Part shown: positions 1 through 64,000 of the stretch, piece by piece
How positions within the stretch are numbered: position 1 is the first letter of the stretch
How the letters are laid out: every line of letters begins with the position of its first letter
From: an uncultured Chthonomonadaceae bacterium
GTDB taxonomy: Bacteria; Armatimonadota; Chthonomonadetes; Chthonomonadales; Chthonomonadaceae
DNA length: 64,000 bases
Direction of reading: 5' to 3'
NCBI GenBank assembly: GCA_963835065.1
Contig: CAWIEK010000011.1
Span: 96,001-160,000 of the forward strand
The notes under the pieces: model-generated
Told to the model about the DNA's origin: nothing
The model's input: only the letters and a program-made list of their open reading frames with translations
The model's database searches: none
Position numbers and translations under genes: made by a program

Positions 1-1
1 C

Positions 2-151
2 ATTGACCGCAATTCCGTTTTCGGCGTCACGCGCCACAATCTGCCCGGCCAGGACGAATTCGACGCCCGCCAAATTTCCCTGCCCGTCCATGAAGGCTTG
101 AGCGACGCGGATATCCACCACATTGTAGAAACGATTCGTTCAGGCTGGTAG
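2..151 (+). CDS. 3' end of DegT/DnrJ/EryC1/StrS sugar aminotransferase (partial)
   Basis: Frame 2 reads IDRNSVF...QISLPVHEGLSDADIHHIVETIRSGW*; the 'SLP.H..L....I..I' C-terminus is typical of this family; polysaccharide-cluster context. Confidence 0.7.
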   Translation: MDRNSVFGVTRHNLPGQDEFDARQISLPVHEGLSDADIHHIVETIRSGW

Positions 152-158
152 AAGAGGA

Positions 159-261
159 TTGTCTTGAACCATGATTTCACATGATTAGGATGATTATCAT
201 GATTGAGTACCCGTCTCATCATGTAATCATTGTAATCATGTGAAATCATGGTTCAAGACAA
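159..261. repeat. Intergenic inverted repeat built of ATGATT-containing ~9-mers
   Basis: TTGTCTTGAACCATGATTTCACATGATTA ... TAATCATGTGAAATCATGGTTCAAGACAA; same ends as 2838-3036. Confidence 0.85.
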
Positions 262-282
262 AGACGCGAGGGAGTCTTAATT

Positions 283-1290
283 ATGACCGCGACAGAAATC
301 ATACGGGCAACGAACTCCGAAGAGTTTACATTACGGTGCGCCCGCAACAATCAGACGGACGGCGAGCGTTTTTGCGCCCTGTCCAATTCGCTGTACGCGC
401 GCAAAGTGGATTTGGCCTATTACTGCTGGCAGTTCTTCGGCGGGCCTTTTCCGAGTGTGTTGAGTATGGCGTATGCGTCCAATGGCGATCTGGCGGGGTG
501 TTACGGGTTTCAGTTGCGTTCTGTTGCAGGGAACAGCATCAAGATTGGGTCGGCAATAGATATTATGATTGCGCCCGCCTTTCAGGGCAAAGGATTATTT
601 CGCCGACTTGCCCATCATGCGTTAGGGCAGTTGTGTGTTTATAACCCGGCTGCCGTGTTCGTGATGGCAAATGCGCGCGCCGGGCAGGTACATGCGCGCG
701 GGCTTGGATGGCAGGAGGTGACAACACTACAGGATTGGATAATTAGTTCTATGGCGCTGCCTGCGGTTGATTCCAATGTTCGCCTGCTGCCGCTTGCGAA
801 ATTAGGAACCAACGAAGACGCTTATTTGCGCGCGGCTGCCGCGCGGCGGGGCAAAGTGAGCATAGGGTTGGCACGCGATGCCGCGTTATGGCAGTGGCGG
901 TTTCTGGACAACCCGCGCTATCGCTACGAACTGTTCCGGGCGGAGCATCAGGGCGAGTTAATTGGATTGTTGGCGCTGAAATTGTTTACAGACCCGGTGA
1001 CGGGTGAGCGTTTTGGCGATATTGTAGACATCGCCTGGCGCGAAGAAGACGCCGCAACGCTTCCCGCGTTGCTGACGGGCGCGGCAAACCATTTACGCAA
1101 TCAGGGCGCGCAGCAAATCTCCACCTGGCTGCAAACCAACACGGAACTCGATGAAGCGGGGCGGCAAATGGGATTTCAGCCTACCACGCGGCAGCGGCAT
1201 CTGGTGTGCAAAGTTCTGAACGCTGATTGCGCCTGGCTGGAAGACCCTACGCGCTGGCGCGCGACAATGGCAGATACGGAAATGTACTGA
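283..1290 (+). CDS. GNAT-family acetyltransferase (tandem GNAT)
   Basis: DIMIAPAFQGKGLF acetyl-CoA-binding motif; WRFLDNPRYRY. Confidence 0.8.
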   Translation: MTATEIIRATNSEEFTLRCARNNQTDGERFCALSNSLYARKVDLAYYCWQFFGGPFPSVLSMAYASNGDLAGCYGFQLRSVAGNSIKIGSAIDIMIAPAFQGKGLFRRLAHHALGQLCVYNPAAVFVMANARAGQVHARGLGWQEVTTLQDWIISSMALPAVDSNVRLLPLAKLGTNEDAYLRAAAARRGKVSIGLARDAALWQWRFLDNPRYRYELFRAEHQGELIGLLALKLFTDPVTGERFGDIVDIAWREEDAATLPALLTGAANHLRNQGAQQISTWLQTNTELDEAGRQMGFQPTTRQRHLVCKVLNADCAWLEDPTRWRATMADTEMY

Positions 1291-1291
1291 G

Positions 1292-1345
1292 TTCGGCGTT
1301 GGGTATTCGGTGTTCAGGTATTCGGGTGTTCAGGTGTTCGGGCAT
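1292..1345 (+). repeat. Tandem GGTGTTC(G/A) 7-8-mer array (single arm)
   Basis: gttcggcgttgggtattcggtgttcaggtattcgggtgttcaggtgttcgg; same unit as the hairpin at 31379-31491. Confidence 0.75.
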
Positions 1346-1409
1346 ACGGATTATTGCCTGTGTGGTTGTGAATGTGGGTTTGCAAGCCCATTGCAAGGTG
1401 AGGTGAGCG

Positions 1410-2837
1410 TTGTCAGTTGTTGCTGCGAAACAGGCCGGTAGCGTAAGTCGGGGTAGGGCGCGCGCTCCCGGTCTGGTCACGAATCTGCTGGCGGTGGGTG
1501 GTACAACCGTCTTGATACGCCTGCTGAATTTGGTGATTCTCAGTTATGCGGGGCGTGTGCTTGGGCCGGACAGCTTTGGAAAATGGGGTTTTGCCGTTGC
1601 GGTTGTGGCGTATGCGTCCATGCTGCTGTCGCCGGGAATGGCGCAGTGGGGAACGCGGGCGGTGGCGCAGGATCATGGCCGCGCCAGCCGCACCCTCGTG
1701 GAAATTAACGGCATTCAGTTTGTTCTCGCCTGCCTTGCGTATGCCGGGCTGGTGGGCGCAGCCGCGTGTTTCTGGCAGGATGCGATTTTGCGCCCGTTGA
1801 TTCTGGTGCAGGGCGCGTCGCTGTTTGTGGTGGCGGTTTCGGTAGATTGGGTGTTCAACGGGTTCGAGCAGATGCGCGTTCCCGCCCTGCTCAATCTGCT
1901 GAATTATGCGCTGCAAGTGGCGGGCTATCTGCTGTGGGTGCGGCGTCCCGAACACCTGCTGCGTTTTGCCCTCATCGGCCTGGTATGCAGCCTGTTAACA
2001 ACGCTGATGGGCTATGTCGCCCTGCGCAAACTGGTTCGCCTGGCGTTTGTGGTTCCCGAATGGAAAAGCGTGACAAGTACGCTGCGCCAGTCCCTGCCCC
2101 TGGGCGCGACAATGGCGCTTGCTCTTGCCCTGCGCCACGCCAATACGCTCAGTGTGGAGCATGTCTGCGCGCCCGCGATGTTGGGCTGTTTCCTGGCCGC
2201 GTTTCGCATTTTTGAATTGACGACCACGCTGCCCAATACGCTTGTAGCCGTGTTCCTGCCGCGCCTGGCCCGCCTGGTGACGCATGACCGCGAAGGCGCG
2301 AAGACGCAGGCGCAATTTTTCGCCCGCATCAACATGACGCTCGGCTTCGGCATGGCCGCGCTGGTTGCGGCGGAAGCGCCTGCAATCATTCAACTGATCT
2401 ACGGGACGCGCTACGCCGATGCCGCGCTGCTGCTGCGCGTGATGTCGGTTGGCATTGTTTTCAACCACGCCGTCTTTGGTTACACCAATTGCCTGATTCC
2501 GTTCGGCAAAGACCGCGCCCTATTGCGCTGCGTGGCGGCTTCCGCCTGCCTGTCTTTTGCCGGCAGCCTGCTGCTGGTTCCGCGCATGGGCGCAGTGGGC
2601 GCGGCCCTGACGATTGCGGGATTGGACCTGCTGGCATGGGCGTCCACCCTGCGCGATTACCGCCGCGCCATCGGCGGCCTGCAAATGCAAAATTGGCTCG
2701 CGCCCCTGTGCGGAAGCGTCCTGCTGCTGTGCGCATCCCTGGCATTGCAGCATACGAACATGCCCCTGTTTGCCCGCCTGCCCGTCTGTGTGTTACTGTA
2801 TCTGCCCTGCGCCCTTCCCCTGCTGCGTAAGTCGTAA
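1410..2837 (+). CDS. wzx: Wzx-type polysaccharide flippase
   Basis: Many hydrophobic segments; 'RVLGPDSFG', 'IIQLIYGTRYADAALLLRV', 'LVPRMGAVGAA' motifs. Confidence 0.85.
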   Translation: MSVVAAKQAGSVSRGRARAPGLVTNLLAVGGTTVLIRLLNLVILSYAGRVLGPDSFGKWGFAVAVVAYASMLLSPGMAQWGTRAVAQDHGRASRTLVEINGIQFVLACLAYAGLVGAAACFWQDAILRPLILVQGASLFVVAVSVDWVFNGFEQMRVPALLNLLNYALQVAGYLLWVRRPEHLLRFALIGLVCSLLTTLMGYVALRKLVRLAFVVPEWKSVTSTLRQSLPLGATMALALALRHANTLSVEHVCAPAMLGCFLAAFRIFELTTTLPNTLVAVFLPRLARLVTHDREGAKTQAQFFARINMTLGFGMAALVAAEAPAIIQLIYGTRYADAALLLRVMSVGIVFNHAVFGYTNCLIPFGKDRALLRCVAASACLSFAGSLLLVPRMGAVGAALTIAGLDLLAWASTLRDYRRAIGGLQMQNWLAPLCGSVLLLCASLALQHTNMPLFARLPVCVLLYLPCALPLLRKS

Positions 2838-3036
2838 CTGTCTTGAACCATGATTTATGTGATTTTGATGATTACCATGATTAGGACTGGTACGCCTGGT
2901 CGTCTCTCATTTTAGGCGAGTCAGCATGAAAACGCTGCCAGAACCATGATTTTCAGGATTTATGTGATTATCATGATTGAGGAGGCGCGTTCCTCATGGT
3001 AATCATCAAAATCACATAAATCATGGTTCAAGACAG
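2838..3036. repeat. Palindromic element with 43-bp perfect terminal inverted repeat between convergent genes
   Basis: CTGTCTTGAACCATGATTTATGTGATTTTGATGATTACCATGA at 2838 and its exact reverse complement ending at 3036; a third degenerate arm at ~2941-2980. Confidence 0.9.
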
Positions 3037-3040
3037 CGTT

Positions 3041-4441
3041 TTATGCCGCGAGAACAAGGGCGTAATCGTCCGTTGCGTTCGGCTGTGTATGAGAGGAAGA
3101 AAGCGTTAAGAGGGATTGCATGGGGGTTGGCGTGTGCCAGAGAGTAAGCGGGTCAATCAGTATCTTGGAACGCAGTTGCTCCGAGGGAATCTGGTGAAAG
3201 ACCTCATGGCCTACCAGACCAACGACAATAGCGCTTCTTTCCAGCGCGTGTTCCAGCGTGACGAAATGGAGGTTCGGGTATGCGGCTAAAGCGAGGGGCA
3301 GGCGGCACAGGTGCGGCTCCACAACGTACAACGGCGTGGAGGTAACTGAAGCGAGATGCTCTATGATTTCCATGGCGGGGGACTCGCGTATATCGTCCAC
3401 ATCCGGCTTGTAACTCAGGCCGAGCAGCGCGACGGGTTTGCCGGGATGCTGCCGCATCGTTTGCAGTATCTCGTCGACCACCTGTTGCGGGCGGGCGTTG
3501 TTGATAGCGCGGGCGGCGCGCAGTAAGGGCGCGTGATCGGGCGCGGCGTGGACAATGAACCAGGGGTCAATGGGGATGCAATGCCCGCCGACGCCGATAC
3601 CGGGCGCGTGGATGTTGACGCGGGGATGGTGGTTCGCCAGGCGTATCGCGGCCTGGCTGTCAATGCCCAATTGGGCGCAAATGGCGGCAAGTTCGTTGGC
3701 AAGGGCGATATTTACGTCACGGAACGTGTTTTCCATCAGTTTGCACATTTCCGCGGTGGTGGCGTCAGTGAGAAGCAGTTCGCCGCTTGCAAAGCGGGCG
3801 TACAGGCGGGCCGCGCGCTGCGTTGCCTGGGGCGTTGTGCCGCCGATAACGCGGTCGTTGGCGACAATCTCCTGTAAAATGCGCCCCGGAATCACGCGCT
3901 CCGGGCAATGCGCCAGGTCGTAATCCCGGCCATGCTGCAAGCCTGTCAAACCATAAAGCAGGGGCGCGATCACATTCAGGCAAGTCTTTGGCGGCACGGT
4001 GGATTCCAGCACGATGAGATCGCCGCGTTTCAAAACCGTGGCAACCGTCCGCGTGGCCGCTTCCACATAACTTAAATCTGGCGCAATGGTTCCGTCCGCT
4101 TCCTCAGTAAACGGCGTAGGAACGGCCAGAATATGTACGTCCGCCGGTTCCGGCTGGATGGCGGCGCGAAGCGCGCCGCGCGCAATCGCGGCGTCTACCA
4201 GATGGTTCAGGCCGGGTTCCTGAATATGGACATCGCCCCGATTGATTTTGGCAACCACGTCAGGGCAGATGTCCACTCCTAATACATTACACCCAACCGT
4301 AGCGAACGTGGCCGCTGTGGGCAGCCCGATGTAGCCCAAGCCATAAACATTGATAACCGTTGGCTTGACGCCCACTTCAGTAACCGCTTCAACGATTGGT
4401 TCCAGAATTGATTCCCTGTTGGATGTTCCGCCTCGCTTCAA
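3041..4441 (-). CDS. wecC: UDP-N-acetyl-mannosamine/nucleotide-sugar dehydrogenase
   Basis: GLGYIGLPTA, CPERVIPG, KLMENTFRDVNIA, GVGGHCIPIDP, YKPDVDDIRESP; exact start uncertain. Confidence 0.85.
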   Translation of the reverse strand: MKRGGTSNRESILEPIVEAVTEVGVKPTVINVYGLGYIGLPTAATFATVGCNVLGVDICPDVVAKINRGDVHIQEPGLNHLVDAAIARGALRAAIQPEPADVHILAVPTPFTEEADGTIAPDLSYVEAATRTVATVLKRGDLIVLESTVPPKTCLNVIAPLLYGLTGLQHGRDYDLAHCPERVIPGRILQEIVANDRVIGGTTPQATQRAARLYARFASGELLLTDATTAEMCKLMENTFRDVNIALANELAAICAQLGIDSQAAIRLANHHPRVNIHAPGIGVGGHCIPIDPWFIVHAAPDHAPLLRAARAINNARPQQVVDEILQTMRQHPGKPVALLGLSYKPDVDDIRESPAMEIIEHLASVTSTPLYVVEPHLCRLPLALAAYPNLHFVTLEHALERSAIVVGLVGHEVFHQIPSEQLRSKILIDPLTLWHTPTPMQSLLTLSSSHTQPNATDDYALVLAA

Positions 4442-4750
4442 CGGCGGCTGCGTCCGACCTTCGATGACAGCTTCGATGACTTTGCTCCTCCCGGCTTACG
4501 CGCCGAATGATTCCCTGTAATTATTGGTAAATTCTATCGGGTTTTGAAGCAGGAATGTGTTCCCGCTTGCCTGCATTGCCTTGCAAAGCGTTTTCTGCTG
4601 CCCCGCAGACTTACCGGCCTCTTGGCCTGCATAATTCCCCTTGAATTTGGCGGGCAAGTTGCCAATACTACACTTGGGACGTGTTTGCGCACCTTTCCCC
4701 TGACTGTTGTTACTTTTGCATTTGGTTTCTCCCCACTTCGGAGTTGCATT

Positions 4751-5572
4751 ATGTCCACTGACCCCAAAATATCTGTCGTGATCGCCACCTGGAACCGCGC
4801 GCCATACCTAAAACGGATGCTGGATCGCTTGTTCGAGGACGATTACTCCAATCTGGAAGTGATTGTCGCCGATGGCGGCTCCAATGACGGAACCGTTGAC
4901 GTGTTGAAATCCTATGGCAGCCGCATCGCTTTCTGGCTGTCGGAGCCGGATGAGGGCGAATTTAACGCTTACAACAAAGTGATTCCGCGCGCATCGGGGG
5001 AAATCGTCAAGATCATGACCGACGATGATACCCTGCGTCCCGGAGCCATGCGCCTGGCGGCAGATTTCTTCGCAAAGAACCCCGACATAGACATCATGTT
5101 CGCGCAGGCGGCATTGTGGGAGGAGCGCGACGGCGCATCGCGGTTTCTGTACGAAACCCACATTACCGACCCTGACTGCTTATCCCTGCGCAGTTGGCTG
5201 CGCGGCACGGAGGGAGTTTCCAGTCCCACCGCGTTTGTGCGGCGGCAAGTCTTCGACAAAATCGGCCTGCTGCCGGAAGACTGCGCGTGTGGCGACGTGG
5301 AGTTTTGGACGCGGGCGGCATACAGCGGCCTGCGCATGGGACTGATTCCTAACGTGATTTTCGATTACTACTTTACGGGGCAAAACGGCACGTTTACGCG
5401 AGGCCGCGCCCTGATTAAAGACCGCCTGACGTTCGTGCGCCGCTACGGCAGCCGCAAGGACGTGCTGTGCGTCCGCGCCACCCACGCGGTCGGCAGCCTG
5501 GGCAAAAAAGTTGGCTTTCGCCCCCTGCGCTGGCTGCGGATGTGGAGGTCGAGAAAGTGGCAGGTGGTATGA
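4751..5572 (+). CDS. Family 2 glycosyltransferase
   Basis: ISVVIATWNR, DGGSNDGT, SEPDEG; start placed at the ATG of MSTDPK. Confidence 0.85.
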   Translation: MSTDPKISVVIATWNRAPYLKRMLDRLFEDDYSNLEVIVADGGSNDGTVDVLKSYGSRIAFWLSEPDEGEFNAYNKVIPRASGEIVKIMTDDDTLRPGAMRLAADFFAKNPDIDIMFAQAALWEERDGASRFLYETHITDPDCLSLRSWLRGTEGVSSPTAFVRRQVFDKIGLLPEDCACGDVEFWTRAAYSGLRMGLIPNVIFDYYFTGQNGTFTRGRALIKDRLTFVRRYGSRKDVLCVRATHAVGSLGKKVGFRPLRWLRMWRSRKWQVV

Positions 5573-6843
5573 ACAAGCGCATTGTATTCCTGCGCGCCAA
5601 CGCGATTGCGCCGTGTCCGCGCGTGGAAAAGCCCGCATTGGCATTGCAGCAGATGGGGTTTGGGGCGCAGATTGTGGGCTGGGATCGGCAGGGCGTGGGG
5701 AGTGAAGCCGCGCGTAATGCGGTTCCTGTCACGCGCCTGGCGATACCTTCGGCGTTTGGCAGCGGCATCCGCAATCTGGTTCCCCTGCTGCGCTGGCATG
5801 GCGCATTAACGCGCTGGCTGTTCGCCAATCGCCGCGAGTATGACGGCATACAGGCGTGTGACCTGGACACGGTTGTCCCCGCGCTGCTGGCAAAAACGCT
5901 GTTAGGCAAGCGCGTGGTCTACGACATTGCCGACTTTTACGTGGAATCGCGCTACATCCCGCGCCCCCTGCAAGCCTTTGTACGCCGCCTGGAATGGTGG
6001 GCCATGCGCCGCGCCGACGCCGTAATCCTCGCCGACGAGAGCCGCCGCGCCCAATTGGGAGCCGTGCAACCCCGCCGGTTGGAGTTTATTTATAACACGC
6101 CGCCCGCGTTAGGAAGAGGGGGAGAAAAGGAGAAGAGGAGAAGAGGAGAAGAGGATTCACAATCGCCAATCGGCAGTCGTCAATCGGTAATGGATTCATC
6201 ACTCATCACTCATCACTCATCACTGTCTTCTCCCTCAACCCTCAACCCTCAACCCTCAACGCTTCGAATCGGCTTCGTCGGCATCCTGTCGGTTGTGCGG
6301 GGACTGGAACAACTGATTGAGGTGGTGGGTCGGAATTGTGGCTGGCATCTTACGCTGGGGGGCTTTGGTGAGGATGAGGCGCGGTTGAAGGCGCGGGCCG
6401 AAGGCGTTGCCAACATTGATTTTCTGGGGCGCGTGGAGTATGCGCGTTGCCTGGAAATCTATGAGGGCGTGGACGCGATTGTGATTACTTACGACCCCGC
6501 TATTCCCAACCATCGCTGTTCCAGTCCTAATAAATTGTTTGAGGCCATGATGCTCGGCAAGCCGGTTGTCGTGGCGGAAAATACGGGCATGGACGCGCTG
6601 GTAAGGCAATACGATCTCGGTCTGGTGGTTCCCTATGGGGATGTGGCTGCATTGGAGCGCGCGCTGGCGGAAATCGCCGGTTGGGATGAGGCGCAAAAAC
6701 AGGCGTTCGCCGAACGCGCCCGCGACACGTACCGACAGCATTTCAGTTGGGAGTTGATGGAGTCCCGGCTGCTTTCCCTCTACGCTTCCGTGTTTAACGC
6801 CCATGATACTTCTGTTCGCTCTGCTATCGCTGCTGCTCGCTAA
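5569..6843 (+). CDS. Family 4 (GT-B) glycosyltransferase with repeat-derived in-frame insertion
   Basis: PNKLFEAMMLGKPVV; ATGA overlap with upstream stop; low-complexity insert at ~6111-6260. Confidence 0.85.
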   Translation: MNKRIVFLRANAIAPCPRVEKPALALQQMGFGAQIVGWDRQGVGSEAARNAVPVTRLAIPSAFGSGIRNLVPLLRWHGALTRWLFANRREYDGIQACDLDTVVPALLAKTLLGKRVVYDIADFYVESRYIPRPLQAFVRRLEWWAMRRADAVILADESRRAQLGAVQPRRLEFIYNTPPALGRGGEKEKRRRGEEDSQSPIGSRQSVMDSSLITHHSSLSSPSTLNPQPSTLRIGFVGILSVVRGLEQLIEVVGRNCGWHLTLGGFGEDEARLKARAEGVANIDFLGRVEYARCLEIYEGVDAIVITYDPAIPNHRCSSPNKLFEAMMLGKPVVVAENTGMDALVRQYDLGLVVPYGDVAALERALAEIAGWDEAQKQAFAERARDTYRQHFSWELMESRLLSLYASVFNAHDTSVRSAIAAAR

Positions 6844-8098
6844 CGGCTTGCGGTTTGCATCGTTGGCCCGCCCCGCGCTTGGCGCGGCATTGCTGCTGCT
6901 CGGCTATTACGCGGGCTGGCTGTGGCTGCTGCAAACCAATCTGAGCGCGTACAGTCCCGACGGCACGTATGGCAGCGATGCGCGCTACTACTGGCAGTGC
7001 ATGCAAAGCGTGGCGCACGGTTTTACCCGCGCTTCCAACCACGACGGCAGGGTATACGTCTGGTGGGGCGCGCAGATTTTGCAAACCGCGCCCGAAGCCG
7101 TGATCTGGGTGAAAATCGGCAATCTGCTGCTGACGTGCAATGCGTTTTTGTTCGTGTTCGGGCTGATTGCGCGGCGGTTTCCCGACGCCACGCCCCGTAC
7201 AATGCGCCTGCTGTTGTGGACAACCTGGATTGCGTTCGCCAACGGCGTTGTGGTCTGGATGGTGATTCGCAACATCAAGGAAAACCTGCTGCTGGCATTG
7301 CTGACGGGCTATATTGCCGCCGTTGTCAGCATTACGGATAGCGCGCGCCTGAGCCGAACCGCAAAAACGCTATTGATAACGCTGCTGACGGTCAGCGCCG
7401 TGTGGCCTTTGGAAAACATACGTCCGTTCGGGGGCGCGTTCGCTTCCATTTTCCTGGCCGCGCACCTGCTGCGCCTGTGCCTGCTGCAATCGCGCAGCCG
7501 CAAGCGCCGTTTTGTCGGCAAAATGATCCTCGCCGCCGCGGGATTGGGCATAGGACTGCTGACCGTAAAGCCGGATTTGTTTGAAGCGCTTGCGGGCGCG
7601 GAGCGCGTGAAAACCCTGGAAGCGTTCGGAGCCTTGCAGCAAACCACGTCAGGCACGGCGGTGGAAAGCGCGACGCAGGCGTTCGGCAGAACGGGCGCGT
7701 TTCCCTTTTACGTGGTTCGTTTCGTGACGGGGCCGGGACCGATACGCGCCGCGCAGCAATTGGCGACAGGGGATATGTTTGTCGTGTCGGCGCGGGTGGG
7801 GGATGCCGCCGTATTGGAAGGGTGTCTCCAATGGTGGCTTACGCTGGCTATTTGCGGCATGGTCTGGTTTCAGCGCCCGCGCGCCCTGCGCGATACCCTG
7901 CGCCGCACCTACGATATGGCCGCGCCCTCGCTGGCCGTAATCGTCGCGTATTCCTTTATTTATCAGGGCACGGGCGACACGCGGCACAGAGCGTTTTTGT
8001 ACTGCCTGTTAGCCTGCGTCCTCGTTCCCGCGCAAGTGCTGGCCTTGCAGCGCCGTATTGTCACTGCGCCGCAGCGTGAATTGGCGTTCAGCGTTTAA
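6803..8098 (+). CDS. Polytopic membrane protein, probable Wzy polymerase
   Basis: About 10 hydrophobic segments, 'SDARYY', 'RNIKE', 'TRHR'; located in a Wzx cluster. Confidence 0.6.
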   Translation: MILLFALLSLLLANGLRFASLARPALGAALLLLGYYAGWLWLLQTNLSAYSPDGTYGSDARYYWQCMQSVAHGFTRASNHDGRVYVWWGAQILQTAPEAVIWVKIGNLLLTCNAFLFVFGLIARRFPDATPRTMRLLLWTTWIAFANGVVVWMVIRNIKENLLLALLTGYIAAVVSITDSARLSRTAKTLLITLLTVSAVWPLENIRPFGGAFASIFLAAHLLRLCLLQSRSRKRRFVGKMILAAAGLGIGLLTVKPDLFEALAGAERVKTLEAFGALQQTTSGTAVESATQAFGRTGAFPFYVVRFVTGPGPIRAAQQLATGDMFVVSARVGDAAVLEGCLQWWLTLAICGMVWFQRPRALRDTLRRTYDMAAPSLAVIVAYSFIYQGTGDTRHRAFLYCLLACVLVPAQVLALQRRIVTAPQRELAFSV

Positions 8099-8169
8099 CG
8101 CCCGAATATATTTGCGTCCATTCGCGTGTATTTGCGGCTAAATTCGTCCCGATGAGAAGGGGTTCTTTG

Positions 8170-9426
8170 ATGAAAACATTACAGATTGTTGGCGATTCCA
8201 AGTTCGGCGGGGCGACGATTTTGCTGCTGGAATGGTGTCGGTTTCTGCGTGAGCAGGGCTGCGAAGTGGATGTGCTGACGACGGACGCGACCACGCGCGA
8301 GCGCCTGCTGGCAATCCCCGGCGTGAAGGTTATTGACGACATTCTGATTCCGCGCGATGTGTCGCCGGGGCAAGACTTACGCGCCTTGACGCAGTTGGTA
8401 GCGCGCCTGCGCCGCAATCGCTATGACGTGGCGCATACGTATACGGCTGTGCCCGGTTTCTTGGGACGGCTGGCCGCGCGCCTGGCGGGCGTACCTGTCA
8501 TTTTGCACCATCAGGCCGGCTGGACAGTCAACGAATTCTCCTCCGGCATCAAGCGCCTTGTGTTTTCGCGCCTGGAATACCTGGCAACCGCCCTGTCCAC
8601 CCGCGCCATCTGCGTCAGCCACGCGACTATGCAGCAGGCGCAAACGGAACGCCTTGCTCCCCTGAGCAAACTCGTCACCATCTGCAACGGCATTGACGCG
8701 GAACCGTTCATTAGGGAACAGGGAACAGGGAACAGGGAACAGGGAACAGAAGACAATGCTGAACGCGGAATGATGAATGATGAATACTATGCAGCATCCC
8801 ACTCATCACTCATCACTCAGCACTCATCACTCCCCAACACCCTCCTCATCGGCAACAGCGGGCGGTTGGCGGCGCAGAAGGACAATGTGACGCTGCTGCG
8901 CGCCCTGCCGATCTTGCAAACCTTGCTGCCCGATACGAACATTCGGCTGCGGTTGGCGGGGGATGGGCCGGAAATGGCGAACTTGCGAACGCTTGCTGAC
9001 GAGTTGGGCTTGACAGAGAGTGTGGAGTTTTTGGGGTTTACCCGCGACATTCCCGCGTTTTTGCAATCGCTGGATGTGTTTGTCAGTCCGTCATTGCGGG
9101 AAGGCTTGTCTATCGCCCTGCTGGAAGCGATGGCTGCCGGATTGCCGATTGTCACCACGTCCATTGCGCCCAACGCGGAATTGATCCAACACGATGTCAC
9201 GGGGCAGATCGTGCCCCTTCGCTCACCGCAGGCGGTTGCGCAGGCGATAGCGCGTTTTGTTGAGAGTACCTCCTTAGCCGAACGCTGTGGGGCTAATGCG
9301 CGCGAACGCGCGGTGAAACGCTACACGATTTCGCGCATGTGCCGCGAAACCTGGGACTTGTACCAAACGCTGTCGGCAGAAAAGCAAACCTACAGCCCAC
9401 CCGCTCACGCCACGCTGCCGGTCTGA
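8170..9426 (+). CDS. Family 4 glycosyltransferase with repeat-derived in-frame insertion
   Basis: GRLAAQK, PSLREGLSIALLEAMAAGLPIV; insert at ~8712-8835. Confidence 0.88.
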   Translation: MKTLQIVGDSKFGGATILLLEWCRFLREQGCEVDVLTTDATTRERLLAIPGVKVIDDILIPRDVSPGQDLRALTQLVARLRRNRYDVAHTYTAVPGFLGRLAARLAGVPVILHHQAGWTVNEFSSGIKRLVFSRLEYLATALSTRAICVSHATMQQAQTERLAPLSKLVTICNGIDAEPFIREQGTGNREQGTEDNAERGMMNDEYYAASHSSLITQHSSLPNTLLIGNSGRLAAQKDNVTLLRALPILQTLLPDTNIRLRLAGDGPEMANLRTLADELGLTESVEFLGFTRDIPAFLQSLDVFVSPSLREGLSIALLEAMAAGLPIVTTSIAPNAELIQHDVTGQIVPLRSPQAVAQAIARFVESTSLAERCGANARERAVKRYTISRMCRETWDLYQTLSAEKQTYSPPAHATLPV

Positions 9427-9430
9427 TTCC

Positions 9431-10150
9431 GTGGAGGATTGTATTGTAATGGATAGTTCTCATTTGATGGACGAGGTGAATGTCGCAGACGTCGCGCGCA
9501 ACGGCGTCGGGTTGACGGGTTCACCGGAAAGTTCAAGCGAAAAGGGCTTGCGTGTCGCCGGGTGGCAGGCGGGAATGAAGCGCGGGCTGGATATTTCGGT
9601 TTCGCTGCTGCTGCTTGCCGCGCTCAGTCCGCTTCTGCTGCTGATCGGGCTGGCGGTGCGCCTGACTTCCCCCGGCCCCGTTTTGTTTCGCCAGAAGCGG
9701 TTGGGGCGCAAGGGCGCGATCTTTGCGATCTGCAAGTTTCGCACCATGCGCAATGATGCGCCGGACATTCGCAACGCGGACGGCTCGGCGTTCAGCAGCG
9801 AACACGATCCGCGCGTCACGCCGATTGGCAAATGGCTGCGCAAAACCAGCCTGGACGAACTGCCGCAGTTTCTAAATGTGCTGGCGGGCAGTATGAGTCT
9901 GGTCGGCCCGCGTCCCGATCAGGCGGATCAACTGGCGTATTATACGGAAGCGGAAAAACAGCGGTTGGCGGTCAAGCCGGGAATTACGGGATTGGCGCAG
10001 ATCAGCGGGCGCAATCTGCTGTCCTGGGAAGCGCGGAAGCAGTTGGACATTACGTATGTGCGGCAATGGTCGCTGCGTCTCGATCTCATAATTTTGGCGC
10101 GAACTCTGCCGTACGTCCTGCTTCAGCGCGGCGTTAATGCGCAGGGGTAG
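9431..10150 (+). CDS. Priming sugar transferase (undecaprenyl-phosphate glycosylphosphotransferase)
   Basis: KFRTM, DPRVTPIGKWLRKTSLDELPQFLNVLAGSMSLVGPRP, KPGITGLAQ. Confidence 0.92.
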   Translation: MEDCIVMDSSHLMDEVNVADVARNGVGLTGSPESSSEKGLRVAGWQAGMKRGLDISVSLLLLAALSPLLLLIGLAVRLTSPGPVLFRQKRLGRKGAIFAICKFRTMRNDAPDIRNADGSAFSSEHDPRVTPIGKWLRKTSLDELPQFLNVLAGSMSLVGPRPDQADQLAYYTEAEKQRLAVKPGITGLAQISGRNLLSWEARKQLDITYVRQWSLRLDLIILARTLPYVLLQRGVNAQG

Positions 10151-10234
10151 CCGTCGCCCTTCGGCTGTAGAAACGCATTGTTACCCATGAGCATTGCCCG
10201 TCGTGCCAATGCAGAAACAGAAAAGAGCAGAGTT

Positions 10235-11233
10235 ATGCTAAATATGGAGCCTTACGAAGTAGATATGTGGCCTTGCGTGGCGAAATTGTTGGCGCAATGG
10301 AAATACATGCCGTATGCGCAAAGTCGCTATGGAGTGGCGGCAGCGACATCGTTATGGTTGGAGCGGACGGAGAAGGTTCTTGGTAATTCATCCGCACAAG
10401 CGCTGGTGGCGATGGACGCGGACGCGCCCATTGGTTTGGGCGTCCTGACGCCGCTGCCCTGGGATGGCGAGCAGATCGGCATGGCGGCGGCGCGGCTGGA
10501 CTGCTTAATCGCAAGCGGCGATTATACGCGGCGGCATGACATTCTTGATATGCTGATTGCGCGACTGGTGACGGAAGCGGAGCGGCAGAACATTCGTCAT
10601 CTGAGCGCGCGCATTGACGCCGGCAACCTTGCCGCCACTCATGCTTTGGAACAAGCGGGTTTGCAGATGATGGACGGCTTGCTCACGTTTGCGCTGGATT
10701 TAACGACTGCGCCCCTACCGGAAAATGCCAACGCGCAGCCCGCACAGGAACGCTCATTCCACTTGCGGCTGGCGACGGCGGAAGATGCGGAACGGGCGGG
10801 GCAATTGGCCTACGGCGCGTATCAGCATGACCGCTTTCATGCCGACCCCGCTATTGCGCCGGAAAAGGCGGACGCGCTTCATGCCTGCTGGGTGCGCAAT
10901 GCGTGTCGCGGGCATGCGGCGGATGGGGTTATTCTGGCCGAAGAAGGAAACGAACTGCTCGGTTTTGTCACCTGCAAACTGCATCGGGACGCGCAGGCGC
11001 ATTTCGGCGCGGCAACGGGAACCATCGCGCTTGTCGCTGTCGCAGAAGCGGCGCGTGGCTTCGGCATAGGGCGGGCAATGACAATGGAAGCCCTGCGCTG
11101 GATGCGGGGGCAGGGCGTGGAACTGGCGGAAGTCGGCACACAGATAAGCAACATCAGCGCAAGCCGCCTGTATGAGCAATGCGGGTTTCGGCTGGCCGGC
11201 AGCAGCCTGACGTTTCACAAGCTGCTGATTTGA
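10235..11233 (+). CDS. GNAT acetyltransferase, WecD/RffC-like
   Basis: DRFHADP, ARGFGIG, VGTQISNISASRLYEQCGF; start uncertain. Confidence 0.75.
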   Translation: MLNMEPYEVDMWPCVAKLLAQWKYMPYAQSRYGVAAATSLWLERTEKVLGNSSAQALVAMDADAPIGLGVLTPLPWDGEQIGMAAARLDCLIASGDYTRRHDILDMLIARLVTEAERQNIRHLSARIDAGNLAATHALEQAGLQMMDGLLTFALDLTTAPLPENANAQPAQERSFHLRLATAEDAERAGQLAYGAYQHDRFHADPAIAPEKADALHACWVRNACRGHAADGVILAEEGNELLGFVTCKLHRDAQAHFGAATGTIALVAVAEAARGFGIGRAMTMEALRWMRGQGVELAEVGTQISNISASRLYEQCGFRLAGSSLTFHKLLI

Positions 11234-11388
11234 AAATAGCCGCGAATGAACACGAATAGGCGGTATGATTTTAGCCATAGTTGTGTCCTGCATAGTAAAG
11301 AACATTCCTGCAATATCTCTATGCGCGTTTTCTTAGCGTTCCTGGCGCGTATGCAGGAGAGCATGGGATGAATGGCTAATAGGCAGTC

Positions 11389-12015
11389 ATGCCATACGTG
11401 CCATTTAGAAAAAAGGATCAGGCGGCTTCTCCCTATGGCCGCGCCACCGATCAGGGCTTGATTGCCGCCTGCGTGGGGGGAGAGGCTGCCGCGTGGGACG
11501 AACTTATCCGTCGCTACGCCGCCCTGATTTACTCCACTTGCCTGCGTATGGGCGTTTCGCAGGCGGACACTGAAGACGTCTTCCAAAATGTCTGCCTGAT
11601 TCTGCTGAACCATCTGGCGGATTTACGCGATACGGCCAAACTTTCCGGCTGGTTGATTTCCACGACAAAGCGCGAGGCATGGCGCGTCCTGCGGCGGCAG
11701 GGCGCGACTCTGGCAACGGATATGGGCGAGGGCGCATGGGAAATGGAAAGCGCGGAAAGCGTTTACCAGACCCATGCAGGCGCGAACCCGGAGGCCGATG
11801 TAATAGCCCTGACAGAGCAGCAATTGATGCGCGAAGCCCTGAGCCGCCTGCCTGACCGCTGCCGCGATCTCCTCACCCTGCTGTACGTTACTGAAAATCC
11901 GCTCAGTTATCAGGAACTTTCCGCAAAGTTCTCCCTTCCGATTGGAAGCATCGGCCCGACCCGCGCCCGCTGCCTGCAAAATCTCCGCAAACTCCTTCAG
12001 GAACTTGGCTATTGA
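11389..12015 (+). CDS. ECF-type sigma-70 factor
   Basis: AWDELIRRY, EDVFQ, WLISTTKRE, LPDRCRDLL...SYQELS...PIGSIGPTRARCL. Confidence 0.92.
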   Translation: MPYVPFRKKDQAASPYGRATDQGLIAACVGGEAAAWDELIRRYAALIYSTCLRMGVSQADTEDVFQNVCLILLNHLADLRDTAKLSGWLISTTKREAWRVLRRQGATLATDMGEGAWEMESAESVYQTHAGANPEADVIALTEQQLMREALSRLPDRCRDLLTLLYVTENPLSYQELSAKFSLPIGSIGPTRARCLQNLRKLLQELGY

Positions 12016-12232
12016 TCCTCTTGTCGCTTTTCCTCCCAATCTCCGCTTGCATTTGTTCTCCTGTTCCCTTTATTCCGGCAGCGAAAAACTTTCTGCAAAA
12101 TTTTTGACAACATGTATTTTTCTGGATTTACTCGCCTCTATGGTATGTGCCGTATGTGCCGCAGAACGTGGAGCAAACAAGGAAACCCTTGTGGCAATGT
12201 CGTATTGAGGATTTGTTGGGCGGTGGAAGTTT

Positions 12233-12919
12233 TTGCTCAAGTTTTTACTACAGAAGTCAGGTGCGGATACAGACGAGGGGAGCGAACCGGTGAAGCGTTG
12301 CGGAATAGCCTTTGAAACGTTGGCGGACTACCACGAGGGAAAAGCGGAAGCAGGCGCAACAGCGCAAATCCGCGAACACCTCGACCGGGATTGCCCGCAT
12401 TGTCGGCAAAACCTCGCCTGGCTGGAGCGCGCGGAAGTTACGTTGCGGCAGGCGCAGCCCGTACAGGTTCCCGAAGCCGCGATGGAAAAGGCGCGCGCCC
12501 TGTTCCGCGAACAGTTCCGCCCCGCTGTTACGGCTTCCGCTCCCAATCCTGTTTTTGCCTGGCTGGCGAGTTTGCAGTTCGACAGCCGCAGCAGTACGCT
12601 TGCGCTGGCCGGGGCGCGCGGCGGGAAACGCGAAGGCGTTCAGCTTGTGTACAGCACCGAGGTTCACGACATTGATTTGTTTCAGGAGCCGAACGCGCAG
12701 GGAAGTTGGTATCTCATCGGGCAGGTGATGCCGCGCAATGGGGAAACGTCTATCGTGCCGAGCGAGATTGTTTTGACGGAGCAAAACGGCAGTCGGCTGA
12801 CGTTTACGCCCGAAGGCGAGGAGTTTCATCTGCCTGCCGTTCCCGAAGGAATTTATGAGATCGCGCTGCGCCTGGCTGAAGGACAAATCACGCTTCCGAA
12901 CGTCGGGGTCGGCCAATGA
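12233..12919 (+). CDS. Zinc-finger (HxxxxCxxC) anti-sigma-like protein with C-terminal beta-rich domain
   Basis: EHLDRDCPHC; FDS...GARG motif; C-terminus 'FHLPAVPEGIYEI'; no clear TM segment; start uncertain. Confidence 0.7.
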   Translation: MLKFLLQKSGADTDEGSEPVKRCGIAFETLADYHEGKAEAGATAQIREHLDRDCPHCRQNLAWLERAEVTLRQAQPVQVPEAAMEKARALFREQFRPAVTASAPNPVFAWLASLQFDSRSSTLALAGARGGKREGVQLVYSTEVHDIDLFQEPNAQGSWYLIGQVMPRNGETSIVPSEIVLTEQNGSRLTFTPEGEEFHLPAVPEGIYEIALRLAEGQITLPNVGVGQ

Positions 12920-15844
12920 GCGATGTCATGCCCTTAGAGGATTCGATGAATGGCGGCGTTTCGGTGGAATCGTTATGCGAACGCCTGCTTAATCTGCCTG
13001 AATCGGCAGAGCGCGACGCGCTGCTGCAAGAAGCCGCCGGACTGCCGGATTGCCTGCCGTATCTGCTGCAATCAGCGCGCGAGCGGATGAATGGCGACAC
13101 GACGGGAACGCTGCTGCGGGCGCGTCTTGCCGCCGCGCTTGCGGAACGGAGCGAGGATGGGACAGGCGGGGCGCAGGCATGGCGCGTAATTGGACAGGCT
13201 TTGCGCGTTCAGGGCGACCATACGAATGCGGTGACGGCGCTGGAAACGGCTGCTTCCTGTGCCATGCAGTCGGGTGACGCTCGGCTGGCCGCGCAGGTGC
13301 AGATTGGGCGTATTGACTCGCTGAACTGGCTTGGGCGCTACGACGACGCGGTTCTGCTGGCTCGGCGTCTGGAAACCGAACTGCGCGCGCATGGCGAGGA
13401 AACGGATGCCGCCAAAGTCCTCGTGAATTTAGGCGCGCTGCACTATCGGCGCGATCAGTACGCGCTTGCCCTGTCCTGCTACGAGCGCGCCCTGCAAACG
13501 CTGGAGCAAAGCGGCGAAGTGGTGGCTTGCGCCACCGTGCAGACCAACATCGCTGCCGCGCTGATGGAACTGCATCGCGTGGACGAGGCGATTGCGCTTT
13601 TTGAGCAGGCGCGCGCCACGTTCGCCGCGCATGAATTGCTCACGCCCGCCGCCAAAGTGGATGCCAATGTCGGCTTTCTGCACTATCTTTCGGGACGCTA
13701 CGCGCAGGCGATTGCCGCCCTGCTGCGGGCGCGCGAGGAGTTTACGGCGCGGGGGCAAACGCTGGAAGCGGCCAAGTGCGACGCGGATGTGGCCGAATCC
13801 TACCGGGAACTAAATCTGTATCCCGAAGCCAGCGAAGCGTATGCCCGCGCTTCCCGCGAACTGGAATCCTTCGGCGTCGGCTACGAGCGCGCCCGCGTTG
13901 AATTGGGCCGCGCCGCCGTATCCATCGCGCAGGAACAGTTTGCGGACGCGCTGGCAAGTCTGGAAACGGCGGATTCGCTGTTTGCCGCGCACCGCAACGT
14001 GACCCAACAGGCGCGCGTCCGCCTGCTCCGCGCCCGCCTGCTGCGACAGGAAGGACGCCATGACGAAGCCATACAGGAGGCAAAGCGCGCGGCGCGAACC
14101 CTGACGCGCAGCGGCCTGCGCGGTTGGGCGGCGGAAGCGCGCCTGCTGCTGGCGGAAATGGCGGGCGAGGAGGGGAACGACGCAGTTCGCTCCCTGCATA
14201 CGGTTCGGAACACGGCGCGGACAACGGCGCGCGGCTGGCTGGAAGCACAGGCGGAGCGCGCGCTTGGACGCCATTACCTGCGCAAAGGCAATGTGGGGCG
14301 CGGCCTGCGCCATTTGAAAGACAGCGTACAGGCGTTGGAGCAGGCGCGTACCCTGATTGCTCCCGAAGAGATGCACGTCTCGTTTTTGCGGGACAAACTG
14401 GCGATTTATGAGGAAACAGTGGGCGCGTTGCTGGCGCGCGGACGCAGGCAGGACATTGCGGATGCGCTGGAATACGTGGAGCGAGCAAAATCCCGTCTGC
14501 TCTTGGAACGGGTACAGGCCGCGCTGGACAGCCGCGCTCCTGCCGAGACCTACGCTGCCATCCCCAGCCCGCGAGCGATTGGCGACCCTACGCTCCGAAC
14601 TGAGCCGAAGTTATCAAAAGCTGAATGTTGTGGATGAAAGCGAAGCGCGGCGTATCGGCGCGGCAGGGATTGCGGAAACGTCTGCCCTCAACGCGCTGGA
14701 ACAGGAATATGCGGATGTGCTGCGCAAAGCAGAACGGACGTCTCACGCTGCTTCCGGCCTGTTCAGCCTGCCCGACGTGGTTCCCACACAAGATTTGTCC
14801 GACCGGCTGCAAAGTAACGAAGCCTTGTTGGTATACTACACCGTTGGCGGGATGGTTTGCGCGTGGATTGTCACGCGGCAGGAAGTGCATTTCCGCGCCA
14901 ACATCGCCGATCTGGAAGACGTCAGCCACGCCGCCCGCCGCCTGCGCTATCAATTGCAGCGCGTCGGGTGGGACGGTGAACTTTCGCAGCGACACGCGCT
15001 TCGGTTTCAGGCGGACGCGCAGGAAGTTCTCGCGCGGCTGTACGACCTGCTGCTGCGCCCTATCACCGATTTGCTCACGAGGGAACACCTGGTTGTCGTT
15101 CCCCATGCCGAATTGCACGGCCTGCCGTTTCATGCGTTTTTTGACGGCGCGCAGCCGGCGCTGGATCGCTGGGAAATCAGCTATGCGCCGAGCGCGGCTT
15201 TGTGGCACCGGGGCGCAATCCGGCAGCAGGCGGGCGGGGAAAGCGTCGCAAATTGGGCAGATGCGGAAGCTTTGCTTGTCAGCGTGCCGTCGCCCGGTAT
15301 CGCGCAGGTAACGCGGGAAGTGGCGGCGTTGGCGCATTTATTGCCCCATGCCTGCGTTCTGCATGGCGAAGCGGCCACGCTCCGGGCGGTGCAGGCGCGC
15401 GCCGGGAATTGCCGCCTGCTGCACCTGGCGACCCACGCTTTGTACCGCGCCGACAACCCTTTATTCTCCGGCTTGCAGTTGGCGGATGGCTGGCTGCTTG
15501 CGCGCGACCTGTACGCGATGCGCCTGCCCTGCGACCTGGCAACGCTGTCCGCCTGCCAAACCGGGGCGGCGCAGGTGGAATGTGGAGACGAGTTATTCGG
15601 ACTGGTGCGCGGGTTTCTGGCGGCGGGCGTCCGATCCGTAGCCGCGAGTTTATGGCCCGCCGACGATCAGGCGACGGCGGCCTTGATGCAGGAATTTTAT
15701 CCGCGTCTGTTGCAGGGGCAATCGAAAGCGGCGGCTTTGCGGGGCGCGCAGCAGGCGATGCGCCTTCGGTTCCCACACCCTTACCATTGGGCGGCCTTCG
15801 CGCTCATTGGCGAACGCGGCAACAGCGTTTCCGCGCCTGCCTGA
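12916..15844 (+). CDS. TPR-CHAT (caspase-like) protease, split by a frameshift near 14540-14580
   Basis: ORF 12916-14637 carries TPR repeats and ERAKSRLL; ORF 14357-15844 carries VPHAELHGLPF, LHLATH, LSACQTG, SLWPADD, HPYHWAAF. Confidence 0.85.
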
Positions 15845-15970
15845 CTATCGCTCAGGACATACGCAAACCGGCGCAGCAGGAAAACATACAAAAAGATACA
15901 CGGGTTAAAACCGCCGGAACAAAGGCGTCCGGCAGGGAACGCGCAGCAAGGAAAGATAGGAATAGCAATC

Positions 15971-17218
15971 ATGAAACAGGCTTCGATAACACAACATGCG
16001 AAAGGCAAGACTGTCCTGAAACTGCTGACCGCCGTATTTGCTTTGCTCACGATGTTCGGTGTGCGCGCCAAAGCGGACGACATCGTTGCCGGGCACGTTC
16101 TGGTACGGGTTGCGACCGGCGTAGACATTCGCGTTCTGGCGGCAAGTTACAATACCACCGCGCAGGATCAGGTTCCCGGAACCGACCTGTACAGTGTCGC
16201 CACGCCGCGCGGCACGAGTGAAACGCAGTTTGCCCAGAATTTGAGCAAGGACAAGCGCGTTCTGTATGCCGAGCCGGACCGTCTCATTATTTCCCCCGAA
16301 GTCGGCGGCAGTCCGTTTCATCTGGCGTTCGACTTCACGCCACAGCCGACTACGTATGTCAACTCCGTCAGCTATACGCAGGTGAATTTAGGGCAGGTGG
16401 ACGCGCTGCATCAGATCAACGGGAGCCGCCCATTAGCGACGGGCTACGGCGTTGTCGTGGCGGTGCTGGATACGGGCGCGACGTTCACGCACCCGGATTT
16501 GCAGGGGCACTACCTGGTCGGCTACAACGCGCTTGCGCCCGATACGCTTCCCCTGGACATCGCCGATGGCGCGACTAACGCGGAAGTGGGGCACGGCACG
16601 ATGGTTGCGGGCGTGATTGCCCGTCTCGCGCCCCAGGCCGCCATTCTGCCCATTCGCGTTCTCAACGGCGACGGCACCGGAACCCTGCTGAATTTGGTGA
16701 AAGGCATCCACTACGCGAACACGCACGGCGCGCGCATCATCAACATGAGTTTTGGCTGCTCGGTGAAATCCGGCGCGCTCAATGACGCCCTCGACGAGTC
16801 GGAACTGGCGGGCATCGTGCTGGTTGCCGCCGCGGGTAACAACAATCTCAATCAGGCGCTCCCGCCTACGGTCAGCCGGGGAACCATTGCCGTCGCCGCC
16901 GTCGAGGGGGACAACACGAAAAGCCCGTATTCCAATTATGGCTCCTTTGTGCGCGTGGTTGCGCCCGGAAGCAACATTCGCAGCACGTATGCGGATGGCG
17001 GGTACGCAACCTGGTCGGGAACGTCGTTCGCCGCGCCGTTCGTTGCCGCCGAAGCCGCGCTGATTCTGTCCGTATCCCCGTCTCTGACCGCCGATCAAGT
17101 AAAAGACTACATCCGCTCCACCGCCCGCTCGGTAGACAATCAAAACAAAGCCTACAAAGGGCAGCTTGGCAAGGGAATCATTGACATTGAATCCGCCGTG
17201 AAAGCGGCGCATCCCTAA
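15971..17218 (+). CDS. Secreted S8 subtilase
   Basis: Signal peptide; catalytic VAVLDTG, HGTMVAG, AAGN, SGTSFAAP. Confidence 0.92.
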   Translation: MKQASITQHAKGKTVLKLLTAVFALLTMFGVRAKADDIVAGHVLVRVATGVDIRVLAASYNTTAQDQVPGTDLYSVATPRGTSETQFAQNLSKDKRVLYAEPDRLIISPEVGGSPFHLAFDFTPQPTTYVNSVSYTQVNLGQVDALHQINGSRPLATGYGVVVAVLDTGATFTHPDLQGHYLVGYNALAPDTLPLDIADGATNAEVGHGTMVAGVIARLAPQAAILPIRVLNGDGTGTLLNLVKGIHYANTHGARIINMSFGCSVKSGALNDALDESELAGIVLVAAAGNNNLNQALPPTVSRGTIAVAAVEGDNTKSPYSNYGSFVRVVAPGSNIRSTYADGGYATWSGTSFAAPFVAAEAALILSVSPSLTADQVKDYIRSTARSVDNQNKAYKGQLGKGIIDIESAVKAAHP

Positions 17219-17245
17219 ACGCACTATGATACGGACTTTTCATCC

Positions 17246-17438
17246 CAATATCGTTCAAATAAGAGTTCGTAGGGGCGTGATTCATCACGCCCGCAACGTA
17301 CCGCATTCCGCAAAGGGCGCAACATATTGGAGGATGCAGGCGCAAGCATGGCAGAGGGCGTAAGCATGGCAGAGGGCGCAAGCATGGGAGGGCGCAATAA
17401 ATTGCGCCCCTACGAACTTTTCTTTGAACTTGTTTTGA
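17246..17438. mobile_element. REP-containing MITE-like element
   Basis: CAATATCGTTCAAATAAGAGTTCGTAGGGGC end; GTAG-type REP palindromes at both sides; internal 18-nt tandem GCAAGCATGGCAGAGGGC x~3. Confidence 0.7.
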
Positions 17439-17651
17439 GTAAAAGCCGGGCTGGTGAACAGTCCGGCTTTTGTTTTGCCGAATTTTGGCGCTTTACAGAA
17501 AAATATGTGGAAAAAGACCGCGAAAACTCTGCCTTGATGTATCAAAACCGGTTTGGCGTTCCTCTCCTGTCACGAAGAGCGCGCAGAACAAGATTAAGGT
17601 TCTGCAAGCCACACAGATTACTGTTCATTTCTCAGGAGGATTGATTTCGCT

Positions 17652-18473
17652 ATGAAAGTTGTTACCACCATTTCCGCGCTGATTGCATCCCTGTCTGCGT
17701 TTGCCGCGTTCAACGCCGCGCCCGTCCGCGCCGATGTGACGGATCGCCTGTATGACTTCACCGACGCCTACTACGCGCAGAACGGCATTAATCCCGCCAA
17801 ACTCGCGGGGCGCAAGCAGGCTCCGTCCGCCAACGCCGTGATTGACAAGCCCTTCTTTGCCTCGCAGCGCAATGTGCGCGTGATCGGCCTGGGCGGAACC
17901 TACACGGCCAACGGCTCCGTCGCCTACTTTGCGGTGATGGCGGGTTTCGGACCGGACGGCTTTACCAATGACGCAGCCGGGCAGCGCGCCCACCAGATCG
18001 CGGACACCTACATCGAATACATCTTCCCGCAGCGTAACGCCGATCCGATAGGACTCGCCAATGCGCGGCAGGCTACGGTACAGGATACCGATCACGGGTA
18101 TTTCAGCAACGATCCGCTCGGCCTGTGGCTGCACGTCTGGGTCAACTACACGGATGCCGCCTTCAGCACCAAAGACGGCCAGAAGGCGCTGTCCGATCTG
18201 GCAAAGAAGAACGGGCTGGCGCTGGACGGCACACCGATTATCAAGACGACGAGCGACATTCAGAACTTGAACAGCAAGGGTTTTGTCACCCTGCGCACCC
18301 GCAATGACGGCCTGCGCTACGCCGTCTGCCCCGAAATCCGAGACCCGCGCCGGGGCGGTATTTCCCCCGAGGCCTTCCTCAACACGGCACACAAGCCGGA
18401 CGGCTCGCCGCTCGATTTCGCCTTCACCGTCAACTTCGACAGTCTCAAAAACACAGGCGAATGGGCGCGGTAG
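17652..18473 (+). CDS. Secreted hypothetical protein
   Basis: AGGAGG RBS; signal peptide ending AAPVRA; coding-like codon usage. Confidence 0.75.
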   Translation: MKVVTTISALIASLSAFAAFNAAPVRADVTDRLYDFTDAYYAQNGINPAKLAGRKQAPSANAVIDKPFFASQRNVRVIGLGGTYTANGSVAYFAVMAGFGPDGFTNDAAGQRAHQIADTYIEYIFPQRNADPIGLANARQATVQDTDHGYFSNDPLGLWLHVWVNYTDAAFSTKDGQKALSDLAKKNGLALDGTPIIKTTSDIQNLNSKGFVTLRTRNDGLRYAVCPEIRDPRRGGISPEAFLNTAHKPDGSPLDFAFTVNFDSLKNTGEWAR

Positions 18474-18690
18474 TACACGGCGGCATAAATATGCCTGCAT
18501 AACCGGATTATAAAAATCCCGTTTGCAGGCATGCGACCAATCGTCCTAAAGACGAAAGAACTACCGGCGTATTTACGCCGTGATCTACTAAAAGGCTGGC
18601 GCATCGTCCTATTCAAAGTGCCCTGCGCAGACAGCGAAGGAGTAAAATTGTTGGCGGTTGAGTACAGCGCCTTGTTCGGCGGCGGGTACG

Positions 18691-19047
18691 TTATGCCTGA
18701 GGTTTGCGGATTCGCAAGACTCCGGGAGAAATAACCGTAAAAGCGTTTGGCATTTCTGCGCCATGTTCCTCCAGGACTTTGGATACGGTAGCGGCCTTCG
18801 TTAAAGACGCGAACCCCATAAGCCGGAGCAGAATGACGCCCCTATGCACCAGCCGCTGCCGGTAAACAAGTTCGCCAAAATCTTTATCTTCAGTGACAAG
18901 CAATGCGCTATGCTCGTTGGCTCGCTGCAAAACAACTTCATCGGTGATGCCCGGTTCCATTTCCGCCACGTACAAGACATTGTGACTGTCGCGCCGCAGC
19001 CTTTCCACAACTTGCCTGTCAACACCTTCATCTGCCAGTAAATTCAT
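18691..19047 (-). CDS. DUF5615 PIN-like toxin
   Basis: MNLLADEGV, TEDKDFGEL. Confidence 0.85.
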   Translation of the reverse strand: MNLLADEGVDRQVVERLRRDSHNVLYVAEMEPGITDEVVLQRANEHSALLVTEDKDFGELVYRQRLVHRGVILLRLMGFASLTKAATVSKVLEEHGAEMPNAFTVISPGVLRIRKPQA

Positions 19048-19292
19048 GCCGCTTGCTCAACCAGAGGGTAAATAACATCGGCCCGCAACGCTCGAGCGGC
19101 GAAGGCGACGGATGCCAGAACTGCCTGATGCGTGAGGCGCGGATGCGCCGCCACAATTTGTTCGGCTGTTTCGCCCGCGCCTAACCGCTCTAAAATAGAT
19201 TCAACTGTGATGCGCGTACCAACAATGACGGGCTTCCCCATCATAATGTGTGGGTCTGATTGAATCGGTGAAGTGTCCATGTTTGCCTCCAT
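19044..19292 (-). CDS. DUF433 antitoxin
   Basis: DPHIMMGKPVIVGTRITVESILERL; 4-nt overlap with the toxin gene. Confidence 0.9.
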   Translation of the reverse strand: MEANMDTSPIQSDPHIMMGKPVIVGTRITVESILERLGAGETAEQIVAAHPRLTHQAVLASVAFAARALRADVIYPLVEQAA

Positions 19293-19385
19293 ATCTCATT
19301 ATACCGCCTTTGGCGCTGTCGGTTCTTGCCAAATTGCACACCCTCTGCGAACGAGCCTGACAACGGCGGGCAATATCGCTTGCTT

Positions 19386-20507
19386 CTAAACAGGAGAAGC
19401 CGCGTGCGGCTTCTCTATTGCACCGGAGCGTTCAGCTACAGTCTGTGCGTTCTCTAGCGGTTTGACGATACAACGATCTATAACTCTTGGATCATCGGGG
19501 TTTTTTGGCACACGGACAATCGCGGCAAACTCTCTATCCCCTACAGGTCTGCCGTCCTTATCCTTGATGTTGTAAAGTTCCTCCCAACACTCGGCCAGGT
19601 ATTTCCCCGCTCCTTCTGTTCCATCTGCGCCAACGCCCGCGATGATGACCCAAGTTTTCTCATGAATATCACTCCCCGTCGGATGAAATTTGAGAATTAT
19701 GCCATAATCGTTTATGGTGTCGTCTTTGTACTCCCGCAACTCATTCACTGGCTTATACTTGGGACAGTCCCAATCCGGGTTTTTCAGTGTAAGATGCCCG
19801 CCTACAGGAGCATCATATTCCTTCTCGAAGAACTCTTCTGCTCCTCTTCTTAGACTAGAATCAGTGAAGTAGTTGGAGAATAGCCCGAACATTATCAGGT
19901 TGCTGTCTCGCCCTTTCATTTCTATGAGGTCAGTATCTGTCAGAATTTCAGGTGTTTCTTGTGACATCTCGCCTATTAAAGCAGCTACATAACCTAACGC
20001 CTTCAAATCCTGCAAAGCTGCCGTTTCCGTGTGGTCGAAACTCACATTCTTTAATGCTGAGTTAGGCCGTTCACGAACTTTTTGCGAACGAAAGAAAGGC
20101 AAACAGTTGTGAATCGAAAGCTGAAACAGGCCAGTTTGATGAAGTGGAACGGGTGTCCTACCAGGAGAAGGCATTTGAGACGTAGGGATGGTGGGCACAG
20201 GTACAAACTCCGGGAAGATAAGGCGAACCTTACCCGGCGCGAAACGCCCAAAGAACATCTGCCTGAACATCCGCCGCCTTTTGAACATGGGTACGAAATC
20301 GAGCAACAGAACTACCAACTCAAAGGTGGCAGCGGTGAGCAAAGCTATAAATATACTGTAGAAGGGTTGCTGAATCGGCTTGCAAAGTGACAATCCCACG
20401 CCGCCCAACACTGCCGCGCCAAGCAATGCAAAGAAGCGGCTCTTCCCAAACCGTGAGCGTTTTAAGTCTTCCAACAGTATCCGCAACTTCATTGCCATCC
20501 CTGCCAT
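19386..20507 (-). CDS. Hypothetical protein with two N-terminal TM helices, AT-richer than flanks
   Basis: 373-aa ORF; motifs NLIMFG, DYGII, IIAGVGADGTEGA. Confidence 0.65.
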   Translation of the reverse strand: MAGMAMKLRILLEDLKRSRFGKSRFFALLGAAVLGGVGLSLCKPIQQPFYSIFIALLTAATFELVVLLLDFVPMFKRRRMFRQMFFGRFAPGKVRLIFPEFVPVPTIPTSQMPSPGRTPVPLHQTGLFQLSIHNCLPFFRSQKVRERPNSALKNVSFDHTETAALQDLKALGYVAALIGEMSQETPEILTDTDLIEMKGRDSNLIMFGLFSNYFTDSSLRRGAEEFFEKEYDAPVGGHLTLKNPDWDCPKYKPVNELREYKDDTINDYGIILKFHPTGSDIHEKTWVIIAGVGADGTEGAGKYLAECWEELYNIKDKDGRPVGDREFAAIVRVPKNPDDPRVIDRCIVKPLENAQTVAERSGAIEKPHAASPV

Positions 20508-20872
20508 TCACAAAAGTAAGAGTGTGTTCTAATACGCGACATGTTGCATTGTAGCTGAACTAAGAATTTTGCCGCACCTGTGCAGCAAAACCCCAATTCC
20601 GCCTGCAAAAAAGCGCAAAATTGTAGTCTTTACCTGAAATTGCGTCTTGCGACGTAACAGGCCATGTTTTGCGGCAAAAGCCGTATTTTAGACATGTACG
20701 CGCTAATATCTCTCTTATTTTAACATAAAGGTTACGTAGTGTCAATATCTACCCTTGAGACAAATTACGCCTTCGTTCGTGATGTTATGTATTCCCAACT
20801 CCTCTGTTTCGGCATAGAGTAAACGCATTTTGGCATCATTCGCTTTACGTCAAGTTCTACAGGAGTACATGA

Positions 20873-21646
20873 TTAAGAAGGTGTCTTGTGGCGTGTTTCT
20901 TCCGAACTCAGGTTGCGGAAGCGGGGCCAGCGTTTCAGGTGTAAAAACGTCAGTCGGGCAAAGAATATCTTGATGAGGATGTTCTTCGTTTTGTACCACA
21001 GCGTGGCGTAATTGCGGGCAGGAAGGGGTGGCGTCTGCAGCGCGAAATCGAGCGGCGGAAAGTACGCATAGATGTTGACCGCGCCCAGCGCCTCGTACTC
21101 CTCCACGCCCGCATAATCGCATGGGGCTGCTTCCATCCCGGCCAGATTCCGCGCGGATTCGGTCAGCAGCAGGTATTGTTTCGCTTCGAGAGAGTTTTTC
21201 AGCAGACGGTGGATTAAAATCACGTCCGTTCCCGCCAGTTCGGTAAAGCGGTCAATGCGGTGCATCAGGGCGGTTCCGACGTGCAGCAGGATTTTCAGGC
21301 GCAGACATTCCGTATGGCGGCAGGCTTCGCACTGACAGATGTTGGATTGCGACAGTTCCCGCAGTTTGCCATCGAACGCGCGGAAAAAACTGTCCATCTT
21401 CGCCAGCACGTCGCGCATCTGCAAAGCCGCCGAAGCGGGGTCGAGTTCGCAGTACAGAAACACGGCGTCGCCTTCCAGCTTGGCGACCACGAGCGGCATT
21501 TTGGCTTCGCGCAGCACGGTTTGTATCAACTGCGTGATGATGATTTGCCCGTGCGCCAGCGCCTCTTTATGCGACACCATGAACTGCGTATACCCGCTGA
21601 TGTCGCACATAGCCAGCAGCACGGATTTTGCCTCGTTCGCCACCAC
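20873..21646 (-). CDS. DUF2652 class III nucleotidyl-cyclase-like protein
   Basis: DISGYT, KLEGDAV, CQCEAC, LAGTDVILIHRLLKN. Confidence 0.85.
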   Translation of the reverse strand: MVANEAKSVLLAMCDISGYTQFMVSHKEALAHGQIIITQLIQTVLREAKMPLVVAKLEGDAVFLYCELDPASAALQMRDVLAKMDSFFRAFDGKLRELSQSNICQCEACRHTECLRLKILLHVGTALMHRIDRFTELAGTDVILIHRLLKNSLEAKQYLLLTESARNLAGMEAAPCDYAGVEEYEALGAVNIYAYFPPLDFALQTPPLPARNYATLWYKTKNILIKIFFARLTFLHLKRWPRFRNLSSEETRHKTPS

Positions 21647-22001
21647 ATTCTCCCGTCTACAGTTGCCGCAAAGATTTTCTTCTTACTTTTCATTGTTCAA
21701 AGTTGGTCGTTGCTAAATTGTTCATGGCTGCGCGACTTTCCTGTTTAAGCGTCCTGTGCAGACGACTTTCCGTGCCAATAATCTGTTTTGCGCCGTTTTC
21801 TGTGGCTGTGAAGTCGCTTTTCACGTTCTGCGCGCAGCCTGGCGTACATTCGGGCACAAGTTGGCATGTTGGCTCGTCTGGAAGGTACGGCGTGTCCCAT
21901 GCGCCGGTTCGTGACGTTCTGCTCGCGCGGTCAGGGGAGGCCATTCCTGTGGGAACTCGCCGGAACCCGCCGCAGGGCAGAAATCGGAAGAGAGGCTGAC
22001 A

Positions 22002-22184
22002 ATGCAGATACGCAAACGTCTGAAACAAGCAATGCCTGTGGATACCACTCGTTTAACGGACGCTTACCGTCAGGTAGTTTCCAGTCTACGCGAAGCGCGG
22101 AGCGTACAACCCGCGCAGGAGAAAGAACGCCAGATGCAGCGTTTGATGCGCTATATGTGTCCTGCCGATCCAATGAAACCGTAA
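22002..22184 (+). CDS. Small hypothetical protein (60 aa)
   Basis: GAGAGG RBS-like sequence ~6 nt upstream; no recognisable motif. Confidence 0.35.
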   Translation: MQIRKRLKQAMPVDTTRLTDAYRQVVSSLREARSVQPAQEKERQMQRLMRYMCPADPMKP

Positions 22185-22536
22185 ACTCTCGAAAACATAG
22201 CGCGACAGTTCGATATACCGGGCGGTACACAATCCTTTGGATTGTGTACCGCCTACTTTATTTCAGGGCTTCTTAACACAATATACGTTACCCTGAGCGC
22301 GTCGTGAACGCCCCGTCTAAAAGCTTATCCCAATTGGCCGGATATTGAAAATACCCGGCAGGAAAGTGCAAGCGTCCTACGGACGCAAGGACAAGCCCTA
22401 TCGGGAGAGGCTCTAAAGGGCGTTCCGCCAGCCGGTCTGTGAACGGAACACTTCTTTGCTTGGAAAGCCCATATCACCTTCTTTCCTGCCTTATTTTCTC
22501 TCCCGCTTATTTCAACTCAGAATTTTTTCAGGTTAC

Positions 22537-22596
22537 TTGACAAGTTGACGAACAATGTTGTATCCTTTTTTAGCACTCGCATGGTTAGAGCGCTAA
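22537..22596 (+). promoter_or_regulatory. Sigma70-like promoter and CIRCE (HrcA operator)
   Basis: TTGACA 22537, TATCCT 22561; TTAGCACTC-N9-GAGCGCTAA at 22570-22596 (1 mismatch to the CIRCE consensus). Confidence 0.9.
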
Positions 22597-22645
22597 TTTC
22601 AGCGCAAAGCACACTTTACGAGTTATTCTGACAGGAGGAACGCGA

Positions 22646-22928
22646 ATGGCATTGCGACCGCTGCGCGACAAAGTTGTTGTCAAGCCCAGTGACGCGGACG
22701 AAAAGAGCACGGGCGGCATTTTCCTGCCCGATGCGGCGAAGAAGAAACCGCAAGAGGGCACGGTAATTGCTGTCGGTTCAGGACGCCTGCTCGACGACGG
22801 CACGGTGAAAGCGCTTTCCGTCGCCGTTGGCGACAAAGTGGTGTATTCCAAGTACGGCGGCACGGACGTCAAGATGGACGGTTCCGACTACGTGCTTTTG
22901 GACGAAGATCAGATTTTTGCGATTCTTG

Positions 22929-22933
<5 letters not shown>
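22646..22933 (+). CDS. groES: Co-chaperonin GroES
   Basis: LRPLRDKVVVK, GGIFLPD, YSKYGGT. Confidence 0.98.
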
Positions 22934-24701
<1,768 letters not shown>

Positions 24702-24768
24702 GCGCAAAGGATGAAGGCGGAAGGAGGAAGGATGAAAATCAATTCCTTCTTCCGCTTCCTGTCCCAAA

Positions 24769-24806
24769 AAAACGCCCCGCTTTCCTTATATGGAAGGCGG
24801 GGCGTT
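24769..24806. terminator. Stem-loop terminator downstream of groEL
   Basis: AACGCCCCGCTTTCC ... GGAAGGCGGGGCGTT. Confidence 0.7.
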
Positions 24807-24896
24807 GTGCTTGACGCGCCATAGAAAATTCGTTGCAATGAAACAGGAGCGATGAAAATTTGTCTTGTTTGATGCGGTTGCGGAGGCTGTTGAGCG

Positions 24897-25232
24897 ATGG
24901 ATAAAATAAATGAGTATGTGCAGATCGTGAAGCGCGTGATACAGGATGTGGCGGACTATGTGCCCGAAGAAGAAGGCGTTCGCAAGGAAGTTATCTTTGA
25001 TGACGCTTCCGGGCATTACCAACTGCTGCAAACCGGCTGGAAGAACCGCCGCCGGGTTCACGGCACACTGGTTCACATTGACGTGCGCGATGACAAAGTA
25101 TGGGTAGAACACGACGGCACGAACTTAGAGATAGTGCAGGATTTACTGGACGCGGGCATTCCGCAAGAACAAATCGTGCTTGGCTTTCACGCCCCCGAAC
25201 TGCGGCAGTTTACCGAGTTCGCTCCCGCTTGA
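24897..25232 (+). CDS. xisI: XisI-family protein
   Basis: IFDDASGHYQLLQTGW...HIDVRDDKVWVEHDGT...GIPQEQIVLGFH. Confidence 0.9.
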   Translation: MDKINEYVQIVKRVIQDVADYVPEEEGVRKEVIFDDASGHYQLLQTGWKNRRRVHGTLVHIDVRDDKVWVEHDGTNLEIVQDLLDAGIPQEQIVLGFHAPELRQFTEFAPA

Positions 25233-25466
25233 ACGCGCCTGGGGTCAGGCTTTGAAACCGAACAGGAACTCTGTTGCCCGCAGCCGCTTCCGTTAGCCGG
25301 TAAGGCAAAAACAGCGTATTGTACCGCGTTTTCAACACAGTGAGCAGGAGAAAAGTTGCGCGGCGTGGAAACAATCCGCACAAGCAAGCGCGAACTAATC
25401 CTGACGCTCACTTGTTTCTTGAACCGGGCGTCCGTTGATTTTGTCTGTAAAGGTTAGCCGCATCCT

Positions 25467-26846
25467 ATGAGCCACGATTCTGAGCGTTTTCCATCCGAAC
25501 TTGCCCACATTTTGTTCATGGACATTGTAGGCTATTCCCTGCTGCTCATAAACGACCAGAGGCGTGTGGTCGCCATGCTGCAAAGCCTTGTGCGCAATGC
25601 CCCGGAGTTCCAGCACGCGCAAGCAGCGGGCAGAGTAATCTCCTCAGATACAGGAGATGGATTGGCGCTGGTGTTCTTCGGCGACCCGACCTCACCGGTG
25701 TATTGCGCGGTGGAGATCGCCCGCGCGTTGCGTGAAAAGCCTGAACTACAGTTGCGCATGGGCATCAACAGCGGTCTGGTGTCGCGCACAACCGACTTTA
25801 ACGGCCATGATAAAGTCACCGGCAGTGGTATCAATATGGCGCAGCGGGTGATGGATTGTGGAAACGCGGGGCATATCTTGCTGTCGCACGATTGCGCAAA
25901 AATCATGCGTCAATTCAGCGAGTGGGCCAACGCGCTTCACGACCTGGGCGAGTATCAAATCAAACATGACCTCACCCTGCGCCTGTACAATCTGTGCATG
26001 GAGCAGGTTGGCAATCCCGCCCCGTCGCAAGCCACACCAAAAAGCGCGCCCCCTGCAAACGCGCCAAAGAACGGCAATCCGCCCGGGACAGGCGGTGCAG
26101 CGAAGCAAAATGCCGGTATGGAAAGCGGCACAGAAAGCAAGACAAAAACCAACTCGGCGGATGGCGCGGAAATGGCGTGGATACCAGCGGGAACCTTCCA
26201 GATGGGCGGGAACGGTGAATACGACGGCAAGCCGGTTCATTCGGTGACATTGTCAGGTTTCTGGATGTACAAAACGCCGGTGACAGTGGCGCAGTTCCGC
26301 ACGTACGATGCAGCGAACGGAAGCAAGTACGACTGGACGAAGAACAAACCGGATTGGGGTTGGCTGGACGAGCATCCGATGGTAAATGTCTCCTGGACAG
26401 AGGCCTCGGCGTATGCGCAGTGGGCGGGCGTCGTGCTGCCGACAGAGGCGCAATGGGAATATGCGGCGCGGGGCGGTTTTGCGGGGAAGAACTATCCCTG
26501 GGGCGATGATTGGGACGGGAGCAAATGCGCCAATTCCGTCAAGCCGAATGACTTGAAGGGCACAAAAGCAGTCAAGAGTTACGCAGAGAATGGCTGGGGC
26601 CTGTATGATATGGCGGGCAACGTGTGGCAGTGGTGCGCGGACTGGTACGACAAAGCCTACTACCAGACAGCGGCGGCCAGCCAGACCGACCCAAGAGGGG
26701 CGAGTTCGGGCACATTCCGCGTCCTGCGGGGCGGTTCTTGGGGCGGCGATTCCGAGACCTACTTCCGCTGCGCGGACCGCGACTACTACATTCCCGACGA
26801 CTGGAACGGCATTATCGGGTTTCGTTGCTGTTCTCCAGGACTGTAA
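25467..26846 (+). CDS. Adenylate/guanylate-cyclase-like domain fused to FGE-sulfatase (CLec-fold) domain; probable DGR target
   Basis: N-term MDIVGYS, TGDG, GINMAQRVMD; C-term LPTEAQWEYAARGG, GLYDMAGNVWQWC, RVLRGGSW...GFRC. Confidence 0.88.
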   Translation: MSHDSERFPSELAHILFMDIVGYSLLLINDQRRVVAMLQSLVRNAPEFQHAQAAGRVISSDTGDGLALVFFGDPTSPVYCAVEIARALREKPELQLRMGINSGLVSRTTDFNGHDKVTGSGINMAQRVMDCGNAGHILLSHDCAKIMRQFSEWANALHDLGEYQIKHDLTLRLYNLCMEQVGNPAPSQATPKSAPPANAPKNGNPPGTGGAAKQNAGMESGTESKTKTNSADGAEMAWIPAGTFQMGGNGEYDGKPVHSVTLSGFWMYKTPVTVAQFRTYDAANGSKYDWTKNKPDWGWLDEHPMVNVSWTEASAYAQWAGVVLPTEAQWEYAARGGFAGKNYPWGDDWDGSKCANSVKPNDLKGTKAVKSYAENGWGLYDMAGNVWQWCADWYDKAYYQTAAASQTDPRGASSGTFRVLRGGSWGGDSETYFRCADRDYYIPDDWNGIIGFRCCSPGL

Positions 26847-26886
26847 TGCTAACCATTTAACCTTTTACTCTTTTACTCTTTATTCT

Positions 26887-26911
26887 TTCAAGCCGGCAAA
26901 GCCGACTTGAA
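26887..26911. other. Hairpin downstream of the putative variable region (DGR cruciform-like)
   Basis: TTCAAGCCGGC-AAA-GCCGACTTGAA, 10 of 11 bp paired. Confidence 0.6.
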
Positions 26912-26997
26912 GAATCGAATTTTGAAAATTTGACGTTGTTTCAGAGTAAAGCCGAATTTTCTTTTCGCGCCGCTATGGGAAGGCAGGAATCAACGCT

Positions 26998-27123
26998 GTG
27001 GCTGGCGAAGTAAGCGCTGTTACGAAAACGTATGAGTTTTTGCTCTGGCTCCTCCCGCAAATCGCCCGCTTTCCCCGCGATCATCGCTTCACGTTGCAAC
27101 GGCGGCGTATTCGGCGGTTGTAA
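26998..27123 (+). pseudogene. avd: Truncated DGR accessory protein Avd (N-terminal ~33 aa)
   Basis: GTG start after AGGCAGGA; reads MAGEVSAVTKTYEFLLWLLPQIARFPRDHRFTL then QRRRIRRL*; matches the remembered Avd/four-helix-bundle pattern K.Y....W......FP+..+F.LG. Confidence 0.75.
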
Positions 27124-27168
27124 CCCTCGTTCCCGGATGCTCTCGCTCTTGCCGGACTTCGATACTGT

Positions 27169-27399
27169 TTAGGTTGCGCTTGCAGCGAGTTCGCAAGCAG
27201 TCTTTGGTAACAGTTCAACATCCGAGGCGTAAACGATGCTATGATCTTCGTGCCACTCTGTTACAACCGTGATTTTGATCTCATCACCGTTGTTCGCTTC
27301 GTGGCAGAGACGCTGAAACAAAGTTTCGTCCGGCACGTTCACCTTCTGCGTGAACAATCGGTTTCCACCTTTGTAGCGTGTTTTCTTCTCATACAGCAA
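27169..27399 (-). CDS. Small hypothetical protein
   Basis: Open frame continuing the minus-strand gene run; start unclear. Confidence 0.4.
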   Translation of the reverse strand: MLYEKKTRYKGGNRLFTQKVNVPDETLFQRLCHEANNGDEIKITVVTEWHEDHSIVYASDVELLPKTACELAASAT

Positions 27400-27503
27400 T
27401 GCAGGCAGATTGCCGGGTAACAGACCAAGAAGCGCTGCCTGTATCGTTGCTTTCGTCGTTTCCGTCAGTCCAAAATACTGTATTCCTGTTATTTTGTCTT
27501 CCC

Positions 27504-27988
27504 TTAATAGACACCAACGAGTTTAAAAAACAGCGTATCCGCTTCGCCGCATCTATTTTCGGCGCAAAGCAAGGCCGCATAAGCCTCTCGCGCTTGCATG
27601 GTCAGGGCATGTTGTAAGCCGAACGTTTGTTCTCGCAGGGTCAGGGCGCGGGCATACAGCGGTTCCGCCGCCGGATTGCCGCTTGCCTGATACTGCTTTG
27701 CAAGGCTGTAGAGAATTTGCGCCAGCATGGGATCGTTGGCGGGCAGGGCGCGTTCCGCAATGGCAAGCAGGCGCAGATACAATTCCGTCACATTGCCGTA
27801 CTCGGCAGCTCCAAGCCGCGCGAACAATCTCCGGCGCATAGCCTGAACCCGTCAAGCGGTCGAATATATCCGTCATTCGTCACATGGTCCAACTCTTCCT
27901 GGCTTACACCTGCATCAAGCCACTCCTGATCCATCATTTCTTTTGCGCGTTGATATACCTGATCGGAACGGAGTTCTGTGGTTGTCAT
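27504..27988 (-). pseudogene. TPR-containing protein, frameshifted paralog of 28016-28552
   Basis: Three consecutive frames (27988, 27876, 27839 ORFs) align piecewise with the neighbour: WL.AGVSQEELD, DI.DRL.GSGY, DPMLA. Confidence 0.7.
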
Positions 27989-28015
27989 AGTAATGGTTCC
28001 TTTTTGTCATCCCTG

Positions 28016-28552
28016 TCATACGGGCTGTAAAGCGCGGGTTTTCAGAAGCGCATTTGCTTCGCTGCTGCGGCCTTCCGCGTGGAACTTTTCGATTTGATGG
28101 TCATAAGACTGGTATAGCCGGTTCCGAGCCTCAATAGTGCGGGGATGTTCCAGGCCAAGTGTTTGGCTCCAGAGTTTTAGAACGCGCGTAAAGAGCGGAA
28201 TGGCGGATTGGTAGGCTTGATTGGCGTCGTATCCTATCGCCAGCCGATACCAGATCAGTGCCAGCATGGGATCGTCCGGCGCGAAGGCGCTTTCCGCAAT
28301 CGGCCACAGGGCATGGTAGAACGGCATTTTGTCCGATGTGGCAGGGTACTCGGTTTCCCACACGGCGCGTATGCCTTCTTCGGGGTAGCCGGAACCCATC
28401 AGTCGGTCGAGAATATCCGCGAGTTCATCCCCCTCGTCAAGTTCTTCCTGACTCACGCCTGCTTCCAGCCAGCTTGTATTGATGATTTCTCTTGCGCGTC
28501 GGTAAGCGTCTTCGCTGCGGTTCAATTGGACTTGCTGCACTGCCATAATCAC
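28016..28552 (-). CDS. TPR-containing protein
   Basis: AIPLFTRVLKLWSQTLGLEHPRT (kinesin-light-chain-type TPR). Confidence 0.75.
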   Translation of the reverse strand: MIMAVQQVQLNRSEDAYRRAREIINTSWLEAGVSQEELDEGDELADILDRLMGSGYPEEGIRAVWETEYPATSDKMPFYHALWPIAESAFAPDDPMLALIWYRLAIGYDANQAYQSAIPLFTRVLKLWSQTLGLEHPRTIEARNRLYQSYDHQIEKFHAEGRSSEANALLKTRALQPV

Positions 28553-28585
28553 TCTTCTCTTTTCGACATAACAACATCAGCGCGG

Positions 28586-29164
28586 CTAAGGAACGGCATG
28601 AACGCTTTGCAGCAGTTGCCGCGCTTCTGCCTGGTACAATTTGAGTTGCTTTGCGCCGTAAGGCAAACCGCTGAAGCCTAATCTGCGGTAAAAACCTTCC
28701 GCCTCGCGCCGCGTTTCCACGAGAACGCGCCCCTGCGCTCCTTGCCGATAGCTTTCTACAACCAGGCGAGCGACAAGTACGCGCCCAACTCCCCGATAGC
28801 GCGGCGTTCCGATATCATGCCGATTGTGGGGCGCAGTTTCCAGAAGACTTTTCCGCAAGAAATTACCTGCAAAGGTTGCATTTCCTAACCGAACAAGACC
28901 TTGTATGGCTGTGTCTACTTGATTCGCGCACACCAGTTTCAAGGCTTGCCCCTCGGCGGCATGAACCGGCCAAACATCCCTAAATACAGCCTCGTTCCAG
29001 TTTTCTCCGTGTAGTTCGGCAATATCACTTGCACCCAAAATTGCAAACTGAACAGAAATTTTGTCACCCGTTGCTGCTTCTGTAACGAAGTAAGGCAACA
29101 TGTTCGGATCGGCGGTGAGCAAAACATCAAGTTCCAGGTCGGCATCCATATTGTAGTGTAGCAA
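28586..29164 (-). CDS. GNAT-fold acetyltransferase
   Basis: LETAPHNR, YRGVGRVL, AEGFYRRLGF. Confidence 0.75.
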   Translation of the reverse strand: MLHYNMDADLELDVLLTADPNMLPYFVTEAATGDKISVQFAILGASDIAELHGENWNEAVFRDVWPVHAAEGQALKLVCANQVDTAIQGLVRLGNATFAGNFLRKSLLETAPHNRHDIGTPRYRGVGRVLVARLVVESYRQGAQGRVLVETRREAEGFYRRLGFSGLPYGAKQLKLYQAEARQLLQSVHAVP

Positions 29165-29219
29165 GTTCCGTCGCTTTCGTCAAGAGGCTTAACACCGCAA
29201 GAAACATATTATGGATGCC

Positions 29220-30305
29220 CTAATCCCTGAAAGCGTTTGTTGCCGCCCGCAAATGATCGAGCAGGATTTGCATTGCGGAGGGCAGGGGAACCTGAAAGTC
29301 GAGGCGGACGCCGGTACGCGGCTGGCTGAAACTCAGGGCGTAAGCGTGAAGCGCCTGCCCGCCTAAATTGGCAATATCGGCTTCGAGTTGGGCGCGAACG
29401 CTTGAGGGAAATACGTCTGCCCCCAATTTGCGTAAGCCGCCGTACAAAGGGTCGCCTACGATGGGATGGTGGATGTACGCGCAATGGACGCGAATCTGGT
29501 GGGTGCGGCCCGTGCGCAGCGTGGCTTCCAGAAACGCAAACGCGGTGGCGAAGGTTTCCAGACGCTGAAGTTCTGTTTGCGCGGTTCGGGCTGTGTGGCG
29601 GGCATCCGTCAGCACAGCCATTTTTTTGCGGTCGGAAGGGTGACGCCCGATGGGAGCGTCTATCGTCGCCCGCTCAAACGCGGGAACGCCCCACACAAGC
29701 GCCTGATAGCGGCGCTTCGCCGTCCGCGCCTGTATCTGCGCTTGCAGGTCGCGGTGCGCAAGGTCGTTTTTCGCCACCATGATCAGCCCGCCCGTATCTT
29801 TGTCCAGGCGATGCACAATGCCCGGACGCTGCTCCCCACCAATCCCCGACAAGTCCGTCGCATAGCCGAGTACGGCGTTTACAAGCGTTCCCTGCGTCGC
29901 GCCGGGAGCCGGATGCACCACCATTCCCCGCGCCTTGTTGATCACCAGCACATCGGAATCTTCATAAACGATTTCCAGCGGGATGGACTCCGCCTCGATG
30001 CGCGCGGTTTTCGGCTGCGGCTGCTCAATAGTAATTACATCCCCGACGCGCAGGCGGTAATTGGATTTTTCCGGCTTGCCGTTGACCCGAACGCCCTCCG
30101 CCTCCGTTCCTGCCATTTCGATAAGCCGCTGCGCTTCCGCCCGCGAAGCGGAACCAAGCGCGGCAGTCACAAAAACATCCAATCGCTGTCCTGTATTCTG
30201 TGGAGAGACATGATGCGTAACAACGGCTTTGCTGCTTATCAGAGCAGGCGAGGCTTCCACTTCACTAAGCTCCTCGTCTTCATCGTAGGTATCGCGCATC
30301 TGCAT
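29220..30305 (-). CDS. rluD: RluA/RluD pseudouridine synthase
   Basis: S4 domain RLDVF; RPGIVHRLDKDT; TGRTHQIRVH; GDPLYG. Confidence 0.93.
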   Translation of the reverse strand: MQMRDTYDEDEELSEVEASPALISSKAVVTHHVSPQNTGQRLDVFVTAALGSASRAEAQRLIEMAGTEAEGVRVNGKPEKSNYRLRVGDVITIEQPQPKTARIEAESIPLEIVYEDSDVLVINKARGMVVHPAPGATQGTLVNAVLGYATDLSGIGGEQRPGIVHRLDKDTGGLIMVAKNDLAHRDLQAQIQARTAKRRYQALVWGVPAFERATIDAPIGRHPSDRKKMAVLTDARHTARTAQTELQRLETFATAFAFLEATLRTGRTHQIRVHCAYIHHPIVGDPLYGGLRKLGADVFPSSVRAQLEADIANLGGQALHAYALSFSQPRTGVRLDFQVPLPSAMQILLDHLRAATNAFRD

Positions 30306-30503
30306 TGAGTATTCCTGTTGGCTGGCGTAGACTAAGCAAGCATGTTCGGCGTCAGAAATCATAAGAGCGACTGGTGAATGTTATCGTTGAAACCCGGTGA
30401 ATATAAGCCGAAAGAATGATTGTATGGGCGAATAATGTTTTCTGGAGCAATTTTAACATTCTGATGCAACTTTTTGACAGCCCAACCGTCTGAATACCTG
30501 TAA

Positions 30504-31367
30504 GTGTATGCAAAGGACGCGGAAGTCCAAACGCCATTTGTCTTTGACAGTATTGCGTCTTGTTCCGCGTCCTTGTTGCGTCTGCCGCCGAAAACATATT
30601 CACGACAAGATACGAACGGCCTGCTGTTCTATTCCAACATTCCTCAAGCGGGGAAGGTTCACGCCAACCAGGGAGATACATCATTGACCGCCATTGCAAA
30701 CCATATACAAACGAGCCGCCGCCTGAAAAAAAGCACGGCCTACCTCGCGGCGTTCGCCTGTACCGGGCTTGTCGGGTGGAGCGGCTATCAGAAGTTCCAC
30801 AACCCGGAACATCCGCAGGGAACCCGCTATTCGCGGACGCAAATCGCAAGCCGCGCCACAGAAATTGGGCTTGCGCTGAACGGTTCAATCCAAGTTCTGT
30901 GCGAACCCGTACTGCACCAGGAACAGCAATTTTCCGGCGAAACGAGGTTCGCTAACCGCAAGCTGTGGATCGTGCTGTGTGAAAGCGGTAATCGGCAGAT
31001 GAATCTTACTTTCGATGATGCCACCGGGCGGCTGCTGTGCCTGATTATGGATGCCAGGCCGATGAACGCGAAAGCATTGGACACGAAAGCGCAAATCGCG
31101 CAAAAACGGCGAATCGGGCTGCGCGTCACGTCGGAACGGGAAGCGGTTCAGATAGCGGCGGCGCGTCTGCGCGTCCTGCAAACGCTGCCCCCCACCGCGC
31201 AAATCGCCCTGAGCGACGAACCCCGCGAGGATTTAAAACAAAACCTGTGGCGAATCTCGTGGCTGGCCCGCAACACGCCGACCTCCAAACCCTACGCCAT
31301 TAAAATGGCGGTGGAGCGCACATCGGGTCTGCCAACCTATATGATGAATCTGGAGAAGAAAGGGTAG
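30504..31367 (+). CDS. Hypothetical membrane-anchored protein
   Basis: Long ORF with one hydrophobic segment; true start probably downstream. Confidence 0.5.
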   Translation: MYAKDAEVQTPFVFDSIASCSASLLRLPPKTYSRQDTNGLLFYSNIPQAGKVHANQGDTSLTAIANHIQTSRRLKKSTAYLAAFACTGLVGWSGYQKFHNPEHPQGTRYSRTQIASRATEIGLALNGSIQVLCEPVLHQEQQFSGETRFANRKLWIVLCESGNRQMNLTFDDATGRLLCLIMDARPMNAKALDTKAQIAQKRRIGLRVTSEREAVQIAAARLRVLQTLPPTAQIALSDEPREDLKQNLWRISWLARNTPTSKPYAIKMAVERTSGLPTYMMNLEKKG

Positions 31368-31378
31368 GGGAGGATGGT

Positions 31379-31491
31379 AGGTATTCAGGTGTTCGGTGTT
31401 CAGGTGTTCAGGAGATACAAAAGTACCGAAGTCTACTGTAGCGTGACAAGGTTATCAGCCAAATTCCTGAACACCGAACACCTGAATACCT
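31379..31491. repeat. (GGTGTTC)n-spacer-(GAACACC)n hairpin
   Basis: ggtattcaggtgttcggtgttcagg ... cctgaacaccgaacacctgaatacc. Confidence 0.85.
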
Positions 31492-31508
31492 GATTGTTGG
31501 GAAGGAAA

Positions 31509-31595
31509 CGGAGAGGGTGGGATTCGAACCCACGGAGACATTACTGCCTCACGGCTTTTCGAGAGCCGCACCATCGACCACTCGGACACCTCTCC
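31509..31595 (-). tRNA. tRNA-Ser(CGA)
   Basis: Reverse complement GGAGAGG...CGGCT-CTCGAAA-AGCCG, long variable arm, GGTTCGAATCC. Confidence 0.95.
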
Positions 31596-31650
31596 GCAGA
31601 GGAACGCGCGAAAGACACAGCAACTTGACATTTAAGCCACGCCTGAAGTT

Positions 31651-32187
31651 TCAATCCACAACGGCGGCATGGGCGGGAACTTCAATCATACCGGCGTGGA
31701 TTTCGCGGTGACACCGACAGCAAACCAGAAGGCACTTGTCTAATTCGATCTTGATACGCTCAAAAGAACGGCTTTTCATGCCCGATATATGTAGTTCCTT
31801 CAAGTCCGATTCAAGATGATGAAACTCTAAAGCCTGCATACATCGATTGTAGCCACAAACCAGACAACTGCCGCCTTTATACTCTACGCACTGGCGTTTA
31901 ATATTCTTCTGACGCTCATGCGTGAGTTTGTTGAAGCAGTTCTTGCACCAGGGTTGAAAAGTAAAACTTGTCGGCTTTTTATAGCAGTTCGCTTCCGTGA
32001 GTTCAGTGCTGCACCGGGTACAATGCGTCGTAATCGGTAACCGACGCCCTGTGATCAAGTTTTTAGTGTTGTGACTGCCGAATGGTGAACATGCAAGACA
32101 ATAATGACGGTTAGAGAGGTTACGCGGTTTGTTGTCAATTACAGCCCAACAAGCAAAATAGGCTTGGCATTTTTTACAGGTGGGCAA
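31651..32187 (-). CDS. Cys-rich HNH-type endonuclease
   Basis: KGGSCLVCGYNRC..ALEFHH...KCLLVCCRCHREIH; start moved to the TTG at 32187 to avoid the tRNA. Confidence 0.8.
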   Translation of the reverse strand: MPTCKKCQAYFACWAVIDNKPRNLSNRHYCLACSPFGSHNTKNLITGRRLPITTHCTRCSTELTEANCYKKPTSFTFQPWCKNCFNKLTHERQKNIKRQCVEYKGGSCLVCGYNRCMQALEFHHLESDLKELHISGMKSRSFERIKIELDKCLLVCCRCHREIHAGMIEVPAHAAVVD

Positions 32188-32232
32188 GGTCGGCTGCCTT
32201 AAGAATACACTTGCAATGTCTGAACAAGAAAA

Positions 32233-32305
32233 TGGGGTCGGGCGGAATCGAACCGTCGACACGCGCCTTAGGAGAGCGCTGCTCTATCCCCTGAGCTACG
32301 ACCCC
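32233..32305 (-). tRNA. tRNA-Arg(CCT)
   Basis: GGGGTCGTAGCTCAG...GCGCT-CTCCTAA-GGCGC...GGTTCGATTCC. Confidence 0.95.
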
Positions 32306-32417
32306 GCAAAAACAGCAGTAAAATCACGTTTATTGGACATAAATTCTTCTAAAACAAACGCCCTGCTGCCGGAGCAGAAACAGGGGCGTTTACAGAACCA
32401 TTGGTTTTTGCAGAGAA

Positions 32418-32490
32418 TACGCCCGGAGGGACTTGAACCCCCGGCCTACAGGTCCGCAACCTGTCGCTCTATCCACTGAGCTACGGGCGC
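32418..32490 (-). tRNA. tRNA-Arg(GCG)
   Basis: GCGCCCGTAGCTCAGTGGATAGAGC-G-ACAGG-TTGCGGA-CCTGT...GGTTCAAGTCC. Confidence 0.93.
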
Positions 32491-32608
32491 ATAGTGTTCA
32501 AACTACGAAACAGCAACTTAAACGCTTTTAGTATACGGGCAATCGCTTTGTTTGTCAAGGCATTTGACAGGATTTCCTGTTCCCCGCCCGTACCGAACCC
32601 TGCAACAA

Positions 32609-33724
32609 TCAGGCCGGCGTTCCCGTGACCTCGCGCACGGCTTCTTTGGCCGCTTCCTTCACCGCTTCCTTGATGGCTTTGGTTTCCGGCGTTTCCGGCA
32701 GCGATTCCAGCAGAATGTCCTTGATGGCTTCCTTGACGGCTTCCTTGACTTGCAGGGGAGACAAAATTGTGGCTTCTGTCGGTGGCGTTGGCGGCAAGGT
32801 TTCGGCATCAGGCGGGGTTTCTTCCTCTATGATTTCCGCTTCCGTTAAAGGCACGTCCTGCCGGTTTTTAATGCGCCCCCAATCCGCCTCGAACGTGGAC
32901 TGCACCTTCTGTATGATGTCTTTGTCGTCCAGCAAAACGCCCACTTCGCGCCGCTGATCCAGTTCCAGCGTCCGCAAACTCTGGCTGCCCAAATACATCT
33001 GTTCGCCGTCGCGGACAATGGCCTGCGCGTGGAGGCGCATATCGAGCGGCGCAACCACAATGCCGGGCGCGTGTTTGCCCGCTTTGCCGATGACCCGTAT
33101 TTCCACGCCGTCTTTCGCCTTTTGCGTCAGCAGGCGCATCATGTCGGGATCGGACAGCTTGCCGTCGTAAATCAGCAGTTGGCGCTTGGCGTTTTGAATG
33201 AATTGTGTTAGTTGCGCCCGCGAATTGCCGGGGCTGACCAGAAACGTGTCGCAATTCGGCGAGTAGGTTTGGCGCGTGGCGTCCGCGAGGAACAGCTTTT
33301 CGGCTTCTTCGACCCATTCCGGCTTTTCTGTCGCAATGCCGAAGCTGCGGCTGCGCTCGATGTCAATGTAGGTATAATTGAAGCCGAGCATGAACAATTT
33401 GCGCCGGTCAATGATCATCAGCTTGTCGTGGTAGCGCACCAGATCGGTGGCTGTGCGGGCGACGCTCACGCCATCTGAGAGCAGGCGCATTTCCAGATTG
33501 CGCAGCGTCCGTTCGCCGCCCTGTCCCGTGCTGGTATACGCGACAAGGGCATGCACGAACACGCCACGCCGGGCTGCGCGGGATAAAGCGGCTTCGATTT
33601 CTCCCCGGTCAAACCGAAAAATAACGATTTGAATGGTTTCTTTGGCCTGATCAATACCGGCTAAGAGGGGCTTGATGCCTGTTCCCGGCTGCGTCAATAG
33701 TTCCACGTCGGCTTCCCTGCTCAC
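32609..33724 (-). CDS. Phospholipase D superfamily protein
   Basis: YHDKLMIID (HKD) and degenerate LHAQAIVRD second motif. Confidence 0.8.
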   Translation of the reverse strand: MSREADVELLTQPGTGIKPLLAGIDQAKETIQIVIFRFDRGEIEAALSRAARRGVFVHALVAYTSTGQGGERTLRNLEMRLLSDGVSVARTATDLVRYHDKLMIIDRRKLFMLGFNYTYIDIERSRSFGIATEKPEWVEEAEKLFLADATRQTYSPNCDTFLVSPGNSRAQLTQFIQNAKRQLLIYDGKLSDPDMMRLLTQKAKDGVEIRVIGKAGKHAPGIVVAPLDMRLHAQAIVRDGEQMYLGSQSLRTLELDQRREVGVLLDDKDIIQKVQSTFEADWGRIKNRQDVPLTEAEIIEEETPPDAETLPPTPPTEATILSPLQVKEAVKEAIKDILLESLPETPETKAIKEAVKEAAKEAVREVTGTPA

Positions 33725-33806
33725 TTGGGTTTTCTCACGGATGGCTTGCGAAGGATGTTTACAGATTATACTAATAGGGGTATCAGAAGTTCAGCATACT
33801 CCAGGA

Positions 33807-33860
33807 GTGGGCTTGATGAATCAAGCCCCAAGAGCGGGCTTGATTCATCAAGCCCCTACG
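33807..33860. repeat. REP-like palindrome pair
   Basis: GGGCTTGATGAATCAAGCCC and GGGCTTGATTCATCAAGCCCCTAC. Confidence 0.75.
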
Positions 33861-33890
33861 ATGTGAACTTTTTACGCGCTGTTTAGTATA

Positions 33891-34475
33891 CTACGCGCGG
33901 CGCAGGGGTTCTACACCCGGCTTTGCGGCTTTCGGCTTGATAAACTGAACGATCAGCAGCAGCAGAGCAAACAGCGCGATGTAAATGCCGGTTGCCGTCC
34001 ATGCCAGTTCAATGGAGTTCAGGCCACAGGCCATGCCCGCGAGAATGGCGAACAGCAGGGACGCATTGATGCTTTTTTGGTCCAGCTTGACGCGGAAGCG
34101 AACGAGGGCGATGGCGGCGGCAATGGCAAAGGCGCGGGCCAGATTGTCGTTGACAAGCAGCATCAGCCCGGTCAGCCCGACGCACAAAAACAGCAGGTTG
34201 GATGCGCCCAAAAACTGCTGCAAGGTTTCGTCCTTACTGCCGATTTTGGCCTTCACTTTCGTAGGCGAACTGCCGCTCCCATCGTCGTCATCGTCGTCAT
34301 CTGTGTCGGGCGTGAATTGCGCTTCATAGCCGCTCAGATACTTCATTTCTACAAAGGTGGTAAGCACGAGAACGAAGCCGATCCCAACCGCGTTGAGCAA
34401 GAGCATCAGCATGTGCTGATAAGACATTTGGGTCAGGTTTGTGGCGGAATCCGAGAATTTTGCTAGTTTGTTCAT
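33891..34475 (-). CDS. DUF4956-like membrane protein
   Basis: NLARAFAIAAAIALVRFR, GMACG. Confidence 0.7.
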   Translation of the reverse strand: MNKLAKFSDSATNLTQMSYQHMLMLLLNAVGIGFVLVLTTFVEMKYLSGYEAQFTPDTDDDDDDDGSGSSPTKVKAKIGSKDETLQQFLGASNLLFLCVGLTGLMLLVNDNLARAFAIAAAIALVRFRVKLDQKSINASLLFAILAGMACGLNSIELAWTATGIYIALFALLLLIVQFIKPKAAKPGVEPLRRA

Positions 34476-34826
34476 AGATGGTCGCTCAGAATGGTTGTTT
34501 GGAAAATTGTGGTTAATGGCCGTTTTGGTATAGGAAGGTAACAGACGGAAACAAGGCATAAAGGTTCGCGCAACAATTGCCTTGCCGCTTGCATAGTGGA
34601 AGGACGCAGCAGGAGGTAAGTATTGTTCCCATGTTACCGTTCCAGTGATTACGAGAAAATCGGGTATTGTGTTCTTGAAAACTGCCACGCCATGAAACAC
34701 AGTTTTAACGCCGTAAAAGTACCGGCGAGGCAGCGACATCAAATACAAAGCGCTAAAATAAATGGAAAAGTTCGTTTGTGGCGCGACACTTTTTGAGTAG
34801 TCGGCGCGTCGTGACAGGGGAGGGGC

Positions 34827-35399
34827 ATGGTGGCAGAAGGGCGAGACGGAAGCGCGCTGCAACGCGAAACCGCGTATGAGCGGCGACTGATAGCTCGCTT
34901 ACAGGCGGGGGAACCGGAAGCGCTGGGCATTTTGTTCGAGATGCACGTAGAGCGCGTGTTCGCGTTTGCGCGGCATCTGCTCGGCAACCGCGAGGATGCC
35001 GAAGAAGTAACCTCGGAAGCGTTTCTGCGCGCTTTTGAACGCGCGGCTTCGTTTCGGGGCGAGTGTCCGTTTCGTGGCTGGCTGTTCGGCATCACGCGCA
35101 ACCTGTGTTTAGACCGCCTGCGGCAGCCCCGGCTATTACTTCTGGAACCGGAAACAACGGAGCGAATCACGGATGAGGGGCGACAATCGGCGCAGATGGA
35201 AACGGGTGTGCTGGTGCGCCGCGTCCTGTCGGAACTGGAACCGGAGTACCAACTCGTGCTAAGGCTGTGCGACGTGGAAGAATGGGACGCGAAGGACGTG
35301 GCGCTGGCAATGGAAAAAACACTGGCGGCCACCAAATCCCTGCTGTACCGCGCCCGCCGCGCTCTGCGGACGCGCTTAACGGAGTTGTGGGGGGAGTGA
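34827..35399 (+). CDS. ECF sigma factor
   Basis: DAEEVTSEAFLRA, FRGWLFGITRNLCLD, KSLLYRAR. Confidence 0.92.
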   Translation: MVAEGRDGSALQRETAYERRLIARLQAGEPEALGILFEMHVERVFAFARHLLGNREDAEEVTSEAFLRAFERAASFRGECPFRGWLFGITRNLCLDRLRQPRLLLLEPETTERITDEGRQSAQMETGVLVRRVLSELEPEYQLVLRLCDVEEWDAKDVALAMEKTLAATKSLLYRARRALRTRLTELWGE

Positions 35400-35514
35400 G
35401 GCATGTAGGCATTAGGCATTAGGCATCAGGAACACGCTGTTCTCTGTACCTTTACCAGTGCTTTGGTTGCCGCTCCAGCATCTACTAATGCCTAATGCCT
35501 AATGCCTAATGCCT
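35399..35514. repeat. (TAGGCAT)n-spacer-(ATGCCTA)n hairpin between sigma and anti-sigma genes
   Basis: taggcattaggcattaggcat ... taatgcctaatgcctaatgcctaatgcct, ~54-nt spacer. Confidence 0.88.
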
Positions 35515-35529
35515 TCTCAGGAGGTAGCG

Positions 35530-35838
35530 ATGCGCTGCGACGAACTGCGAGATTTGCTGGATTTGCACATGGACGGAGATCTGCCGACGGAAACGGCGCG
35601 TAAGATGGAGCGGCATCTGCTGCGCTGTCAGACGTGCGCCGCCGACCTGCATACGCTTCAGCAGTCGCGGGCGATGCTGCGCGAAGCGGAACCGGTTTCG
35701 GTAACCACATCCTCGTTCCGGGAACGGACGCTGGCGCGGCTGCTCGACAACTTTGCGCCCCATGCGCGGAAGAATGTTGTCAATGGCAGGCAATGGACGC
35801 TGCCGTTTCGGGACGAAGCCGACAAGCCGCAATCTTGA
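35530..35838 (+). CDS. zf-HC2 anti-sigma factor (soluble)
   Basis: MRCDE...HLLRCQTC; GGAGG RBS. Confidence 0.85.
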   Translation: MRCDELRDLLDLHMDGDLPTETARKMERHLLRCQTCAADLHTLQQSRAMLREAEPVSVTTSSFRERTLARLLDNFAPHARKNVVNGRQWTLPFRDEADKPQS

Positions 35839-36042
35839 ACAATAGGGCACGGCGGTTATAAGGCGGGCGTTACGGCGTTTGACTTTCGCGCCGACTTGCT
35901 GGTACAGTAGCTTGCCTGAATTACAGGCCATTCGTGAGGGTGGGTTCTCCGATACGAAGAGAATAGGGGACGATGTTGTCCTTGCATAGCGCTTGCGTCA
36001 CCATATTCAATCATGCGGTGACGCTTTGACGAGACTGAAAGG

Positions 36043-36936
36043 ATGGCATCTGTGAACCGATTTATTTCCCGCCGTCAGGGTTTTACCCTGATCGAACTGC
36101 TCGTGGTCATCGCCATTATTGCGATTCTGGCCGCGATTTTATTCCCCGTGTTTGCGCAGGCGCGCGCCAAAGCGCGGCAGACGTCGTGTTTGTCCAACAC
36201 CAAGCAGATGGGCACCGCCGTTCAAATGTACGTTCAGGATTACGACGAGCAGCTTCCGGGCTATCGCTTCAACGGCCCGTCTGGTTCCAACCTCAATCCG
36301 TATGCCAGTGATGCCCGCGTCGGCTCGTCGGCCAAAGACGTGATTTTTATCAACCAACTGCTGAACGCCTACATCAAGAACGATGATGTGTGGAAATGCC
36401 CGTCCGGGATCAACCAGTGGGTCAACATTGACAACAAGACCGGCGCGACGGGAGCCTTTCAAAGCTACGGCGGCGAGAACTCCTACGCGATGAGCAATTA
36501 TCTGTTCCGTTCCAACTCCGGCCTGAGCATTGCCGCTATTTCCGCTTCTGCCAGCACCGTCGGCATGGTGGACGCGACCTATTACAACACGCTGCCGCAC
36601 GGTCCCAGGCAGGCTGCCGGTCCCTGCCGACTGAAAGGTGAAACGTATGGTACGCCCGCCTCACCCGTAGACCCGACAGCCAACACGTACCCGTACTACT
36701 GGAAGAACATGGGTAACAGTCTGTACAACTTCACGACGGGCAGCAACAACCCGGATGATTCGACCAACGCGCAGGTGCTTTCCGACGGCAAAGCGCGTCA
36801 CAGCGGGCAGCTCAACGTGATGTTTATGGACGGACACAGCAAGTCCTATCCGTATGACCGCCTCGTGTTCGATCCCGATTTGGTTGTGGGCGGCACGTCC
36901 AGCGTCTGGGACCCCTACAAACTTGGCTGCCAGTAA
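36043..36936 (+). CDS. Prepilin-type N-terminal cleavage / H-X9-DG protein (DUF1559-like)
   Basis: [43 protein letters not shown]. Confidence 0.92.
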
Positions 36937-36957
36937 ACATCAGCGTGAATTGACTTG

Positions 36958-36996
36958 AAAAGTAGTCTCTACGAACATTCGTGGAGACTACTTTTT
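36958..36996. terminator. Bidirectional intrinsic terminator
   Basis: AAAAGTAGTCTCTACGAA-CA-TTCGTGGAGACTACTTTTT. Confidence 0.85.
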
Positions 36997-37021
36997 ACTG
37001 AGGCTGCAATTCTCCTGAATG

Positions 37022-37219
37022 CAATGCCGTTCCAAATAAGACGATTCTCACCTCAAAAAGAACGTTGTAGGGGCACAACATGTTGTGCCCTCTTCCTGCG
37101 GTGTTGTGCCCTCTTCCTTTACTATAGGGGCGGGCACGGTTTAGAAACGGGGGCACAACATATTAAGAGCGCGGGCACAACATGTTGTGCCCCTACGAAC
37201 TCTTATTTGAACGGTATTG
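37022..37219. mobile_element. MITE with terminal inverted repeats, flanking direct repeat and internal REP palindromes
   Basis: Ends CAATGCCGTTCCAAATAAG / CTTATTTGAACGGTATTG; CTCCTGAAT at 37012-37020 and 37220-37228; GGGCACAACATGTTGTGCCC copies inside. Confidence 0.8.
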
Positions 37220-37254
37220 CTCCTGAATTATTCAGATAGAAGTCCATGAAGTTT

Positions 37255-38610
37255 TTACGTTGTGACGGTATCCGGTTTGTGTTCCTTTTCGGGGGTGGCA
37301 ATGGGCGTCAGGCGAACGCGGCGGATACGGCGTCCGGCTAATTCCGCCACTTCCGCCTGCCAGTCGCCAAGCCGGGTTGTGTCGCCAATTTTGGGGTTGC
37401 CGGGGAGGGAAGCAAGGACGTAGCCGCCGATAGTTTCGATGTCGGGTACTTCGACGCCGATGTTGTAATCCCGCACCAGACGCGCCAGCGTCACTTTGTA
37501 ATCCACGAGATACGAGCCGTCCGGCAGAGGATGGATTTCGGGCAGGCTGGGTGTGAATTCCTGCTGAATTTCGCCTACCAGTTCCTCCAAAACATCCTCC
37601 AGCGTGACCACGCCAGCCGTTACGCCGTACTCGTCCTGCACAATCGCCATTTCCATGCGCCCGGCGCGAAAATCATCCAGCATGGCATCCAGCGATTTGA
37701 TTTCCGGCACGAACATCACCGGGCCGCACAATCCTTCCAGCCGCGCCGCCGGTTGATCAGGCTTCCATTGATCGGTTTCCCACGCCAGCGCCAGCAGATC
37801 GCGCACATGGACGCGCCCGATGACGTTTTCCAGATCGCCCCGGCAGACGGGGAAACGCGCGTAACTTGTCTGCTGTACGATGTCCAGAATTTGCTTCATG
37901 GGCTGTTCCAGCGTCAAAAACACCACTTCCGGGCGCGGCGTCATTACGTCGCGCACTTTGCCCCGGCCAAAGTGAAACGCGCGGTCTGCAATCTCTTCGG
38001 CCACTTCAGGGATCGCCCGCGCTTCCTGCGAGTCGGACAACACGCGGCGCAGTTCGTCTTCGGAAAACGCCGCTTCATTTTCGCCCATAGGCTCCACGCC
38101 AAGCGGCTTGAGCAGCATTGTGCCCGATGAGGTTATCAGGCGCACGAGCGGATAAAAGGCGCGGTAAAATAGTTCAAAGGGAACGGCGGTCAGGAGTGCG
38201 ATTCGATCCGGCTTGCCGATAGCCACCCATTTCGGCCCCAATTCCCCGAAGATAATATGCAGGTAGGTGATAAGCGTAAACGCGACGGCAACGCCGATGA
38301 TGTTGGCGGCAACCGTGCTTGTCACCGGCTCCAGATGGGCATGAAACCAGGGTTCGATGGCGTGGGCAATCGCCGGCTCACCGACAGAACCCAATCCCAA
38401 ACTGGCAAGCGTGACGCCAAGCTGCGAAGCCGTCAGGTACGCTTCGAGGTCGCCTTTGATGCGCTGCACAATCAGCGCCGAGCGGACGCCCTGCTCCACC
38501 AGTTCCTCAATGCGCGTCCGGCGCACCGTGACAACCGAGTATTCGGCGGCCACGAAAAAGGCGTTGAGCAATACCAGCGCGATGGCCGCTGCAATTCCCC
38601 AGGATGACAT
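37255..38610 (-). CDS. Hemolysin-family CNNM/CBS/CorC protein
   Basis: NAFFVAAEY, GELGPK, VMTPR, DEYG..AG..TLEDVLEELVGEI. Confidence 0.92.
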   Translation of the reverse strand: MSSWGIAAAIALVLLNAFFVAAEYSVVTVRRTRIEELVEQGVRSALIVQRIKGDLEAYLTASQLGVTLASLGLGSVGEPAIAHAIEPWFHAHLEPVTSTVAANIIGVAVAFTLITYLHIIFGELGPKWVAIGKPDRIALLTAVPFELFYRAFYPLVRLITSSGTMLLKPLGVEPMGENEAAFSEDELRRVLSDSQEARAIPEVAEEIADRAFHFGRGKVRDVMTPRPEVVFLTLEQPMKQILDIVQQTSYARFPVCRGDLENVIGRVHVRDLLALAWETDQWKPDQPAARLEGLCGPVMFVPEIKSLDAMLDDFRAGRMEMAIVQDEYGVTAGVVTLEDVLEELVGEIQQEFTPSLPEIHPLPDGSYLVDYKVTLARLVRDYNIGVEVPDIETIGGYVLASLPGNPKIGDTTRLGDWQAEVAELAGRRIRRVRLTPIATPEKEHKPDTVTT

Positions 38611-38620
38611 GAAAACTCCA

Positions 38621-38726
38621 AGTAGGGTTTTAGGGTTGTAAGGTTTTAGGTTGTTAGGGGAGATGCTGTGTTGATAACGGCCATCATTTTATATACACCT
38701 AGAACCCTAAAACCTTACAACCCTAC
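38621..38726. repeat. (AGGGTTTT)-type 8-mer hairpin
   Basis: gtagggttttagggttgtaaggttttagg ... cctagaaccctaaaaccttacaaccctac. Confidence 0.75.
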
Positions 38727-38733
38727 CAAATGA

Positions 38734-39595
38734 TTATTCTTGTTGATCGGCGCGTAACAGCTGTTCGGGCGGCGTTTGCTGATGCTCGGCGGCGCTCGTC
38801 GAAGCGCGGAGCAGCACGTCGGGTGCGGATGTGCGCGCGTCGGCAGGCCGCAAATAGGTCGCGCCCCGCCGGTGTTCTTCCGATTTCTCGAACAGAAAGC
38901 GGAAGGCAGTTGTTCGCGGCTTCCCGTATCGCATTGTCGGACGACCACTTTGCCAATTTTTGTACGGCAGGCAACGCCTCCTTATCGCCAATCTGCTCCA
39001 AAGCTTTCAGGATGGCAAGAATTAACTCTTTGTCATAGTTCCAACTGTTGAAACGCGCGCGGGAAAGGATTCTGTACAGGCAGGCGCGTTGTTCTTTACT
39101 GAGCAAATGCGCGTCGGAAGCCTTCAGTTTCGGCAGCGAACGGCGCAAAGCGGAAGCAACCGATGGCTGAGGCGCTGACTTTTCGGCGTCCAGTAACTGC
39201 GCTAAAGGCCCAATGAGGCGAACATCATCAATCTGCTCCATAAGAGAACGCGCTTTTGCTTCCTGTCGCACTGCGAACATACGAAACAACGGAAACAGGA
39301 ACGAGACAAGCAAAATAGTTGCAACGTGAAATGCGGTGGAACCAATCAGGCCGAAGGTAACGACCATCAACCCCACAAAGCAGAGCAGCAATCCACTGAC
39401 AACATGGGCCAGCCCTCGCGCGGCTGCCTGACGGTGGTGTTGGTGAATAATGGCTTTCGTCCGCGCGAGATTTTGCTCCGAACTCTCAGAAGACTGCATA
39501 TCCGTCTCCTCAACTTCTATATCCTGCGTCTGCGGCGGCGTGGATTGCCACGTATTTACTTCTTCTAGTTCTTCCTGTTGGGTTTGCTGCATCAT
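38734..39595 (-). CDS. Membrane protein with HEAT-like repeats; frameshift near the 3' end
   Basis: AILKALEQIGDKEALPAVQKLA; C-terminus continues in the 38734-38991 frame (YLRPA...LLRAS...LLRAD). Confidence 0.65.
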
Positions 39596-39807
39596 CTTAA
39601 TTATTTCTCAGATTACCGGATTTTTAGTGAAAATGTGCAAATCGCCTGCACTTTGGGCAAGGAAGCAGGGAAAACCGCTTCTTGTGGTGAAAAGCACCGC
39701 TTGAATATAGATTACGCACTCTTGTTGATTCTTCCTGCCGGTTGGGTTGAGAAGATTGAGACGGGCGCGTTTGACGAATTAAGAATACGAGGAGGTAGGA
39801 CCCCATC

Positions 39808-41871
39808 ATGGCTGATGAATCTTCCGCCGCGTCCACGCTGACGGCTGCGCAACTGGTTGCGGATCGGTATCGCCAGATACATCTGGATTTTCATACGTCG
39901 CCCTTGATCCCGGATGTCGGCGCGGAGTTCGACGCCGAGCGGTTTGCCGATACGCTTGCCGATGCCCGCGTCAACTGGGTCACGTTGTTCGGGAAATGCC
40001 ATCATGGGATGAGCTATTATCCGACCAAAGCCAAATTGGGCATGATGCACCCCGGCTTGAAGTTCGATCTGTTGGGCGCGCAAATCGAAGCCTGCAAGAA
40101 GCGGGGGATTGCTACGCCCGTATACATTTCGGCGCGCGTGGATCAGCACATCGGCATGACGCGCCCCGACCTGCTGTGCCGATTGGAAGACGGCAAATTG
40201 TGGGGGCCGGCGTACAACGAAGCCAAATGGTATCAGGTGTGCCTGAATAACACGGAGTACATTGACTACCTTGCCGAGCAAACGCGGGAAGTGTTCGCCA
40301 ATTATGACGCGGACGGCATCTTTTACGATATGTGCTATTACCCGCCCGACCCCGGCTGTTTTTGCGAAAAATGCCTTGCGCGACTGGAAGCGAACGGACA
40401 TAAGCGTGACGATAAAGCCGCGCACCGCCGCCAAACGTTCCAAATCCTGCGCGAATACAGCACCCGGCTTGCCTCCTTGTGCAAGGAACTTCGCCCCAAC
40501 GCCACCACCTTTTTCAACTCCCGCGTCACGCCCAACGTACACCGGGAACTGGATGTGCTGACGCATCTGGAAATCGAATCCCTGACGACGGGCGGGTGGG
40601 GCTATCTGTATTTCCCGTGCCATTCGCGCGTTGTCCGAACCTATGACCGACCCTTGCAGGGCATGACCGCCCGGTTCCACAAATCGTGGGCGGATTTCGG
40701 CGGCCTGAAAACAACCGCGCAACTGCATTATGAAGCCGCGACGATTCTGGCTGCAAACGGCGTTCTCAACATCGGCGACCAACTGCACCCGCGCGGCACA
40801 CTGGACACAGGCGCGTATCAGGTCATTGGCGACACTTTTAAGAAGGTGGAAGCGGTTGAGGAATACTGCCGCAACGCCCGTCCGCTTGCCGACATCGCCG
40901 TACTGCTGCTGCCCGACAATCAGGACATTGCCGAAAATGGTGAGCAGGACACGCGCGGTATGGTGAAGATGGACACCAACATCGAGGGCGCGGCTGCCGT
41001 CCTTGCCGCCTTGAAGCACCAGTGGAACGGCGAAACGCCCGACCGAGACAACCTGAACAACTACAAAGTGGTTATCATTCCCGACAAAGGCTATGTGTCA
41101 CCGGAAATGCGCGTTCGTCTGGAAGCGTTTCTGAGGAATGGCGGCAAAATCCTGTTTTCGCATGAGGCCGGATTGCAGGATGGACAATTCAACATCCCCA
41201 ATTCGCCCGTTCGCTATATCCGCGAGTGTCCCTACACGCCTTCCTATATGAAACTTGGCGACGTGTTAGGAGCCGGTCTGCCGGACAGCGAGTTCGTCAA
41301 CTATCGCGCCGGTTCCTATGTGGAAGCCGTTGAGGTAAGAACCGCGCTCGGCCAGGTACTGGAGCCGTACTTCAACCGCGCTCCTGAACATTTCTCCTCC
41401 CATGCGCAAACGCCACACGATAAGTTGACAGACTTTCCCGTCGCCGTAATCGGGCCTTACGATGCCAGCGCGTACATTTATGCCGCCGTGTTTCGGGGAT
41501 ACCGCGAAGACGCCTTCTTCGTCTATAAAGAAATCATCGGGCGGGTGCTGAAACGACTGCTTCCCGAACCCTTAGTGCGTCCGGGGCAGAACGTGTCGCC
41601 CGCTATGGAAATCGCCGTACTGAGCCAGCCGTCTCACAACCGGCTTGTCGCGCATGTCGTCAACTTCCAGCCGCAGCGCCGCACGTCCACCAACGAGTTC
41701 ATCGAAGAAGCCACGCCCGTCAACAACATCACCTTCGCCGTCCGCACCCAAACCGCGCCAACGCGCGTGACTGCTCGTTCCTTCCGGCGAAGAGATCGCG
41801 TTCGAGCAGCAGGGTTCGTACTGCCAACTAACGCTGCCCGTCCTTTTGACGCAGCAGATTGTTGCTTTTGA
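39808..41871 (+). CDS. Putative glycoside hydrolase (GHL6/alpha-fucosidase-like with trimerisation domain)
   Basis: RQIHLDFHTS, FGKCHHG.SYYPT, DGIFYD, RFHKSWADFGG; probable frameshift ~41770. Confidence 0.8.
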   Translation: MADESSAASTLTAAQLVADRYRQIHLDFHTSPLIPDVGAEFDAERFADTLADARVNWVTLFGKCHHGMSYYPTKAKLGMMHPGLKFDLLGAQIEACKKRGIATPVYISARVDQHIGMTRPDLLCRLEDGKLWGPAYNEAKWYQVCLNNTEYIDYLAEQTREVFANYDADGIFYDMCYYPPDPGCFCEKCLARLEANGHKRDDKAAHRRQTFQILREYSTRLASLCKELRPNATTFFNSRVTPNVHRELDVLTHLEIESLTTGGWGYLYFPCHSRVVRTYDRPLQGMTARFHKSWADFGGLKTTAQLHYEAATILAANGVLNIGDQLHPRGTLDTGAYQVIGDTFKKVEAVEEYCRNARPLADIAVLLLPDNQDIAENGEQDTRGMVKMDTNIEGAAAVLAALKHQWNGETPDRDNLNNYKVVIIPDKGYVSPEMRVRLEAFLRNGGKILFSHEAGLQDGQFNIPNSPVRYIRECPYTPSYMKLGDVLGAGLPDSEFVNYRAGSYVEAVEVRTALGQVLEPYFNRAPEHFSSHAQTPHDKLTDFPVAVIGPYDASAYIYAAVFRGYREDAFFVYKEIIGRVLKRLLPEPLVRPGQNVSPAMEIAVLSQPSHNRLVAHVVNFQPQRRTSTNEFIEEATPVNNITFAVRTQTAPTRVTARSFRRRDRVRAAGFVLPTNAARPFDAADCCF

Positions 41872-42018
41872 GGGTGTGAGTGTGTAAGCACATAAGTGTA
41901 AGCAAGCCATAAGCAGGAACATTGCGGCGGCTTTGACTGTAATTCATGCGCGGCAGTTACCAATTGCCGCGCAGAAAACAAAAACAGGGTTTATCCAAAC
42001 CCAAATGGAGAACAGAGA

Positions 42019-43077
42019 ATGCAGGATGATTCCTTTGAGTTTTTGCGGCAGATCGTCAATACGCCCGGACCGTCGGGGTACGAGCAGGCTGTGCAGAAGG
42101 TTTTTCGTGAGCGCATACAGCCCTATGCGGACGAAGTGCGTACCGACATCATGGGCAGTGTGATCGCAGCCAAAAATCTACAGTCCACAACCCGCGTGAT
42201 GCTGGCCGGCCATGCGGACGAAATTGGCTTCATTGTCCGCTACATCAGCGACGACGGCTGCATTTATTTCGGGCAGATCGGCGGGCATGATGCCATTGTC
42301 GCAGTGGGGCAGCGCGTCCAAATCCACACGGAAAAGGGACCGATTTTGGGCGTGTTGGGACGCAAGGCCATTCATCTGCTCGACAGCGCCGAGCGCGACA
42401 AAGTGCCGAAAACCGATGAACTGTGGATTGACATCGGCGTTTCCACGCGCAAGGAAGCGGAAGAACTGGTGCAAATCGGCGACTGCATCACGTATGCGCA
42501 GGAATTGCAGCGGCTGCAGGGCGAACGCTGTACGGCCCGCAGTTTCGACAACAAAATGGGGTGTTTCGTGGTAGCGGAAGCCATGCGCCTGCTGCAAGGC
42601 AAACAGCTTAATTGCGGAGTCTACGCTGTCGCCAACGTTCAGGAAGAGATCGGACTGCGCGGGGCGCGAACGGCCAGTTTCAGCATTGACCCGCTTGTGG
42701 GCATTGCGACCGATGTGGGCCACGCGATGGACTTTCCCGGCGCGGACAAAAAGAAAGTAGGGGATATTAAACTCGGTGGCGGGCCGGTGATCGGCAGAGG
42801 CGCGAACATCAACCCCAAAGTGTTCGCTATGCTGGTGCAGACCGCCAAAGACCTCGAAATACCCTACCAGATCGAAGCGTTCGGCGGCGGCACGGGCACG
42901 GACGCCAATGCCATGCAGGTCAGCCGGGCAGGTATGGCAACCGGCCTGCTGTCCGTTCCCCTGCGCTACATGCACACGCCTTGTGAAGTGATGTCGCTGG
43001 ACGACATTGAAAACACCGCCCGCCTGATGGCCGGCTTCGTCGAGCGCGTCACCCCGGACATTGACTGGACGCCATAG
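42019..43077 (+). CDS. M42 family aminopeptidase
   Basis: GHADEIG, DNK, QEEIGLRGA, GTD, PLRYMHTP. Confidence 0.93.
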   Translation: MQDDSFEFLRQIVNTPGPSGYEQAVQKVFRERIQPYADEVRTDIMGSVIAAKNLQSTTRVMLAGHADEIGFIVRYISDDGCIYFGQIGGHDAIVAVGQRVQIHTEKGPILGVLGRKAIHLLDSAERDKVPKTDELWIDIGVSTRKEAEELVQIGDCITYAQELQRLQGERCTARSFDNKMGCFVVAEAMRLLQGKQLNCGVYAVANVQEEIGLRGARTASFSIDPLVGIATDVGHAMDFPGADKKKVGDIKLGGGPVIGRGANINPKVFAMLVQTAKDLEIPYQIEAFGGGTGTDANAMQVSRAGMATGLLSVPLRYMHTPCEVMSLDDIENTARLMAGFVERVTPDIDWTP

Positions 43078-43078
43078 G

Positions 43079-43431
43079 AGAAATAACCACCCGCTGCGCT
43101 AGAGACACAGAGACACAGAGGAAAAAGAATGCGAGGAAAAACAAAGAAAAGGAGAGGAGAGATGGAAACCGCGAAACACACGAAATAAACGAAAAAGAAC
43201 CAAAAGATTACGAAGAACGGAAAGAACAAGAGAAACGCCGTACCAAAACCCTGTGAAGTGACTGCTCCTCTTTGCCTTCTTTGCCTCTTTGCGGTTCTTT
43301 TTGTTTTTCTTTTCTCCCCTTTTCGTTTCCTTCGTGTGTTTCGCGGTTCCCCTCTCTCCTCTTCTGTTTTTCTCGCATCGGCTTTTCCTCTGTGTCTCTG
43401 TGTCTCTAGCCGCAGGCGGGTGGTTATTTCT
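43079..43431. repeat. ~350-bp nested imperfect palindrome between convergent genes
   Basis: Outer AGAAATAACCACCCGC/GCGGGTGGTTATTTCT, then (AGAGACAC)n/(GTGTCTCT)n, then ACCGCGAAACACACGAA/TTCGTGTGTTTCGCGGT. Confidence 0.85.
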
Positions 43432-44227
43432 TCTTCCACTGCGGGGTTTCAATCTCGCTGTGTTCGGCGGTGAAGGACTCGCCGCGCAGTTTGGCTCCCA
43501 CGCGGCGGATGGTGTCGTAGGTGGGGCTGATGCCGGTTTTGCCGCGCAATAAGGAATGGAACAGGGCGGGGTCGCGCTGCTGTACGGCTTGCAGGAGGGC
43601 GTCAACCTGTATTTCTAAGGCGCGTTCCTGGGCGTGGAGGAAGCGTTTGCGGTTGAAGCCGGGGGCGGTTGTGGAAATGCGTTCGATGGGCGCGACGGAC
43701 ACGAACGCTTCGGGCAGGCGCTCATTCCAGAACTCGTAGTGGAAGGCGACACGGGTGTAGTAGAAATCTTCCAGGCCGGCAGCCAGATAGCCCAGTCCGG
43801 GCTGAAAGGTCATCGGGCGGGCGTAATTGGACAGCATCGCGCCCTGCGGCGTCAGCCAGAGTGAGCGGCGCTTGCCTTTAAGCAGGTTTTGGCTGTAATT
43901 TAGAAATTCTTTAGCTCCGCTCAAAGAAGTGCGGTCTACGCCGATCACGCCCAAGCGGGTAAAGAACGTGTACCGCTCCAACTGCCGCGCATCCATCACG
44001 GTGTACCACTCCCAGCCGAACAACTCGGTTTCCACCAACAGCCCCAGCAGCACGTCCCACCAACTGCTGTGGTTGACGCAGACCAGAAGGGGCGTGTGTC
44101 CGTCGTCCTCCCATTGCGGCCTTTCGCCAAGCAAGTGAACAGCATGAAAACTGCGCCGCAGATAGTGGCGCGTATACAGCAGAAAATAGTGTTCGAGTAA
44201 AGGCCATTTGCCTGCCGGGATCAACAT
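43424..44227 (-). CDS. Lysophospholipid acyltransferase (PlsC-like)
   Basis: NHSSWWD, TPQG; start at MLIPAGK. Confidence 0.85.
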   Translation of the reverse strand: MLIPAGKWPLLEHYFLLYTRHYLRRSFHAVHLLGERPQWEDDGHTPLLVCVNHSSWWDVLLGLLVETELFGWEWYTVMDARQLERYTFFTRLGVIGVDRTSLSGAKEFLNYSQNLLKGKRRSLWLTPQGAMLSNYARPMTFQPGLGYLAAGLEDFYYTRVAFHYEFWNERLPEAFVSVAPIERISTTAPGFNRKRFLHAQERALEIQVDALLQAVQQRDPALFHSLLRGKTGISPTYDTIRRVGAKLRGESFTAEHSEIETPQWKKK

Positions 44228-44302
44228 ACGTATATTGTACCAGAACGGCCATAAAGGAAAAAATAATTGTTGGAATTTTATTGTTAAACGGTTATAAACC
44301 CC

Positions 44303-44331
44303 TTGACACTTCTCAAAAATGAGACTATAAT
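44303..44331 (+). promoter_or_regulatory. Consensus sigma70 promoter with internal inverted repeat
   Basis: TTGACA-17 nt-TATAAT; TCTCA-AAAA-TGAGA inside the spacer. Confidence 0.75.
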
Positions 44332-44372
44332 GGACGCGGCAATGGGAGAAGCAGTCAGAAATTATTTCATAA

Positions 44373-45008
44373 TTGGAAATTCCTGTTGCGAGACAACCCT
44401 TGTCAGATGACGATTGTGAGGCGAGTATGACATCAGATGATGCGGCAGAATTTGAAGAAGCGGATACGAAGGCGGATGAGGCTGCGTCTCCCATCTCTAC
44501 TGCGGACGTGGTATGGCATCCGATTCGGCTGCGCATTATGAACGCGCTGTCTCCCAACCGCCGCCTGACAACGCCGCAGATCGGCGCGCTGTTGCCGGAT
44601 GTCGCCACACCCTCGCTTTACCGCCATTTGAAAACGCTCGTGGACGCGGAAGTGGTGCAGTTGATTGAAACGCCAACGCCGCGAGGCACAATGGAGAAGC
44701 AGTACACTCTGCCGGAGCAGGAGACGGTTGTGGACCTTGCCAACGCGCGCCCTGAAGACCTGGTGCGCTATTTCACGACCTTTGCCAGCGCTTTGCTCAC
44801 GTCCGGGCGGCAGTTTTTCGGCCAGCCGGACGCGGAAAAACGGCGGGGTGGCAACTACTCCGCCAATGCCCTTTACCTGACGGAAAAGGAGTACGAATAC
44901 TTCTGCGCGGCGCTGGAAGGATTATCCAATCTGGCGAAAATGAACCGGCCCGAAGAGGGACGCCGCCGCCGCATGTTTTATACGGCTATTTTGCCGGAGG
45001 GAGAATAA
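44373..45008 (+). CDS. ArsR-like winged-helix transcriptional regulator
   Basis: HPIRLRIM, PSLYRHLKTL, RGTMEKQY. Confidence 0.85.
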   Translation: MEIPVARQPLSDDDCEASMTSDDAAEFEEADTKADEAASPISTADVVWHPIRLRIMNALSPNRRLTTPQIGALLPDVATPSLYRHLKTLVDAEVVQLIETPTPRGTMEKQYTLPEQETVVDLANARPEDLVRYFTTFASALLTSGRQFFGQPDAEKRRGGNYSANALYLTEKEYEYFCAALEGLSNLAKMNRPEEGRRRRMFYTAILPEGE

Positions 45009-45012
45009 ACGT

Positions 45013-48000
45013 ATGCCCGGATATTATCGCTATCCCACTATTCACGACGACACGCTTGTTTTTGTCTCGGAAGACGATCTTTGGACGGTTTCTGCCGAAG
45101 GCGGCATTGCCCGCCGCCTGACAGCCAATCTGGGAACCATTTCACACCCCTTCTTTTCCCCGGATGGCAGTCGGCTTGCGTTTACCGGGCGCGAAGAGGG
45201 GCACAATGAAGTGTACGTCATGCCGGCTGAAGGCGGGCCGGTGAAGCGCGTCACGTATCTCGGCGTGAGCAGCGCGGTCATTGGCTGGACACCGGACGGC
45301 AGTAATATCCTGTTTTCCAGCGACTACCGCCAGCCCATTGACCGCATCGGGTTCGCGTATGCGGTCAGCCCGGAAGGTGGGGAACCGGAACCCTATCCCG
45401 TCGGCCACGCGGTCAGCATCGCCATTGACGGCAAGGGACGAACGGTTATCGGGCGCAACAACAACGACCCGGCCCGCTGGAAACGCTACAAGGGCGGCAC
45501 GGCGGGGGATATATGGGTAGACGTGGAAGGCAACGGCGCGTTCAAGCGCCTGCTGCAACTCAAAGGCAACGTCGCGCGGCCTTTGTGGTTTGGCGACAAA
45601 ATCATATTTTTGTCCGACCATGAGGGCGTGGGCAATCTGTACTCGTGTAATCTGGAGGGGAGTGACGTTCAGCGCCTGACCAATCAGCGGGAGTATTTTG
45701 TACGCTTCCCCAACAGCGACGGCAAGCGAATCGCCTACCATGCGGGCAGTGACTTGTACGTGTTCGACCCGGCGACAAATACTGAGAAGAAAGTAGATAT
45801 TGCCTATCACAGTTCGCTGACCCACCGGCAGCGCAAATTTGTGGAAGCGGCGAAGTACATGGAAAGTTACGCCCTGCATCCCAAAGGCCATTCGCTGGCA
45901 ATCACGTCACGGGGCAAAAGTTTCACACTGGGCAATTTCGAGGGCGCGGTCACGCCACAGGGCGGCGAGAACGCTCCCCTGCGCTACCGACTGACCGCGT
46001 GGCTCAACGACGGCGAGCGCGTTGTAACAGTGACGGACAGGGGCGGCGTGGAAACGCTGGAAATCCATGCCGTCAAAGGCAATGCGGAACCTGTCCGTCT
46101 GGAAGGTCTGGACATCGGGCGTCCTACCGGCCTGCGCGTGTCGCCGACTGCCGATGAAGTAGTGTTGAGCAACCATCGCAACGAACTGCTGGTCGTGGAT
46201 TTGACGGCAAAAACCATGCAGCAGATAGATAAAAGCCCGGCGCGGCATATTCAGGGCATGAATTGGTCGGGAGATGGCCGCTGGATCGCGTATGGCTTCG
46301 GAATCAGCTCGTACCAGACAGAAATCCGGGTTTGGGACAAAACGACGAGCGAAAAGCGAACCGTGACAAAGCCCGTTCTGCACGACACGGAACCCGCTTT
46401 CGACCCGGACGGCAAATTCCTGTACTTCATCGGCAGCCGCCAACTGAACCCCGTATACGACAACCTCCACTTCGATCTAGGCTTCCCCAAAGGCCAGCGC
46501 CCCTACCTGCTGACCCTCCGCGCCGACCTGCCGACGCCGTTTACGCTAAAGCCGGGTGAAGAAGATAAGGAAGAAGAGAAGAAGCGAAGAAAAGAAGAAG
46601 AGGAGAAGGGGAGCGGCGAAAACGGCGACAAGGACAAGGAAGACGACGAAGCCGAAACCCCAACACCCAACACCCAACACCCAACACCCGTAACGATTGA
46701 TTTCGACGGTATTGAAAACCGCGTGGTGGCGTTTCCGGTTGCGGATGGATTGTACGCGCAGATTGCAGGGATGAAGGGCAAGGCGCTGTTCACGTCGTTC
46801 CCCGTAGAAGGCGCGATTGGGCAGGATGCGTTTGGGAACGAGCGCCCGCCGAAAGGTTCGCTCGAATCGTTCAATTTCAAAGACCTCAAGCACGAAACGC
46901 TGGTGTCGGGCATGACCGATTTCGAGGTTTCGCAGAACGGCAAAATGCTGGCGTACCGCGCCAACCGCAAACTGCGCATTTTGCGGGCGGGCGAAAAGCC
47001 GGATGAAAAGAGCGGCAATGATCCGGGACGCAAAAGCGGATGGGTGGATTTGAAGCGCGTCCGCGTCGCGGTTGATCCGGGCAACGAGTGGCAGCAGATG
47101 GCGCGGGAAGCGTGGCGGCTGCAGCGCGAGTATTTCTGGACGGAGAATATGTCGTCTGTAGACTGGCAGGCCGTTTGGGAACGGTACGCGCCGCTTATAG
47201 AACGGGTCGGAACGCGGGGCGAGCTGTCCGATCTGCTGTGGGAAATGCAGGGCGAATTGGGCACGTCCCACGCCTACGAAATGGGCGGCGATTACCGGGC
47301 GGAACCCTCGTATCCGCAGGGCTTTTTGGGCGCGGATTACGATTACGACGCGGCTTCGGACGCTTATGTGATTTCGCGGATTGTGGTCGGCTCGCCCGGA
47401 GAAGCGCGGGCAAGTTCGCCCTTGATCGCGCCGGGAGTCAATGTCAAAACCGGGGATAAACTGCGGGCGATCAACGGGCGCAAAGTCAGCCGCACCGATC
47501 CGCCGAATGAATTGCTTGTCCATCTGGCCGACAGTGAAGTGACCCTGACGATTGAGGACGCGGACGGCAAAACGCGGGATGTGTCCGTGAAAACCCTGCG
47601 CTCCGAGGTTCCCGCCCGGTATCGGGAATGGGTGGAGGCGAACCGGGAGCAGGTGCATAAAGCGACAAACGGGCGCGTGGGTTACGTGCATATCCCCGAC
47701 ATGGGAGCGCACGGCTACGCGGAATTCCACCGTACCTATCTGGCGGAAGTGGCGTATGACGGCCTGATTGTGGACGTGCGTTACAACCGGGGCGGGCATG
47801 TGTCGCAGCTGCTGATCGAAAAACTGGCGCGTAAGCGCGTGGGTTACGACATACAGCGGTGGGGTGAGCCGGAACCATACCCCTCGTATTCGCCCGCCGG
47901 CCCGCTTGTGGCGATTACCAACCAGTGGGCAGGTTCGGACGGCGACATTTTCAGCCACGTGTGGAAACTGATGAAACTTGGCCCGCTGATTGGTAAGCGA

Positions 48001-48285
48001 ACGTGGGGCGGCGTCATCGGCATCTGGCCTCGCAACCCGCTTGCGGACGGAGCCATTACGAGCCAGCCGGAGTTTTCGTTCTGGTTTCAGGACGTAGGCT
48101 GGGGCGTGGAAAACTACGGAACCGACCCCGACATAGACATAGACATCGCGCCGCAGGATTACGTGAGCGGCTACGACCCGCAGATGGAAAAAGCGCTCAG
48201 TCTCATCAACGAAGCGCTCGAAGCCAATCCGCCCGTCAAGCCGTCCTTTGCGGATAGGCCAAACCTCGCCGCGCAAATGCCGTAG
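45013..48285 (+). CDS. Tricorn protease (S41) homolog
   Basis: WKRYKGGTAG, beta-propeller repeats, PDZ, GSDGDIF, RTWGGVIG. Confidence 0.95.
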   Translation: MPGYYRYPTIHDDTLVFVSEDDLWTVSAEGGIARRLTANLGTISHPFFSPDGSRLAFTGREEGHNEVYVMPAEGGPVKRVTYLGVSSAVIGWTPDGSNILFSSDYRQPIDRIGFAYAVSPEGGEPEPYPVGHAVSIAIDGKGRTVIGRNNNDPARWKRYKGGTAGDIWVDVEGNGAFKRLLQLKGNVARPLWFGDKIIFLSDHEGVGNLYSCNLEGSDVQRLTNQREYFVRFPNSDGKRIAYHAGSDLYVFDPATNTEKKVDIAYHSSLTHRQRKFVEAAKYMESYALHPKGHSLAITSRGKSFTLGNFEGAVTPQGGENAPLRYRLTAWLNDGERVVTVTDRGGVETLEIHAVKGNAEPVRLEGLDIGRPTGLRVSPTADEVVLSNHRNELLVVDLTAKTMQQIDKSPARHIQGMNWSGDGRWIAYGFGISSYQTEIRVWDKTTSEKRTVTKPVLHDTEPAFDPDGKFLYFIGSRQLNPVYDNLHFDLGFPKGQRPYLLTLRADLPTPFTLKPGEEDKEEEKKRRKEEEEKGSGENGDKDKEDDEAETPTPNTQHPTPVTIDFDGIENRVVAFPVADGLYAQIAGMKGKALFTSFPVEGAIGQDAFGNERPPKGSLESFNFKDLKHETLVSGMTDFEVSQNGKMLAYRANRKLRILRAGEKPDEKSGNDPGRKSGWVDLKRVRVAVDPGNEWQQMAREAWRLQREYFWTENMSSVDWQAVWERYAPLIERVGTRGELSDLLWEMQGELGTSHAYEMGGDYRAEPSYPQGFLGADYDYDAASDAYVISRIVVGSPGEARASSPLIAPGVNVKTGDKLRAINGRKVSRTDPPNELLVHLADSEVTLTIEDADGKTRDVSVKTLRSEVPARYREWVEANREQVHKATNGRVGYVHIPDMGAHGYAEFHRTYLAEVAYDGLIVDVRYNRGGHVSQLLIEKLARKRVGYDIQRWGEPEPYPSYSPAGPLVAITNQWAGSDGDIFSHVWKLMKLGPLIGKRTWGGVIGIWPRNPLADGAITSQPEFSFWFQDVGWGVENYGTDPDIDIDIAPQDYVSGYDPQMEKALSLINEALEANPPVKPSFADRPNLAAQMP

Positions 48286-48386
48286 AGCAGGCAGTAGGCA
48301 GTAGAAATCAGTTATTGCTGCAGCAGGACAGTGCCGGTATGTTGACACTTCCATTGCTTCCCAAGTTACGCAGGAGCCTCTAAATT

Positions 48387-49478
48387 ATGAACGCATCCCT
48401 ACGAACCGCGCTGAGGCGCATGTGCAGCAGTGTTGTATTTGCAATGTCAGGCATCTTCCTGCTGGGATTCGCGTCGAAGCATGAATCTGAGCAACCTGCC
48501 TACATCCTGACGGATCTGGGTGCGAGCGTAAGCCCGACCGACATCAATAATAAAGGCCAGATTGTCGGAACGTTTGCCCGAGGACCCGGTATGAGGAGTG
48601 CCAAATCGTTTATTTACGAAGCGGGCAAAAGGCGAACGCTGCCGATTTCAGGGGATTTTACCGCTGTATATGCCAACCGCATCAATGAAGCTGGAATAGT
48701 TGTCGGTACCATGCGAACGGCGGTGTCTACTCAGGGTGATCGTGGGTTTCGCTACGATTCTGTGCGCAACCTGATGGAACTGATTCCAACATTAGGAGGC
48801 AAATCCAGTCATGCTTGGGATGTAAACGCCGCCGGTCAAATTGTGGGCGATGCAGATGCCCCTGCAACACAGGCAAGCTTTTTTAAACGTTCTCGTGCCT
48901 TTATCTTCAAAGATGCTCGCATAACGGACATCAACACCCTCGATGGGGAAGACAGCAACGCCATTGCATACGCAATTAACAATGCCGGACAGGTAGTGGG
49001 TAACTCAATGCATTTGCCTGTCAGAGAGGGATGGGAAGCTTTCCTCTATAAAGATGGCAAAATGGTTGGGCTTGGCACACTTGGGGGCAGAGACAGCGAA
49101 GCGGAGGGGATCAATGACAAAGGCCAGGTAGTTGGCAACTCTGATGTGAAAGGTGATAATTATACACACGCCTTTTTATATGATAGAGGCAAGATGAAAG
49201 ATATTTACCCGTCTGCTCGCTCCGAGGTAAGAGCCAAAGCCATCAACAATCAGGGGCAAATCGTGGGGACATATCATATCCTCTCCACAAAACCTTATGA
49301 TCACTTGCATGGTTTCCTGTGGAAAAACGGCAATCTCTTGGATCTGAACCGCTTAATGCCACACACGGACTGGATACTGGCATACCCGGAGTTGATAAAT
49401 GACAAAGGACAAATTGTTGGCGTAGGAATTTACAAGGAGCGCGAACGCGGTTTTCTACTCACACCAGTCTCTCGATGA
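48387..49478 (+). CDS. Extracellular HAF-repeat protein
   Basis: Repeated 'LGTLGG..S.A..IN..GQVVG' and HAF motifs. Confidence 0.88.
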   Translation: MNASLRTALRRMCSSVVFAMSGIFLLGFASKHESEQPAYILTDLGASVSPTDINNKGQIVGTFARGPGMRSAKSFIYEAGKRRTLPISGDFTAVYANRINEAGIVVGTMRTAVSTQGDRGFRYDSVRNLMELIPTLGGKSSHAWDVNAAGQIVGDADAPATQASFFKRSRAFIFKDARITDINTLDGEDSNAIAYAINNAGQVVGNSMHLPVREGWEAFLYKDGKMVGLGTLGGRDSEAEGINDKGQVVGNSDVKGDNYTHAFLYDRGKMKDIYPSARSEVRAKAINNQGQIVGTYHILSTKPYDHLHGFLWKNGNLLDLNRLMPHTDWILAYPELINDKGQIVGVGIYKERERGFLLTPVSR

Positions 49479-49679
49479 CAAGCATCAACTCGGTACGAGT
49501 ACGCACAATCCGGCATCGTCATAACGTGAAATTGAGAAGGAGAGACGATGAATTATCTCAGCCTTTGTCAAGAGAGAGTTCCAATTATGCGATCCGAAAC
49601 CTACGTGTCTCCATCGGTCACGCTCAACGCGACGGCTTTAAAGGACCACCTTAGCTCTTGAATTATCATTATCGGTGCA

Positions 49680-49952
49680 AGACCATACATCACGGCTGTC
49701 CGTATAGAAGTGAAAAGTTTTCGCAGCGCATCGGCGATATACGAGTTTCATCAGGCATTGGGACAGTACATTGGGTATCGTGATCTGCTGGCAGAGTTGG
49801 GACGGCCATACCGCATCTATCTTGCGCTTACAGATGAAGCGTATCAGACAATATCTGATATTGATGCCGTGCAGGTTATATGTGAGCGGCAGCGCGTTCT
49901 CTTGTTGGTTGTGGATGCGCAACGGGAAGAGGTGAAGGAGTGGATAGAGTAG
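49680..49952 (+). pseudogene. xisH: 5'-truncated XisH-family gene
   Basis: IEVKSF...FHQALGQY..YR......RIYLA; N-terminal part absent. Confidence 0.7.
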
Positions 49953-50281
49953 CCGAGTATCGGGAGATTATCAAGCGCCTGTTGCGCGAGCGCGAACGCA
50001 TGGCGCAGTTTGCCTTGCCGGAAGACTTGGAAGTGCGCTGTTTCTTTGATGATGAACGAGGGCAATACACCCTGATAACATTGGGATGGATGAAGCGCAG
50101 GCGTATCAGCGGCAACACGCTTTTTCTTACCCTCCGCGGACAGCAAATCTGGATTGAAGAAGACATGACCGACGCGCCCATTGCCGACGACCTGATTGCG
50201 GAAAGTGTTCCGCCGCAGGACGTTGTACTTGCCTTCCATTCTCCGGTCACGCGCCAATACGCAGAAACCGCCGCCGCATGA
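49940..50281 (+). CDS. xisI: XisI-family protein
   Basis: FDDERGQY...GW...IWIEEDMTD..IADDL...DVVLAFH. Confidence 0.88.
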   Translation: MDRVAEYREIIKRLLRERERMAQFALPEDLEVRCFFDDERGQYTLITLGWMKRRRISGNTLFLTLRGQQIWIEEDMTDAPIADDLIAESVPPQDVVLAFHSPVTRQYAETAAA

Positions 50282-50348
50282 ACATCGCGCAAAGTTAAGA
50301 AAAACATCAAGCGAGACTATGATACACGGATATTTGGAGGAAAGAGAA

Positions 50349-50648
50349 ATGGATGCTTCTCAATATCAACGCTGGCAAAGTCTGCATGGCCGCAGAATGT
50401 CGGGAGAAACGTTGAGTTTGGAAGAACAAGCGGATTACGATACTGCCTGCCGCGAACTTGACGCTGAGGAACAACAGCAATTAGACGGCAACCTTCAACT
50501 TCTGCGTAATCTGCGCGTTCAAATCGCACAAGCCGATACGGAAACCCAGCGTCTGCGGCAGGAAGTTATTCAACAGGACGCGCGCATTGCACTGTTGGAA
50601 GCCCACTTAGATTCGCGGACGCGGCAGCTATTGGGTATTGGAAACTAG
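50349..50648 (+). CDS. Small coiled-coil hypothetical protein
   Basis: GGAGG RBS before MDASQY; heptad-like helix. Confidence 0.6.
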   Translation: MDASQYQRWQSLHGRRMSGETLSLEEQADYDTACRELDAEEQQQLDGNLQLLRNLRVQIAQADTETQRLRQEVIQQDARIALLEAHLDSRTRQLLGIGN

Positions 50649-50653
50649 ACCCG

Positions 50654-51169
50654 ATGGCGCATCCACGACTTCAAGCGGTGCGGCAACGCTATGATTTTCG
50701 CTGTGGCTACTGTGGCGTTTCAGAAACTGATACGGGCGGCGAACTGACCGTAGATCATTTTCGGCCCGTGTCTGCCGGTGGCGACGACAGCGATGATAAT
50801 CTGGTGTATGCCTGTGTGCGTTGTAATCAGTACAAGGGCGCGTTGTTGCCGCAAGCAATGGACATAGCGCAACAGCGTCGTCTGCTGCATCCTCTGCGTG
50901 ATAGTTTGCCTGCACACTTGCGGGAGGACGCGCAAACGGGGCAGTTGGAAGCCTTAACCGAAACAGGAACCTTCCATATTGAGGCGCTTCACCTCAATCG
51001 CGCAGCCTTGATCGTTAATCGGCAGAGGCGGCAGTTAATTGCCATGCTGCAAGCCCGTCTGGAGCAGTCACTTGCGGAAATTGCCACATTAGAGGGCAGA
51101 TTAGCTCGGCGCGACATCTACATTGACGCATTGGAACAGGAGTTGAAACGCTGGACACAACCAGAGTAA
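50654..51169 (+). CDS. HNH endonuclease
   Basis: CGYC, VDHFRP, NLVYACVRCNQYK. Confidence 0.9.
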   Translation: MAHPRLQAVRQRYDFRCGYCGVSETDTGGELTVDHFRPVSAGGDDSDDNLVYACVRCNQYKGALLPQAMDIAQQRRLLHPLRDSLPAHLREDAQTGQLEALTETGTFHIEALHLNRAALIVNRQRRQLIAMLQARLEQSLAEIATLEGRLARRDIYIDALEQELKRWTQPE

Positions 51170-51178
51170 AATGAACCG

Positions 51179-51964
51179 TTACTCTGCAGGCGGAATTTTA
51201 TTGCGGAAGTCTTTCGCGCTTGGTGGCTGGAGTAAAATGCGCTGCGTTTCCGTCAGTTCTTCCACGATGGGGGCGATTTCAGGGTCAGACGGGCTGGGAT
51301 AATAGCGCTTGTTCGTCCACGCGATTACGGGCGGCGCGTACTTGAAGAACAGTGTGCGGCGCTCGCCCGGCCCCTGCCATGGAAATGTGCCGTGCATCAG
51401 CTTCTCCGTGAAAATCACGCAGTCGCCCGCTTTGGTCGGGATTTGCTGCACGATGGGGGAGGGACGGCGGAAAAAGCGGATGTCTTCGGGCGTGACAAAG
51501 TTGTTTTTGTGGCTGCCCGGTATCAGGCACAACCCACCCTGCCCCGGCGCAACATCCGTCAGGGCGAACGTCGCCACGCACAGCCCGCAGAATATCTGGC
51601 CGTTGATGCAATGGTAGTAGTGGCACGGGTCATAAGGCGCATACGCGGTCGGGCCGTGCAGTTCCAGTCCCTTGTGTCCCGGCCTGAGAAAAATGGCGTA
51701 ATCGTGGTCAAGCCGCAGCATGTCGCCCATCAGCGCGCGCAACACGGGCAGGGTTTTGGGATGATCCATCAGGTTACGGAACATCGGCCCCCATGTAATC
51801 ACGTTTTCCAGATGTGTGTTGCCGGTTTGCGATTGAAATGCCGGGTTTTCCTCCGCCTGCCGGTCAATCCAGCCGTTCATAGCGGCAACCGTCTCGGCGT
51901 CCAGAACGTTTTCGATCTTGATATAGCCCTGCAAGTCAAACAGATATTTTTCTTCCTCGTTCAT
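51179..51964 (-). CDS. Phytanoyl-CoA dioxygenase (PhyH) family
   Basis: FDLQGY, IPGSHK, GDCVIFTEKLMHG. Confidence 0.88.
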   Translation of the reverse strand: MNEEEKYLFDLQGYIKIENVLDAETVAAMNGWIDRQAEENPAFQSQTGNTHLENVITWGPMFRNLMDHPKTLPVLRALMGDMLRLDHDYAIFLRPGHKGLELHGPTAYAPYDPCHYYHCINGQIFCGLCVATFALTDVAPGQGGLCLIPGSHKNNFVTPEDIRFFRRPSPIVQQIPTKAGDCVIFTEKLMHGTFPWQGPGERRTLFFKYAPPVIAWTNKRYYPSPSDPEIAPIVEELTETQRILLQPPSAKDFRNKIPPAE

Positions 51965-52127
51965 AAAGTCGTAGTGTTCCTTCTATCTTCCGGCGCGTTG
52001 CGCGAATTTTGTGGCGTAAATTTTCCGTATGGTAGGTTAGTTTACCCTGAAAAGCGTTGCCTGCAACTTTTGACACTCATTCCTGATAGATGGTACAATG
52101 GCAACATTCAGGAGGAATGGAACCCAC

Positions 52128-53372
52128 ATGTTTTTGACCCTAAACTCTTTATATAAACCTGTACAAAAGCAAGCGCGAAGCCGCAAGCACCCCGGAATGT
52201 TGGTGGCTTCCAGCCTGTTGGCTGCCGGTGTGTTTGCCGGCATCAATGCAAACGCGCAGAAGGCTGTTCCAACGGGCAAGCCGACTGCTAATCCGGCGAC
52301 CAAAAAATCAGCGGGCGCAAAACCCACCGGCAAGGCCGCGAGTACAAATAAGCCTGCTGCCAATGCGATGGCCGTTCCCACGCCCGCGCAGCTTGCCTAT
52401 CAGTTTACGCCGGGAACCACGTATCGTTACCGACTATCCGCGCTGTTCGACGGGCATATCCCGCCGTTTGCGCAACCGGACAGCCCTCCCATTCACATCA
52501 AGGTTGATCTGGTGTATGTGGCAACCGTAAAGAAAGTAGATAAGACCGGCGCAACTGTTGAGTTTACGGTAGACAGTTCCGATTTATCCCTATTCGACCA
52601 TGAAATCAAAGAGAATGAAAATATCAACCCGAATACGGTAACGACGTTTCCCATTGCGCTGGAAGACGTGCAAAAAGCATTGAACGCGACAGCGGTTTTA
52701 CGCCCGGACGGCTCGATTGCCAGTATACTTACCAAGAGCAGCGTGAAAGTGCCGCTGGACGTGGGCTTCGACATACGCAAACTGTTTTTGCTGCTGATGC
52801 CCGTCACCCTCTCCAATCAGCCCGTCAAGATAGGGGATACGTGGCTGTCAACTGACGGCGTGTTAGGTTCCAAAGCGGGACGTATTGGTTATACCAACAA
52901 ACTGGCCGACGCCAAACGCAAGGGCAAGGACGGCGAATACGCGCTGAACCAAACGGCAACCTCCACTGTGGAAGACAAGCTGGACAAGGAAGGCAATTCC
53001 ACCACCAATCCGAACGAGACTTACCGGACGCTGACGGGCAAAATAGACCTGAACGCCGATATGACGCTGTCAACGCCACTCGGCGCGCTGCCTGGTCCCT
53101 TGCTCGGACAGGTGAAGTCCGCCCATATTTTGATGAACGCCAACGTCAACCGCAAGCGCATGAAGATTGATCCTGACCATCCCGAAGTTTTGGAAAACGA
53201 TCCGCTGGATGTAAAGGCGCGCATGACGATTGTACGCGAAAACGCTCCGGCAAAGTCCGGCAACAACCGCATAGCCGAGGCCGGCGCGAAGCCCAAAAGC
53301 GGCAAGCCTGCGGTTCCCGGCAGCAGCAAGCCTGCCCTGCCCGGTGACAAAACGGCGGCGGGAAGCAAGTGA
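52128..53372 (+). CDS. Secreted beta-rich hypothetical protein, paralog 1
   Basis: Signal peptide, Pro/Ala/Lys linker, LAYQFTPG, PVKIGDTW; start uncertain. Confidence 0.65.
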   Translation: MFLTLNSLYKPVQKQARSRKHPGMLVASSLLAAGVFAGINANAQKAVPTGKPTANPATKKSAGAKPTGKAASTNKPAANAMAVPTPAQLAYQFTPGTTYRYRLSALFDGHIPPFAQPDSPPIHIKVDLVYVATVKKVDKTGATVEFTVDSSDLSLFDHEIKENENINPNTVTTFPIALEDVQKALNATAVLRPDGSIASILTKSSVKVPLDVGFDIRKLFLLLMPVTLSNQPVKIGDTWLSTDGVLGSKAGRIGYTNKLADAKRKGKDGEYALNQTATSTVEDKLDKEGNSTTNPNETYRTLTGKIDLNADMTLSTPLGALPGPLLGQVKSAHILMNANVNRKRMKIDPDHPEVLENDPLDVKARMTIVRENAPAKSGNNRIAEAGAKPKSGKPAVPGSSKPALPGDKTAAGSK

Positions 53373-53378
53373 AGCTCT

Positions 53379-54497
53379 ATGAAACCTGAACAGTTCCCAC
53401 ACAAACGGACTCGTCTGCGTCAATCAACGCGAGCGGCGGCTATCGGCGCATTGGCAATGCTTTGCGCCACAGGCTGGGCCGCGCCACAAAACCATGCGCA
53501 AGCACCCGAAAACACCCGAACGGCGAATGTAGGTACGGAATCTCCTGCGCAATCGGGACAGAATCAGACGGGGCAGAACGCGCCGCAGGGAGCGCAAAAC
53601 GCGCCGCAGCCTGCGCCCGCGCCGCTTATTACGGAAGGCGTGACGTTTGCGCCGGTTGCCGCTTTTGATAAGGGGCAGTCTTTGCGGTATGCCACGCAGC
53701 AGAGCATGACCCTGCGCATCCCCGGCCAGAACGGCGCAGTTTCCAGCTTTACGGCTTCCATCAGCATGGCGCTGACGCTGCGCTACAAGGTGCGTGACAC
53801 CAAGCCGGATGGCGCGGCGCAGGTTGGCGTCACCTCAGAAGGCGGGCGGATGCTGGACGCCAGCAGCGCGTTCCACGACATACCCAAAGAAGCCGATAAT
53901 GCCGCGCGCCTGCTCACGCTGGATCGGCAAAGCCATATCACTTCGTTCAAAGACCAAACGGCAAAAAGCAAGAACGGCGGATTGGACGCGCTGTTTACGC
54001 AGTCGAATTTGCTGGTTCCCCTGCACATTCTGCCCCTGCCGGACAAGCCCGTTCATGTTGGGGAAAGCTGGACGGCGCGTTATGCGTCCCCCGGCAAAAA
54101 CCTGGGCGTGGCGGATGCGAGTACAGAGGGTAATGGGGAGAATGACGATGTACGCGCAACCCTGACCTTGCTCGGCATCGAAAAGATCGGCGATGTCAAT
54201 ACCATCAAAATCAAACAAGTCTTGACCGTGCCTTACATCGCCTATACCGATGCGCAGGGCAGGCCTGTCGGCGCGAGGGGCGCGCAGGGCCGCATGACCA
54301 TGCAGTTGACGTTTACCCAACTCATCAATGCCCTGCCGCAAACCGGCCTGCTGGTACGCTCGGAAGGCGCGATTGCGGGCACGATCAAGTTCGAGGGCGC
54401 GCTGCTCAAACAGCTTCCGGGCGACACCATGACCATTGGCGGCAAATTGGTCGCCATTCGCGCCGACGACACCGCGCCCGATCCGGCGGCTAAATGA
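53379..54497 (+). CDS. Secreted beta-rich hypothetical protein, paralog 2
   Basis: FDKGQSLRY, LPDKPVHVGESW. Confidence 0.65.
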   Translation: MKPEQFPHKRTRLRQSTRAAAIGALAMLCATGWAAPQNHAQAPENTRTANVGTESPAQSGQNQTGQNAPQGAQNAPQPAPAPLITEGVTFAPVAAFDKGQSLRYATQQSMTLRIPGQNGAVSSFTASISMALTLRYKVRDTKPDGAAQVGVTSEGGRMLDASSAFHDIPKEADNAARLLTLDRQSHITSFKDQTAKSKNGGLDALFTQSNLLVPLHILPLPDKPVHVGESWTARYASPGKNLGVADASTEGNGENDDVRATLTLLGIEKIGDVNTIKIKQVLTVPYIAYTDAQGRPVGARGAQGRMTMQLTFTQLINALPQTGLLVRSEGAIAGTIKFEGALLKQLPGDTMTIGGKLVAIRADDTAPDPAAK

Positions 54498-54569
54498 ATT
54501 GTAATTATTCACCACCAGGATACTAAGAACACCAAGAAGAATGAATTCAAGCGAGAATCCGATATTAGA

Positions 54570-55580
54570 ATGAGTACCCAAAACATCAATTCCCTACGTT
54601 TGCGGCGCGTGGCGCTTGCCGGGGTGGGAAGTTTTCTGACGTGCTGGAGTTTTACGGCTCGCGCGCAGCAGAAACAAACGCCGCCGCCACAACCGTCGCT
54701 TCGAGCAACGCAAGTTGCGCCTGCTCCTGCCAAGACTGTGCCGCCGCCCGCCGCCACGCCCGGCAACGCGCCTCTTGAACTGCGCATGAAGTTCAAGCCC
54801 AACGATCTGAGCCGCTACCAGATGACGATGCAGGCGGATTTGCAGGTTCCGGGCATGGCGCAAAGCGCGGGCGGGCAGTATAATACCAGCCTGAACATGG
54901 TGATACAGCAAAAAGTCATCAAACTGCACCCGGATGGCAGCGCGGATGTGGCGATGACAACCCTGAGCAGCAACGGCGTTGTGAACCAACAGCCAATCAA
55001 GCCTAATATCTCCGGCAAGCCGTCCATTATTACCTTTGATACGCGCAATAACATCGTAACCGCCCGCGACCTGCCGCAATCCACAACGGGCATGGACCCG
55101 ACAAGCCGTATTTTCCAGTCGGGGGCGTTGAGTACGCAGGGCGTGTACCTTCCCAAACAAGCCGTTCGTATCGGCGACAAATGGACGCAAAAAATCAACG
55201 TTGCCGGGTTGGGCAAGGACACGATGGGCACGGTGCAGAGCAAACTGGTGCGTCTGGAGCCGGTAGGAACCTTTCAAACCGCCCGCCTCCATTCCACTAT
55301 AAACATTCCGTTTGTCATGGTGGATAAAACCGTCAAGCCGCCCGTTCCGCTCAAAGGCGTCATGGTGATGAACTACGACAGCAACCTCGCGCTTGGCGAA
55401 GGCAAAGTGGTACGCTCCACAGGCGATGGCGACATCAGCGTTGTGGTAAACATGCCCGCAAGCTCCGCTTCCAAAAGCGGCAACGCAAAACCCGGTAAGG
55501 CCGCCGCAGCGAATACGCCGCCCCCAACCCAAAAGGTCAGCGTCCGGCTGCGTATGGGCAACAATCTAATGACACAATGA
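54570..55580 (+). CDS. Secreted beta-rich hypothetical protein, paralog 3
   Basis: LRMKFKPND..RY, LPKQAVRIGDKW. Confidence 0.65.
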   Translation: MSTQNINSLRLRRVALAGVGSFLTCWSFTARAQQKQTPPPQPSLRATQVAPAPAKTVPPPAATPGNAPLELRMKFKPNDLSRYQMTMQADLQVPGMAQSAGGQYNTSLNMVIQQKVIKLHPDGSADVAMTTLSSNGVVNQQPIKPNISGKPSIITFDTRNNIVTARDLPQSTTGMDPTSRIFQSGALSTQGVYLPKQAVRIGDKWTQKINVAGLGKDTMGTVQSKLVRLEPVGTFQTARLHSTINIPFVMVDKTVKPPVPLKGVMVMNYDSNLALGEGKVVRSTGDGDISVVVNMPASSASKSGNAKPGKAAAANTPPPTQKVSVRLRMGNNLMTQ

Positions 55581-55714
55581 TGCAGAAGAATCGCCGGGCC
55601 GTGTAAACACGGCATACTCTCGTGTTTACAGGACAATCGGCTGCTGGCCTGACAACCCGTATTTTATATGCTGGTTGAACGCGCCTGAAATTCATTTCAT
55701 AACGAGGAAAACGC

Positions 55715-56444
55715 ATGTCGCTGATGGACATTACCACGCTGAACACCGGCGCGGGAGCCTTTATTTCTTATCTGGAGGATTGGCTGGCGGACTTGCTGCC
55801 CCTGCCGTCTGGAAAGCCTGATTCAGGAAGCGGGCGGGCCGCAGCATATCGGCGTGTTTTGCGTGGATGTTATCAACGGTTTTTGTTACGAGGGACCGTT
55901 GGCGAGCGAACGGGTTGCCGACATTGTGCCGCCCATCGTGGATTTATTTGAAAACCTGTATGCGGCGGGCGTGGAGCATTTCGTGCTGACCCATGACGCG
56001 CACAATCCGGCGGCGGTGGAATTCGCCGATTATCCGCCGCATTGCATCCGGGGTACAAGCGAATCTGACATCGTACCCGCGCTGATGCAGTTACCGTTTG
56101 CCTCCAAGTTCCATCTGATTTCCAAAAACAGCATCTCTTCCAGCGAAGGCACGACGCTCGACGCCTGGCTGGACGCGCATCCCGATATTACGCACCACAT
56201 TGTCGTGGGCGACTGCACCGACATTTGCGCGTACCAACTGGCGATGCACCTCAAATTACGCGCCAACGCCGCCGACAAACTCCATCCCGTTATCGTGCCT
56301 GCCGACTGCATGGACACCTACGATATTCCCGTCGAAGTGGCGCAGGCCGAAGACATCCCCGCCCATCCCGCCGATGTATTCCATGCCATGTTTCTGTACA
56401 GCATGGAGTGTAACGGCGTCCGCGTTGTCGCCAACATCCGCTAA
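55715..56444 (+). CDS. Isochorismatase/nicotinamidase-family cysteine hydrolase, frameshifted near 55800-55855
   Basis: VDVINGF, DAH, YPPHC, KNS, GDCTDIC; N-terminus in the 55715 frame. Confidence 0.8.
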
Positions 56445-56573
56445 TGTCTAATCTTCATGGTAAAAAAGACATCAGCCGCGAATGAACGCGAATGAACGCG
56501 AATAGCCGGACGGCCTGTAATTAACCGAGTGTACAGCCGCATAGAGTATTGCAGAAAAATGAGCGACAGACGC

Positions 56574-56603
56574 TTGACAAAGCGTAGGTCAACTGAGTAT
56601 AAT
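56574..56603 (+). promoter_or_regulatory. Sigma70 promoter of the T-box leader
   Basis: TTGACA-18 nt-TATAAT. Confidence 0.75.
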
Positions 56604-56656
56604 GGGCAAAATTTGAACAATTTACCCTTCCTTATCGGGAAGGAACCAATTCTAAA

Positions 56657-57070
56657 AGCATCGAGAAGGTGGAGTACGCAGGCGGCGCGATCACAGCGAA
56701 CCGGGTTGGTGTGAGCCGGCATGAGCGAACCTGCTGAAATGGCCTTTGAGCTGCGATCCTGAAAGGGGTAAGAGATAAGGGATAAGGGATAAGAAGATAC
56801 GTTAATCTTCATCCTTCATCCTTTATCCTTCATCCTTATTAAGCATCGCCGGGGGGCTCCCGTTACAGGGTTAGAGCCTCAACGTTTTTCGATTTTCGAT
56901 TGCTGATTTGCCTCTGATTCACAGGGCGTTTAATCGTCAATCCACAATCGTCAATCCGTTGGCGCTCGCTGAGGCCGTGACCGCAAGGGCGCGGCGAAGA
57001 CAGGTGGAACCACGAAGGCAGCAGCCTCTCGTCCTGTGCATTACTCATGCATGCCGGGCGAGAGGCTTTT
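56657..57070 (+). ncRNA. T-box riboswitch, probable Met (ATG) specifier
   Basis: Stem I with GA/TGA K-turn, AGTA/GAA loop, AGCGA and GGTG apical motifs; GAA-ATG-G at 56736-56742; T-box GGTGGAACCACG 57003-57014; terminator GCCTCTCGTCC...GGGCGAGAGGCTTTT. Confidence 0.85.
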
Positions 57071-57202
57071 GTATTTTGTATTTTCGATTGACGATTTAAC
57101 GCAGGCGCGCTTGCTTCTGTCTGTAACCGGCAATCCAAAAGACTCACGCCTCGAACCGTATACAATCGAAAATCGAAAATCGAAAATCGCAAGGGGGCTG
57201 GA

Positions 57203-58456
57203 ATGAAGAAAACTTTGGGAATGAAGTGCCGCGAGTGTGGGGAAGAATACCCGCTTGCGCCCATTCATGTGTGTGAACTCTGTTTTGGGCCACTGGAGGT
57301 CATGCTCAACTGGGAAGAAATCGCGCCCCGCGTGACGCGGGAAAGCATACAGGCCGGGCCATCCTCTATGTGGCGTTACCATGATCTGCTGCCCGTAGAA
57401 GGCCCGCCGACAGTCGGTAAAAACGTCGGCTGGACTCCCTTGATTAAGGCGAATAATCTGGGCCGCGAACTTGGGCTGAATAATCTATACATCAAAAACG
57501 ATGCCGTCAACCATCCGACGCTTTCTTTTAAGGATCGGGTTGTCGCGTTGGCCTTGACCAAAGCGCGCGAATTCGGCTATGATACCGTAGCCTGCGCAAG
57601 CACCGGCAATCTTGCCAACAGCGTGGCCGCCCATGCTGCGGAAGGCGGCTTCAAGTCCTACGTCTTTATTCCGTCCGATCTGGAGCAGGGCAAGGTGTTG
57701 GGAACGCTGGTGTACGGCACGAATGTACTGTCCGTATCGGGCAACTATGACGAAGTGAACCGCCTTTGCGCCGAAGCGGGCGACAAGTATGGCTGGGCGT
57801 TCGTCAACATCAACCTGCGCCCCTTTTATGGCGACGGCTCCAAATCTTTCGGATATGAAATCGCGGAACAGCTTGGCTGGCGCGCGCCCGACCACGTAGT
57901 TGTGCCATGCGCGGGCGGTTCGCTGATTTCCAAAATCTACAAGGGCTTGAATGAACTGGATCGCCTGAAACTCATTGACGGCGGCGTTCCGACGCGGATG
58001 TACGCGGCGCAGGCCAAAGGCTGTTCGCCCATCACAACGGCCATAAAAACCCATGCCGAAGTTTTCCTGCCGCAAAAGCCCAATACCATCGCCAAATCCA
58101 TCGCTATCGGCAACCCCGCGGACGGATACGTGGCAATGGAAACCGTGCGCAAGTCGGGCGGCTGGGCGGACGATGTGACGGATGAGGAAGTCATTGACGG
58201 CATCCGCCTGCTCGGACGAACCGAAGGCATCTTTACCGAAACCGCAGGCGGCGTCACCGTGTCCGTCGCCAAAAAACTGGCCGAGCAGGGGCGGTTCGGC
58301 AGAAACGATGTTGTTGTCATCGCCATCACCGGCAATGGCCTGAAAACGCAGGAAGCCGTCACCGGGCAGCTAGGGCAAACCGTCGGCATTGCCCCCAACC
58401 TGGCTTCCCTCGACGCCGCGCTGAAAACCGAAAAACTGCTGGCGGGAGTAGGATAG
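57203..58456 (+). CDS. thrC: Threonine-synthase-family PLP enzyme (possibly O-phosphohomoserine sulfhydrylase)
   Basis: CxxC zinc ribbon, NHPTLSFKDR, ASTGNLA, TGNGLK. Confidence 0.85.
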   Translation: MKKTLGMKCRECGEEYPLAPIHVCELCFGPLEVMLNWEEIAPRVTRESIQAGPSSMWRYHDLLPVEGPPTVGKNVGWTPLIKANNLGRELGLNNLYIKNDAVNHPTLSFKDRVVALALTKAREFGYDTVACASTGNLANSVAAHAAEGGFKSYVFIPSDLEQGKVLGTLVYGTNVLSVSGNYDEVNRLCAEAGDKYGWAFVNINLRPFYGDGSKSFGYEIAEQLGWRAPDHVVVPCAGGSLISKIYKGLNELDRLKLIDGGVPTRMYAAQAKGCSPITTAIKTHAEVFLPQKPNTIAKSIAIGNPADGYVAMETVRKSGGWADDVTDEEVIDGIRLLGRTEGIFTETAGGVTVSVAKKLAEQGRFGRNDVVVIAITGNGLKTQEAVTGQLGQTVGIAPNLASLDAALKTEKLLAGVG

Positions 58457-58461
58457 AGGAA

Positions 58462-58576
58462 AGTAGTCAGTAGTCAGTAGTCAGTAGAACCCCGCTTTTG
58501 GAAGCCTTCTGCAAAGTGTAAGGATGTGAGTAGACTTGCATTTCTACTGACTACTGACTACTGACTACTGACTACT
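58462..58576. repeat. (AGTAGTC)n hairpin element, copy 2
   Basis: Heptamer arms, 56-nt spacer. Confidence 0.9.
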
Positions 58577-58593
58577 TTTCAGAAGGAGATTTC

Positions 58594-58869
58594 ATGCCTG
58601 TAAACGTACTGATACCAACGCCCCTGCGCAAGTTCACAGAGAATGAGGATACCGTGTCCGTGTCGGCTGGCAGCATCGGCGGCATTGTGACGGAACTGTC
58701 GCAGCGCTTTCCCGGTATCGTCAAGCCACTGCTGGACGACAAAGGGGAATTGCGCAAGTTTGTGAATATTTATTTGAATGGGGAAGACATTCGTTTCGCG
58801 TCGGGCGTGGACACGCCAACCAAAGACGGCGATGAAGTGTCTATCGTGCCTGCCATTGCCGGCGGGTAA
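58594..58869 (+). CDS. MoaD/ThiS/CysO ubiquitin-like sulfur carrier
   Basis: IPTPLR, FVNIYLNGEDIR, C-terminal PAIAGG. Confidence 0.93.
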   Translation: MPVNVLIPTPLRKFTENEDTVSVSAGSIGGIVTELSQRFPGIVKPLLDDKGELRKFVNIYLNGEDIRFASGVDTPTKDGDEVSIVPAIAGG

Positions 58870-58888
58870 AGAAGGATGAATTGCAGCC

Positions 58889-59416
58889 ATGCCAGTAGTT
58901 ACCGTAAACCTTAGCGCGAAGAACGAAATGGCGCGTCTGCCCTTAATCTGGCGATTGGGCCGCAAGTTCAACGTCGTTACCAATGTGCGGGCAGCCCGCG
59001 CCACGCCGGACTTCGCCGTTGTCGCGCTGGATGTGGAAGGTTCCACGCAGGAAGTGGAGCAGGCCACCAGCTATCTTCGCGCGCTCGGTGTGACGGAAGG
59101 CAGTGGCGACGCTCTGGTTCCCGCCCGCGTATGGGAACCCGAAGACACGGTTTCGCGGGCCAACACGATCTACGTCCGCTTGAATCCCGTGAACCCGGCA
59201 CAGTACAACGTTCCCGTGCTATATCGCCTGGGCAAAGATTTCGATGTCGTGTACACGCTGGAACACGCCGGTTTCGATGACGAAGAGGGCGGCTATGTGG
59301 AAATCGCCATTTCCGGGCCACTCGGAGAAATCCAGCGCGCCATCGCCTACCTGCACACCACCGGCCTGCACGTCAATCCCCGGCAGCGTTCCGTAACGGA
59401 TTATGGAAATCTTTAG
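58889..59416 (+). CDS. Tandem NIL-domain protein
   Basis: Two copies of P.L.RLG..F.V....A...E...A..YL...G. Confidence 0.8.
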   Translation: MPVVTVNLSAKNEMARLPLIWRLGRKFNVVTNVRAARATPDFAVVALDVEGSTQEVEQATSYLRALGVTEGSGDALVPARVWEPEDTVSRANTIYVRLNPVNPAQYNVPVLYRLGKDFDVVYTLEHAGFDDEEGGYVEIAISGPLGEIQRAIAYLHTTGLHVNPRQRSVTDYGNL

Positions 59417-59418
59417 GA

Positions 59419-59541
59419 AGTAGTCAGTAGCCAGTAGTCAGTAGTCAGTAGAGAAACCCGTTCTTGTAAGTTGTTATTGAGCCATGCATCTACGAGTAAC
59501 AGGTATTTCTACTGATTACTGACTACTGGCTACTGACTACT
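59419..59541. repeat. (AGTAGTC)n hairpin element, copy 3
   Basis: 57-nt spacer; mirrored variant unit in both arms. Confidence 0.9.
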
Positions 59542-59662
59542 TCCTCAAAAATTTTCTGGCACATTCCCGCAACCTGTGATACAATGAGGGTGTAGGAAGT
59601 TACTGCTCTCTGCGGTTTGAAAACAACAGATTGAAAACTACAAAGAGGAAAGGAGAAGCCTC

Positions 59663-59848
59663 GTGGAACAACCCGTCCAGGTTGGCCTGGTGTTCCCACG
59701 CAGCGGACAACAATTGTTTGTCACGGTTACGGCGCAAGCCGCCGAATTGATGCAAACGCAATATGCAGACCGTAACGCGCCGCGTGTGAATACAAACGCT
59801 TCCACTCGCAGTATGCGAATGGGAACCGACAGCGACGCACATGCCTAA
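59663..59848 (+). CDS. Small hypothetical protein (61 aa)
   Basis: AGGAG RBS, GTG start, downstream terminator. Confidence 0.45.
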   Translation: MEQPVQVGLVFPRSGQQLFVTVTAQAAELMQTQYADRNAPRVNTNASTRSMRMGTDSDAHA

Positions 59849-59926
59849 TGACGTTCACCCCTTTTTCCTTATCCGGTGAACGAACAACCCTGAACTTATT
59901 TATTCATACCCCGCATGTGCAAACGC

Positions 59927-59965
59927 GAACCGCTCCACAGAGTTTTCTGTGGAGCGGTTCTTTTT
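59927..59965 (+). terminator. Intrinsic terminator
   Basis: GAACCGCTCCACAGA-GTTT-TCTGTGGAGCGGTTC-TTTTT. Confidence 0.85.
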
Positions 59966-60056
59966 GTGTTTCCATCTGTCTGGTATTTGGAGCGATACTT
60001 AAGCGCTGGTAAGCTAAAAGTTGATAGTTCCTGTCTCTCTATCAACTATCAACTTC

Positions 60057-60446
60057 TTAAACTTCTGAGAGATAGGCAGGCCGTAAGGCAATGCTTGCAA
60101 GATCATTAACATTAATGAAAACTTCTGCAATCTCAAAACGATAGCAGGGTTCCTCGCCGCCCGCGTCAAGCCTGCCTATGTACGCCTGCGCCACATTCAG
60201 CAATCGGCGCTGCTTACGCAGGTCTACCGCTTCGACAGGAGAGCCATACGCCGTTCCATGCCGCGTTTTCACTTCGATAAATACCAGTGTCTTACCTTCA
60301 GACGTATGTTCTTCAGCAATGACATCTATTTCCCCCTGCGCGCAACGAAAATTCGTTTGCAGGACGCGCCAGCCCAGCCGTTCCAGATGCTTCGCCACAA
60401 GCTGCTCGCCCCGCGTTCCCAATTGCTTACGTTTATCGTCCGGCAT
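60057..60446 (-). CDS. yraN: YraN family (UPF0102) nuclease
   Basis: GEIDVIA, FIEVKTR. Confidence 0.92.
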   Translation of the reverse strand: MPDDKRKQLGTRGEQLVAKHLERLGWRVLQTNFRCAQGEIDVIAEEHTSEGKTLVFIEVKTRHGTAYGSPVEAVDLRKQRRLLNVAQAYIGRLDAGGEEPCYRFEIAEVFINVNDLASIALRPAYLSEV

Positions 60447-60499
60447 GATTGTTACCCCGCTGTCTCTAACTGTTCCTCTACGAAATCGAGAAGGCTGCG

Positions 60500-61159
60500 T
60501 TATGAACGCGCCTCCGCTTTCTGATTACACACTTCGGCTACAGGACGATAGGAGCGGCGATGCAGGGGGCAGATGCCGTTGGTTTGGAGCGCGCGCAGGT
60601 GGATGGGAGCGGGGTAGCCTTTGTGCCCGGCAAAGCCATACGCGGGATACTCGTCATGGTAGGCGCGCATCAGGCGGTCACGGGTGACTTTGGCGATGAT
60701 GGACGCGGCGGCAATAGTCGCGCTGCGGCTGTCACCTTTAACAAGGGCGATTTGATCGAGGGGAAAAGGACATACGGGCAGGCCGTCAATCATTGCCACA
60801 TCAGGAAAAAGGCCGGGGGGAAGGTTGCGGAGGGCAAGGCGCATGGCTTCGTGCGAAGCGCGCAGAATGTTGATGCGGTCAATGGTCGGCGCGTCCACGA
60901 TACCAACACCAACGCCCCGCGCCATATTTCTAATTTCTTCATAAAGCCGTTCGCGCTGTTCGGCGGAAAGCATTTTGCTATCGTTGACGCCAACCGGAAC
61001 GCGCTCAAACGGCAGTACGACACACGCCGCCACCACCGGCCCCGCCAACGCCCCGCGTCCCGCCTCATCAATCCCGGCCAGACAGCGATAGCCTTCCGCC
61101 CGCGCCCGCCGCTCTTCGCTCCAGAAGTTGATAGTTGATAGTTGATAGTTGATAGGCAT
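60500..61159 (-). CDS. rnhB: Ribonuclease HII
   Basis: GIDEAGRGALAGPV, DSK, AAASIIAKVTRD, HKGY. Confidence 0.95.
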   Translation of the reverse strand: MPINYQLSTINFWSEERRARAEGYRCLAGIDEAGRGALAGPVVAACVVLPFERVPVGVNDSKMLSAEQRERLYEEIRNMARGVGVGIVDAPTIDRINILRASHEAMRLALRNLPPGLFPDVAMIDGLPVCPFPLDQIALVKGDSRSATIAAASIIAKVTRDRLMRAYHDEYPAYGFAGHKGYPAPIHLRALQTNGICPLHRRSYRPVAEVCNQKAEARS

Positions 61160-61221
61160 ACTCTTCTCCACACTGCTTGGCCTGAAGTGTCCAGCACTAT
61201 CAACTATCAACTATCAACTTT
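61126..61221. repeat. (GATAGTT)n/(AACTATC)n hairpin overlapping the rnhB start
   Basis: aagttgatagttgatagttgatagttgatag ... ctatcaactatcaactatcaactt; short copy at 60018-60056. Confidence 0.85.
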
Positions 61222-61225
61222 CCGC

Positions 61226-62098
61226 CTAATGCAGCAGCCGAATCCTTCCAAGCGGCCAGAAGATCACGCTGGCTTTGCCGATCACGCGCCAATCGTCGAG
61301 CGGCCCCCAATAACGGCTATCGTTGCTGTCGTTGCGGTTGTCGCCCATGACCCAGTATTGGTGCGGCCCAAGCTTTAATGGCCCGCCACGATAAGGCGTA
61401 GCGTAGTTGAAATGGTCTTCCAGATTCGGGTCCATTTTTTCTTTAATGGAGTAGGGCAGTTTGGAATTTTGAAATTCTTCGAGCTGCTCGTTGTTGCGGT
61501 AAACGTGTCCGTTCTTTATTTCCATCGAATCGCCCGGAACACCCATCAAGCGCTTTATGAGTACATTTTCAACCTGCGCGCCGCTGTTACGGTGTTCCGC
61601 ATCCGCCTCTTTGGGCGCGCGAAAGACGATGATGTCTCCCCGGTGAGGAGACCCGAAGCGATACACCAGTTTGTTGACAAAGATGTGGTCGTGAACGGTT
61701 TCTTTGTGGGTTTGGCTGGAATCCCCGGCAACCGGCTGGCCGGCCTCATGGCCGAGCAGGGTGTTTTCCATGGACTCGGAAGGAATGAAAAAAGCCTGCA
61801 CGAAGAACGGACGAATGACCAGAAAGACGAGAACGCCGGCAATAATCAGCGACTCAAGAATTTCCGCCAGGCCGCGCGTAAAGCCCGCATCGCTGCCCCC
61901 AGCCGCGACGCCCATTTTCATAGCGGAAAGAGAGGGTGTGCCGGAATCACTGCTGCTTCTCATGCGCGGGCGCATGGCTCCGCCCACCTGCAGTATCAGC
62001 AACCGCAGCAGCGTCAGCACAAGCGCTGCCGCCACAATCGAACTGACGCTCAGGTTCGCCAAAAACTCCGTTGCGCCCACATCTGTTGATGGGTTCAT
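61226..62098 (-). CDS. lepB: Signal peptidase I
   Basis: IPSESMENTL, IKRLMGVPGD, GDNRNDSNDSRYWG. Confidence 0.95.
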   Translation of the reverse strand: MNPSTDVGATEFLANLSVSSIVAAALVLTLLRLLILQVGGAMRPRMRSSSDSGTPSLSAMKMGVAAGGSDAGFTRGLAEILESLIIAGVLVFLVIRPFFVQAFFIPSESMENTLLGHEAGQPVAGDSSQTHKETVHDHIFVNKLVYRFGSPHRGDIIVFRAPKEADAEHRNSGAQVENVLIKRLMGVPGDSMEIKNGHVYRNNEQLEEFQNSKLPYSIKEKMDPNLEDHFNYATPYRGGPLKLGPHQYWVMGDNRNDSNDSRYWGPLDDWRVIGKASVIFWPLGRIRLLH

Positions 62099-62115
62099 GG
62101 AAAACTCCAGGAGAA

Positions 62116-62232
62116 AGTAGTCAGTAGTCAGTAGTCAGTAGAATTGCTCTTACTTACTAAGCTGTTCCCGTTCTGCACAGCCAAGATTAAGTAGTTATTT
62201 CTACTGACTACTGACTACTGACTACTGACTAC
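62116..62232. repeat. (AGTAGTC)n hairpin element, copy 4
   Basis: 59-nt spacer; overlaps the rplS stop. Confidence 0.9.
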
Positions 62233-62697
62233 CTCTTCGCATTTCGATCTTCCTTGATGCGCGCCTGCTTGCCGACTTTGCCGCGCAGGTAGTACAGCTT
62301 GGCGCGGCGTACCTTGCCGAAGCGAACCACTTCGATTTTTTCGATGCGGGGCGAGTACATCAGGAACGTGCGCTCCACGCCGACGGTATGCGAAATTTTA
62401 CGCACGGTAAAGCTTTTGCGCGCGCTGGTGTGATTGTCGGCGATGACAACGCCTTCAAACACCTGAATGCGCTCTTTGTCGCCTTCCACAACCTTGGCGA
62501 AGACCTTGATGGTGTCGCCGGGGCGGAATTTGGGCAGTTCGGCGCGCTGCTCGACGCGAGACGCGCTCGAAATCAGGGCGCTTTTTTTCTTTCGCTTCCT
62601 GTTCGCGGCGGCGGTTTTCGGTGTCCGCCCAAATTTGACGGGCGCGCACAATCTCTTGACGTTCGATCTCGCGTATGGTTTCAGGTCCCAGAGCCAT
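62229..62697 (-). CDS. rplS: 50S ribosomal protein L19 with N-terminal extension; frameshift ~62545-62590
   Basis: [11 protein letters not shown]...ERIQVFEG...[12 protein letters not shown]; likely start [12 protein letters not shown] in another frame. Confidence 0.9.
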
Positions 62698-63706
62698 TGA
62701 TTTCCTCGTTTTCTATCAGTTCCAAAGTGTCCGGGCCGAGCGCGGGCGCAGTTGTCTCACTATTGCCAGGGCGCGTCTCGTCCGGTGCGGCTTGCTTCCC
62801 TTCCGATGCCGTTCCGGGCGCGGAGGATTTGTGAGCAGCGGCCTTCGAGTCGGGAGGAGCGGTCGGTTCCTCCCCGTTGATTAACTTCCAGTCTTTATCA
62901 GACAGGTTCAGACGCGCGAACAGGTCGGGACGGCGTTCCCGCGTCTCGCGCAGTTGATGCCAGCGCCGCCAGCGTTCGATTTGCGCGTGGTGTCCGCACA
63001 TCAAAATATCCGGCACACTCCAGCCTTGAAAATCGCGGGGACGGGTGTAGTGCGGATATTCCAGTAGATCGTCGGCGAATGTGTCCTTGTCGGGAGCCAA
63101 ACTATCGCCCAGTGCGTCCGGCTGCAAGCGGGTCAGCGCGTCGGCGATAATCAGGGCGGGCAATTCCCCGCCCGTCAGAATGTAATCGCCGATGGAAACT
63201 TCATCCGTCACCAGATGCCGGCGAACGCGCTCATCCACGCCTTCATAGTGGCCGCACAGCAAAATCAGATGCTCTTCCCGCGCCCACTGCCGCGCCGTGT
63301 CCTGCGTAAAGCGCGGGCCGCGCGGATCGGTCAGCGCGATCCGCGGACGCGACCGGCTGCCAACCAAATCTTCCGTATACTGTACCTCATTTACGCCCGT
63401 TTGTGGTGAAAACGTTTCACTTTCCGCAGCAAAAGATGCAGTCAGGGGCATGGTGGAAGGAGATACCGGAGGATTGGAAGCCGTCACATGCGCTAATGCG
63501 CGGGCAATCGGCTCGATCTTCATAATCATGCCGCCGCCGCCACCATAGGGCATATCATCCGTTGTTTTGTGGCGGTCAAACGTAAAATCGCGCAGGTTGA
63601 CTACGTTAATGGTAATCAGCCCGCGCTCCCGCGCCCGCTTGATAATGCTATGCTCCAGCGCGCCCGCAACCATTTCGGGCAGCACGGTGAGGATGTCAAT
63701 TTGCAT
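62681..63706 (-). CDS. trmD: tRNA (guanine-N1)-methyltransferase
   Basis: [41 protein letters not shown]. Confidence 0.97.
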
Positions 63707-63827
63707 AGTAGTCAGTAGTCAGTAGTCAGTAGTCAGTAGAAATGCCTGTCTCTTCAAGACTGTGCGCTTCAGTAGAAGTCTGCAAAACGAGACGTTACTG
63801 ACTACTGACTACTGACTACTGACTACT
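63707..63827. repeat. (AGTAGTC)n hairpin element, copy 5
   Basis: ~55-nt spacer; fills the rimM-trmD gap. Confidence 0.9.
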
Positions 63828-63829
63828 TC

Positions 63830-64000
63830 TCATGCCTCTTCCGCCTCCCCCGGCAGCAATCCGGGCGTGGGCGTGACGACGATGCGGCGGCGCGTCAAAT
63901 CTACTTCGCGGATAACTTCTTTGATGGCGGGAAGCAGGATTTCGGTCTTGCCTTCGCCGATCACATACACATCGTTGCCGCCGCCGCGCAGGATGGAATT
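63830..64000 (-). CDS. rimM: Ribosome maturation factor RimM, C-terminal part
   Basis: GGGNDVYVI...EILLPAIKEVIREVDL...GLL; position upstream of trmD. Confidence 0.88.
   Translation of the reverse strand, partial: NSILRGGGNDVYVIGEGKTEILLPAIKEVIREVDLTRRRIVVTPTPGLLPGEAEEA

Follow-up and report, generated by a model that had tools for sequence, protein, structure and literature searches.

The window analysed here is a stretch of 64,000 nucleotides (G000:C11:96001-160000) from the genome of an uncultured member of the Chthonomonadaceae, a family of the Armatimonadota; this genome is designated G000 (8.0 Mb in 71 contigs, 92% complete). A gene on the plus strand at 25467-26846 encodes a protein of 459 aa with a class III nucleotidyl-cyclase-like domain in its N-terminal part and an FGE-type CLec domain in its C-terminal part, and is followed by a pyrimidine-rich tail, a hairpin and the first codons of an avd gene (Table 1). 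The original prediction of a cyclase-FGE/CLec gene was confirmed: the reading frame was unbroken, Pfam matched FGE-sulfatase over aa 234-455 (E 8e-56) and Guanylate_cyc over aa 90-167 (E 3e-5), and the predicted fold of the protein resembled both FGE structures and class III cyclases. The protein was a singleton in a protein cluster database with a 90% identity threshold.

Table 1. Features of the cyclase-CLec locus, in window positions
Feature	Position	Strand	Basis or remark
Extra segment relative to G002	25250..27164	.	xisI and the downstream convergent ORF lie ~30 bp apart at the syntenic site; edges approximate
5' leader	25317..25460	+	Partial copies at C23:26124-25988 (74%) and C44:506960-507037 (91%)
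Class III nucleotidyl-cyclase-like domain, aa 1-188	25467..26030	+	Pfam, fold, alignments
Pro/Ala/Gly-rich linker	26031..26138	+	Low predicted confidence
FGE-type CLec domain	26139..26846	+	58-68% identity to the CLec domains of five kinase-CLec proteins
Variable block, 25 codons	26742..26816	+	Adenine-specific divergence
IMH-equivalent 3' end, coding for GFRCCSPGL	26817..26846	+	Nearly identical in the G020 target
Pyrimidine-rich tail	26850..26886	+	78% C/T over 40 nt
Hairpin	26887..26911	.	11-position stem with one C-A mismatch, 3-nt loop, extendable by flanking pairs
Purine-rich Shine-Dalgarno-like stretch	26978..26988	+	Before avd; common to the G020 avd remnant
avd codons 1-33, GTG start	26998..27096	+	NF033474 match, conservation
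Junction filler	27097..27164	.	8 read-through codons, then a stop at 27123

The locus is preceded by groES-groEL and then xisI and followed by TPR, GNAT-like and pseudouridine-synthase-like genes; the groE and pseudouridine-synthase-like genes carry names that we assigned from their translations. No MoxR, vWA or STAND genes were annotated among the scanned neighbors. The TPR genes at 27504-27839 and 28016-28552 are a diverged tandem pair, ~71% alike in part at the nucleotide level, and G002, a genome of the same genus, has one such gene there. A segment of ~1.9 kb containing the whole locus is present in G000 and absent from the syntenic site of G002, while in G001 groEL-xisI was kept but the downstream ORF was absent from that site. 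A search for transposon-like ends on the segment detected no direct or inverted repeat longer than 7 nt. One partial copy of the leader, on C23, precedes a protease-type gene cluster, and the other, on C44, precedes a transposase-like frame; the leader could be a mobile promoter or the end of an element. A promoter scan gave no match upstream of the cyclase-CLec gene, and the single Rfam match at the locus was below threshold.

The cyclase domain has a class III fold and retains both metal-binding aspartates and the Asn/Arg pair (D19, D64, N123 and R127). The canonical adenylyl or guanylyl specificity pair, which we take to be Lys/Asp or Glu/Cys and which was compared with the alignments made here, is missing, the two positions being occupied by Ser and Lys. 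The Lys, at residue 116, replaces an Asn present in 25 of 28 scored homologs. PADLOC defence profiles gave no matching family at an E value of 0.1 and, given this result and Lys116, the cyclase half may be inactive. A paralog within the genome, a cyclase-TIR-AAA_35 protein (C54:112301-110019), shares 70% aa and 76% nt identity with the domain; differences between the two fell 42/26/77 by codon position, with 22 of 65 fourfold sites changed, which looks like the pattern left by purifying selection. Proteins of the cyclase-(TIR)-AAA_35 type form an expanded family on G000 contigs C54, C7, C57, C58, C60 and C68, several of them frameshifted, and are frequent across the phylum sample. They carry a noncanonical Asn at a base-specifying position and possibly make an unusual cyclic nucleotide. 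The window domain resembles both these proteins and class III cyclases in general (PF00211; PDB 3mr7, Ma1120 4wp8 and Rv1900c 1ybt) in fold, aspartates and Asn/Arg pair; it differs from the latter in having no canonical specificity pair and from the former in being joined to CLec in place of TIR-AAA.

The two halves of the protein have different nearest relatives, kinase-CLec proteins (58-68%) for the CLec half and the cyclase-TIR-AAA_35 protein of the same genome for the cyclase half, and among the 29 best other cyclase loci of the phylum sample 24 were accompanied by an AAA domain and only 1 by FGE. For these reasons the gene probably combines, as a chimera, a resident cyclase module with a CLec module from the kinase-CLec lineage, with the fusion junction likely inside the linker. 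Among the matches listed, 11 other proteins contained both domains. Four of these (P0050, P0062, P0065 and P0066) share a constant C terminus, while four cyclase-CLec homologs (P0023, P0026, P0038 and P0096) have ends that look variable by eye.

In the CLec domain, the variable block forms the loop that follows the RGGS motif, and both of the cysteines present there in 6muj and 2q17 are missing from it; with no loop cysteine pair, the domain does not appear to be a formylglycine-generating enzyme. The CLec part of the structure model was of low confidence over aa 383-449, in the region of this loop. The C-terminal codons quoted in the original prediction were present as given, and the proposal that most of them end in C or T and can be derived from an Asn-rich template by changes at adenines was borne out. 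As the cognate template is missing, the signature was measured against five related templates in the same register and against one relative, G020. The end of the window gene differed from each of the five templates at 57 to 68% of template adenines and at 26 to 32% of other bases (each p <=0.02). Against the target of G020, the closest relative, which has the same C terminus, differences were found at 25 of 30 consensus template-A positions but at only 15 of the 81 remaining positions (p 5e-10). Codons that are AAY in >=60% of the five related template repeats number 13, and every one of them ends in C or T here, compared with a background of 48% in the upstream part of the gene (binomial p 7e-5). 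Mismatches with G020 were distributed 16/14/7 over codon positions 1/2/3 in the 25 variable codons and 42/42/98 in the 199 upstream CLec codons (Fisher p 1e-4 between blocks). On comparison with related templates and with the closest relative, the target 3' end thus carries the adenine-type divergence of a DGR variable repeat. The test for C/T-ending codons is unspecific by itself, because the end of a CLec gene on C44, with no tail, hairpin or avd seen adjacent to it, also scored 11 of 13. The latter gene (G000:C44:379141-377540, L008) is intact, encodes a 533-aa protein of helical-repeat-like and CLec parts and has an end that matches the template profile (E 1.5e-7); it is possibly an older, domesticated target.

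The hairpin starts 40 nt past the stop codon, in the place originally indicated, while the 11-bp stem described for it was found to be imperfect, one of the 11 positions being the C-A mismatch. Folding gave a z score of -3.9 in a hand-chosen stretch of 46 nt but of -0.7 across the whole 151-nt intergenic stretch. Hairpins were found at the equivalent site in all three relatives that were folded, and 7 of the 11 related cassettes examined had at least 70% C/T at the position of the tail. The combination of an IMH and a downstream hairpin that characterizes a DGR is therefore present. Complementarity between tail and spacer was rejected as a feature, since none of 11 related cassettes exceeded shuffled controls.

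The original prediction also held that a 41-codon ORF at 26998-27123 begins with ~33 residues of Avd, and this was upheld by an HMM search: aa 7-37 of this GTG-initiated ORF matched NF033474 at positions 3-33 of 104 (E 9.4e-7), a score below the curated cut-off, as expected of a fragment. Pfam bAvd was matched with an E value of 0.009. Likeness to full Avd stops at codon 33, so that only codons 1-33 of ~117 are present rather than a full-length gene. In comparisons with six relatives, 3 or 4 of 30 second codon positions of the stub differed, with third positions saturated, while four intact avd genes differed mutually at 4 to 7. As the stub shows no decay relative to intact avd genes, we infer that the cut in avd was recent. 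Within 27092-27160, the break coincides with the center of a 10-bp palindrome, and two motifs resembling the spacer follow shortly beyond it on the minus strand, as far apart as they are in relatives. An inverted fragment of a post-template spacer at 27097-27164, suggested by eye, was considered and rejected: on a target of just 650 nt the spacer profiles still gave an E value of 0.66, and among 3,000 random segments 521 scored equally; the two-motif pattern, defined post hoc, occurred once in the genome, at 27097-27164 itself. In G131, likeness to avd also stops at codon 33, and the spacer's 3' part is attached there (L071:290-510, G131:C15). A deletion hotspot at this codon was rejected, since other truncated Avd proteins break at many positions.

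Related cassettes have the full order target-tail-hairpin-avd-RT-TR-spacer, with which the window agrees up to avd codon 33. The Avd fragment was matched in 8 of 61 genomes, G000 included. Among 42 genomes of the family, four match full Avd and G020 adds a 13-codon stub behind inserted IS-like DNA. All five avd-type cassettes of these 42 genomes are broken, each at a different place: at avd codon 33 in G000, at avd codon 94 in G012, at approximately avd codon 13 in G020, by a deletion from RT to template in G008 and by loss of RT, template and the 5' part of the target in G041. No avd-type RT was detected in the 42 genomes beyond the G008 fragment, and the only full DGR-type RT of the family was that of G046, whose cassette has no avd. 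In this DGR (L055, G046:C398), a target is followed by an apparently frameshifted accessory gene that looks HRDC-like and then by RT and template, and another target lies further downstream. G033 has the complete order, yet its avd is interrupted by a stop and its target is frameshifted. Similar relics without a DGR-type RT were seen in G020 and G131, both of which are 98% complete. A pattern for the template start gave three matches in five relatives, and the two that were inspected were variable ends of other CLec genes. In G014 (98% complete), no avd or DGR-type RT was detected with the queries used; this genome has at least six CLec domains clustered in tandem, whose variable-type ends differ from one another (L026, G014:C12:340983-346709).

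Across 401 genomes of the phylum, 28 avd matches were detected in 19 genomes, and these were sorted by manual reading, mostly of 1.5-kb flanks, into 12 loci with avd, RT and template, 14 broken loci and 2 that were left unsorted. This rate of decay agrees with a published survey which, according to its available text, discarded over half of its candidate DGRs because they were inactivated, matched poorly or were incomplete (PMC5758913).

The RT and template noted as missing near the locus were missing from the assembly as a whole. In the 92%-complete G000, no template repeat was detected by blastn, by an A-tolerant ungapped scan, by a TR profile or by a count of AAY codons. The TR profile gave three significant matches, all of them target ends (C11, C54 and C44), and the AAY count reached at most 6 of 25 codons over 4,218 candidate sites, compared with 11 to 16 in 12 real templates. 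No DGR RT was detected in the assembly: Pfam yielded two RTs, neither of the DGR class, one being stand-alone and adjoining CRISPR genes and an array (C49, L001) and the other matching retron type XIII, with a SWIM/BRCT-like gene alongside (C50, L002). Apart from these two, a DGR-RT profile built from 10 relatives found only two nonsignificant frames on C8; a split RT-like gene of another class lies at G000:C8:71790-70119. Three other matches of G000 to the Avd HMM were rejected as four-helix-bundle proteins (TIGR02436). At a second DGR relic, G000:C54:126575-128170 (L012, L016), a CLec gene that is frameshifted and ends in an AAC-rich stretch is followed by ~540 bp of filler, after which comes a post-template spacer of which the 3' end is present (E 3e-5).

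These results indicated that the locus holds an intact cyclase-CLec target that was likely rewritten by a chromosomal avd-type DGR, of which the template, the RT and the rest of avd were likely deleted recently; we therefore predict that the variable region no longer changes and that the protein serves as a fixed one-component receptor. In the intact cassette, the template would have been copied with errors at adenines and the copy written into 26742-26816 under the guidance of the IMH and hairpin, a form of variable-repeat rewriting established for BPP-1 in the available text of PMC3240598. A deletion, with the junction as given by the assembly, would then have removed most of avd, the RT and the template. 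Of three read runs compared with the window, one, which may be the source sample, contained short identical pieces of it, all outside the variable block and the junction, and the other two contained next to nothing of it. The variable end is predicted to have been fixed once the machinery was gone, because neither a template nor a DGR RT was found elsewhere in the assembly. The original prediction had left two readings side by side, a deleted DGR or a remote target served in trans. The former is much better supported, because of the absence of template and DGR RT from the assembly and the same in-place decay in relatives, and the latter is unlikely. Judged by its parts, the locus appears to descend from, and to work like, a cellular DGR but would fail as a functional one, having no template, no RT and no full Avd.

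The point at which the cyclase was acquired is less certain. The purifying pattern and the 22 changed fourfold sites suggest that the cyclase predates the avd cut, and fusion before the cut, such that the cyclase-CLec protein itself was the diversified target, is the somewhat favored order of events. The converse, which presupposes a relic and is compatible with it, is that the cyclase was joined only after the DGR had died and was never diversified, the gene being possibly a nonfunctional, decaying chimera. Such a late graft is a minority reading but one with substance, as the nearest CLec relatives carry kinases, G002 has no such segment at the corresponding site, Lys116 is atypical and the genome contains several broken CLec and cyclase paralogs. 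Against it stand a frame that is intact over 459 codons, the purifying codon-position pattern and fourfold changes relative to the C54 paralog, an avd stub that has not decayed and the existence of the other cyclase-CLec proteins with variable-looking ends. If it were true, the cyclase would be an accident.

Two explanations in which diversification continues were weighed. The assembly may have caught a deleted allele while other cells of the species keep an intact cassette and still diversify. The recently cut appearance of the avd stub would fit, as would the structural variants with intact RT and TR reported at the disrupted DGRs 3 and 7 in the available text of PMC10907252, but the protein is a singleton at 90% clustering and an exact 20-nt IMH pattern gave only two matches in metagenome contigs, a collection from which records very close to this genome may be absent, both unrelated and neither a cassette; we regard this population variant as improbable. 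Equally improbable is a remote target, one that an RT, Avd and template lying outside the assembled sequence would continue to mutate in trans. In its favor, the locus retains an intact IMH, tail and hairpin, the assembly lacks ~8% of the genome and both remote targets and activity in trans have been published (PMC5758913; PMC10907252, as far as their available texts go). However, 8.0 Mb of sequence contain no template or DGR RT, the family genomes contain no avd-type RT beyond the G008 fragment and one template could not serve the three variable-type ends of the genome, which are unlike one another at non-A positions as well as at the 3' end. A distant template matching at all non-A sites and a working DGR were both absent from the 92%-complete assembly. 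An ordinary FGE-like gene with downstream likeness by chance, for which the cyclase-FGE proteins with a constant C terminus could be cited, is in practice ruled out by the Avd HMM match, the layout common to intact cassettes and the A-specific signature.

For the relic of a chromosomal DGR, the original prediction had proposed a signaling-type target rather than a phage tail adhesin. This accords with the chromosomal setting and with the viral contigs, in which none of 54 candidates for Avd of this subtype was confirmed by alignment; we infer a signaling function for the cyclase-CLec protein. Class III cyclases act as dimers, and for this reason binding of a ligand at the CLec tip, 40 flexible residues away, might cluster the cyclase domains and so lead to production of a cyclic nucleotide, a model that we hold tentatively, at somewhat below even chances. 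A role in conflict or antigen sensing may be envisaged by analogy with PMC10907252, the available text of which itself treats this role as hypothetical. It is conceivable, if rather unlikely, that the protein is a single-chain programmable receptor-cyclase with a DGR-diversified tip and a nonstandard cyclic nucleotide, of which the winning variant was kept and the mutator deleted, and that the Chthonomonadaceae repeat this hit-and-run cycle with swapped effectors (cyclase, kinase, TIR, peptidase and TPR).

Several elements of the locus have precedents in the available texts of earlier studies. Degenerate DGR loci are described together with CLec targets that carry signaling domains (PMC5758913, PMC7517822 and PMC10907252), as are effector-CLec targets and the loss of the machinery once selection has acted (PMC10907252 and PMC7517822). 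The closest parallels are DGRs 1, 3, 4, 5 and 7 of Thiohalocapsa PB-PSB1, which have a chromosomal FGE-type CLec target, an N-terminal effector-type domain and key machinery that is missing or pseudogenized; unlike G000, whose assembly has no working cassette, PB-PSB1 keeps complete loci that serve some of the degenerate ones (PMC10907252). The main text of that paper contains neither 'cyclase' nor 'Armatimonad' but notes that VMAP partner proteins carry a domain generating cyclic nucleotides. In cyanobacterial DGRs, the remote variable proteins and the paralogs have N-terminal domains that are mostly Ser/Thr kinases and orthocaspases, in genomes that still hold a DGR, and in the available text the term 'cyclase' appears only once, inside the GAF abbreviation (PMC7517822). 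In Bordetella BPP-1, as here, a hairpin lies downstream of the variable repeat and is followed by avd; the window differs in having a 37-nt pyrimidine tail between gene end and hairpin, a 3-nt loop and a chromosomal host, and its relatives differ in placing the RT between avd and template (PMC3240598, available text). Searches of the literature for DGR targets joined to guanylate or adenylate cyclases, supplementary target tables aside, found no cyclase-CLec DGR target, and the available text of PMC8144416 adds nothing on cyclases.

The relic is in itself ordinary, half of the sampled avd loci being broken, in line with the discards reported in the available text of PMC5758913, and the cyclase partner looks to be the only new part of the locus. 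With it, a class III cyclase joins the effectors that occur in fusion with CLec sensors diversified by DGRs and would provide a directly measurable output. Among the cassettes of the family are several that broke independently and in different ways but left an intact target; these allow a test of whether the mutator is purged after a useful variant has been fixed.
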